Shown here in pieces: positions 1-39,323 of a stretch of 39,323 nt of DNA (positions within the stretch are counted from its first letter, which is position 1; every line of letters starts with the position of its first letter). The stretch lies in the IMG/VR virus record IMGVR_UViG_3300010231_000020, positions 1 through 39,323 of that record, one strand, 5' to 3'. The notes beneath the pieces were generated by a model. The model was not told the DNA's origin, did not search any database, and saw only the letters and a list, made by a program, of their open reading frames with translations. Position numbers and translations under genes: made by a program. The stretch comes from a virus. Lineage: Duplodnaviria > Caudoviricetes.

Positions 1-55
1 CCAATCCCTCACCTCGTGAAAGAAGATCACATGAAGAAAACCATCCTGCTGGCCG
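1..55 (+). repeat. 55-bp terminal direct repeat, left copy (circular assembly overlap)
   Basis: CCAATCCCTCACC...CTGCTGGCCG is identical to 39269-39323. Joining the ends places the protease gene directly before the capsid gene. Confidence 0.97.
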
Positions 56-1452
56 CGACCATGGCCGCACACTTCTCCGCATTCCAGTCCAAGGCCGCGG
101 TTGTCCCGTACGAAAAGCGCGATGAGCCGACCCTGCGCTCCGTGACCGAAGCGATCGACAGGATCAACACTGCGTTCACCGAGTACAAGCGCACGAACGA
201 CGAACGCATCGAAGCGATCAAGTCCGGCAAGTCGACGGCCGAATTCGACGCCAAGCTGGCGAAAATGGACCAGGCGCTGGATTCGCTGAGCGAGCAGAAA
301 AGCCGCCTCGAAAAGCTGGAAGGAAAGATGGCCCGTCCCGGCGCGCTGGGCGGTGGCGAGGTCGACCATAAGGAATCGGCGGAAGCGATCGCGTACAAAG
401 GCGCTTTCCTGGCATGGATGCGCAATCCGAACGACCCGGAACGTCGTGATGCCCTGTACCGCCGCGGCAAGGACCTGAAAAAGGTCGAAATGCGTGCCGC
501 ACCTACGGGCGACGATGACGCCGATTGGGCCCAGTACGAAACCCGTTCGACCCAAACGTCGGGTACTTCTGGCGCCGCCGGCGGCTACGCAGTTCCGAAG
601 TCGGTCGAGCAGCAGATCGCACGCCTCTCCGTCGACCTCTCCCCAATCCGCCAGATCGCGACCGTTCGCACCGTCGGTACCACTGATTACCATGAGCTGT
701 TCGACGTCAACGGTGCAACTTTCGAATGGGTGGGCGAGACCGACACTCGCAACCAGACGAATACGCCTGACCTGCAGGAAGTTGTGCCCACCTTCGGCAT
801 GGGCTCTGCCAAGCCGCAAGCTTCGGAAGAGTCGCTCGACGACCTGTTCTTCAACGTAGAAGACTGGCTCGTGACGTCCGCCGGCGAAGCGATGGGCCAA
901 GGCGAAGGCGCTGCGTTCATCGGCGGCAACGGTACGAAAAAGCCGACCGGCTTTCTGGCCGGCCTGGCACCCGTCGCGACGGCAGACAACGGTCGCGCCT
1001 TCGGCGCACTGCAGTACATCGCGTCCGGCCAAGCTGCAGCGTTGCCGACCAGCCTGGACACGTTTTACGACATGGTCTACTCGTTGCGGGCCCGCTACCG
1101 CAACAACGCCCGCTGGGTGACCGCGAAGCTGTTGTTGGCGTCGCTGCGCAAATACAAGGACAGCACCGGCCAGTACATGTGGCAGAACTCCGTCGCTGCT
1201 GGCCAGCCGGATACGTTCCTGGGCTATGCGGTGGTCGAGGCCGAAGACATGCCGGCGGTGGCTGCGAACTCGTTCCCGCTGGCCTTCGGCGACTTCAAGG
1301 AAGGCTATCTGATCTGCGATCGCGTCGGCATGCGCATCACCCGCGACGAAATCACAACGCCGGGCTTCGTGAAGTTCTACGTGCGTAAGCGCGTGGGCGG
1401 CAAGCTGCGCAACAGCCAGGCGATCAAGCTGCTGAAGATCGCAGCGGCGTAA
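31..1452 (+). CDS. Major capsid protein, HK97 fold, with N-terminal delta (scaffold) domain
   Basis: Coiled-coil N-terminus, then GGYAVP, WVGE, G.G..KP.G, FGDF..GY.I.DR and RVGG motifs. Follows the protease across the circular junction. The ATG at 31 is preferred over the GTG at 16. Confidence 0.96.
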   Translation: MKKTILLAATMAAHFSAFQSKAAVVPYEKRDEPTLRSVTEAIDRINTAFTEYKRTNDERIEAIKSGKSTAEFDAKLAKMDQALDSLSEQKSRLEKLEGKMARPGALGGGEVDHKESAEAIAYKGAFLAWMRNPNDPERRDALYRRGKDLKKVEMRAAPTGDDDADWAQYETRSTQTSGTSGAAGGYAVPKSVEQQIARLSVDLSPIRQIATVRTVGTTDYHELFDVNGATFEWVGETDTRNQTNTPDLQEVVPTFGMGSAKPQASEESLDDLFFNVEDWLVTSAGEAMGQGEGAAFIGGNGTKKPTGFLAGLAPVATADNGRAFGALQYIASGQAAALPTSLDTFYDMVYSLRARYRNNARWVTAKLLLASLRKYKDSTGQYMWQNSVAAGQPDTFLGYAVVEAEDMPAVAANSFPLAFGDFKEGYLICDRVGMRITRDEITTPGFVKFYVRKRVGGKLRNSQAIKLLKIAAA

Positions 1453-1463
1453 TTCACCAACCC

Positions 1464-1494
1464 GAAGAGGCCGCTGCGGCGGTCTTTCTTCTTT
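1464..1494 (+). terminator. Intrinsic terminator-like hairpin after the capsid gene
   Basis: AAGAGGCCGC-TGCG-GCGGTCTTT followed by CTTCTTT. Confidence 0.65.
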
Positions 1495-1505
1495 CCGGAG
1501 CAGAA

Positions 1506-1694
1506 ATGAAACTGATCGTACAAGAGGCATTCGATTGGGCGCACCGAGGCATCGAGATCGAGCGGTTCGAAGCCGGCGCCGAGATCGAGACCGAAGACCA
1601 GGACCTGATCGATGTGTCGACGGCCGAAGGCTGGACGGCGCCTGCCGAAGGCGAAGGCCCCGCGCCTGCCACGCGAGCACGCGCCAAGAAGTAA
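1506..1694 (+). CDS. Small phage protein (62 aa) downstream of capsid
   Basis: GGAG RBS, acidic core and basic tail, typical post-capsid position. Confidence 0.75.
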   Translation: MKLIVQEAFDWAHRGIEIERFEAGAEIETEDQDLIDVSTAEGWTAPAEGEGPAPATRARAKK

Positions 1695-1749
1695 TCGTCG
1701 CGCCTGGCCAGTCCAGGCGCATTCCTGACCGAACATTGAAAGGCCGGCC

Positions 1750-2163
1750 ATGTCCGCATTCACGAAACTCTACGCGTTCGTCGAGGCGCTCGCGAAGAAG
1801 AAGCACAACCTGGCGACCGACCAGCTGGTGATCCTGCTGACAAATACGGCGCCGACGGCGGCCGGCTCGGCCGTCACGGCCGATATCGCCCAGATCAGCT
1901 ACACGAACTGCTCGTCGCGTAACGTGGCCACGACGTCTGCCGCGCAGACCGGCGGCGTCTACAAGCAGGTGCTGGCCGACCTGACGCTGACCGCGTCGGG
2001 CGGCACCGTCGGCCCGTTCCGATACGTGGTCCTGGCCAATGCCACGGCTACGAACGGCGATCTGATCGGTTTCTACGATTACGGCTCGTCGATCACCCTG
2101 AACGATGGCGAAAGTATTCTGATCGACCTCGACCAGGCCGCTGGCGCTTTTACCCTGACCTGA
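1750..2163 (+). CDS. Putative virion structural protein (head decoration/spike base)
   Basis: 137 aa, Thr/Ala-rich beta-type sequence ending [25 protein letters not shown]. Lies within the head module. Confidence 0.7.
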
Positions 2164-2165
2164 TC

Positions 2166-2594
2166 ATGACCCCAGAACAGCAAGTGGCCCTGCGCGCCGC
2201 GGCGCGCGCGAATCCGGCGTGTGCCAAGCCGCTGGCCGATAAAGACCTCGTTGAGTTGGCGCGGATCCTGTCGACCGGTCGCACCCGCCCGACGGCGCGC
2301 GAGATCGGCAACGGCACGGTGCTCGAGGTGCTGGGTATTGAGGCAGGCAATAAGCTGCTCGACCACATCCAGGCTGATCCAGCCATGCGCTATGTAAGAC
2401 CGTTGCTCGAGCAAGGTCGGTTGAAGATCGGATCACCTGTGGCCCAGGCGGCACTACAGAGCTATGTCCAGCCGGGCGATGTCCTGACCCAGAGCGATGC
2501 CGACAAATTATGTGCGCTCGGCGGCGAGCCTGATCCGCTGACACCGCAGGACGTGGAAGAGGCGCTGTTTAATCCTGACGGTACGGAGAAATAA
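2166..2594 (+). CDS. Hypothetical phage protein (142 aa)
   Basis: Tightly packed between neighbours, with a TAATG overlap at the 3' end. Confidence 0.8.
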   Translation: MTPEQQVALRAAARANPACAKPLADKDLVELARILSTGRTRPTAREIGNGTVLEVLGIEAGNKLLDHIQADPAMRYVRPLLEQGRLKIGSPVAQAALQSYVQPGDVLTQSDADKLCALGGEPDPLTPQDVEEALFNPDGTEK

Positions 2595-2968
2595 TGGCAA
2601 TCGCAAAAGCGGCGGTGACCGTCCTGGCATCGGCGTCCGTTCCTGCTGGCGGCACCAAGGCGGCGCCGAGCGTCACTATCAACCCCGTTGATTGTCGCAC
2701 CTACTATGGCGGATTGTTGACCTTGACCGTCACAAATGGTGCGAGCGCCCCGGGTGCGGCGATTCAGCTGCAAGTCCAAGTTTCGGCAGATGCAGCTAAC
2801 TGGCGCGATTTCGGCTCGCCCTTGAGTGGGGACACGACCGCGAACAGTTCGTATAGCTGGTCGTTCGAGATCCCCCGCGCAGTCATGTACTTACGCGTCG
2901 TGCCGTACGCAAACACGACCAATGCCGTTATGGTCGCGGCCGAACTTGAAGCCGTGACGAGTCTGTAA
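2594..2968 (+). CDS. Putative beta-sandwich structural protein (124 aa)
   Basis: TAATG coupling at both ends. LQVQVSADAANW...YLRV pattern suggests a jelly-roll fold. Confidence 0.75.
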   Translation: MAIAKAAVTVLASASVPAGGTKAAPSVTINPVDCRTYYGGLLTLTVTNGASAPGAAIQLQVQVSADAANWRDFGSPLSGDTTANSSYSWSFEIPRAVMYLRVVPYANTTNAVMVAAELEAVTSL

Positions 2969-4464
2969 TGGCCGGGATGCGTCGACAGCCGCATGGGCGC
3001 GTGCAGATTGACTGGAACAACCCGATTGCGCGGGGGCTGGTGTTCGCCTATGTGGTGACAGCCACAGGCCTCGTCGGTTATGGGTCGAACGGCGCGAACA
3101 ACGTGCCCTTCGTGGCAACCTACGGGTTGCAGTTCGGTAACGCTATCGGTGCGGCTGTCGTAACGCCGCAGGGCTACGGTGCGAAAACATTAATCGCGAG
3201 TAACCCGATCGTCACGCTTCCAGATTTTCCAGCAGCCCAGTCGTCAAGTTTTAGCTTATTCGCTTTGGCCACAGGCCCGGCTTCCGGTACCCAAAGCGTA
3301 ATCGATGATGACGACGGCTCGACGCGTCGTTATCAATTTCGTCTGAATGCTGGGAAGGTTGAATTCATACCGTTCAACTCGGTTGGCGGGCAGACAATCA
3401 CCGTGCCGTCCGCGCTGACGGCAGCAGAATTGGCCCGTGGCTTCGCCATGGGGGCGAGTGCTGGACCTAGCCGATATGCTGTGCTCCAAGGCAGCCAGAT
3501 TGCATCTGCCACGCCGAGCGGGGCGCTTTTAACCCCGACTGCCAAGCCGACGATAGGCGCCCGAAAATCGGGAACGCAACAATACGCACTTGGCGGTTTA
3601 AGTTTGCTTTGCTTGTGGTCCCGCACGCTGGCAGATGATGAATTGCGCTCGCTGGCAGTGGACCCGTGGCAGTTATTCGCGTCCGCAGACGACGGCGACG
3701 ACATTGTGGCGCCGGCCGTTGTTACCTATACGCTCAGTGCTGCATCAGGATTGTTCTCGATGACTGCAGCTGCCGCAGGCGTTTATGCGGCTCGAAAGCT
3801 CCAGGCGAGTCAAGGATCGTTCGCCCTTGCCGCGGCGACAGCAGGGCTCACGGCTTCGCGCCGACTGCTGAGCGATAGTGCGTCGTTCGCGATGTCCGGT
3901 AACTCGACGCCGATCCTTGTGGCTCGCAAGTTGGTCGCCAACCTCGGTGTTTTTGGTATGACCTCCACGGCCGCGTCGTTAATCGCGTCGCGCCGGCTTA
4001 CTGCGCCGCCTGGCGCATTCGTGCTGTCGTCGGGCACCGTCCAGATGGTATATACGCCGGCGCATGGGCCAAGCGGTCCGACCTACGTCTTGGGCGTGGT
4101 GGCCGGCTCGTTCGGCTTGAGTGGAAGCGTCGCAGGACTGCTGTTCAATCGTCGCTTGCGGGCGGCAACCGGAACGCTCGTGCTGACCGGAGTGGCGGCG
4201 AAGTTGCAGGCTACTCGCCGGCTCCAGGGCGACAGCGCGGCGTTCATGGTTGCGGGTTCTGCAGTTGTGCTGCGATACAGCGGTAGCACGGGTCCGATCG
4301 ACATATCAAAAATTCCCCTGGCGCGCATCGTCGTGTTCGAAGGCAGCGGTAGTCGTGTCGTGCAATTCGAAGGCAGTGGCAGCCGCGTCGTCCCGTTTGA
4401 CGGCAGCGGTAGCCGGGTCGTCGTGTTCGAAGGCAGTGGAAGCAAGACAGTGAGGTTCGAATGA
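2968..4464 (+). CDS. Putative head fibre: LamG/ConA-like domain, 22-aa repeats and C-terminal 10-aa repeats
   Basis: TIGARK...LWSRTLADDELRSL is a LamG-type ending. About 8 repeats of R[RK]L.A..G.F.[LM].G/A. Followed by VVFEGSGSR repeats. Confidence 0.7.
   Translation: MAGMRRQPHGRVQIDWNNPIARGLVFAYVVTATGLVGYGSNGANNVPFVATYGLQFGNAIGAAVVTPQGYGAKTLIASNPIVTLPDFPAAQSSSFSLFALATGPASGTQSVIDDDDGSTRRYQFRLNAGKVEFIPFNSVGGQTITVPSALTAAELARGFAMGASAGPSRYAVLQGSQIASATPSGALLTPTAKPTIGARKSGTQQYALGGLSLLCLWSRTLADDELRSLAVDPWQLFASADDGDDIVAPAVVTYTLSAASGLFSMTAAAAGVYAARKLQASQGSFALAAATAGLTASRRLLSDSASFAMSGNSTPILVARKLVANLGVFGMTSTAASLIASRRLTAPPGAFVLSSGTVQMVYTPAHGPSGPTYVLGVVAGSFGLSGSVAGLLFNRRLRAATGTLVLTGVAAKLQATRRLQGDSAAFMVAGSAVVLRYSGSTGPIDISKIPLARIVVFEGSGSRVVQFEGSGSRVVPFDGSGSRVVVFEGSGSKTVRFE
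4324..4461 (+). repeat. 30-bp in-frame tandem repeat, about 4.6 copies (RVVxF[ED]GSGS)
   Basis: RIVVFEGSGS RVVQFEGSGS RVVPFDGSGS RVVVFEGSGS KTVRFE, with synonymous divergence between copies. Confidence 0.92.
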
Positions 4465-4796
4465 GCATAAAAGTGCCGATCAAGGTCGGCGACAAATGGA
4501 TGGTCGACCGCGATCCGGACGAAAAAAGCCACTACGTCGCCGACGTCACCCAGGAGCTCGCCGACCGGGCGACGACCGCGGAGTCGGTCGAGTTGGTGCT
4601 AGTGGGTGTCGTCCAGCTGGATCTGCCACAAGTTCAAACGGTGATGGTCGACGGCGTCGAGCGCACCTATGTTGTGGCGTTCCTTGGCGGTACCGACTCG
4701 GACCCGCCAGATGGCTGGAAGTGGGTGGCCCGTGTCACCTGCGACAACGAAGAACGTTTCGATAAAACGACCTGGTTCAACAAGGTGGACACCTGA
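4461..4796 (+). CDS. Putative fibre adaptor protein (111 aa)
   Basis: ATGA overlap with the fibre gene. DRDPDEKSHYVAD motif near the N-terminus and LGG...RVTC...ERFDKT near the C-terminus. Confidence 0.65.
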   Translation: MSIKVPIKVGDKWMVDRDPDEKSHYVADVTQELADRATTAESVELVLVGVVQLDLPQVQTVMVDGVERTYVVAFLGGTDSDPPDGWKWVARVTCDNEERFDKTTWFNKVDT

Positions 4797-4963
4797 TGAT
4801 CAACGTAGCGGATCTCCCGGCCGTGCGCGCGCAGATCGAGCGCGCTGCGGCCTCCAAAGAACCTCCGGCGCCGGTCGGGCCGCAGTACGCCCGCGCGCCG
4901 GCGACGGCCGGGCCGCAGCAGGCAGGCGGCCGGCCGTCAGCCACGCAACGGAGCCCACGATGA
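4796..4963 (+). CDS. Small Pro/Ala-rich protein (55 aa, MINVADLPAVRAQIERAAAS...), absent from the ORF track
   Basis: TGATG overlap upstream and ATGA overlap downstream; it fills the gap exactly. Confidence 0.7.
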   Translation: MINVADLPAVRAQIERAAASKEPPAPVGPQYARAPATAGPQQAGGRPSATQRSPR

Positions 4964-5499
4964 CAGACCGACTGATCATCCGGCCCACGGGCCTGGCGGT
5001 GTCGATAGACGCCGCGCGCGCCTCGGCCCGCGCGAGCGGCACGTCGTTGGACGCAGAGCTGGAGCAAAAGGTGCAGGATTTCACCGATGCGGCCGAGCAC
5101 GAGACGCATCGCGCGTTCATCACGCAGACTTGGGAAGTGACGCTCGATGCGTTCCCGGATGCGATCCGCCTGCCGCATCCTCCGATCATTAGCGTGGTGC
5201 ACATCAAGTTTTACGATCCGGCGGGCGTCCTGCAGACGCTGGATCCGCAAGACTATGAGGTCGACACCAAGAGCGAACCGGGTTACGTGGTGCCGGCGCC
5301 GGGGCGCGCCTGGCCGGCGACGGCCGCGCGCATCAATGCCGTTGAGGTGCAGTACGTGTGCGGATACGGTCCGGACGAGACATCGGTCCCGGCCGGAATC
5401 AAGGGTTACATCCTGGGTATGATCGAGAACGATTACTTTCCGAACCCGAACGTGCAGTACTTGTGCAAAAAGCTCGACCGATTCTGGGTGCCGGGATGA
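4960..5499 (+). CDS. Head-tail connector (gp6-like adaptor)
   Basis: AEHETHRAFITQTWEVTLDAFP...WP...V.VQYVCGYG...VP motifs. Start reassigned to the ATG at 4960. Confidence 0.9.
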   Translation: MTDRLIIRPTGLAVSIDAARASARASGTSLDAELEQKVQDFTDAAEHETHRAFITQTWEVTLDAFPDAIRLPHPPIISVVHIKFYDPAGVLQTLDPQDYEVDTKSEPGYVVPAPGRAWPATAARINAVEVQYVCGYGPDETSVPAGIKGYILGMIENDYFPNPNVQYLCKKLDRFWVPG

Positions 5500-5855
5500 C
5501 GGCGCCGTTTCGGAAGGACGAGCAGGTGACGATCGAGCGCCGGACGGCTGCGCGCGACCCGGACTACGGCACGGAGATCGAAGGCGCGGGCGCCTGGGAG
5601 GTTGTGGCGGACCACGTCTGGGCGAACGTGCAGGATCAGCTGCCCAGCCGCGGGGAGAGCACGGGAAACGGGATGGTGACGGCCGTGACGCGCACGCGGC
5701 TGCGGATTGGCATCGACGACCGGATTACCACTGCGATGCGCGTAACGCTGCATGGGAAGGGTGACCGGGTCATGCAAATTATTGCCGGCCCGGCCATGCT
5801 GGACGATCGCCGCAACATCGAATGGATGCTGGAGGGGTATTCGCATGGCGGATGA
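5496..5855 (+). CDS. Head closure / head-tail adaptor protein
   Basis: VTIERR...D.DYG...W..VWANV...ITTAMRV pattern; ATGA overlap. Confidence 0.85.
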   Translation: MTAPFRKDEQVTIERRTAARDPDYGTEIEGAGAWEVVADHVWANVQDQLPSRGESTGNGMVTAVTRTRLRIGIDDRITTAMRVTLHGKGDRVMQIIAGPAMLDDRRNIEWMLEGYSHGG

Positions 5856-6327
5856 AGCGATCACCGGTGGCCGCGCGCTCGACGCGTTCCTGCAGCAGCT
5901 TCCCGTAAGGGTGGAGCGCAACATCATGCGCGCGGCGATGCGCGCAGGAGCGAACGAGATCAAGAAAGGCGCTCAAGGGGCCGCCCCCGTCGACGACGGT
6001 GACCTGCGGGCGAGCATTCGGGTCACGACCAGATCGAAGGGTGGGACTGTGTATGCGTCGGTCAAGGCAGGCGGCAAGAAGGCACCGCACTGGCATTGGG
6101 TCGAGTTCGGGACGGCGCCGCACAAGATCAAGGCGAAGCCCGGGCATGCGCTCGACGTGAACGGGGCCGCTGTGCGCGAGGTTGATCACCCTGGCGCCCG
6201 AGCTCACCCCTTCTTCCGGCCAACGTTTGATGGGCGAGCTGCTGCGGCGATCGCCGCGGTGGCGGCCAAGATTCGCCAGCGGCTGACGAAGGAAGGCATC
6301 AACGTACCGGCGCCGGAGGAGCCATGA
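5845..6327 (+). CDS. HK97 gp10-family tail component
   Basis: APVDDGDLRASI, HWVEFGT and HPFFRPTFD motifs. Confidence 0.9.
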   Translation: MADEAITGGRALDAFLQQLPVRVERNIMRAAMRAGANEIKKGAQGAAPVDDGDLRASIRVTTRSKGGTVYASVKAGGKKAPHWHWVEFGTAPHKIKAKPGHALDVNGAAVREVDHPGARAHPFFRPTFDGRAAAAIAAVAAKIRQRLTKEGINVPAPEEP

Positions 6328-6725
6328 GCGTAAAGGTCATCCGCGCGTTGCTGGTCGGCACTGCGGCGGTCGTAGCGAAGGTGCCGGCGGATCGCATCAT
6401 TGCCGGCACGTTGAAGGAGGATGTCGAGCTGCCCGCGCTCGTGATTGCCGAGGTGAGCTCCGTTCCCTATGGTTCGATCGACGGGAATGCCGAGTACTCG
6501 GTCGTAACGAGCCGTGTGCAGGTCACGATCGTAGCGAAGGCGTACCCGGAAGCAAAAGGGCTCGTCGACCTGGTGCGCCGCTCCTGCAATTTCCAGCGCG
6601 GCTTAATTGCCAGCGTCGATGTCATCAGCGTGGTGCGCGACACCATCGGGCCGGATATGTCCGACGATGCAGGCAACAACTTCCAGAGCATCGACTTCAA
6701 GGTCACGTACCACGAGCAGAACTAG
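6324..6725 (+). CDS. Tail terminator / tail completion protein
   Basis: Position before the tail tube gene; LPALV...SRVQVTI pattern. Confidence 0.8.
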   Translation: MSVKVIRALLVGTAAVVAKVPADRIIAGTLKEDVELPALVIAEVSSVPYGSIDGNAEYSVVTSRVQVTIVAKAYPEAKGLVDLVRRSCNFQRGLIASVDVISVVRDTIGPDMSDDAGNNFQSIDFKVTYHEQN

Positions 6726-6747
6726 AGGTATCAGCAGTTCCACCCCG

Positions 6748-6780
6748 GGCCCGCAAAGCTTTCGTTTGCGGGCCTTTTTT
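6748..6780 (+). terminator. Intrinsic terminator before the tail tube gene
   Basis: GGCCCGCAAA-7nt-TTTGCGGGCC followed by T6. Confidence 0.85.
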
Positions 6781-6798
6781 ATTTGAAAAGGAAGCTAC

Positions 6799-8022
6799 AT
6801 GGGCACTGGCTCGGGCGTATATAAACAAGTAACGTACAAATCGGAAGGCGCGAACTATGGTGTCATTCCGACGGCGGCCAGCGCGCAATCGCTGCGCCGT
6901 GTCACGTCGTCCCTCGAACTGACGAAGGACACCTACCAGTCGAACGAGATCCGTCCGGACTTCCAGGTGGCGGATTTCCGCCACGGCATGCGCAAGGTCG
7001 GCGGCTCGATCGGCGGCGAGCTTTCGGCGAAGACATACGCTGATTTCATCGCTGCAGCGCTGAAGAAAGACTTCGTCGCTGGCGTCGCAGTTGCCAGTGC
7101 GTCGATCACCGTTGGCGGCACGACGGGCGCGTGGACGATCACACGCGCAGCCGGCTCCTGGCTCACCGACGGCGTCAAGCTCGGTGACGTCGTTCGCCTG
7201 ACGGCCGGAGCGTTCAATGCGAACAACCTGAACAAGAATGTCCAGGTCACGAACGTTACGGCGACGGTCCTTACTGGCATCACCCTGAATGGCACGAACA
7301 TGCAGGCCGAGGGCCCGATCGCCAGTGCGACCCTTACCGTCTTTGGTAAGAAGACGATGGTGCCTCAGTCGGGCCATACCGACAAATCGTTCTCGATCGA
7401 GCACTGGCATCCAGACGTCGGCGCTACAGGAGCAAGCGAGGTCTTCAGCGGCTGCAAAGTCTCGAAGGTTACCTTCACGCTGCCGGCGACCGGCATGGCG
7501 ACCATTGCGGTGGAGTTCGTCGGCAAGGATTCGACGCCGGGCACTGCGCAGTACTTCACGTCTCCGACGCCCGTTTCCGTTACCGGCACGATGGCGGCCG
7601 TGAACGGCGTTGTGCAGGTCGGTTCTGCAAGCGGCGGCACGATTACGAGTGCGAGCATCGAGATCTCGTGTGCCCAGTCGAACGAGCCCGGCATCGGCTC
7701 TAACGTTGCAGACCAAGTGGCCACGGGCCGCGTCATCGTCACCGGACAGATTACCGCCAAGTTCGATTCGACGGCTCTGCGCGATGCGTTCTATAACGAG
7801 ACCGAAACCAGCGCGTATCTCGCCTTCACGGCTGACAGCTCCGCGAACTCGGACTTCATCGGCTTCGCGATCAACCGACTGAAGGTCAACGGCGCGTCGA
7901 AGGATGACGGCGAAAAGATCCTCATCCAGACGATCCCTTTCCAGGCGCTGCTGAACACCGACGGCGGCGCTGGCAAGTCGGAAGACCTGACGACCATCGC
8001 AATTCAAGACTCGGCCGCATAA
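6799..8022 (+). CDS. Major tail (tube) protein
   Basis: 407 aa, SNEIRPD...D.RHG...VGG.I.GELS motif; lies between the tail terminator and chaperone genes. Confidence 0.9.
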   Translation: MGTGSGVYKQVTYKSEGANYGVIPTAASAQSLRRVTSSLELTKDTYQSNEIRPDFQVADFRHGMRKVGGSIGGELSAKTYADFIAAALKKDFVAGVAVASASITVGGTTGAWTITRAAGSWLTDGVKLGDVVRLTAGAFNANNLNKNVQVTNVTATVLTGITLNGTNMQAEGPIASATLTVFGKKTMVPQSGHTDKSFSIEHWHPDVGATGASEVFSGCKVSKVTFTLPATGMATIAVEFVGKDSTPGTAQYFTSPTPVSVTGTMAAVNGVVQVGSASGGTITSASIEISCAQSNEPGIGSNVADQVATGRVIVTGQITAKFDSTALRDAFYNETETSAYLAFTADSSANSDFIGFAINRLKVNGASKDDGEKILIQTIPFQALLNTDGGAGKSEDLTTIAIQDSAA

Positions 8023-8130
8023 CCATTTTGCCGCAGTAGCGGCAACCCTGGCACCGACCGGTCGCCGTCGCCTTTCGCGGGCGCGGCGACTGGCACGGGC
8101 AAAATTCAACCTCTCCGCGAAAGTGAAACC

Positions 8131-8580
8131 ATGAACGCAAACACCCAACCGTCGAACCTGCGGAAAAAACTGGTGGAATCCCTCGACATCGACGCCTTCG
8201 ACGACGTGCCCACCGGCCGCCTCGTGCTCGTGAACCCGAAAACGAAGGAGCCGACCAGCACGTACATCGAACTGGCAAGTCCGGAACACGAATCCCGCAA
8301 GCGCATCGACCTGGCCCGCACCCGCAAGCTGCGCGCGGAATTCGCCGCGACTGGCAAGATGCCGTCGTCGGACCCGCTGGAAGACATGGAGGACGAGACC
8401 GATTACCTGGTCGCTTCCGTCCTGGGCTGGAACGTCGCCCGTGCTGGCCACCCGGTCGAATGTACGCCGGCGAACGTGCGCGCGCTGCTCACGGACCCGA
8501 CGAAACAGTGGCTCCGCGGCCAGGTGCGTGCCGGCATCCATAAAACCGAGCTTTTTATCGCCGACTCCGCGAAAGCCTGA
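8131..8580 (+). CDS. Tail assembly chaperone (G-like)
   Basis: Between the tail tube and tape measure genes; LVASVLGWN...ECT..N motif. Confidence 0.85.
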   Translation: MNANTQPSNLRKKLVESLDIDAFDDVPTGRLVLVNPKTKEPTSTYIELASPEHESRKRIDLARTRKLRAEFAATGKMPSSDPLEDMEDETDYLVASVLGWNVARAGHPVECTPANVRALLTDPTKQWLRGQVRAGIHKTELFIADSAKA

Positions 8581-8903
8581 CGGGGTGTTGCCGCGCCGAG
8601 TACGAACTGGCGGCGCGGCAAGGTGACGGCGCCACGCTGCGTACGCACCTGCAGCGCGCGGCAAAGAATACCGGCGCGCGCGACCCGCTCCTGAACATTG
8701 AGTGGCCGGTTATGGGGCGTCCGATCTGGGATGCGTTTCGCCGTATCGGCCGTTCGATGACGGTGAACGGGCCCGGGCCGATCACGCCACAGGACATCCT
8801 TGCATACCAGACGCTGTACGGTGTGACGTTCACAGCCTGGGAGCTGGAGGTGATCGACGCTTTCGATGCGGTAGCGCTCGAAGCAATGCATAAGAAGGAC
8901 TGA
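8544..8903 (+). CDS. Tail assembly chaperone T-like extension, probably made by -1 frameshift (GT fusion)
   Basis: The -1 frame is open from 8544 (after TAA 8541-43) to 8903. GPGPITPQDILAY...WELEVI..FD motif. Candidate slip site CTT TTT at 8551-8556. Confidence 0.8.
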   Translation, partial: NRAFYRRLRESLTGCCRAEYELAARQGDGATLRTHLQRAAKNTGARDPLLNIEWPVMGRPIWDAFRRIGRSMTVNGPGPITPQDILAYQTLYGVTFTAWELEVIDAFDAVALEAMHKKD

Positions 8904-8929
8904 AGGGCGCCCGCGTGGCGCCCTTTTTT
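8903..8929 (+). terminator. Intrinsic terminator before the tape measure gene
   Basis: AAGGGCGCC-CGCGT-GGCGCCCTT followed by TTTT. Confidence 0.8.
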
Positions 8930-8943
8930 CATTGGAGGATCGA

Positions 8944-11900
8944 ATGATCATCGGCGACATGGAAATCCGCCTGCGCGCTGACATCGCGCGCCTGCAGCGC
9001 GATATGGATGATGCCCGCCGTGTGGTCGGTGGTGCCGTGAATGGCATCGCCGAGATGGCGAAGATGGCCAGAGGTGCGTTGATTGGTATGGCCGCAGGCA
9101 TTTCGTTCGCGGCGCTCGTGCACCAGGTTGTCGATGCCCAGCGTGAGTTCGACAAGTTGAACGCCTCCCTCATCACTGCAACCGGGTCCACGGCGAACGC
9201 CGCGGTGGCGTTCAAGACGTTGCAGTCGTTCGCGTCGACGACGCCCTACAGCGTGCAGGAGGCGACCGAAGCCTTCATCAAGATGCGCAACCTTGGTCTA
9301 GACCCGTCTGAACGTGCGCTGCGTTCCTACGGCAACACGGCCGCGGCGATGGGTAAAGGCCTCAACCAGATGGTGGAGGCGGTAGCGGATGCCGCGACGG
9401 GCGAGTTCGAGCGCCTCAAAGAATTTGGCATCACAGCGAAGCAGAACGGTGACCGTGTGGCCCTGACGTTCAAGGGCATGACGGCCAATATCGGGAACAA
9501 CGCGAAAGAGATCCAAGAATATCTGCGTAAGATCGGTGAAGTGGATTTCGGCGGCGGTATGGAGTTGCGTGCGGCGACGCTCGACGGCGCGATCAGCAAC
9601 CTCGGCGATACCTGGCAGAGCGTCCTCCGTACGATTGCCGCGAACGGAATCGGCGAAGCGATGCTATCGGGCGTACTGGCTGTCAGCGGCGCCCTGCAGG
9701 ACCTGAGCGCGATTCTTGACGCCGTCGGCGGCGCGGCCGGCAAGGAAGGCCAGGCCGTGAAAGAAGCGACGGGCTTGCATGCGATCCTGACGACCACGTT
9801 CGAAGCGCTGGCAGTCGTGGGTACGAACATCGCTTACGTCTTCCAGACGATTGGCAAGGACATCGGCGCGTTCGCCGCGCAGGCCGTCACGCTGTTCAAC
9901 GGGGGATTCAAAGGCCTGATGGACGGCTCTACGCTGCAGCAGGTGCAGGATATCGGACGTGCACGTGTCGCCGAGGCCGAGGAAGAACGCAAGGCAGTCG
10001 ACGCAAAGAGCGAAGCGATTCTCGGCGCTGCGGCTAAATCGCAGGCCGCTCAGGATGCCGAGACCTCGAACCTGAAAAGGAACACGACCGATCGGCTCGC
10101 TCAGTTCCAGATCGTCTTGACGGACGAGCAGAAGCGGGACAAGGCTCTCAACGACACGCTCGAGTTGCGCAATCGCCTGAATGGAGTGAATGCCCAGACT
10201 GCCGGCGAACTGACGAAGCTCAAGAATGCGCTTGATACCGGTGCAATCAGTCAGGCCGAGTACAACCGCTACGTGGCCCAGGTGAACAAGGACGCGCGCG
10301 AGAACTCGACGGTCTACAAGAACGCGGTCAAGCAGATCGATTTGCAGACGTCTGCACTGCAGCGTCAGGCAATGGCCCGCGCGTTCGACAACCAGCAGGC
10401 CCAGCTGCAGATCGATTTCCTGAAGCGTACCGGCCAGCTGAATGACGAGGACTCGATCAACAAGTCGGCAGATGCCGACCTGAAGGCGCTGCGCGAACAG
10501 CGTGATGCGTTGGAGGCGCAGAAAAAGCTGCAAAGCGGGAAGATCGACAACCTGGCCAAGGTGAAGGAGTTGCAGGGCCAGATCGACCAAATCGGCCGAG
10601 ACGCAGATGCGCGCGAACTCAAGCGCGGCAACGATCTATTCGAGCTCGATCAGAAGCGGTATCGCGAAGCGGTCGGCAACTACGCAGATCTTCTCGAGGC
10701 AGCACAGGCGCAATCTAAAGCACAGCAGGACGCCGTGCGCGATGGGCAAGATGAGATCGACATGCTCGGAATGACGTCGAAGCAGATCGCCGACGTCACG
10801 GCCGGGCGCATGCGTGATCGCGCCGCTCTCCTCGAGTTCAATGCGGTCGTGCAGGATGCGATCGATTTGTCGGGGCAATGGGGCGATGAGAGCCGCAAGC
10901 AGGCCGCGGCGCTGCGAGCCCAGGCCGACCAGGTGATCACCAAGGAGGAAATCACTCGCCAGAAGGACCTGTGGGGCCAAGTCGAAAACACGGCTCACGA
11001 CACGTTCATCAGCATCTTCGATAGCGGCAAATCTGCCTTCGATCGATTGCGCGACACGCTGAAGAACGGATTGCTCGAGCTGCTGTATCAGATGACGGTA
11101 AAGCAGTGGGTCATTAACATCGGCGCTGCCGTATCTGGATCCGGAGGCGCCGCCGGCGCCGCGGGTAGCGCGGTGAGCAGTGGTTTCGGCAGCGCGATCG
11201 GTAACGGCCTCGGTATCACCGGCGCGCTGTCGAGTTTTGGCAGCTTCGCGGCGTCGGGCTTCATGAATACCGTTGCGGGTACCGGTCTGTCGTCCGGGCT
11301 TTCCGCAGCTGGCGCCATGATTTCGAACGGATCGGTTGCTTCTGGCTTGGGCATGGGTGCCGGCGCGCTCGGCCCGTATGCGCTTGCCGCCATAGCGATT
11401 TACTCGCTCGCGAAGGGGCTAGACCATTCGGGTACGCCGCATACCGGTGGCGCGGCCAGCGTTGACCAGTACGGGAACGCCAGCACGGTAGCGGCCGAGT
11501 CCCTCAACTTCCAGACGACGGCGGTTTCGAGCGCGACCAACCAGTTCACCGCCGGAATCGCAACGAGCGTGGTTTCGATCCTTAACAGCACCGCAGCCGC
11601 GTTCGGTCAGAAGGCCGGCTATGCGGCATCGACTGCCTTCGCGGATGATTCGTCGAGCGATGGCGCCTGGGGCGGGTTGAGGATCAGCAAAGACGGCCAG
11701 AAGGTCTTGGATTGGCAGGACGCGCGTACATCCCGCTGGGCGCCCAAGGAATTCGCGGATGGCGAAGAAGGACAAAAGCAATACCTGGCCGAAGTCAGCA
11801 AGTCAGTGCGTGCGACGCTCGACGATATCGGATTGCCTTCGTGGGCAGAAAAGATGTTGGATCAGTTGGGGGACTCTCCTGCATTGGAGGATCTGAGCAA

Positions 11901-13644
11901 GACCATCGACACGATCAATGCGACCGAAAAGGCGCTTGCGGTGATGGGCGAACGTTTGACCGGCTTCAGCTCGTTGAGCGACGACGCCGTGTCGGCCTTG
12001 ATGTCGGCGGCCGGCGGCATCGATGCGCTGGCTGCTAATGCCGGCACATACTACGACGCCTTCTACAGCGATGCCGAGAAGACAAAAGTGTTGTCCGGCC
12101 AGGTCGCTGATGCGCTGGCTAAGGTCGGGCTGGTGATGCCTGCGACGAGGGACGAGTATCGCGCCGAGGTGGAGGCTCAGATCGCATTGGGTACTTCTGG
12201 TGCGACCGGCGCGGCCGCGCTGCTTGGCGTGGCTGGTGCAATCGATCAGCTTTACCCGGCGTCCCAGTCGGCAACCAAGTCGTTGGCGCAAATTGCAGAC
12301 GAACGGAAGGGCTTGCAGGATAAGCTGGACGAGTTGACGATGACATCGTCCCAGCTGCACGAGAAGGAACGTGCAGCGATCGACGCCAGCAACCTGGCAT
12401 TGTACGACCGGGTGTCCGCGCTGCAGGCCGAGAAAGATGCGATGACGATTGTCCTCGGCAACGTGGACAACGCATTCTCGGTCCTGCAGAAAGTGGTCGA
12501 GCGGGAGAAGAAGGCCGTACAGGCGAGCGTCAATGTCCACACGGCTGCAGTAAGCAAGCTGCAAAGCCTGTCGCAGTCGTTGCGCGGTGCGCTGGACAGT
12601 ATCAAGTCGCCGGACCAGCAAGTAATGGCCCGCGCGGCCGCGCAGTCCCAGATCCGTGCGGTGCTGGCTAGTGTCAAGGCGGGCGGCCAACTGCCTGATG
12701 TGGATTCACTTAAGGATGCGCTAAGCGCGGTTTCGAAGGATTCGACGGATCGTTTTGCGACCTATCAGGACTACTTGAAGGATCTGTACCAGACGCAGAG
12801 CGATATCGCGGCGCTTGGCGATGTGACGGACGACCAGCTGTCGGTCGAGCAGAAGGCTCTGAAGGCTGCGCAGGATCAGCTCGATTCGTTGGACGAGCAG
12901 CTTGCGAAGGCCCAGGAGCAGGTCGACATCCTTAAGGGGATCAACACCAACGGGCTGACGCTGATCGATGCAGTGGCGGCCCTGACCTCTGCGGTCCTGG
13001 CTGCAAATAGCAACCCGATCGTCAGTGCCACGTCGGCCATCAACGGGGCGTACCAGTCGGCTCTACACCGCGCTCCAGATGCTGCTGGTCTGGAGTGGTG
13101 GCAAAACGCCGCCGCGAACGGCGCGCCAGTGTCGCAGATCGTCGATGGCATCAAGGGCTCGACCGAAGCTACGCTCAACACGCTCTACAAGGACGTGCTG
13201 GGTCGCGCGCCAGATGCCGAAGGGTTGGCGTTCTGGATGAAGGCGTACGGCTCGACGATGGATGAGACCGAAAAGGCAGACTGGTTGAAGGCAGCCCAGA
13301 AAGACCCGGGCTACAAGATTCCAGGCTTCGCCACCGGCGGTGATTTTGCTGGTGGTTGGCGCCTCGTTGGTGAGAACGGTCCGGAACTGGAGGCTACGGG
13401 GCCGGCGCGCATCTTCAATGCGAGCCAGACGTCCAGCCTCATGAGCCGGCTGAGCAGTCCATCGAGTAAAAACGATGCGTTGCTGGCTTCGAAGCTGGAC
13501 AAGCTATGCGCTGCTGTCGAGCGGCTCGAGCAGAGCAACAGTGTTGAGAATGTTGCTCAGGTAAAGCAGCAGCAAGCCATGAATGGTATGCTCGAGCGGG
13601 TCATTTACGGGGCGGATGCCCTGCAAACAAAGGCGGTAGCTTAA
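8944..13644 (+). CDS. Tail tape measure protein (about 1566 aa)
   Basis: Longest ORF, Ala/Gln-rich and helical. FASTTPYSVQEATEAF tape-measure domain and C-terminal FATGG...VGENGPEL. GGAGG RBS before the ATG at 8944. Confidence 0.96.
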   Translation: MIIGDMEIRLRADIARLQRDMDDARRVVGGAVNGIAEMAKMARGALIGMAAGISFAALVHQVVDAQREFDKLNASLITATGSTANAAVAFKTLQSFASTTPYSVQEATEAFIKMRNLGLDPSERALRSYGNTAAAMGKGLNQMVEAVADAATGEFERLKEFGITAKQNGDRVALTFKGMTANIGNNAKEIQEYLRKIGEVDFGGGMELRAATLDGAISNLGDTWQSVLRTIAANGIGEAMLSGVLAVSGALQDLSAILDAVGGAAGKEGQAVKEATGLHAILTTTFEALAVVGTNIAYVFQTIGKDIGAFAAQAVTLFNGGFKGLMDGSTLQQVQDIGRARVAEAEEERKAVDAKSEAILGAAAKSQAAQDAETSNLKRNTTDRLAQFQIVLTDEQKRDKALNDTLELRNRLNGVNAQTAGELTKLKNALDTGAISQAEYNRYVAQVNKDARENSTVYKNAVKQIDLQTSALQRQAMARAFDNQQAQLQIDFLKRTGQLNDEDSINKSADADLKALREQRDALEAQKKLQSGKIDNLAKVKELQGQIDQIGRDADARELKRGNDLFELDQKRYREAVGNYADLLEAAQAQSKAQQDAVRDGQDEIDMLGMTSKQIADVTAGRMRDRAALLEFNAVVQDAIDLSGQWGDESRKQAAALRAQADQVITKEEITRQKDLWGQVENTAHDTFISIFDSGKSAFDRLRDTLKNGLLELLYQMTVKQWVINIGAAVSGSGGAAGAAGSAVSSGFGSAIGNGLGITGALSSFGSFAASGFMNTVAGTGLSSGLSAAGAMISNGSVASGLGMGAGALGPYALAAIAIYSLAKGLDHSGTPHTGGAASVDQYGNASTVAAESLNFQTTAVSSATNQFTAGIATSVVSILNSTAAAFGQKAGYAASTAFADDSSSDGAWGGLRISKDGQKVLDWQDARTSRWAPKEFADGEEGQKQYLAEVSKSVRATLDDIGLPSWAEKMLDQLGDSPALEDLSKTIDTINATEKALAVMGERLTGFSSLSDDAVSALMSAAGGIDALAANAGTYYDAFYSDAEKTKVLSGQVADALAKVGLVMPATRDEYRAEVEAQIALGTSGATGAAALLGVAGAIDQLYPASQSATKSLAQIADERKGLQDKLDELTMTSSQLHEKERAAIDASNLALYDRVSALQAEKDAMTIVLGNVDNAFSVLQKVVEREKKAVQASVNVHTAAVSKLQSLSQSLRGALDSIKSPDQQVMARAAAQSQIRAVLASVKAGGQLPDVDSLKDALSAVSKDSTDRFATYQDYLKDLYQTQSDIAALGDVTDDQLSVEQKALKAAQDQLDSLDEQLAKAQEQVDILKGINTNGLTLIDAVAALTSAVLAANSNPIVSATSAINGAYQSALHRAPDAAGLEWWQNAAANGAPVSQIVDGIKGSTEATLNTLYKDVLGRAPDAEGLAFWMKAYGSTMDETEKADWLKAAQKDPGYKIPGFATGGDFAGGWRLVGENGPELEATGPARIFNASQTSSLMSRLSSPSSKNDALLASKLDKLCAAVERLEQSNSVENVAQVKQQQAMNGMLERVIYGADALQTKAVA

Positions 13645-13665
13645 CCGTTTAGGGGAGGTGCAAAT

Positions 13666-13944
13666 ATGGCGGGCCAATCGGACGGCGAGGTGCTTCGGGA
13701 AATGGTGCTGGCCCAGAGGGAAATGGTCGAAGTATTGAGGGACGTATCGGGAAAGCTGACTGCCTACCAATCGGCAGTTCACTCCTTGATCGAGACCCAC
13801 CCTGACAAGAAAGCTCTTGCGACTGATTTTCTGGAGAGGATGGATCGCGTCACTGAAGTTCAGGGAGAGGGCGCGCGTCTTAGCCCGGTTTGGCAATTAA
13901 TCCTGAATGAAATGACATTCGGGATCGAAAGCTCAGGCGACTAA
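13666..13944 (+). CDS. Hypothetical moron-like protein (92 aa)
   Basis: Strong GGGGAGG RBS, own downstream terminator, less GC-biased codons. Confidence 0.7.
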   Translation: MAGQSDGEVLREMVLAQREMVEVLRDVSGKLTAYQSAVHSLIETHPDKKALATDFLERMDRVTEVQGEGARLSPVWQLILNEMTFGIESSGD

Positions 13945-13963
13945 CCTCAATCAGCCTAGCCTA

Positions 13964-14003
13964 AAAGGGCGCCAAGCGTTTTGCTTCGGCGCCTTTGTTT
14001 TTT
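13964..14003 (+). terminator. Intrinsic terminator
   Basis: AAAGGGCGCC-AAGC GTTTT GCTT-C-GGCGCCTTT followed by a T-rich tail. Confidence 0.75.
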
Positions 14004-14070
14004 CTGATGCCCATCGGCACTGCAAAGTAGTTCCCCGCCTTGTAACAGCAGCACAACCAGCTTAAATCCC

Positions 14071-15663
14071 ATGATGATTATCGATCCCGTCGCTATGGGC
14101 GACGTGGCTTTCACACGTCCGTCGCCCAAGTGGGTGTTTGACCGCACTGGCACGCTGGTACAGGTGCCGGCCGGTTCGTTCGCAGTGACGTATGACCCGA
14201 TGGATCTGACGAAGGCACCGTATGCGCTCATCGAGCCGGCGGCCACGAACTTGATTACCTACTCGGAGAACCTTGTGGCGGGTTGGACGGGCGGGGCGTC
14301 CGCGTCGTTATCCGACGCGGATTTCCACGGCGTCCCGTATTACTATGTCACGAAAACCAACAGCGGCACCTCTGAATTCCGCCAGCACTACGTCGGGGCT
14401 AAAAGTGCGGGTCAAACAGTGGTCGCCACTTTGGCCCTACGCGCCGGTTCAACTGACTCGGCCACGGTTGGCCTGTATGACTGGACTCCTACGAATAATG
14501 GTTGGGGGGCCGCTGCAGACTCGTTAATAGAAATCGATGGCCCCGGCACCGCATACTTCCAAACCGGAGGCGCCTTCTACATTTCGGGCCTGAGTTCCTC
14601 AGCAGACACATTTATAAAAATAACGCGCGTCTACCCATCAGCCGCATCCAGCACGGCGCTACTCATCTACCCTGGCACGGTCAATTCGTCGACAATCGGA
14701 CACTCCGTGCAGGCCACGCGGGTGCAGGTAGAGGTCGATCGCGCCACGAGTTACATTCGTACTGCCGGCGTTGCAGTGACCCGCACCGCCGACGGGGTCG
14801 CTACTGGTGCCGGCCTGGTGTATTCGAATGTTCCGATCACGGAACCCGATTACAACAGCTCGACGACCTACGCGAAGGATGCTGTTGTCCACGATCCCGC
14901 CACGCACAACATCTATGTGTCGATCATCGCGGGTAATGTGGGCAAGGCGCTGACCGATACCACGGCCTGGGCGCCGAACGGCATCACAAACCGCTGGGCG
15001 ATGCTTGACCAGTACAACAACACGCAGACCAGCAACCCCGAAGAAATCATCGTTGTGTTGGCGGCTCAGGCGCTCGCGCAGGGCGTTTACATCGGTAACG
15101 CGGACGCGAGCGATGTCCGCATTTCCTGCTATGACCCGAACGACGGGTTGGTGTATCAGGAGACGCAAAATCTGATCATCGCCGACTCGGGCAGCTCGTT
15201 CTACAACTGGTGCTTCAAGCGGATTCGCAGAAAGTCGTACGCCGTCTCCGTCCAGCTTCCGCCGTATTACACCGGACTCGTGACGATCGCGCTGAGAAAG
15301 CCTGGCGGTACGCCAAAGTGCGGAATGTGCGTGTTGGGCCCGCTGGTCGACGTCGGGTTGTCGCAGTACGGCCTCTCGCGCGAGATCAAGGACTACTCGA
15401 CCGTCAACTTCAATTTCGACGGTACGAGCAACGTACAGAAGCGCAACTTCGCGAAGGTTATGGACGTCGATGTCCTCATCGATAACACCTACATCGACAG
15501 CGTCATCGAGTCGCTTGAGAACTACCGGCAAAAGCCTGTGGCCTGGATCGGGACGGCCGCGTACGGGTCAGCGTGCCTGTTCGGCACATACACCAGCTTC
15601 AAGAGCGTCATTCAATACCCGACGCAATCTGCAATGAGCTTGCAAATCCAAGGAACTGTTTAA
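14071..15663 (+). CDS. Tail tip / distal tail-type protein with an inserted carbohydrate-binding or fibre-like domain
   Basis: First structural gene after the tape measure. FTRPS...IEPAATNLI.YSE...TSYI.T....VTR.AD block, then Y.S.TTYA...TNRWAMLD. Confidence 0.75.
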   Translation: MMIIDPVAMGDVAFTRPSPKWVFDRTGTLVQVPAGSFAVTYDPMDLTKAPYALIEPAATNLITYSENLVAGWTGGASASLSDADFHGVPYYYVTKTNSGTSEFRQHYVGAKSAGQTVVATLALRAGSTDSATVGLYDWTPTNNGWGAAADSLIEIDGPGTAYFQTGGAFYISGLSSSADTFIKITRVYPSAASSTALLIYPGTVNSSTIGHSVQATRVQVEVDRATSYIRTAGVAVTRTADGVATGAGLVYSNVPITEPDYNSSTTYAKDAVVHDPATHNIYVSIIAGNVGKALTDTTAWAPNGITNRWAMLDQYNNTQTSNPEEIIVVLAAQALAQGVYIGNADASDVRISCYDPNDGLVYQETQNLIIADSGSSFYNWCFKRIRRKSYAVSVQLPPYYTGLVTIALRKPGGTPKCGMCVLGPLVDVGLSQYGLSREIKDYSTVNFNFDGTSNVQKRNFAKVMDVDVLIDNTYIDSVIESLENYRQKPVAWIGTAAYGSACLFGTYTSFKSVIQYPTQSAMSLQIQGTV

Positions 15664-16715
15664 TGGCGATCACTACACTGCTAGACCCTGCGCTGCTGCC
15701 AGCGCGAACGATGGATCAGGATACGTTCAACGCGGCGATGGCGTACCTGATGACCAATATGCCAATTTGGGGCATGCAGACAAACGCGCTTCAGGCCAAC
15801 CTGAACAGCATTGCGTATGGCGGGGCCTACGCCATGCCATATACGTTCAGTAGTTCGGCTTCGGAGGTTGATCCAGGTTCAGGCAAATTGGGCTTGTCGA
15901 GCACACCCCAGTCGTCATCCATCGCGCTACGCGTCAACTTGACAAGCTCGGCCGGCGTGGATATGACGAGCTTGCTAAATGACTTTGGCGCGTCTACATC
16001 TAGCGTGCCTGGTACTGTCCGGCTGCAGAAAGTTGGAGACACAACGAAGTGGCTCGTTTTTAACGTGACGAGTGTCGTGGACTATACGGGCTACAAACGC
16101 ATCAACGTCACGTTCAGAGGTGGTAGCTCGGCCAGCCCGTTCGTTGCGGGTGATGCTCTCATTTTGTCTTTCCAGCGCACGGGCGACAAGGGGGACCAAG
16201 GCGTTGCTGGCAACTCCAGCAACTTGATTCTGGTGGGCTCCTACACCGTCAGCACAGCGGTTGCCGCGATCAACTTCCTGAGCTTGTTCACCTCGACTTA
16301 TGACAAGTACATCATCGAGATTCAGGGCATGACCGCCAGTGCAGCCGCCACGCTGCGGATGCGAATGGCTCAGGCGGGGGTATCGCAAGCTAACTCGGTA
16401 TACATACACCAGTACAGCAGCTCGGCAGGCATATCCACCGGAAACACGAGCTTCCAGCTGACCCCGGCGAACGTCGCGACCGCGGCAAACAGCGCGCTGA
16501 GCTGTTCCATTGAAGTGCGCAACGTGAATGCCGCAAGCCCCTCGTCCATAACGGCCAACGGAGGGGCCATGAGTGACACGGGCAGCACCTTTTACCCAAT
16601 GGATACGTACGGGCTCTACGCCGGGAGTGCGGCCTGCTCCGGGTTCACCCTCTTCATGAGCTCCGGCAATATCACTGCTGGCATCGTGCGCGTCTTTGGC
16701 GTCAAGAACACTTAA
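15663..16715 (+). CDS. Tail fibre / receptor-binding protein (350 aa)
   Basis: TAATG coupling. DPGSGKL...F.RTGDKGDQG hinge. Ser/Thr-rich C-terminal domain ending GNITAGIVRVFGVK. Confidence 0.8.
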   Translation: MAITTLLDPALLPARTMDQDTFNAAMAYLMTNMPIWGMQTNALQANLNSIAYGGAYAMPYTFSSSASEVDPGSGKLGLSSTPQSSSIALRVNLTSSAGVDMTSLLNDFGASTSSVPGTVRLQKVGDTTKWLVFNVTSVVDYTGYKRINVTFRGGSSASPFVAGDALILSFQRTGDKGDQGVAGNSSNLILVGSYTVSTAVAAINFLSLFTSTYDKYIIEIQGMTASAAATLRMRMAQAGVSQANSVYIHQYSSSAGISTGNTSFQLTPANVATAANSALSCSIEVRNVNAASPSSITANGGAMSDTGSTFYPMDTYGLYAGSAACSGFTLFMSSGNITAGIVRVFGVKNT

Positions 16716-16724
16716 GGAACCAAC

Positions 16725-17093
16725 GTGAAGATTGCAGAATGGGACAATGAACTAGGACAAATGGTTGAGCGTGACGCCACGGCCGAAGAATTGGCCGAGA
16801 TTCTCGCGCGAGAGGCTGAGGCAGCAAAGCCGGAAGTACCGGTAACTGTGACACGACGTCAAGCCCGCCAGGCCCTGCTGTTGGGCGGTCTTCTCGACGA
16901 CGTGCCGGTGGCGATCGCGGCGCTAGACGACGGCACGCCCGAGGGCACGCAGAAGATGCGCATGGCCCAGATTGAGTGGGAAGACTCGCTCGAATTCGAA
17001 CGCGCGCGGCCGCTGGTGATCGAGATTGCGGGGGCGATCGGCCTAGACGCCGAGGCGCTCGACCAGCTATTCATCACCGCCGCGGGGCTGTGA
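16725..17093 (+). CDS. Tail-fibre-associated (assembly/chaperone-like) protein
   Basis: GTG start with AAGGA RBS. VTRRQARQAL...IEWE....F.R..P...LDQLF..AA motif, common after fibre genes. Confidence 0.75.
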   Translation: MKIAEWDNELGQMVERDATAEELAEILAREAEAAKPEVPVTVTRRQARQALLLGGLLDDVPVAIAALDDGTPEGTQKMRMAQIEWEDSLEFERARPLVIEIAGAIGLDAEALDQLFITAAGL

Positions 17094-17578
17094 TGAAGGC
17101 GGCCTTCTACAAGGGCACGCATGCCGGCGTGCCGGGCATTTACAACCGCTTGGTGCGCTGGTGGACGCGCAGCCCGTATTCGCACGTGGAGCTGATCTTC
17201 TTCGACGGCGGACCCGGCGACGACAGCCAGGCCGCGTCTGCGTCGTACATGGATGGTGGCGTGCGGATCAAATGGTTCACGTTCGATCCGGCGCTCTGGG
17301 ACTTCGTCGACCTGCCCGACCATCTGGCCCTGCCGGCGCTTCAGTGGTTCGACGCGCACCAGGGGGAAACGTACGACCTGCTCGGCAATGTGCACTTCGT
17401 GTTCTCGCCGGTGGGCGACGATAAGCGGAAGTGGTTCTGCAGCGAGGCCGTCGCCGCGGCGCTTGGCATGCCGGATCCGGCGCGCTTCGATCCCGGGACG
17501 CTTCATGCGGCCCTCACCTTTCTCAGCCAGCCCGCAACCGCGGGCTTTTTTACGCCCAGCGCCAAAGGCAATCAATGA
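17093..17578 (+). CDS. Permuted papain-like (NlpC/P60, YiiX-type) enzyme
   Basis: YSHVE ... YD ... KWFCSE, i.e. His before Cys. TGATG coupling. Confidence 0.8.
   Translation: MKAAFYKGTHAGVPGIYNRLVRWWTRSPYSHVELIFFDGGPGDDSQAASASYMDGGVRIKWFTFDPALWDFVDLPDHLALPALQWFDAHQGETYDLLGNVHFVFSPVGDDKRKWFCSEAVAAALGMPDPARFDPGTLHAALTFLSQPATAGFFTPSAKGNQ
17529..17551 (+). terminator. Intrinsic terminator inside the 3' end of the preceding CDS, just before the holin
   Basis: AGCCCGC-AACC-GCGGGCT followed by TTTTT. Confidence 0.7.
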
Positions 17579-17778
17579 CCCAAGTAAGTGCACCTGAAGC
17601 CGGAAGCTACGCCGGCGCCATCGTCGCGATCGTCGCATCGCTCACCTTGACGCAGTGGGGCGTCATCGCGGGCATTATCACGGCCCTGGTGACGTGTGCC
17701 GCGAATCTCTTCTACATGGCCCGCAAGGACCAGCGCGAAGAACGTGCGCTCAATGCGCAGTTGGGAGTCAAGCAATGA
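17575..17778 (+). CDS. Holin (small, HP1-like/pinholin type, 67 aa)
   Basis: Hydrophobic segments around LTLTQWGVIAGII, charged C-terminal tail, upstream of the endolysin. Confidence 0.85.
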   Translation: MTQVSAPEAGSYAGAIVAIVASLTLTQWGVIAGIITALVTCAANLFYMARKDQREERALNAQLGVKQ

Positions 17779-18029
17779 TCGCCCGGCTCAAGGCAAGCCT
17801 GCAGTTGGCAGGCAAGTACGTCTGGGCGGTGCTGTTGGTCCTGTACCCGTTTGCCGACCAGATCATCGCCACCTTCGAAGGCTGGCTGCCGGCCTTGGCG
17901 CCGCACCTGGGCGCGAACACGTTCCGCTACGTTGGCCTGGCCATCGTCGGTATCAAGTTCGGTCTGCAGGTGTACCGCGGCTGGCTGCAGGTCGAAGATC
18001 TGCTCACGAAGAAAGCAGGAGGTGCGTGA
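17775..18029 (+). CDS. Second small two-TM membrane protein in the lysis cassette (84 aa)
   Basis: ATGA overlap; hydrophobic segments YVWAVLLVLYPF and YVGLAIVGIKFGL. Confidence 0.75.
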   Translation: MIARLKASLQLAGKYVWAVLLVLYPFADQIIATFEGWLPALAPHLGANTFRYVGLAIVGIKFGLQVYRGWLQVEDLLTKKAGGA

Positions 18030-18030
18030 C

Positions 18031-18519
18031 ATGGCGGTCGATCAGAGCAAGATGCGGCGGCGCGGCCTGTTGGCTGTCGTCGGCGCCGTCGCCGCGACCG
18101 TCCTGCTGGCGTTCACGCCGGCACAGGAGGGCAGGGTACTTAAGACCTACCGCGACATCGGCGGCGTGCTCACGTACTGCGACGGTGCGACCGAGAACGC
18201 CCAGGCCGGCAAGACGTACACGCCGGCCGAGTGCGATGTCCAGTTGGATCGCGACCTGGAGCGGCACGCTGCTGGCATCGCGAAGTGCGTCCCGATGGAG
18301 CGGTTGACGGACGGCCAGAAGGTGGCCTTCGTCGACGCGGCGTTCAACATCGGCGTGCCGGCGTTCTGCGGCTCGAGCATGGCGCGCCGCGCGAACGCTG
18401 GTGACATGGTGGGCGCGTGCGAGGCGCTGCTGATGTGGAACAGGGCAGCTGGCCGAGAGGTGGCCGGGCTGACGAGGCGCCGCCAACGCGAGCGCGAACT
18501 CTGCATGAAAGGACTCTAA
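18031..18519 (+). CDS. SAR endolysin (GH24/T4-lysozyme-like muramidase)
   Basis: Basic N-terminus plus Ala/Gly-rich anchor. E-X8-D-X5-T triad (EGRVLKTYRDIGGVLT), FNIG and GLTRRR motifs. AGGAGG RBS. Confidence 0.95.
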   Translation: MAVDQSKMRRRGLLAVVGAVAATVLLAFTPAQEGRVLKTYRDIGGVLTYCDGATENAQAGKTYTPAECDVQLDRDLERHAAGIAKCVPMERLTDGQKVAFVDAAFNIGVPAFCGSSMARRANAGDMVGACEALLMWNRAAGREVAGLTRRRQRERELCMKGL

Positions 18520-18839
18520 TGAAACTGACTGACCTGAACCCGGCTTGGATCGGCTCTGGTGGCGACGGCGTGTTTAATGCCGATGGATCGCCAGTGCCGC
18601 GTCGAGAGGCCGTAGCACTCGAATTTGACTGCCCATGTGGTTGCGAGCATCCGGTAATCGTCACGCTGTCGAATCCTCCCGATGGCGGCCTTCCTTTCGA
18701 CGCGGGCCGGGATCGCCCGCGCTGGGAGCGCACTGGAACGGACTTCGAGACTCTCACCTTGACGCCGTCGATCCAGCGTGTTTATCCGAATCGCTGCTGG
18801 CATGGCTTCGTCACGAACGGCGAGATCATCACATGTTGA
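18519..18839 (+). CDS. Cys/His metal-binding protein, DUF6527-like (106 aa)
   Basis: CPCGC...W...TLTPSI...CWHGFVTNG motif; TAATG coupling. Confidence 0.75.
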   Translation: MKLTDLNPAWIGSGGDGVFNADGSPVPRREAVALEFDCPCGCEHPVIVTLSNPPDGGLPFDAGRDRPRWERTGTDFETLTLTPSIQRVYPNRCWHGFVTNGEIITC

Positions 18840-19396
18840 CGACGTTATGCGTGCGTCTCGGAATGCCGTATTGGGCTGCCGTCGCAATCCTGTGTGTCGC
18901 GTCGGCCTGTGCGGCGCTTTGGTACCGCGGCCATCTGGTCGACGCCGGAATTGCCATCGAGGCCGCTAGGCGCGATGCGATCGATGTCGAACGAGACCGG
19001 CAAGCGAAGTCGGAACTCGCAGACGCGAACGCCAGGGTGCGAAATGCCCAAGCCGACCTCGATGGCGCAATGAACAGCCTCGCCAAACTTCAATTGGAGC
19101 TCAACCATGAACAAGCTAACTCGGCTGCTCTGCAGTCTGACCTTGCTGCTGGCCGTCGCCGGCTGTCAGTCGCCATCACCGGGGCCTGCCGTGCTGCTCC
19201 AGAAGGACACTATCAAGGTGCGCCCGCTGCCGGGCTGGATCCTGCAGGCGGCCCAGCAACCGCAAGTCTCGATGGACGAGCTGCAGCGGATCTTGAATGG
19301 CTGCGGCAGACCAGGAACGACGCCATCGTCGGTCTGCAGTCCTGCGCCGCCGCTTACGGCGCAGTGAAAATAGCTTCGGAAAAGCAGGCGCCATGA
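18833..19396 (+). CDS. Rz: Rz-like inner-membrane spanin
   Basis: N-terminal TM segment, coiled coil, DLAAGRRRLSV motif; contains an embedded lipoprotein gene. Confidence 0.9.
   Translation: MLTTLCVRLGMPYWAAVAILCVASACAALWYRGHLVDAGIAIEAARRDAIDVERDRQAKSELADANARVRNAQADLDGAMNSLAKLQLELNHEQANSAALQSDLAAGRRRLSVAITGACRAAPEGHYQGAPAAGLDPAGGPATASLDGRAAADLEWLRQTRNDAIVGLQSCAAAYGAVKIASEKQAP
19107..19367 (+). CDS. Rz1: Rz1-like outer-membrane lipoprotein spanin, embedded in Rz
   Basis: +1 frame inside Rz, GGAG RBS, lipobox LAVAG-C, Pro-rich mature part. Confidence 0.88.
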   Translation: MNKLTRLLCSLTLLLAVAGCQSPSPGPAVLLQKDTIKVRPLPGWILQAAQQPQVSMDELQRILNGCGRPGTTPSSVCSPAPPLTAQ

Positions 19397-19445
19397 TGGA
19401 CTTCTACGTCATCACGCCCAGCGGCACGTACTTGATCATGAAGAC

Positions 19446-19667
19446 TCAAAATCGGTGCGTTCTAGAGGTATGGCCGGCGCCGGCGGACTCTCGGCCGCCC
19501 GTCTCTTTGCCGGCTCGCCCATCACCCGGCAAATAAGTCCGAAGTCCGAAGTCCGCGCCGCGGCTCGCCAAGAAGGCGGCTGCGGCGTGCGCACCGATGT
19601 GCTCGGCAACCATCACAGCGAGGTCGACGTCGGCTGAGAGGGTGCGGTTCGGGCGATCTATCGTCAT
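19446..19667 (-). CDS. Small hypothetical protein, possibly frameshifted by a 7-bp repeat
   Basis: MTIDRPNRTLSADVDLAVMVAEHIGAHAAAAFLASRGADFGL..., then runs through (AAGTCCG)x3. Confidence 0.55.
   Translation of the reverse strand: MTIDRPNRTLSADVDLAVMVAEHIGAHAAAAFLASRGADFGLRTYLPGDGRAGKETGGRESAGAGHTSRTHRF
19535..19555. repeat. Perfect heptamer tandem repeat (AAGTCCG)x3
   Basis: Copies at 19535-41, 19542-48 and 19549-55. Confidence 0.95.
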
Positions 19668-19754
19668 CCGTCGATCTTGGCCTTGACGCACGGTATCGCC
19701 CTGATGTTAATCAAAGTTCAATCGAGGCCTTTATATACTGGAGCTTGCTGCAGG

Positions 19755-20765
19755 TCAGTCTAGACGCGAGGCCATGGCCTCGGCGGTTTCGTTGTAGTAC
19801 ACCTGTAGTTGTTTGAGATCACGGTGTCCGACCATGCGCGCTAGGTCGAGCACATTTAGTTTTTTCGCTAACCGAGTGATGGCAAGGTGTCGTGTATCGT
19901 GGAATGTGGCGTCGTCGACGCCGGCCCTAATTCGCGCTTTGCGGAATAGAGTATCGAGCGACTTTGCAGTGACGCCGAACAGCGTGCCGTCGCCCTCGGG
20001 TAGAGGCAGCAGCTCGAGCAGCTCCACAGCGCGTTTCGATAGCGGCACCTTTCGCTTGGTGCCATTCTTCGTCTCGGTGAGGGTGGCGACGCGGCCGGAC
20101 ACGTCGCGCGGCACCAGACCGCAGATCTCGCCTGCGCGCATGGCTGTCTCGATCGCGAACAAAAAGGCTACGGCTATCCGCTGGCTGACCGTCTCGATGT
20201 GCTCCTCGCTGTCAAGGTCGAAGCCCAGGGCCAAGCAAATCCGCTCGATCTCGTCGTCGGTGTACAGTCGATCACGAGGCTCCGATTCTTTCGGGCGCCG
20301 GACGTTCGAAGTCGGGCTGGACGCAATCCACTTCCACTCTTTGGCGGCGGTCGCAAAGACGTTCGAAAGCAGGTTCAGCTCGCGGTTGACGGTCGAGCCG
20401 CTCATCTTGTCGATATTAATGCGATGGTCTCGCCACTTGCCGAGCACCTCGGAGCTCGCGTCGACCAGCCGCATGTCGCGGAACGGCTTGCCGTTGATCT
20501 CCCACTTGCCGATTGCCGCCAGCCGGAGAGTCTCGAAGCGATGTCCGCGCTTAGTGACAGAGACTTCCTTTTCGTAACGATCGAACGCATCGCCGACTGT
20601 TCGTCCAGCCTGAATTCCGGTTGCCTTGCCGGCGCGGATCTCGGTCTCGCGTGCCGTTGCCCATGCTACGGCCTCAGCCTTGGTTGAAAGTACTTTTGAT
20701 TCTCGGATGCCCTGGATCGCGATCTGCGCGCGCCAGCCGTTCGACCGTTTTGCATATGAAGCCAC
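19755..20765 (-). CDS. int: Tyrosine recombinase (phage integrase)
   Basis: Catalytic residues R (TAMRAGE), K (TKNG), HxxR (FHDTRH), H (GHRD), Y (VYYN). N-terminal arm-binding domain. GTG start. Confidence 0.96.
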   Translation of the reverse strand: MASYAKRSNGWRAQIAIQGIRESKVLSTKAEAVAWATARETEIRAGKATGIQAGRTVGDAFDRYEKEVSVTKRGHRFETLRLAAIGKWEINGKPFRDMRLVDASSEVLGKWRDHRINIDKMSGSTVNRELNLLSNVFATAAKEWKWIASSPTSNVRRPKESEPRDRLYTDDEIERICLALGFDLDSEEHIETVSQRIAVAFLFAIETAMRAGEICGLVPRDVSGRVATLTETKNGTKRKVPLSKRAVELLELLPLPEGDGTLFGVTAKSLDTLFRKARIRAGVDDATFHDTRHLAITRLAKKLNVLDLARMVGHRDLKQLQVYYNETAEAMASRLD

Positions 20766-20778
20766 GCCCTAAACTCCA

Positions 20779-21020
20779 GCTGAGTAAACCCGTGCGTAAT
20801 TATGGCGTAAAACGTGCGTAATGAGGAGCGAGATAAAGCGGTGAAAAGCGTGGAAGTGTCGAAGGCCACTTGACCTGTTTCTGTTCCTAAGTTGTTGATT
20901 TAACTCGGGAAGCGGGGAAAAGCGGTACATCGCGTTGCAAGCTGTTGGTGCCTCCGGCCGGAATCCAAATAATAATAAAATCAAGGGCTTATTGGGTGGC
21001 GTGAGTAATTCGTGCGTAGC
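20779..21020. other. attP region: arm repeats, IHF site, core, IHF site, arm repeats
   Basis: CGTGCGTAAT at 20791 and 20813, CGTGAGTAAT at 21000, CGTGCGTAGC at 21011. WATCAANNNNTTR matches at 20888-20900 (-) and 20979-20991 (+). Confidence 0.85.
20946..20965 (-). other. att core: 3' end of a tRNA gene (T-loop to CCA); not a full tRNA
   Basis: Minus strand reads GATT CCGGC CGGAGGC A CCA = part of the T-loop, 3' T-stem, acceptor strand, discriminator, CCA. Confidence 0.88.
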
Positions 21021-21122
21021 GTGAAAACTTTTTTTCTTATCTGTATTTTTTGCACACTAGCAACCTTTGATATGTGCATTGTAGTATTGTTTGGTGTCAT
21101 AACTACAAGGCAAGGGATTCCA

Positions 21123-21827
21123 ATGTCGAAGAGAAAGCAAAACCATATCAAACATGCTGTGGCACTGACGCTTGTAGCCGGCATGCTGCTGGGCTGCTCA
21201 GACCCGCACAAGTTCGAGATCGCGAAGTTGACTGAGGAGCAGAAGGCGGAGATGGGCAAAAAGCTCACCGCTGATGAGGGTAACAAGTTGGCAGGTTACA
21301 TCATGCGGACATCGTTCGCTGGCAAGGGCCTTCCATCCGGCGTGACCGTCGGGCAAGCCATCAAAGAGCAGGACGAGTGGATCGAAAAGGAAAAAGTCGA
21401 AGCAGCCAAGGCTGAGGAGCTGAAGAAGAAAGTTGAGGCTGAACGCAAAGCTCAGCAGGAGGCATTTGCGAAAATGCTTTCCGTTGCGCTTGTCGCGAAG
21501 CGTAATTCCACCGGAGAGTACGACCAACGCATGGTATTACTCGACTTGGCATTCGATAACAAAAGCGATAAGGACATTGCCGGGGTAAAAGGTGTGCTTC
21601 ATCTCAAGGATATGTTCGGCGACAAAATCGTGAATATTGGATGGTCGTTCGACGAAGGTGTTGGAGCTAAGCAAACTAAAGTTGAGCGGGGTAGCGGTCT
21701 TAAGATCAACCGCTTTATGGACAACGATATGAAGCTCTGGAACGCTGAGCAAGAAAAAATTACTGCGGTCTATGAGGTTAAAACGATAGTGTTTAAGGAC
21801 GGCACACGAATGGATGCTCCGGAATAA
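21123..21827 (+). CDS. Lipoprotein moron (234 aa), possible superinfection exclusion or lysogenic conversion
   Basis: Lipobox MLLG-C, coiled coil plus beta domain, lower GC, AT-rich upstream region, opposite strand to its neighbours. Confidence 0.85.
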   Translation: MSKRKQNHIKHAVALTLVAGMLLGCSDPHKFEIAKLTEEQKAEMGKKLTADEGNKLAGYIMRTSFAGKGLPSGVTVGQAIKEQDEWIEKEKVEAAKAEELKKKVEAERKAQQEAFAKMLSVALVAKRNSTGEYDQRMVLLDLAFDNKSDKDIAGVKGVLHLKDMFGDKIVNIGWSFDEGVGAKQTKVERGSGLKINRFMDNDMKLWNAEQEKITAVYEVKTIVFKDGTRMDAPE

Positions 21828-21855
21828 GGTCCTCTCAAGCTCCGTTAGATCCACG

Positions 21856-21882
21856 AAAAAAGCCACCGTATGGTGGCTTTTC
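21856..21882. terminator. Bidirectional intrinsic terminator
   Basis: AAAAAAGCCACC-GTAT-GGTGGCTTTT between convergent genes. Confidence 0.88.
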
Positions 21883-21922
21883 GATTCCGGATTTCGGAAC
21901 CGTTTCGATTCCCGCTTGTGCC

Positions 21923-22192
21923 TCAGTGTTTGTCCTGGTACTTCATCATCCACGCGAGCACGTCCTTAGCACGATAGCGAGCATGACCCCGCCCACCACT
22001 GGTTGTTGGCAGTCGGATCGCCTTAGGGAAGTCTGGTTGCGGCGCCAGGCGCTCACGTACCTGGGCTTCGCTGAGCTTCAGGCACTGCGCGATCGTTGCA
22101 ACGTCCCACACGTCGTACTCGATCGGGATCTGCGGACGGAGGCGGTCGGCTACGGCCGCGGCAAGGCGCTCGATCAGGTTGTCATCAGTCAC
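21923..22192 (-). CDS. Excisionase / AlpA-like winged-helix protein
   Basis: WDVATIAQCL.LS...V......PDFPKAIRL...RYRAKDVLAW. Last gene of the leftward operon, near attP. GTG start at 22192 with GAGGAG RBS. Confidence 0.8.
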   Translation of the reverse strand: MTDDNLIERLAAAVADRLRPQIPIEYDVWDVATIAQCLKLSEAQVRERLAPQPDFPKAIRLPTTSGGRGHARYRAKDVLAWMMKYQDKH

Positions 22193-22454
22193 GTTGCTTC
22201 TCCTCACATGCTTCGTGTTTCGTGGCTTTGATCTGGACGTTGCTGCTATCGATGCCGTCGCGGATTCCGGCCAGGTACACGATCATCGCAACCCGCCCGC
22301 CATCGTGGTACAACGTCAGCCCATTGATAAACTGATGCAGGCCCTCATGCACAACAGGCCTGGCGCAGTGTGCGGACTTGAGTAGTAGAGCCTGATGTTT
22401 GTATGCGCCTGGGTCCAGCGGCGCGACCTGGTCGGCATCAACTGGCCTGGTCAT
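22185..22454 (-). CDS. Hypothetical protein (89 aa)
   Basis: Overlap-coupled to both neighbours in the leftward operon. Confidence 0.7.
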   Translation of the reverse strand: MTRPVDADQVAPLDPGAYKHQALLLKSAHCARPVVHEGLHQFINGLTLYHDGGRVAMIVYLAGIRDGIDSSNVQIKATKHEACEEKQRD

Positions 22455-23191
22455 GCTGCCCGCCGTCCATCGAGCGGCGCCGAAGTCGGCGGCGGCTGCG
22501 TGTTCTCGTTGAAGTCGCCCATGTCGAGCCGATGCAGCAGATATTCGCGGAAGACCTCGAGCCCGCCGTTGGCGATCTCGTGAGCGATCGCGCGATAGAA
22601 ATCGCGGGGACGGGCTGGCGGCACCTCGACGACGACGAAGCGCCGGCTCCCGGTGTCGACCGGCAGAAAATCGTCACGGTTCGTGAGGTAGACGAAATTC
22701 ATGCGGTTGACGACCGAACACGGCGCATGCCCTTTGAGCGTGATCTCGAAGGATTCCGTTGCTTGATACGCTTTCATGCGATCTAAGTGTCGCGAAGAGA
22801 AGTCGCCATCGACCACCACCAGGGCTGCGCCGACCGCCCAGTAGTTGAATGTGCTGTGCAGGTCGCTCGGACGAATTTTCGCTGCGTTGTCGCCGTGAAG
22901 TGCGGCGGCAACGTGCGTGAAGAACAGGCTCTTACCGGAGCCCTGGCCGCCGTTGAATATGAGCGCAGTCGACATCTTCGAGCCCGGGTTGCGCAGCGGG
23001 TAGGCTAGCCAGCGCAGGACGTACTGTTGCATGTCATCGTCCATGTCGCACAGGTGGGCGACGAGCGTGAGGATGTTGCCGCAGTGCGCCGGTCGTGCTT
23101 GCGCCGGCGTGCTGTGCTTGTTGGGCACGCCAGTCAAAGCGTTGTACATACTGGCAAAGCGCCGCTGGATGTTCTTGATGATCTGTTTCAT
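22451..23191 (-). CDS. Stand-alone SF3/D5-like (DUF5906-type) NTPase domain, paralog of the primase-helicase C-terminus, with degenerate Walker B
   Basis: Shares LRWLAYPLRNPG.KM, GSGK, MNFV.L.N, RR and LDMGDF with 29344..32259. Walker B is VVVDG versus MVADE. Confidence 0.88.
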   Translation of the reverse strand: MKQIIKNIQRRFASMYNALTGVPNKHSTPAQARPAHCGNILTLVAHLCDMDDDMQQYVLRWLAYPLRNPGSKMSTALIFNGGQGSGKSLFFTHVAAALHGDNAAKIRPSDLHSTFNYWAVGAALVVVDGDFSSRHLDRMKAYQATESFEITLKGHAPCSVVNRMNFVYLTNRDDFLPVDTGSRRFVVVEVPPARPRDFYRAIAHEIANGGLEVFREYLLHRLDMGDFNENTQPPPTSAPLDGRRAA

Positions 23192-23199
23192 GGGTATCC

Positions 23200-23445
23200 T
23201 CAGGTTATGGTGAGCGGGTCGTTTGTACTAATGCTGGGCCAGTCGGGGTGCTGCTTCAGCCAGGGCGCAATGGTGTCCGCCAGTTCGGTCAGCGCATTGG
23301 CGTTTACGCGCAGATCCGTGGTAATCAAGTCGACGTACGCCGTGTATTGGCGCTCACGCCAGTAAGTAAGCTGTTTAGAAAGATCGCGTCGAGCGTCGAG
23401 CAGGGCTCGCGCGATCGCGCTGATCGTGTGTTCGCTAAGCTTCAT
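23200..23445 (-). CDS. Hypothetical protein (81 aa)
   Basis: ATGA overlap with parB; helical sequence. Confidence 0.7.
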   Translation of the reverse strand: MKLSEHTISAIARALLDARRDLSKQLTYWRERQYTAYVDLITTDLRVNANALTELADTIAPWLKQHPDWPSISTNDPLTIT

Positions 23446-25649
23446 GACTTCGCCTTTGCCGTCGCCGTCGCCGTCGCTTTTTTGCTGGTCGTGGCCTGGG
23501 CCTTCTTCGCCGGTGCCTGCTTCGCCTTAGCCTTTTTCTCGGGTGCAGACGTCTGCACTTCGCGATCGGTCGACGTCGGTGTCACTTCCGCCAGCTGCTC
23601 GGCGAGCTGTGCGCCTTCGTCCTGGTCTTGGGCTGGCGCCTGTTCGGCCGCCACTTGAGGAGGATCGGTTTGCTCGGTCGTTGCCGGAGTCTCTGCAGGT
23701 GCTGCAGATGGGGTCGCGTCGACCTGCTCGGCGACAGTGGTCGACAGAGTGTCCTCAGTATGTTCGGCCGTCGACGCCGACACTTTCTCGAAGTTTGTTC
23801 CGTTCCAGTTGTACCCAAAGTGGTTCGCCGCCACGGCAAGCTGGCCGGTCAAATCACCACGTGGGCTTGCGTTGATTGCGGTGTTCAGTTCGTTAATTCG
23901 GTCGGGGTTGTCCTTGAGGAATTCCATCAGGTCGTCGTACTGCATGTTGGTGACGTTGATCGAAACATGGACCGGCTCATCATTGACTATGGGTGTCTCG
24001 GGCTGAAGTGCCTCGGCGCGAATTGCGTCGACGTCGATGCCCTCATGGCGTGCCATTGCCATGATCGGTGCGAATTCGTCGTCGTCCGCGTCGCCGTGCC
24101 ACCAAGCCGCATCGAGGCGGTCACCGAGCATGAGGTCCAGCAGAAGCAGTTGCAGTGCGTTGGCGTCGGCGTGATTGATGAATTCGTCCAGGTCGGTGCG
24201 TACGTCGAAGTCGTAAAGGCTGTGTACGTCAGAATCGAGACCTCGATCGTCATGAACTGCCCGGACATACTCTCGTAGTGACAAAAGGCTGAGGCCAGCG
24301 ATACTTGCGCGTTGACGGAGCTGCTTGTAGACGGAAAGGCGGAAGGCACTTTCCTTTTCCTTTTGTGCCCGGGCCGCTGCGTGTTCCTCCGCTTCCTTCT
24401 CTCGCCTCAACTGCGCCGCCGTCTTGGTTGGCGCCAGCTCGGGATTTTCGGCAATCGACTGCATGCGTTCTGCGTGTGCTTCGACGGTTTCACAGGCGCC
24501 CACCGCCTCAAGAGCTCGCTGCACATCAGTGCGACGGTAGAAGACAATGACTTGGTCATCACCTTTCTTAGCGTATGCGGCGGCAGCGGGCAGCGTGTCG
24601 CTGTTCAGATGGTCCTTGACGTAGCCGGAGTTTCCCGTCGCAGGAGCATTGCGCTCGAAGTAGCTCAGGTGCATGTCGGCATGCACCAGCTCCGAATCCC
24701 GGCTCCATGACTTGCTGATCAAGGCGTGCATTTCGGAGGCTTCGAATATGGGAATGCCTTTTTTGTTAGCGGCCGTGATCGTTGCGTTGTAATGGGCTGC
24801 CTTCTTCTCGGCAAAGCAGTCCGGATCGGTGCATACGTTAGGGTCGATTCCTTCGAAGACCTCCGGCTGATTGCCGGCGCGCTTGGGGCATTTGACGCAT
24901 GACCCGGCCGAGGCCAGCAGCTTCGCATCGCTGAGCGAAAAAACGGCCGCTCCCAGTTTAAGCATGTAGCGATTTTGGATATGAGTGGCGGCCGCACGAT
25001 GGGACATCGTGTTGCCCTGCCAGTCCGGCGTCAGGATTTCAGTCGCGGCCTTGATCTGCAGCGCCGGCACGGGGATGCGCGCCACGAGCAAGGCGGTAGA
25101 CGCCGACAGTTTGTCGTCCAAAAACATCTCGCGGACTTCAGACGTCAGGGCGCACAGCTTGAGGCGGCCGTAGATATAAGCGCGGCTTTTCTTCACCTCG
25201 TCGACCAGCTGGTCAGCCGAGAAGCCGTGCTGCAGCATGAGTAGTTGGTAGCCTTCGGCTTCTTCCATCGGGTGAGGATCTTCGCGCTGAAGGTTCTCAA
25301 GGATGCGGATCCTGGCCGCGTCCAGATCGCTCAGCTGGCGGCACAACGCGGGGATGTGGGTTTTGCCGGCGATCTTCGATGCGCGAAACCTACGCTCTCC
25401 GGCGACGATCTCGAACTCCTCGGTCGCATCGGCGGTCGGCGTCACGGGACGGATCAGGATCGCTTGGGCGACGCCCATTGCCTTGATGCTCGCAGCCAAC
25501 TCCTGCAGCCCCTGTTCGCTGAAGCGCTTACGGTTGTCGGGCGACGCGCGCATGTTTTCGATCGCGTACAGGCCGTACGTTCCCTGGTCGCTGACGCCCG
25601 CGGCGGTGATGATTGGTTGATCGGTAGTGGCGAGTTCGGTCGAGGTCAT
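23442..25649 (-). CDS. parB: ParB/RepB/Spo0J-family protein (735 aa) with Cys cluster and Lys/Ala-rich tail
   Basis: ELAASIK..GV.Q.I.IRP, IVAGERRFRA, ENLQREDPHPMEEAEGY, HTH, CVKCPKR...CTDPDCF. Confidence 0.9.
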   Translation of the reverse strand: MTSTELATTDQPIITAAGVSDQGTYGLYAIENMRASPDNRKRFSEQGLQELAASIKAMGVAQAILIRPVTPTADATEEFEIVAGERRFRASKIAGKTHIPALCRQLSDLDAARIRILENLQREDPHPMEEAEGYQLLMLQHGFSADQLVDEVKKSRAYIYGRLKLCALTSEVREMFLDDKLSASTALLVARIPVPALQIKAATEILTPDWQGNTMSHRAAATHIQNRYMLKLGAAVFSLSDAKLLASAGSCVKCPKRAGNQPEVFEGIDPNVCTDPDCFAEKKAAHYNATITAANKKGIPIFEASEMHALISKSWSRDSELVHADMHLSYFERNAPATGNSGYVKDHLNSDTLPAAAAYAKKGDDQVIVFYRRTDVQRALEAVGACETVEAHAERMQSIAENPELAPTKTAAQLRREKEAEEHAAARAQKEKESAFRLSVYKQLRQRASIAGLSLLSLREYVRAVHDDRGLDSDVHSLYDFDVRTDLDEFINHADANALQLLLLDLMLGDRLDAAWWHGDADDDEFAPIMAMARHEGIDVDAIRAEALQPETPIVNDEPVHVSINVTNMQYDDLMEFLKDNPDRINELNTAINASPRGDLTGQLAVAANHFGYNWNGTNFEKVSASTAEHTEDTLSTTVAEQVDATPSAAPAETPATTEQTDPPQVAAEQAPAQDQDEGAQLAEQLAEVTPTSTDREVQTSAPEKKAKAKQAPAKKAQATTSKKATATATAKAKS

Positions 25650-26017
25650 GCGTGCTCCAGGTTGGATGGTTGAGGTTTCTTGACGGGGCGAGTCTTGTCC
25701 GCGTCAGGCGTAAAAAAACCGAGGTCGAATTCGGCCCGGTGAATGCGGATGTGCACGAGCCACGCGGTATATCCGCGCTGCGGCTGGTGGGGTGCGTGAA
25801 CTGGCTCAGATACCTGATAGCCCCGGTCGCGCATGAGCTGCAGCACGTGCGGCAGATGTAGACGTTTGCCGTCCTGTGATACCTGGTCGGGTGTGCAGAC
25901 GTGTGCACTGCAGAAGCGCGTTAGTTCGACTCGGTCGCGAGCGTCTTCGAGTGCTTGATGTAATGCGTCTGTGCCAAGAGGCGTCGTGCGAGCTCGGGCG
26001 TTGGGTTTGCGGCTCAT
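25646..26017 (-). CDS. Hypothetical protein (123 aa)
   Basis: ATGA coupling at both ends. Confidence 0.75.
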   Translation of the reverse strand: MSRKPNARARTTPLGTDALHQALEDARDRVELTRFCSAHVCTPDQVSQDGKRLHLPHVLQLMRDRGYQVSEPVHAPHQPQRGYTAWLVHIRIHRAEFDLGFFTPDADKTRPVKKPQPSNLEHA

Positions 26018-26160
26018 GCTGGTACTACCGTAATGCCGAAGACATCGTCGCCTTGTTCATTGGCGACAGAGTCGTAAGCGGAAGTAGAGCTGTACGCAGC
26101 GCGGTAAAACTGTTGGGGCAGACGAGCGCCTATGCGCAAAGTCACTAGAAAATATGACAC
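26014..26160 (-). CDS. Small protein (48 aa, MSYFLVTLRIGARLPQQFYRAAYSS...FGITVVPA), absent from the ORF track
   Basis: GTG start with AAAGGA RBS; stop overlaps the next ATG (ATGA at 26017-26014). Confidence 0.7.
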   Translation of the reverse strand: MSYFLVTLRIGARLPQQFYRAAYSSTSAYDSVANEQGDDVFGITVVPA

Positions 26161-26281
26161 GAGTGCATCCTTTCAACATTGTTGGAAGAGGTGCACTGAC
26201 GCTCCGTAGACATGCGGAATTGCGACATTGTGCCCTCCAGTTCGCGGCTCAATAAGTGATGAGCTGGTCACGCTGGAGAGA

Positions 26282-26323
26282 ACTATACGATTACGCATTG
26301 GTCAAGTCAATGCGAAAACGTAT
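26282..26323 (-). promoter_or_regulatory. PL-like promoter with two operators
   Basis: Minus strand TTGACT (26310-05), 17 bp, TATAGT (26287-82). Operators ATACGATTACGCAT 26285-98 and ATGCGAAAACGTAT 26310-23. Confidence 0.85.
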
Positions 26324-26385
26324 AGTCTAGAGCGATTTGATGTCCTTTCGCATTGCAGGGGAAGGCGCATTAATACGAAAGGAGC

Positions 26386-26411
26386 AAAAAAAAGCCCGCA
26401 CGTGGCGGGCT
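26386..26411 (-). terminator. Intrinsic terminator ending the cI operon
   Basis: Minus strand AGCCCGC-CACGT-GCGGGCT followed by T7. Confidence 0.9.
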
Positions 26412-26421
26412 GCTGTGGACG

Positions 26422-26679
26422 TTAAAAAGGTATCTCGGGCTCGGGCGGCAAGTCGAATTGCCGCCATTCGAGATCCTCGTCGGTGAGCGCATCTTCTGGG
26501 CATGGATAGCCCAGGCTCAAGAACCGCGCCGCCTCGTCCCACGCGACCAACACAACCGGCCGCATGAAGTGGATCTCAAGGCGTGCCAGCAGCTCGGCGC
26601 CCGCCGACCCGACCAACTGGGCCGCGTCGACCTGCACCGCAACGATGGGTTCAGCCAGTGGGATGATCGCGTTGTACAT
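26422..26679 (-). CDS. Small protein B of the cI operon (85 aa)
   Basis: Starts 1 nt after the stop of protein A, with an AAGG RBS. Homologous to protein A (PVVLVAWD, DLEW). Confidence 0.8.
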   Translation of the reverse strand: MYNAIIPLAEPIVAVQVDAAQLVGSAGAELLARLEIHFMRPVVLVAWDEAARFLSLGYPCPEDALTDEDLEWRQFDLPPEPEIPF

Positions 26680-26680
26680 G

Positions 26681-26956
26681 TCAGGCACCTTCTGTTTCGC
26701 AGCGCCGCTGCAACGGCGCCCATTCGATATCGCGCATGCCGAGCAGCGCATAGATGTACGGTTCGGGGTCGAACTCCGCGCGCGCGCGGATGCCCAGCCA
26801 CCCCTCGCTGTCGCGCGCCACCAACATCACCGGCGCCGAGAGTTCGTCCCGCAGCTGCTGGAGCAGGCCGCTCGCCCGAGGCTCGGACAGCGCGCGGCGC
26901 TCTACCAACACGACCGCCACACGTTCATCGCACAGGCGCTGGATCGAATACATCAT
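26681..26956 (-). CDS. Small protein A of the cI operon (91 aa)
   Basis: TGATG overlap with the cI stop; PVMLVARD and DIEW motifs. Confidence 0.8.
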   Translation of the reverse strand: MMYSIQRLCDERVAVVLVERRALSEPRASGLLQQLRDELSAPVMLVARDSEGWLGIRARAEFDPEPYIYALLGMRDIEWAPLQRRCETEGA

Positions 26957-27669
26957 CAAAACCGCTCGCTTTCCTTCCGCACGACGCGGCCGATGATCTT
27001 CGTACTTTCGTCGCACGTCCTTCTGTAATACCGGCGCTGGTCCGGATTGTCCGACGTCAGCCACCACTGGCCGGCGTCGCGCGTCAGGCGTTTCACCACT
27101 GGCTCGCCCTCGTAATTCACCGCGTACACCGTGCCGTCGACCAGCTTCTGGTCCGCCGTGTTCACCACGACCAGGTCGCCCTCATAGAACGTCGTCTCCA
27201 TGCTCTCGCCGCGCACCATGATCGCGATCAGCTTGCTGCGGTCGTACCCGTTGCGCTCGATCCATTCAGTCGGTACCGCGGCCGTAGTGCCGTCGAACGG
27301 CTCCGGCTCGATTTCGAAGCCGCTGATGCCAGCCGTAAGCCGCAAACGCACCTTTGGAATGAGAGTGAATCGCTGGTCGCCCTGGACGGCTTCCTCGACG
27401 CGCATATACGACCCCGGTTTCAAACCCTCCAGCGCGTCAGCTGGGGCGGATAGATCGCGTTCGCGAAGATCGGCCACCGACACACCAAAGTATTCGGCCA
27501 AAGGTTGCAAGGTCTTCGTCCGTGGATCGCTGCTTTCACCCGTCTGGATGCGATGGATCGTCGGTTGCGGGACGCCGGTCACGCGCTGCAGTTCGTAAGG
27601 ATTCGTCTTCCTCTGGGCCATTAGCCATTCGAGGTTCTTCGAGACGAGGGATGGAGGAGAGTTGCTCAT
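26956..27669 (-). CDS. cI: CI-like repressor, XRE HTH plus S24 autopeptidase
   Basis: HTH ELQRVTGVPQPTIHRIQTG, Ala-Gly cleavage site LTAGI, catalytic Ser (GESM) and Lys (VVKRL); divergent from cro. Confidence 0.94.
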   Translation of the reverse strand: MSNSPPSLVSKNLEWLMAQRKTNPYELQRVTGVPQPTIHRIQTGESSDPRTKTLQPLAEYFGVSVADLRERDLSAPADALEGLKPGSYMRVEEAVQGDQRFTLIPKVRLRLTAGISGFEIEPEPFDGTTAAVPTEWIERNGYDRSKLIAIMVRGESMETTFYEGDLVVVNTADQKLVDGTVYAVNYEGEPVVKRLTRDAGQWWLTSDNPDQRRYYRRTCDESTKIIGRVVRKESERF

Positions 27670-27751
27670 CCTACAAATATGCGTTAACGCATACATTCGC
27701 GCAATCCTTTATGCGTATTCGCATTGACAGCAATACGAATTCGTATAGAAT
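27669..27751. promoter_or_regulatory. OR region: three operators with PR and PRM
   Basis: ATGCGTTAACGCAT 27679-92, ATGCGTATTCGCAT 27711-24, ATACGAATTCGTAT 27733-46. PR is TTGACA (27724), 16 bp, TAGAAT (27746). PRM (-) is TTGCGC, 17 bp, CATATT. Confidence 0.88.
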
Positions 27752-27778
27752 GATCAAAAACAACCCTTATTTCCGATC

Positions 27779-28015
27779 ATGACTCTTCGTACAGCGCAGG
27801 AAGCGGTTCAGTTTTTGGTGGCGCACAAGCGTTCTCAAGCGGTTATCGCTAACCGGGCCGGTGTCACGCAGCCCACAATCAGCCGCATTCTTGCAGGCGG
27901 GCATGATCCCAAGGGCTCGACTCTTATTGCATTGAACAAATTCGCGGACGAAGTCGAGATAGAAGCCGCGACTCATACCCCAAGCAATCCTACCCCTTCC
28001 AAAACTCAACCTTGA
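27779..28015 (+). CDS. cro: Cro-like HTH repressor
   Basis: SQAVIANRAGVTQPTISRIL.G; its recognition helix resembles that of CI (QPTI.RI). Confidence 0.9.
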   Translation: MTLRTAQEAVQFLVAHKRSQAVIANRAGVTQPTISRILAGGHDPKGSTLIALNKFADEVEIEAATHTPSNPTPSKTQP

Positions 28016-28063
28016 TGCGCACGGCGGCTTTCTGTTCGATAAAAAGTTGCCATAGGAATTTCT

Positions 28064-28360
28064 CTATACATCCGCCGAAGTGGATGCATACACAAGTTGC
28101 GCTGACATCAACAGATGAGGAGGCACAGGTCTTGGGTGACGAAATGTTTTCGCCTGCTCGACATTCAGTCCGTCACCAATGTCGATCACTTTCCAGCTTT
28201 GTTGGGGCTCGTTCGGAGGCTCGCCTGCAATTTGAAAAGCGATGAGGACCAGACGAGCACCAGGGAACTGGGCAAATAAGTGGGGCTCGACAGTTCGCAC
28301 AACGCCTTGATCGTGCCAATGCACCAGGCGCCGTTGCCGAACAGCTTCGATCAAGTTCAT
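28064..28360 (-). CDS. Stand-alone WYL-like domain protein (98 aa)
   Basis: AVRQRRLV...RTVEPH...LIAFQ.AG...SWK...TF..PRP pattern; no HTH; antisense to the PR operon. Confidence 0.65.
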   Translation of the reverse strand: MNLIEAVRQRRLVHWHDQGVVRTVEPHLFAQFPGARLVLIAFQIAGEPPNEPQQSWKVIDIGDGLNVEQAKTFRHPRPVPPHLLMSAQLVYASTSADV

Positions 28361-28446
28361 AGCTTGTTTTTAAACCGTAATTTTTCAACAGTGCAACTTT
28401 ACTTCTAAGTAAAGATTTGCAAAACCAAAACAAAGCCGAGGGATGT

Positions 28447-28917
28447 ATGGAATTGCGTCAAGCCAAGCTGCAGATGATTGATGCGGTAACCGGTGGGTGG
28501 GACGTGGCTGCTGCCTTCTTGGGCATGAGCACGAACGCTCTTCGGAATCGGATTTACGAGGTCAAGGACCAGAAGCTGTCCGACGAAAAGTCGCTCGCGC
28601 TTCAGGCTTTGTCGGAAACGTCGCATTACGCAGATGCGATTGCCCGGGCCAGTGGCGGCGTGTTCGTGCGTCTGCCGGACATCGAGTGCGAGAACGAAGA
28701 CCTCATGCGTAAGTTCAACGAACTGTACGTCTATCTGGGCAACTTCTCGCGCGACTTCGACGGCGCCCTCAGCAACGACGGCGTCATCGATAAGCAGGAA
28801 GAGGCGATCCTCGACCGCGACGTGAAGCAACTGCAAAAGGCGGTTGCCGAGCTGTTTGCGCTCATGGTCCGCGTGTACGGCGTCAATGAGCCGGGAGGCG
28901 AACATGGCAGCAAGTAA
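28447..28917 (+). CDS. YmfL/CII-like phage regulatory protein
   Basis: GGWDVAAAFLGMS..AL.NR...GGVFV.LP...DGVID..E; cII position. Confidence 0.82.
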   Translation: MELRQAKLQMIDAVTGGWDVAAAFLGMSTNALRNRIYEVKDQKLSDEKSLALQALSETSHYADAIARASGGVFVRLPDIECENEDLMRKFNELYVYLGNFSRDFDGALSNDGVIDKQEEAILDRDVKQLQKAVAELFALMVRVYGVNEPGGEHGSK

Positions 28918-29347
28918 GCACAACGGCCCGCGCCGCGGCAGTCTCGCATATCGCGCACTGAGCTGTTTGCATGCCCTCGGTGAAAGCGATGCCGCTGGCT
29001 GGAAAGAAGAATGCGGCTTCGGCCAATCGTCTCGGGTGTTCGATTGCGACGTGATCCAGCAGCTGCGTGTATGGCGTCTCGTGGATGGCAGAGGCGACGT
29101 GTACCTGGTTACCGCTGCCGGCCGCTCGTACTTGGGTGTCGCTCCGACGACGCCGGTGAACAATGCGCCGCCCGCGTCGGGCCCGTACGTACCGCCGAAG
29201 CTGCCGCTGTCGCCGCGGAATCGTCCGGCTTTGCGTGGCATGCGGCCCGGTGCATTCGACTACCGCGACATCCCGTCTGTGCTCGCAGGCCGGCCGGTCG
29301 CGTACCGCAGCAGCATTACCGTCGAAGGCGAGGGCGTCACTGAATGA
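28904..29347 (+). CDS. Hypothetical protein (147 aa), possible winged helix
   Basis: GGAGG RBS; Y.VT.AGR motif; ATGA overlap with the primase gene. Confidence 0.72.
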   Translation: MAASKHNGPRRGSLAYRALSCLHALGESDAAGWKEECGFGQSSRVFDCDVIQQLRVWRLVDGRGDVYLVTAAGRSYLGVAPTTPVNNAPPASGPYVPPKLPLSPRNRPALRGMRPGAFDYRDIPSVLAGRPVAYRSSITVEGEGVTE

Positions 29348-32259
29348 GCGATGTAGGCCAGGTAGTAGCGCAGATGGCGGAATACGGAATGCCGCCTCTG
29401 CCAGCGAATCACCCCGTCCTGGACGGCAAGTTCAAACGATTCGGCCCGAAGAAGAAGGGCTGGTATATCTTGCGCGAACTGAAGCTGCGCACCGGCCGCG
29501 TGGTCGTGACCGGCGCCTTCGGCTTCTTCCAAGGCGAGAACCGCAACACGGTGCCTGTCAAGGTCGACGTCGAAACGATGTCAGCCGACGAGCGAGCCGA
29601 GTACGTTCGCCAGCAGCGCGCTGCCGAAAAGGCCGAAGAGGAAAAGCGCGACCAAGAAGTGCGGCTCGCTGCGAACCGCGCACGCGACCAGTGGAGCAAA
29701 GGCGAGGGTGTTCCTGTAGAGCATCCCTACCTGGTGCGCAAGCAGGTCGCGGCCGAAGGCCTGCGCGTCACACCCGACGGCAAGCTGCTGATGATCCCCC
29801 TCGTGCGCGATGGTCAACTGCTCGGCCTGCAGAAGATCGACCCGGCCGGCGACAAGAAGCTCAACAGCGGCATGGATGCGATCGGCGTCGCCCACGTGCT
29901 GGGCAAGCTGGCCGGCGCCCCGATCGTCGCGATCGGCGAAGGCTATGCCACCTGTGCCAGTGCGCGCAAGGCCGTCATAGAGTGGTACGACCTTCCGGTC
30001 GTCATGGCTCTGAATGCTGGCAACCTGGTGCACGTCGCGCGGCTGCTGCGCAAGCGATATCCGGATGCGCACCTGCTCTTCCTGGCTGACGACGACTATC
30101 TGCTCGTCGAGCGGTTCGCCGAGCGGCTGCTCGAGGACTTCGGCGTGTCCGTCGAGGTGCCAATCGACGGCGTGTCGCACACGGTACGCGCCGACGACGG
30201 CGAGGCCGTCGACGTGCTGGCTCGCTGGCGTGAGGACGCGCAGGGCATTCGCTACATCGAGGCTGACATGCGCAAGGGCCGTCTCGTGCGCACGCCGACA
30301 TTCAAGAACGCCGGCGTCTCCAGCAGTCACGCGGCGGCCGCCGAAGTCGGAAACGCGTCGGTGGCCGTGCCGGCGTTCGCCGTCGATCGCGCTGGCCGCA
30401 AACTCACGGACTACAACGACCTGCAGATCGAGGAAGGGCCGGAGTCCGTAGCAGCGCAGGTTCGTCGTTCCATCCTCGCTGCGCAGCAGCGCAATACCGA
30501 GCCCACCGCCCCTGAATCCGCGCAAGCGGCCGAGGCGGCGCTGGAGCCTGCTGCCGACCCTCTCCTCGCTGCGGAGCAGCGCTCATCCTTTCCTCCCGCC
30601 CCACCCGCGCAAGCGGCCGCGGTGGGCGATGAGCCTGCGGCGACTCCCACTTTCGCTGCGGATCAGCGTCCAATCGATCCTCCCTCCGCCCCACCCGCGC
30701 ACGCGGTCGACGCCGAAGGTGTTCCCCCCGCCCCCCTCGGTGCGGAGCGGCCAGGAGAAGGGGCGGACAGCGCCGTACCTGACGATTTTGACGATCGGTA
30801 CGGCGCGGAGGATGGAATGTCGAATGTGGTGCCGCTGAACGCGAAGATGTACCCGCCGAAGGCATCAGGCTCCGCTCCCGCGCGGGGGGAGGGGGAGGAC
30901 GTCGACGACGGCGAGAAGCCCGCAAAGGAGAAGCCCAAGAAGGTGTACGGGCCCGAGCATTGGGACAAGGTCAACGACATCCTCGAGAACTTCGTCCTGA
31001 TCTACGGCGAGGACATGGTGTGGGACTGCCGGCATCGCATGCTGATGCGCATCTCGGCTATGCGCACGATCGTCGGTAACAGCGACGTGATGAAGTTCTG
31101 GAGCGGCGACGCCCGGCGCTGGGTCCTGAAGAAAAACATCGTGTTCGATCCGAGCGACACACCGTCACCGGCCGAGAGCGGCCCGACGGCAACCGTCAAT
31201 CTCTTCAATGGCTGGCCGATGAGGCCGAAGAAGGGCGCGTGCTTCCAGATCCAACTGCTGCTGCATCACCTGTGCGACGGTAACCACGAGCTGACGACCT
31301 GGATCCTGCGTTGGCTGGCCTACCCGTTGCGCAACCCGGGCGCCAAGATGGAAACTTCGATCATCATGCACGGCGACGAGGGCTCCGGTAAGAACTTCTT
31401 CTTCGAGCGCGTGGTCAAGCCGATCTACGGCGACTACGGCTACGTGATCGGCAACGACCAGCTCGAGAGCAAATTCAACGACTGGGCGTCGATGAAGCTG
31501 TTCATGGTGGCCGACGAGGTCGTCACCCGCGCCGAGCTCAAGCAAATGAAGGGCAAGCTCAAGGGCCTGATCTCGGGTGACACCGTGATCGTCAACCCGA
31601 AGGGCCTGCCCGAGCACGTCGAGAAGAATCAGATGAATTTCGTGTTCCTGTCGAATGAGCTGCAGCCGCTCGCCCTAGACAAGACCGATCGACGTTACCT
31701 GGTCGTGTGGACGCCGCCGGCGATGCCCCGGGAGTTTTACCAGGGCGTGGCGGACGAGATCCGCGAGGGGGGTATCGAGGCGTTCTACTACCACCTCATG
31801 CACGAGCTGGACATGGGTGACTTCGACCAGCACACGAAGCCGATCTACAACGAGGCGAAGGACAAGCTAATCGAGAAGAGCCTGGCGCCCTCCGAGCGCT
31901 TCTACCGCGAATGGTCCGGCGGCTTCCTCCCGCTGCCGTTTATCACTGTCTCGGTGAACCAGCTGTTCGACGCGTTCAGGGTGTGGTGCACCCGGTCGGG
32001 CGAACCGACGTATACGTCGATGACGAAGTTCAGCCCGGAGATCGAGCGATACGCCGGCGGCACACTGAAAAAGAAGCTCATCAAGTACGAACTCGGGGAA
32101 GAGGTCAAGCAGCGCATGGTGTTCATGGTCGGCGACCTGCCCGACGGGCGAACGCTGGCCGACTGGTGTGAGGCCTGTAGCGCCGTCTTCAGCAAGCACT
32201 ACCAGTCCTACCGGAGCCGTGGCGGTGGATTCGACCAAGGCGCCGATGTTAACGGTTGA
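29344..32259 (+). CDS. Primase-helicase (TOPRIM plus SF3/D5-like NTPase), P4 alpha-like replication protein
   Basis: HPYL.RK, IGEGYAT, ADDD and TDYNDL primase motifs. Walker A GDEGSGKN, Walker B MVADE, FLSN and DRRY. Confidence 0.94.
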   Translation: MSDVGQVVAQMAEYGMPPLPANHPVLDGKFKRFGPKKKGWYILRELKLRTGRVVVTGAFGFFQGENRNTVPVKVDVETMSADERAEYVRQQRAAEKAEEEKRDQEVRLAANRARDQWSKGEGVPVEHPYLVRKQVAAEGLRVTPDGKLLMIPLVRDGQLLGLQKIDPAGDKKLNSGMDAIGVAHVLGKLAGAPIVAIGEGYATCASARKAVIEWYDLPVVMALNAGNLVHVARLLRKRYPDAHLLFLADDDYLLVERFAERLLEDFGVSVEVPIDGVSHTVRADDGEAVDVLARWREDAQGIRYIEADMRKGRLVRTPTFKNAGVSSSHAAAAEVGNASVAVPAFAVDRAGRKLTDYNDLQIEEGPESVAAQVRRSILAAQQRNTEPTAPESAQAAEAALEPAADPLLAAEQRSSFPPAPPAQAAAVGDEPAATPTFAADQRPIDPPSAPPAHAVDAEGVPPAPLGAERPGEGADSAVPDDFDDRYGAEDGMSNVVPLNAKMYPPKASGSAPARGEGEDVDDGEKPAKEKPKKVYGPEHWDKVNDILENFVLIYGEDMVWDCRHRMLMRISAMRTIVGNSDVMKFWSGDARRWVLKKNIVFDPSDTPSPAESGPTATVNLFNGWPMRPKKGACFQIQLLLHHLCDGNHELTTWILRWLAYPLRNPGAKMETSIIMHGDEGSGKNFFFERVVKPIYGDYGYVIGNDQLESKFNDWASMKLFMVADEVVTRAELKQMKGKLKGLISGDTVIVNPKGLPEHVEKNQMNFVFLSNELQPLALDKTDRRYLVVWTPPAMPREFYQGVADEIREGGIEAFYYHLMHELDMGDFDQHTKPIYNEAKDKLIEKSLAPSERFYREWSGGFLPLPFITVSVNQLFDAFRVWCTRSGEPTYTSMTKFSPEIERYAGGTLKKKLIKYELGEEVKQRMVFMVGDLPDGRTLADWCEACSAVFSKHYQSYRSRGGGFDQGADVNG
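30544..30709 (+). repeat. Degenerate ~87-bp tandem duplication in the primase-helicase linker
   Basis: GAGCCTGC...TCGCTGCGGA.CAGCG...CCGCCCCACCCGCGCA.GCGG.CG at 30544-30619 and 30631-30709. Confidence 0.8.
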
Positions 32260-32504
32260 CCATTCACATTCCGCAGACCATTCACATGCATAAGTCATTG
32301 AAAGAAAAGGAGATGTTAACGGTGTGAACGGTATGAAAGGTCTCTCTATATGTGTGCGCGTGCGCGAGAAGCGGCGCAATGAAATTAATAGTCCAAATCA
32401 GACTGAACGAGAAGATCAAATAACCATTCATACCCTTCACATCGTTAATAAAGATAAAAAAAACAAAGGGTTACGGATGTTAAGGATATGAATCGTGTGA
32501 AGGG
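32247..32504. other. Putative replication origin: 9-bp iterons T[GA]T[GT]AANGG in both orientations
   Basis: About 12 copies: 32247(+), 32260(-), 32278(-), triplet 32314/23/32(+), triplet 32424/33/42(-), triplet 32478/87/96(+). AT-rich and directly after the primase-helicase. Confidence 0.8.
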
Positions 32505-32606
32505 TTAAGTAAAAAGATGAGTAATCGGGGCGGTTCGATAGCAGCAACGAAGGACGGATGGGCGATACAGGGCGCCGGGATAACTGAAAGGGTAGCGATG
32601 GGAGCA

Positions 32607-33572
32607 ATGGAACAGAAAATGGATACGATCTTCGCCAGCACGGGCCAAGCCGTGCACGTGGCTTTCATGGTGATGAGCCAGCCTGCGATGCAGGCGGCGC
32701 CGTTTCGTAAAGCGCTGATTCGCGCTATGGAGTCGATTCGCTTGGAAGGCCATCAGCGCGAATGGCTCGATCAGCTGCGCGGGGCGCCGTCGGAGACGGT
32801 GAACTTCGGCGGCCTGACTGGCGATGAGGTCCGGGCGCAATGCGTCATGGTCACGCAAGCGGTCAAGCATCTGCCGGCGGCTGAGATGTGGACCCTGCAG
32901 GCGATATTTGGCTACGTCGAGTTTGAAGACGTCGGCGACGGCGAGCTGACGGGCGCGCAGTTGGCGGAGGCACTTGAGCGCGCAGCTGCCGAGGTCGAAG
33001 GCCAACGTGAGAAGCTGTGCCAGGCGCGCAAGGCCCTCGATGCAACGCGCGAGCAGCATCTCGCGTACGAAGGCCGGATCGCTCCGGCATCGGTCGAGGA
33101 GTCGGTTCGGGCCGCGTACTATGCCGCGCGCGACGATGTGCGCGACGTCAGCGCTGCGTTGGCCCGCGCCGAGTCGACCCTGCGTATGCTGCAGATCGCG
33201 GTCGACCGGGCCAATGGCCGCACTCTCACGGACGGCGTCGCGCCAGCTGTCGGCACGGGCGGACGTCGTTTTGCGTTCTCCGCTGAGCGCATCGATGCGA
33301 TCAAGGGATTATCCGACTGGTTCCGGCCTATGTTCCCGCGGATCAAGCCATTCGCTATCGACTGCATGCTCGGCCGCTTGTTTGCCCGCCATAAGGAAAT
33401 CGGCATTTCGTTCCGCGACCTGGCAGATTCGTTCGGTGGGAACCCGATGACGTACCAGCGTGCCAGCTTCAAGATGAGGAATCATCTTCGGCAGCTCGAA
33501 GAGCTCGCCCTGCAGCACTTGGAAGAGCGCCTCGTTAAAGATGGTGTTGCAATGCCGACAGAAAGTGATTGA
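32607..33572 (+). CDS. Putative late-gene regulator (Q-like antiterminator position)
   Basis: Last early gene. C-terminal HTH-like SFRDLADSFGGN..TY.R. Followed at once by a promoter and terminator. Start uncertain (32598/32607/32619). Confidence 0.6.
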   Translation: MEQKMDTIFASTGQAVHVAFMVMSQPAMQAAPFRKALIRAMESIRLEGHQREWLDQLRGAPSETVNFGGLTGDEVRAQCVMVTQAVKHLPAAEMWTLQAIFGYVEFEDVGDGELTGAQLAEALERAAAEVEGQREKLCQARKALDATREQHLAYEGRIAPASVEESVRAAYYAARDDVRDVSAALARAESTLRMLQIAVDRANGRTLTDGVAPAVGTGGRRFAFSAERIDAIKGLSDWFRPMFPRIKPFAIDCMLGRLFARHKEIGISFRDLADSFGGNPMTYQRASFKMRNHLRQLEELALQHLEERLVKDGVAMPTESD

Positions 33573-33598
33573 CGGCACTGTTACAGTTAGGATATATT
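33569..33598 (+). promoter_or_regulatory. PR'-like late promoter
   Basis: TTGACG, 18 bp, TATATT, with the dyad ACTGT-T-ACAGT in the spacer. Confidence 0.75.
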
Positions 33599-33648
33599 TT
33601 CGCCACTCTCGAAGCAATTGCGACTTGAGTAAGAATTCCTCCCAAAAG

Positions 33649-33688
33649 AGCCCTGTCCGGCGTGAGCCCGACGGGGCTTTTTCTTTTT
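33649..33688 (+). terminator. tR'-like terminator
   Basis: AGCCCTGTC...GACGGGGCT followed by TTTTCTTTTT. Confidence 0.82.
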
Positions 33689-33714
33689 CCAAACCACATC
33701 AGGAAGGAGCGCCC

Positions 33715-33879
33715 ATGCGCTATCAGGCTCGCTGGAGTAATGGCTGCTGGAAGGTCTTCGATCGCACGAAGTTCGCTGACGTGGCAATGCGTGGGACGCA
33801 GCGCGATGCCGAAGAGGCCGCGATTGAATTCAACGTGTACGAGGCCAAGTCGCGCCGGTTCCCGGGCAAGCGCCGGTAA
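33715..33879 (+). CDS. Small hypothetical protein (54 aa)
   Basis: AGGAAGGAG RBS; MRYQARWSNGCWKVFD... Confidence 0.7.
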   Translation: MRYQARWSNGCWKVFDRTKFADVAMRGTQRDAEEAAIEFNVYEAKSRRFPGKRR

Positions 33880-33937
33880 CGTTGCGGCGCCAGTCGCCGA
33901 CCAGTGTCTCCTCCAAGACATCCCTGTTTTGGACTTG

Positions 33938-33973
33938 GCCGCCGAGTGCTTCGATGTCTCGGCGGCTTTTTTT
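33938..33973 (+). terminator. Intrinsic terminator
   Basis: GCCGCCGAG-11nt-CTCGGCGGC followed by T7. Confidence 0.82.
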
Positions 33974-33987
33974 ATTCGAGGTATGCC

Positions 33988-34206
33988 ATGAAGCGCAAGA
34001 TCGTGATCAAGCATTCATCTTTGCCCGTGCGTTCGCCGGTTGGCGGCGCCATTCTGTGGTGGTTGTTGCTGGACCGTCTCGGTGCGCCTGCATGGGCGTA
34101 CGGCGTGTTGTGGACATTGGTGGCCATTGGCGCTATCGCATGGATCTACTATCTGTTCACGACCGATTGGCGCGATGTCTCAGGTTTTGGAGACCGCAAA
34201 TCATGA
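33988..34206 (+). CDS. Small Trp-rich membrane protein (72 aa)
   Basis: GAGG RBS; two hydrophobic segments. Confidence 0.72.
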   Translation: MKRKIVIKHSSLPVRSPVGGAILWWLLLDRLGAPAWAYGVLWTLVAIGAIAWIYYLFTTDWRDVSGFGDRKS

Positions 34207-34421
34207 GCGCTTGGGCGGAGGTTTATCCTGCGCCAATGCTGCGCGTTGAGGTCAACGGATTGATCGAGCGTAGGCCTGCTGAGCTTCATGTCCTGGTTCG
34301 CGATCTCGCCGGCCGTGCCGTCGTCTCTCATATGCGTCCCCAGCTACTACCTGGTGAGCTGCTGCGTGAGCGTGCTGGCGAAATTCCTTTGGTCGTGCAG
34401 GAGGCAACATGCCCGACCTGA
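34203..34421 (+). CDS. Hypothetical protein (72 aa)
   Basis: ATGA overlap with the upstream gene. Confidence 0.6.
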   Translation: MSAWAEVYPAPMLRVEVNGLIERRPAELHVLVRDLAGRAVVSHMRPQLLPGELLRERAGEIPLVVQEATCPT

Positions 34422-34633
34422 TCCTGATTTACCGCGACCGCATCGTGCGTGCCGTGCTCGGCACGCGTCCAGCCATCCTGGCGAAGGAGGCCGACACTGT
34501 TGCCGTCGATCGGATCTGCCGCGCTTTGGCCGATTCGGAGGAGGCGAAGCAGCTGCTATGTGCAAAGGGCTATGGCTTTCCATCGCAGACTTTGTCCGAC
34601 CTAGTCCGTGCACTACCAGACCTGAAGCGATAG
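34409..34633 (+). CDS. Hypothetical protein (74 aa)
   Basis: AGGAGG RBS. Confidence 0.7.
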   Translation: MPDLILIYRDRIVRAVLGTRPAILAKEADTVAVDRICRALADSEEAKQLLCAKGYGFPSQTLSDLVRALPDLKR

Positions 34634-34693
34634 CACGGGATCCCGTGCTGAGCCGTGTGCAGACGTCTGCACACGAACCCACAAGAGGTAACC

Positions 34694-35074
34694 ATGCCCA
34701 AGTCAGCACCGCGGCCCTGCAGCTTCAGCGGTTGCCGGACCCTCGTGCACGATGGTAGCGGTCGATGCGAACTTCACCCGAAGAAGGCATGGGTCAAGGT
34801 CGTTCCGATGAAACGCATTACCGGGCGCAGGCTGCAGGCGATGCGCGCGGCCCTATTCGCGCGCTCGCCGTTCTGCGCAGAGTGCGAACGACAGGGCCGC
34901 ACCAAGCTGGCGTCGCAGCGTGATCACATCGTCCCCTTGGCTGAAGGCGGGGCCGACGACGAGACCAACGAACAAGCCCTGTGCGACGACTGCCACGAGA
35001 CGAAGAGCCGGGGCGAAGCGGTCGCTGGCCGGTGGCACGGCCGCGCGGCCAGGAAAACCCCCGGGGCGGGGTAA
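34694..35074 (+). CDS. HNH endonuclease, packaging-associated (HK97 gp74-like)
   Basis: C...GC...C..H, CAEC, DHIVPL..GG, N.QALCDDCH..K; just upstream of terS. Confidence 0.93.
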   Translation: MPKSAPRPCSFSGCRTLVHDGSGRCELHPKKAWVKVVPMKRITGRRLQAMRAALFARSPFCAECERQGRTKLASQRDHIVPLAEGGADDETNEQALCDDCHETKSRGEAVAGRWHGRAARKTPGAG

Positions 35075-35220
35075 ATCTCTACGCCTTCGCAAATGGAAAC
35101 CGGGTCCCTAACCGCAAATTTATGGGAACGAAAAACTACCCCCGGGGGGTTTACGTAGTCGAGGTGTGAGCAGTTCGTCCCCTCCTTGGCCCTCGGTGAA
35201 ATACACGAACGGAACAGGAT

Positions 35221-35703
35221 ATGGACCAACTCAAAAATTTCGCTGCGTCGCCGCCGGCGGTCGGCGCGTCGAGCGTCAAGTCGTCGGCGGACATCGCGTC
35301 GCCGGAAGCTCCGCCAGTGATCGGGCTGACCGACCAGGAAAAGCAGGTCTACGACTACTTGTGCGAATCGCTGCGACAGGCCGGCATCGAGCACCTGACG
35401 GCGGGGATGCCGCTGGCCGTCATCGTGCGGACGTTCATCGACTGGCTCGACGCTTCGAAGAAGTGTGCTGAGGAGGGGCGAGTACAGATTTCTAAAACAG
35501 GATGGGCTACGCCGACGCCCTGGGCTGACGACGAAAAGCGGCTGAAGATGGAGTTGGGGCAATGGCTACCAAAAGCATGTCTGACGATTCCGTCGTTGGC
35601 GCGAGTGCGGAAGGACACGGGGGAACGCGGCGGGCAGGACGACCTGTTCAGCGATCTCGTAAACCACGCTACCGGCTCACCAGGAAGAAGCTTCTCGAAC
35701 TGA
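35221..35703 (+). CDS. terS: Terminase small subunit (P27-like)
   Basis: Between the HNH/cos region and terL; C-terminal CLTIPSLARV equivalent to the GLTP..R motif. Confidence 0.85.
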   Translation: MDQLKNFAASPPAVGASSVKSSADIASPEAPPVIGLTDQEKQVYDYLCESLRQAGIEHLTAGMPLAVIVRTFIDWLDASKKCAEEGRVQISKTGWATPTPWADDEKRLKMELGQWLPKACLTIPSLARVRKDTGERGGQDDLFSDLVNHATGSPGRSFSN

Positions 35704-37394
35704 CTCCGGATGTCCTGCACGAGTGGGACGAAGCGTACGGCCTGCCGGTGCTACGCGGCGACATCATCGTCGGGCGCTACGTCTACCTGGCCGTGCAGCG
35801 GCACTACCAGGACATGAAGCTCGGCGGCGCGCGGGGCCTTACGTTTAGTCCCGCCCATGCCTGGCACATCGTCAACTACATCGAGCGCTTCTTCGTCCAC
35901 ATCAAGGGACCGCTGGCCGGTAAGCCGATCCTGCTGGATCCCTGGCAGAAGTTCTGGACCGCCGTGCTTTATGGCTGGCGTAAGCAGGTCGACGGCAGCC
36001 GGCGTTTCAGCCGCGGCTACGAAGAGGTCGCTCGAAAGAACGGGAAAAGCACATGGAAGGGGCCGCAAGGTTCGTACCTGTTCTCGATGGACGGCGAGAT
36101 TGGCGCCGAGGTCTACGCCGTCGCGACGACCAGGTCGCAGGCGATGACGGTTTTCAAACCCGCGTTCGACAACATCAAGCGGTGGGCGCGGCGCTCGGCC
36201 GGCGTGGCGAGGTCGTTCAAGGTGTTCTCCGGCCTGAATCAGGAGAAGGTCGAGCTCGACACATCGGTTTTCGCTCCATTGCCGGCGAACGCCGAGAACC
36301 TGGACGGTCTGAACCCGTCAGCGATCCTGTTCGATGAGCTGCACGCGCAACGCAGTCGCGACGTATGGGACGTGATGGAGACCGCTCTCGGCGCCAGGCG
36401 GCAACCACTGCTGTCCGCGATCACTACCGCAGGCTTCATTCTGGACGGTATCTGCACCGAAGTCCGCTCATACCTGATCTCGATCCTTGAAGGGAAGCGC
36501 GTCGACGATGCGGTCTTTGGCTATGTGTACACGCTCGACACCGACGACGACCCGTTCGTTGAGGCCAACTGGTATAAGGCCAACCCGGGCTTAGGCAAGT
36601 CGAAGACGCTGGACTACATGCGCAGTATGGCCCGCAAGGCAGCGGCTTTACCTGGTGCGCGCGCGAACTTCCTGACCAAGGACTTGAACGTCTGGTGCAA
36701 CAGCGCTGACGGGTGGTTCGACATCAGCGTGTGGGACAAGGGCGGCAAGAAGTTCGACCCTGCGTTGTTGAAGGGGCGGCGCTGCTTCGGTGGCCTGGAC
36801 TTGGCATCGACCCGCGACCTGGTTGCGTATTCGCTGGTGTTTCCACCGGAAGAAGAGGGCGAGGATTGGTACGTCCTGGTGTGGTTCTGGTGCCCGCAAG
36901 ACAAGATCAACGCCGAAGAGCATGACGACGCTGCCCCGTACAAGGCATGGCAGGAAGCTGGGTGGATCACCGGCACAGAGGGGAACGTAACCGACTACAA
37001 CCCCGTGCGCCTGAAAATCCTGCAGTCGTTGCAAGACTTCGACGTGCAGGAAATCGGGTTCGATCGTTGGAACGCCCTGCAGCTGGCAAACGAACTGCTC
37101 GATCAAGGCGTTCCGCTGGTCGAGGTGCCGCAGAACACCGGCGGCATGTACCCGGGCAGCAAGCTGCTCGAGGAGCTGGTGTACGGAAAGCTCTTCCAGC
37201 ACGGCGGCAACCCAGTGTTTCGCTGGTGCGCCGCCAACACCGCGCTGCTTTTCGACTCGAACGGCAATTTTCGGCCCGACAAGAAGAAGTCGAACGCGAA
37301 CGGACGAATCGACGGCGTCGTCGCGACTGTGATGGCGCTAAGCCGAGCGGTAAGCAGTGTGGCCGACACGACCTCATTTTGGGACAAAGATTGA
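35562..37394 (+). CDS. terL: Terminase large subunit (start uncertain)
   Basis: LDPWQ, Walker A ARKNGKST, Walker B ILFDELH, ITTAG, KANP, GLDLAS..D and RIDGVVA motifs. Confidence 0.96.
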   Translation: MATKSMSDDSVVGASAEGHGGTRRAGRPVQRSRKPRYRLTRKKLLELTPDVLHEWDEAYGLPVLRGDIIVGRYVYLAVQRHYQDMKLGGARGLTFSPAHAWHIVNYIERFFVHIKGPLAGKPILLDPWQKFWTAVLYGWRKQVDGSRRFSRGYEEVARKNGKSTWKGPQGSYLFSMDGEIGAEVYAVATTRSQAMTVFKPAFDNIKRWARRSAGVARSFKVFSGLNQEKVELDTSVFAPLPANAENLDGLNPSAILFDELHAQRSRDVWDVMETALGARRQPLLSAITTAGFILDGICTEVRSYLISILEGKRVDDAVFGYVYTLDTDDDPFVEANWYKANPGLGKSKTLDYMRSMARKAAALPGARANFLTKDLNVWCNSADGWFDISVWDKGGKKFDPALLKGRRCFGGLDLASTRDLVAYSLVFPPEEEGEDWYVLVWFWCPQDKINAEEHDDAAPYKAWQEAGWITGTEGNVTDYNPVRLKILQSLQDFDVQEIGFDRWNALQLANELLDQGVPLVEVPQNTGGMYPGSKLLEELVYGKLFQHGGNPVFRWCAANTALLFDSNGNFRPDKKKSNANGRIDGVVATVMALSRAVSSVADTTSFWDKD

Positions 37395-38608
37395 AACTCC
37401 TCGACCGCATTTTCGGGCGCAAGGCCGCCCAGCTCACCTACGACCAGGTCGCGGACCTGATCGATGGCACGGGCGAAAGGATCATAGCCGGCGTGCACGT
37501 GAATGCGAAGACCGCTCTTCAGGTGGCGACCGTTCTGGCCTGCGTGAAGGTGATAGCCGATGGCTGCGCGACGCCGAGCCTGGGCGTGTTCCGCGAGAAG
37601 GACGACGGGACGCGCGAGCGCGCCGTCAACATTCCGGAATACCGCTTGTTGGCGCGGCGGCCGAACGAATGGCAGACGTCCCTCGAGTGGCGCCGCATGA
37701 TGACCGTGCACGCCGCATTGACCGGCGCTGCTCTCTCGATCAAGGTGCGGGGCGACAATCGGCGGGTGCGCGAGCTGATCCCGGTCGAGCCTGGCCAATG
37801 GGAAGTGCGTCGGTTGTCGCGTTACGAGCTTCGCTACCGCTGCTATGACGAGTACGGCTTGATCGGAGAGTTCGAGCCCGATGACGTGTTCGTGTTGAAT
37901 GGACTGCAGTGGAACTGGACCAAGAGCATGAATGCCGTGACGCTCGCGCGCTCGGCAATCGGGCTAGCGATGGCTACCGAGCGCAGCCAAGCTGCAATGC
38001 ACGAGAACGGGTTGCGGCCGAGCGGCGTTTATACCGTCGAGAAGACGCTCGATGAAAAGCAGCACGAGCGCCTGACCGCCTGGATCCGGAAGTTCGTCGG
38101 TGTGAACCGTACAGGCGATCCGTTTGTACTCGACAACAACGCGAAATGGGTCTCGACCGCGCTCACCGGTGTCGATGCCCAGCATGTTGAAACGCGCCGC
38201 CTGCAGATCGAAGAAATTTGCCGGGTGTACGGCGTCTTCCCGATCATGATCGGCCACAGCGACAAGTCGGCCACCTTCGCCAGTTCAGAAGCCTTTTTCG
38301 CCGCGCACGTCAAACACACGTTGATGCCGTGGCACCGAGCTTGGACGCAGCGTATCGACGAGATGCTGTTGGACGGCTCCGGGCCGTTGTTCGCAGAGTT
38401 CGACGTGCGGTATCTGACGCAAGGATCGATGGCCGACCGCGCGCAGTGGGCGCGTGCCATGGTCGAGCTCGGCGTCTACACCCGAAATGAAATCCGGGAT
38501 ATGGAAGGCATGGACCCCCTGGACGGTCTGAACGATCCTCTCACACCTCTGAACATGAGTCAGGGAAAACAAGGAACCAATGATGCAAAAACGATCCCTC
38601 CCGCGTGA
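37391..38608 (+). CDS. Portal protein, HK97 family
   Basis: TTG start overlapping the terL stop. V.ACVKVIA, RPNEWQT, EEICRVYGV.P.MIG and T.NEIR..E...P motifs. Confidence 0.95.
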   Translation: MKLLDRIFGRKAAQLTYDQVADLIDGTGERIIAGVHVNAKTALQVATVLACVKVIADGCATPSLGVFREKDDGTRERAVNIPEYRLLARRPNEWQTSLEWRRMMTVHAALTGAALSIKVRGDNRRVRELIPVEPGQWEVRRLSRYELRYRCYDEYGLIGEFEPDDVFVLNGLQWNWTKSMNAVTLARSAIGLAMATERSQAAMHENGLRPSGVYTVEKTLDEKQHERLTAWIRKFVGVNRTGDPFVLDNNAKWVSTALTGVDAQHVETRRLQIEEICRVYGVFPIMIGHSDKSATFASSEAFFAAHVKHTLMPWHRAWTQRIDEMLLDGSGPLFAEFDVRYLTQGSMADRAQWARAMVELGVYTRNEIRDMEGMDPLDGLNDPLTPLNMSQGKQGTNDAKTIPPA

Positions 38609-39287
38609 CCTGGAGCGCCGGGACACGGCCGGCGGCCGCGAGGTCCGCAACATCGCATTCGAGCTCAAGGCTGCAGGCGACGACGGCACCGTCGAGGGCT
38701 ACGGCTCGGTGTTCGGCGTGCGCGACGATTACGACGACGTAATCGCCCGTGGCGCCTACGTGACCTCGCTCAACGCACACAAGACCGCTGGCACGATGCC
38801 GGCCATGCTCTGGCAGCACGACCAGACCGCTCCCATCGGCGTCTGGACCGAGATGGTCGAAGACAGCAAGGGCCTGAAGATCAAGGGCCAATTGGCCCTG
38901 GATACGGTCAAGGGTAAGGAGGCGCACGCGCTGCTCAAGATGGGCGCCATCAACGGCTTGTCGATTGGCTTTATCGCGAAAAAGTGGGACTACGACCGCG
39001 AAACGGACGTGCGCACGCTCACAGAAGTCGATTTGTGGGAAGTCTCCCTCGTCACGTTCCCCGCGAACGACAAGGCGCGCATCACCGGCGTCAAGGCGGC
39101 AGATGTCGCCGGCATCAAAACAATTCGTCAAGCCGAACAGGCCCTGCGGGATGCGGGCTTCTCGGCTGACGCGGCCAAGGCGCTGATCGCCGAGGTCAAA
39201 CGCATCGCTTTGGATGAGCGGGACGCTCATGAAGCCGCTGCGGCGCTGAAGGCGGCCAACCGGCTGCTCCAATCCCTCACCTCGTGA
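38580..39287 (+). CDS. Prohead maturation protease, HK97 family
   Basis: VEGYGSVF, MLWQHD, GLSIGF and LWEVSLVTFPAN motifs. Confidence 0.96.
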   Translation: MMQKRSLPRDLERRDTAGGREVRNIAFELKAAGDDGTVEGYGSVFGVRDDYDDVIARGAYVTSLNAHKTAGTMPAMLWQHDQTAPIGVWTEMVEDSKGLKIKGQLALDTVKGKEAHALLKMGAINGLSIGFIAKKWDYDRETDVRTLTEVDLWEVSLVTFPANDKARITGVKAADVAGIKTIRQAEQALRDAGFSADAAKALIAEVKRIALDERDAHEAAAALKAANRLLQSLTS

Positions 39288-39323
39288 AAGAAGATCACAT
39301 GAAGAAAACCATCCTGCTGGCCG
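39269..39323 (+). repeat. 55-bp terminal direct repeat, right copy
   Basis: Identical to 1-55. Confidence 0.97.

Follow-up and report, generated by a model that had tools for sequence, protein, structure and literature searches.

A family of stand-alone SF3 pseudo-helicases in temperate phages and its possible use against rival replicative helicases

Why would a phage that encodes a complete replicative primase-helicase also carry a second, much shorter gene for the motor domain alone? The question arises from a 39,323-nt viral stretch of DNA (hereafter the window), a temperate phage of lambdoid layout with capsid, tail, integrase, CI repressor with S24 peptidase, CII-like and terminase genes. 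Its full-length primase-helicase (29344..32259, plus strand) is a 971-aa protein of the DUF5906 type with intact motifs, as judged by motif and profile comparison. A minus-strand gene at 22451..23191 encodes a 246-aa protein, here P0001, which a first-pass annotation made from the sequence alone had described as a truncated, Walker-B-defective copy of that helicase. Three roles were offered: tuning the phage's own replication, blocking competing phages or satellites, or acting as a decoy for helicase-sensing defences.

By sequence, the similarity of P0001 to the 971-aa motor is far beyond chance. BLASTP aligned residues 29–233 of P0001 with residues 625–833 of the larger protein in one collinear block (85/209 identities, 41%, E 2e-50), interrupted by a single 4-residue gap just after Walker B; the match is to the NTPase domain only, as first described, and all of the motif pairs then quoted are present. 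About 30 residues precede the aligned block and 13 follow it. At the DNA level, similarity is confined to 191 nt at 74% and 131 nt at 69%, in line with the divergence claimed earlier. The reading frame is intact and led by a ribosome-binding site, GAGGA (23197..23201, minus strand), which lies 5 nt before the ATG and overlaps the stop codon of the upstream ORF. Both proteins match PF19263 (DUF5906), P0001 with an E-value of 6e-12 and 46.6 bits against a cut-off of 27.6. The AlphaFold model of P0001 (pLDDT 89) has an SF3 AAA+ fold; its best fold match is the helicase of the NrS-1 polymerase (Foldseek E 2.4e-11, TM 0.63), whose helicase domain is also the best profile match (E 3.4e-18).

Comparison with this closest known system (DUF5906/PF19263; PDB 6K9C, 6K9E, 6LRB) defines what P0001 is. 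The Walker A Lys, the hairpin Lys and the Arg pair align, but NrS-1 also has a Head ring, a Tail ring and a primase, according to its published domain description (PMC7102993), whereas P0001 corresponds to the NrS-1 "Body" alone. The primase and C-terminal parts are thus absent, as the first-pass annotation held. Two further differences are a basic amphipathic helix added at the N-terminus and the replacement of the Walker B Glu by Gly. By translation, Walker B reads VVVDGD in P0001 (22802..22819, minus strand) and MVADE (MVADEV) in the 971-aa protein (31504-31518), with Gly129 aligned to Glu725; the 4-residue deletion that follows falls in the helix of the DNA-binding loop. P0001 also has an acid, Asp130, one residue past Gly129, on which the earlier annotation was silent. 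In public DNA runs, record 3 of X1 (possibly the source sample) spans the Walker B codons with 0 differing letters, and the contig of X2 record 10 spans them with 1 differing letter somewhere along the contig. Both are DNA runs and carry no information on expression; among the runs listed as containing the sequence there was no RNA run. The full-length DUF5906 primase-helicases of the same phages (PHROG 2249, 4762, 1156) share 38-44% identity with the short form over the motor domain and have the same helical motifs, but they form a separate branch.

P0001 belongs to a family, of which a single search retrieved 105 stand-alone homologues, almost all of them 235–278 aa long, with Massilia and Duganella as the named sources, and the short forms among the best 150 matches of a profile search fall into 44 clusters at 50% identity. 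After removal of 18 duplicate short rows and a contig fragment, the fetched loci gave 45 distinct short domains and 56 long ones; on their tree, a single branch with support 100/99 parts short from long forms, and the short forms have long branches. A tree of the diverse set (best 150) placed 38 short forms in one clade (SH 97), while P0160 and P0225 nested among long forms; one may be no more than a fragment and the other a truncation that arose independently. P0225, 220 aa long with a degenerate Walker B, is a possible independent origin of the same truncation. Among cultured phages, 393 records match P0001, all below 60% identity and in one place each; plasmids gave 3 weak matches and an ESM Atlas search gave DUF5906 clusters only. 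For the distant half, a search with a single protein found no loci and a cluster look-up returned Duganella as the sole name (1/10); our locus, neighbour and host data accordingly cover the near part of the family.

From these sequences, the family is old, holds its own branch and is under purifying selection. It is a variant within the SF3 helicases rather than a functional member, given its altered Walker B and lack of Head/collar and Tail. We found no account of such a family in searches of openly available full texts, although genome-annotation supplements could mention these genes; the family is real and conserved, and apparently undescribed as a family. Its database annotations, "primase-helicase" or "hypothetical", have hidden it in plain sight. 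Pseudo-enzymes are familiar from eukaryotes but have seldom been described in phages.

To establish which motor residues were lost and which were kept, we tallied two sets. The near set comprised 104 short homologues, leaving out P0001, P0002 and the fragment P0104. The diverse set comprised 50%-identity representatives among the best 150 of the profile search (44 short and 104 long, with 2 unclassed proteins omitted from the tallies), and all diverse and long-form counts refer to these best 150. The Walker A Lys, Walker B Glu and sensor Asn occur together in 104/104 long forms, as against 1/44 diverse short forms (P0160) and 1/104 near ones. Walker B Glu by itself is present in all 104 long forms, 3/104 near and 9/44 diverse short forms; whether its loss is conserved was a check proposed for the earlier reading, and by these alignments that loss is a trait of the family, though not a universal one.

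The other catalytic positions are unevenly preserved. In P0001 the Walker A motif GGQGSGKS (22928..22951) is intact, with Lys87; this Lys is found in 34/44 diverse short forms and lost in 10/44, and has undergone at least 4 changes on the tree. The motif C sensor Asn171 (22679..22681) is present in P0001 and missing from most of the family (kept in 11/104 near and 10/44 diverse short forms), and the β-hairpin Lys153 (22733..22735; NrS-1 K525), also present, is lost in about half (kept in 23/44 diverse short forms). Residues that would face a neighbouring subunit are preserved far more uniformly. Lys or Arg occupies the position of Lys72 (22976..22978) in 44/44 diverse short and 104/104 long forms, and that of Lys140 (22772..22774) in 42/44 and 104/104. 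Within the arginine-finger pair Arg183-Arg184 (22640..22645; NrS-1 R555/R556; all motifs on the minus strand), R183 is kept in 39/44 diverse short forms, and R184 in 42/44 of these and 100/104 near ones. Lys72 is likely a trans-acting "lysine finger", a role we assume from SV40 LTag K418 and BPV E1 K425, and Lys140 likely a trans-acting basic residue of motif B', presumably the counterpart of LTag R498 and E1 R493. In each of the two sets, K72, K140 and R184 persist in 9 of the 10 members without the Walker A Lys. The segment from Walker B to K140 spans 17 residues in 103/104 long forms, 13 in 96/104 near short forms and 13-14 in 33/44 diverse short forms.

Mutants of related helicases give these positions meaning. 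In C962R, the Arg pair touches the nucleotide from the neighbouring monomer, and the E692A, N737A and Arg mutants lost ATPase activity (PMC10516667); in NrS-1, unwinding was lost in K453A, K525A, R555A and R556A (PMC7102993). The residue pattern fits a nucleotide-binding subunit unable to hydrolyse or translocate, much as the first reading of P0001 had proposed, and it fits a natural dominant-negative (poison) subunit. Engineered Walker B mutants, which are laboratory constructs, poison AAA+ rings; AAV Rep40/52 and T7 gp4B are truncated yet active helicase isoforms encoded inside the replicase gene; and Hda is an arginine-finger donor acting on DnaA. As in the reading suggested for P0001, a dead or truncated subunit acts on an active ATPase in these systems, but to our knowledge none is the product of a mobile, naturally occurring pseudo-SF3 gene in its own right.

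Where a Head/collar would lie, the structure model of P0001 has an N-terminal basic amphipathic helix (residues 2-19; 23135..23188, minus strand) with a net charge of +4 and a hydrophobic moment of 0.63, a moment reached by 0/200 shuffles. Throughout the short family, the 20-57 residues ahead of a conserved Cys form such a helix, poorly conserved in sequence. It beats shuffles (p <= 0.05) in 77/102 near homologues, 3 with short extensions having been skipped, and the median moment is 0.51 in near homologues versus 0.31 at the starts of 25 other window proteins. In the best 150, the helix is found in 21/39 diverse short forms versus 7/100 same-place linkers of long forms. These features suggest that the helix binds membrane; possibly it is a protein-binding helix instead. 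At the opposite end, 73/106 family members terminate in -AA (window 22451-22470), which may be a degradation tag of the ClpXP type or a by-product of the ATGA gene overlap.

The relation of the short gene to its phage's own replicase is looser than the first-pass annotation supposed. P0001 had been taken for a copy of the phage's own helicase, but short and long forms are separate branches, and the window long protein ranks only 34/55 in similarity to the window short protein; in 23 pairs, the own long form of a short protein stands at a mean relative rank of 0.65. A recent duplicate or pseudogene of the own replicase is rejected by the same ranking and by the dN/dS of the window's six closest short pairs (0.095-0.19). 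Constant company with a full-length primase-helicase, also predicted, was not observed either. The 45 distinct short genes divide into 24 with a DUF5906 replicase, 17 with the unrelated VapE (PF05272), 3 on fragments and 1, in the complete phage G017, beside a lambda-O-like initiator that was the only replication gene found; the G017 copy is degraded, with one Arg lost. DUF5906 and VapE replicases share about 20% identity over 81 aa, and P0001 shares about 27% over 125 aa with VapE versus 41% with DUF5906. On the tree of short and long domains, the starred branches require the VapE label to have changed at least 7 times. In replicase-anchored scans, the short gene was present in 10/17 informative VapE contigs (27 found, less the query, one duplicate and 8 truncated ones) and 6/10 DUF5906 contigs (16 found, less 6 truncated ones), and it was absent from five DUF5906 records at 91-100% completeness (G026, G029, G031, G036, G042).

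Selection on the gene was estimated from close pairs (dN < 0.15 and dS > 0.1), which are not independent of one another. The median dN/dS was 0.171 in 25 VapE-VapE pairs, 0.151 in 23 mixed pairs and 0.172 in 6 DUF-DUF pairs, compared with 0.143 in 950 pairs of long forms; these values lie far below 1, and the gene is maintained, as the first-pass annotation had anticipated. Distant pairs (medians 0.32-0.72, up to 1.16) were set aside because dS saturates. The short gene is independent of its phage's replicase type. It is selected just as strongly where a cognate replicase is missing, so that a target supplied in cis is not required, and the lack of kinship with the own long form, together with carriage beside VapE and O-like genes, makes tuning of the own replicase the weakest of the three roles.

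P0001 lies in a leftward operon. An 81-aa ORF (23200..23445) with no assigned function, which is confined to the close clade (duplicates included, it occurs in 37 loci that have the short gene and 3 that lack it), and a 735-aa ParB-like protein (23442..25649) are encoded upstream, and an 89-aa ORF (22185..22454) is coupled downstream via the ATGA overlap, all on the minus strand. A superinfection-exclusion gene active in the lysogen would be expected to have a promoter outside repressor control. The nearest upstream consensus promoters are a PL-type promoter at 26310 and a weak one at 26176; none was found between 26149 and 23191, in a consensus scan that can miss promoters. The leftward PL-type promoter (26310-26282; 26282..26323 in all, minus strand) is overlapped by palindromes ATRCG-N4-CGYAT at 26285-26298 and 26310-26323, which are likely CI operators, and three further copies accompany a rightward PR-type promoter (27724-27751; 27679..27751 in all, plus strand). 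Exact copies fall at these PL and PR sites in 5/6 cases versus 0.19 expected, a generous comparison in that the pattern was drawn from these same sites, and with one mismatch allowed the count was not above chance. A CI-like repressor with HTH and peptidase S24 domains is encoded at 26956..27696 (minus strand). Because both promoters are overlapped by the shared palindrome, we infer that P0001 is CI-repressed, early on induction and not expressed in the lysogen. Iteron-like direct and inverted repeats with 9-nt spacing (32245..32505) mark a likely origin and match the one first proposed at 32247-32504.

The explanation we favour, tentatively and on sequence evidence, is that P0001 acts as a one-faced "ring cap": it would dock on DUF5906 helicases, mainly those of co-induced rival prophages, and keep their rings from closing. 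The protein would be CI-repressed, be made early after induction, and offer K72, K140, R183 and R184 to an active subunit at its ATP site. Its own site would be unable to hydrolyse and, with neither pore grip nor collar, the ring could not extend or translocate; through the amphipathic helix, the stalled complex would remain tethered to the membrane. Several features point this way: the asymmetric decay, in which the catalytic trio is lost while K72, K140 and R184 are kept; the loss of the collar and apparently of pore elements; the palindromes common to PL and PR; and the presence of long forms in many host-family genomes. Matches were found in 42/401 such genomes, 11 of them with a short form; one of these 11, G136, is an unpublished genome that enters no other count. 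Of the five host genomes examined, three have a further prophage, unlinked to the first, whose replicase is of the DUF5906 type and whose CI is of the S24 type, so that co-induced targets exist. Blocking of rival helicases would give phages a new means of conflict with one another, and the clean split between lost catalytic and kept neighbour-facing residues lends itself to a sharp and cheap test.

Several observations count against such blocking. The gene is not depleted in DUF5906 phages (6/10 vs 10/17), as a weapon should be unless self is spared; to escape its effect, these phages would depend on specificity or dose, and no self-immunity mechanism was found. The trans-face residues may serve folding or homo-oligomers rather than a partner, collar loss may weaken docking, and in one host genome (G052) the short gene occurs with no long DUF5906 protein to serve as target. 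The window copy, with K87, D128, D130, K153 and N171 in place, may also have residual ATPase activity. The anti-satellite version of the idea is without direct support, as each of the three co-resident DUF5906 elements is a complete prophage and not a satellite; DUF5906 is used in satellite models (PMC10803314, PMC10111431).

A less probable alternative is an immune decoy or sponge, in which P0001 mimics a nucleotide-bound replicative helicase and soaks up a host defence sensor or a nucleotide signal. The mimic might be a homo-oligomer locked with ATP at the membrane, and it would protect the phage whatever its replicase. Equal carriage with both replicase types, patchy presence, the early-operon position and the fast divergence evident from long branches would all be explained. 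For some defence systems phage escape mutations are reported in primase-helicase genes (10.1101/2022.08.27.505566), and a retron triggered by phage helicases requires their catalytic activity (PMC12746101); a dead mimic might bind without triggering. However, UvsW and D10, the helicases concerned, lie outside SF3. In VapE phages, a decoy would be expected to drift towards VapE surfaces, yet the short proteins stay DUF5906-like, and the trans-face residues persist after loss of the P-loop Lys, a pattern that an ATP-locked homo-ring does not predict. If a decoy nonetheless, P0001 would point to an as yet unseen defence sensor of SF3 replicases.

It seems unlikely that P0001 modulates the replication of its own phage, whether by braking, loading or anchoring to the membrane an SF3 replicase of one type or the other. 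The gene is likely co-induced with the replicase, and 41/45 distinct short genes do accompany some SF3 replicase. Against this stand the absence of co-evolution with the own long form, the repeated switches between two dissimilar replicase types, the presence in an O-like phage (albeit as a degraded copy) and the absence from near-complete DUF5906 records.

We consider it more doubtful still that P0001 has been neofunctionalised as an arginine-finger donor to a host AAA+ protein, in the way that Hda acts on DnaA, or as a partner of the neighbouring ParB-like protein. Such a target would explain replicase independence, trans-face retention and the membrane helix. A ParB-like gene lies within 3 kb of the short gene in 32/45 loci, and one directly follows the 147-aa gene described below in 3/4 phages. 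However, relatives that lack the short gene often have ParB-like genes too, on which ground a specific partnership was rejected; the three rhizobiophages are one genus; DUF5906-specific motifs are kept; and host initiators sit in another AAA+ clade. No strict partner gene emerged among the neighbours in the fetched loci, and the largest neighbour-gene cluster was an artefact of overlapping frames.

A still-active NTPase with its acid shifted one place (D-G-D/E) is very unlikely. The window copy retains K87, D130 and N171 along with both Arg, and an acid occupies position 130 in 50/104 near homologues; in diverse forms (best 150), the same acid is found in just 5/44, in addition to the losses of sensor Asn and Walker A Lys given above. 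A decaying remnant of a duplicated or displaced replicase is largely refuted: the gene is accessory and a few copies are damaged (L028, for example, has a read-through and a lost Arg), but dN/dS is 0.10-0.24 in the 48 VapE-VapE and mixed pairs and 0.095-0.51 in the 6 DUF-DUF pairs, and the family has uniform length, conserved ends and a new N-terminal helix.

A fold search of viral proteins returned matches of 146-160 aa that define a second class. Stand-alone SF3 cores of about 147 aa with altered Walker B are encoded by the lytic rhizobiophages 7-7-1 (gp27), Milano (gp50), OLIVR4 (gp31) and RHph_Y5A (gp8), in genes of 146-148 aa at L176:22575-23018 (JQ312117 gp27), L179:3501-3947, L181:3501-3944 and L178:3995-4435. 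By alignment, the Walker A Lys and the Arg pair are kept in 4/4 and the second Walker B acid is replaced in 4/4, likenesses shared with P0001; unlike P0001, these proteins are about 100 aa shorter, at 23-30% identity, and are without helical flanks or amphipathic helix. The ParB-like gene that follows in three of the phages is ParB/Noc-like, and the class itself is annotated as hypothetical or P-loop protein only. Two candidates, H38 and H43, were rejected since both lie inside full-length genes. A broader reading, only a little less probable than the ring cap itself, is that phages have repeatedly made the SF3 motor a membrane-tethered weapon of this capping kind, used against other phages at the replication step in polylysogens. 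There would be at least two such classes, one of about 245 aa in temperate phages of the Massilia group and one of 147 aa in lytic rhizobiophages. Phage 7-7-1 gp27 provides a cultured model for the shorter class.

Other features of these phages emerged alongside. Closely related Massilia-group phages swap VapE and DUF5906 replicases wholesale (L001:1686-4226 vs window 29344-32259); in G012 (L017/L128) a window-type primase is joined to a VapE motor, and some primase-helicases contain an inserted FtsK gamma-like domain (L004:938-3988, L128:1-1560). The ParB-like proteins can be very long, at 650-790 aa (window 23442-25649, L001:7488-9752), and that of L001 carries an H-NS C-terminal domain. Leftward operons beside the short gene include PRTRC cassette genes (protein F, A, ThiF; L017:6484-9897, L028:5731-9245), and the early leftward operon of several relatives encodes a reverse transcriptase (RVT_1, 476-483 aa; L022:8509-9960, L025:6771-8204, L026:6465-7904, with further copies at L029:3093-4523, L024:12718-14148 and L034:8542-9990), often adjoining a cytosine methylase. 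In the window, a 109-aa ORF after CI (26422-26751), found in no other fetched locus, is followed by a terminator, small unassigned ORFs occupy 20769-21953 between an excisionase-like gene and the integrase, and the 1570-aa tape measure protein (8932-13644) has DUF4214 repeats near its C-terminus.
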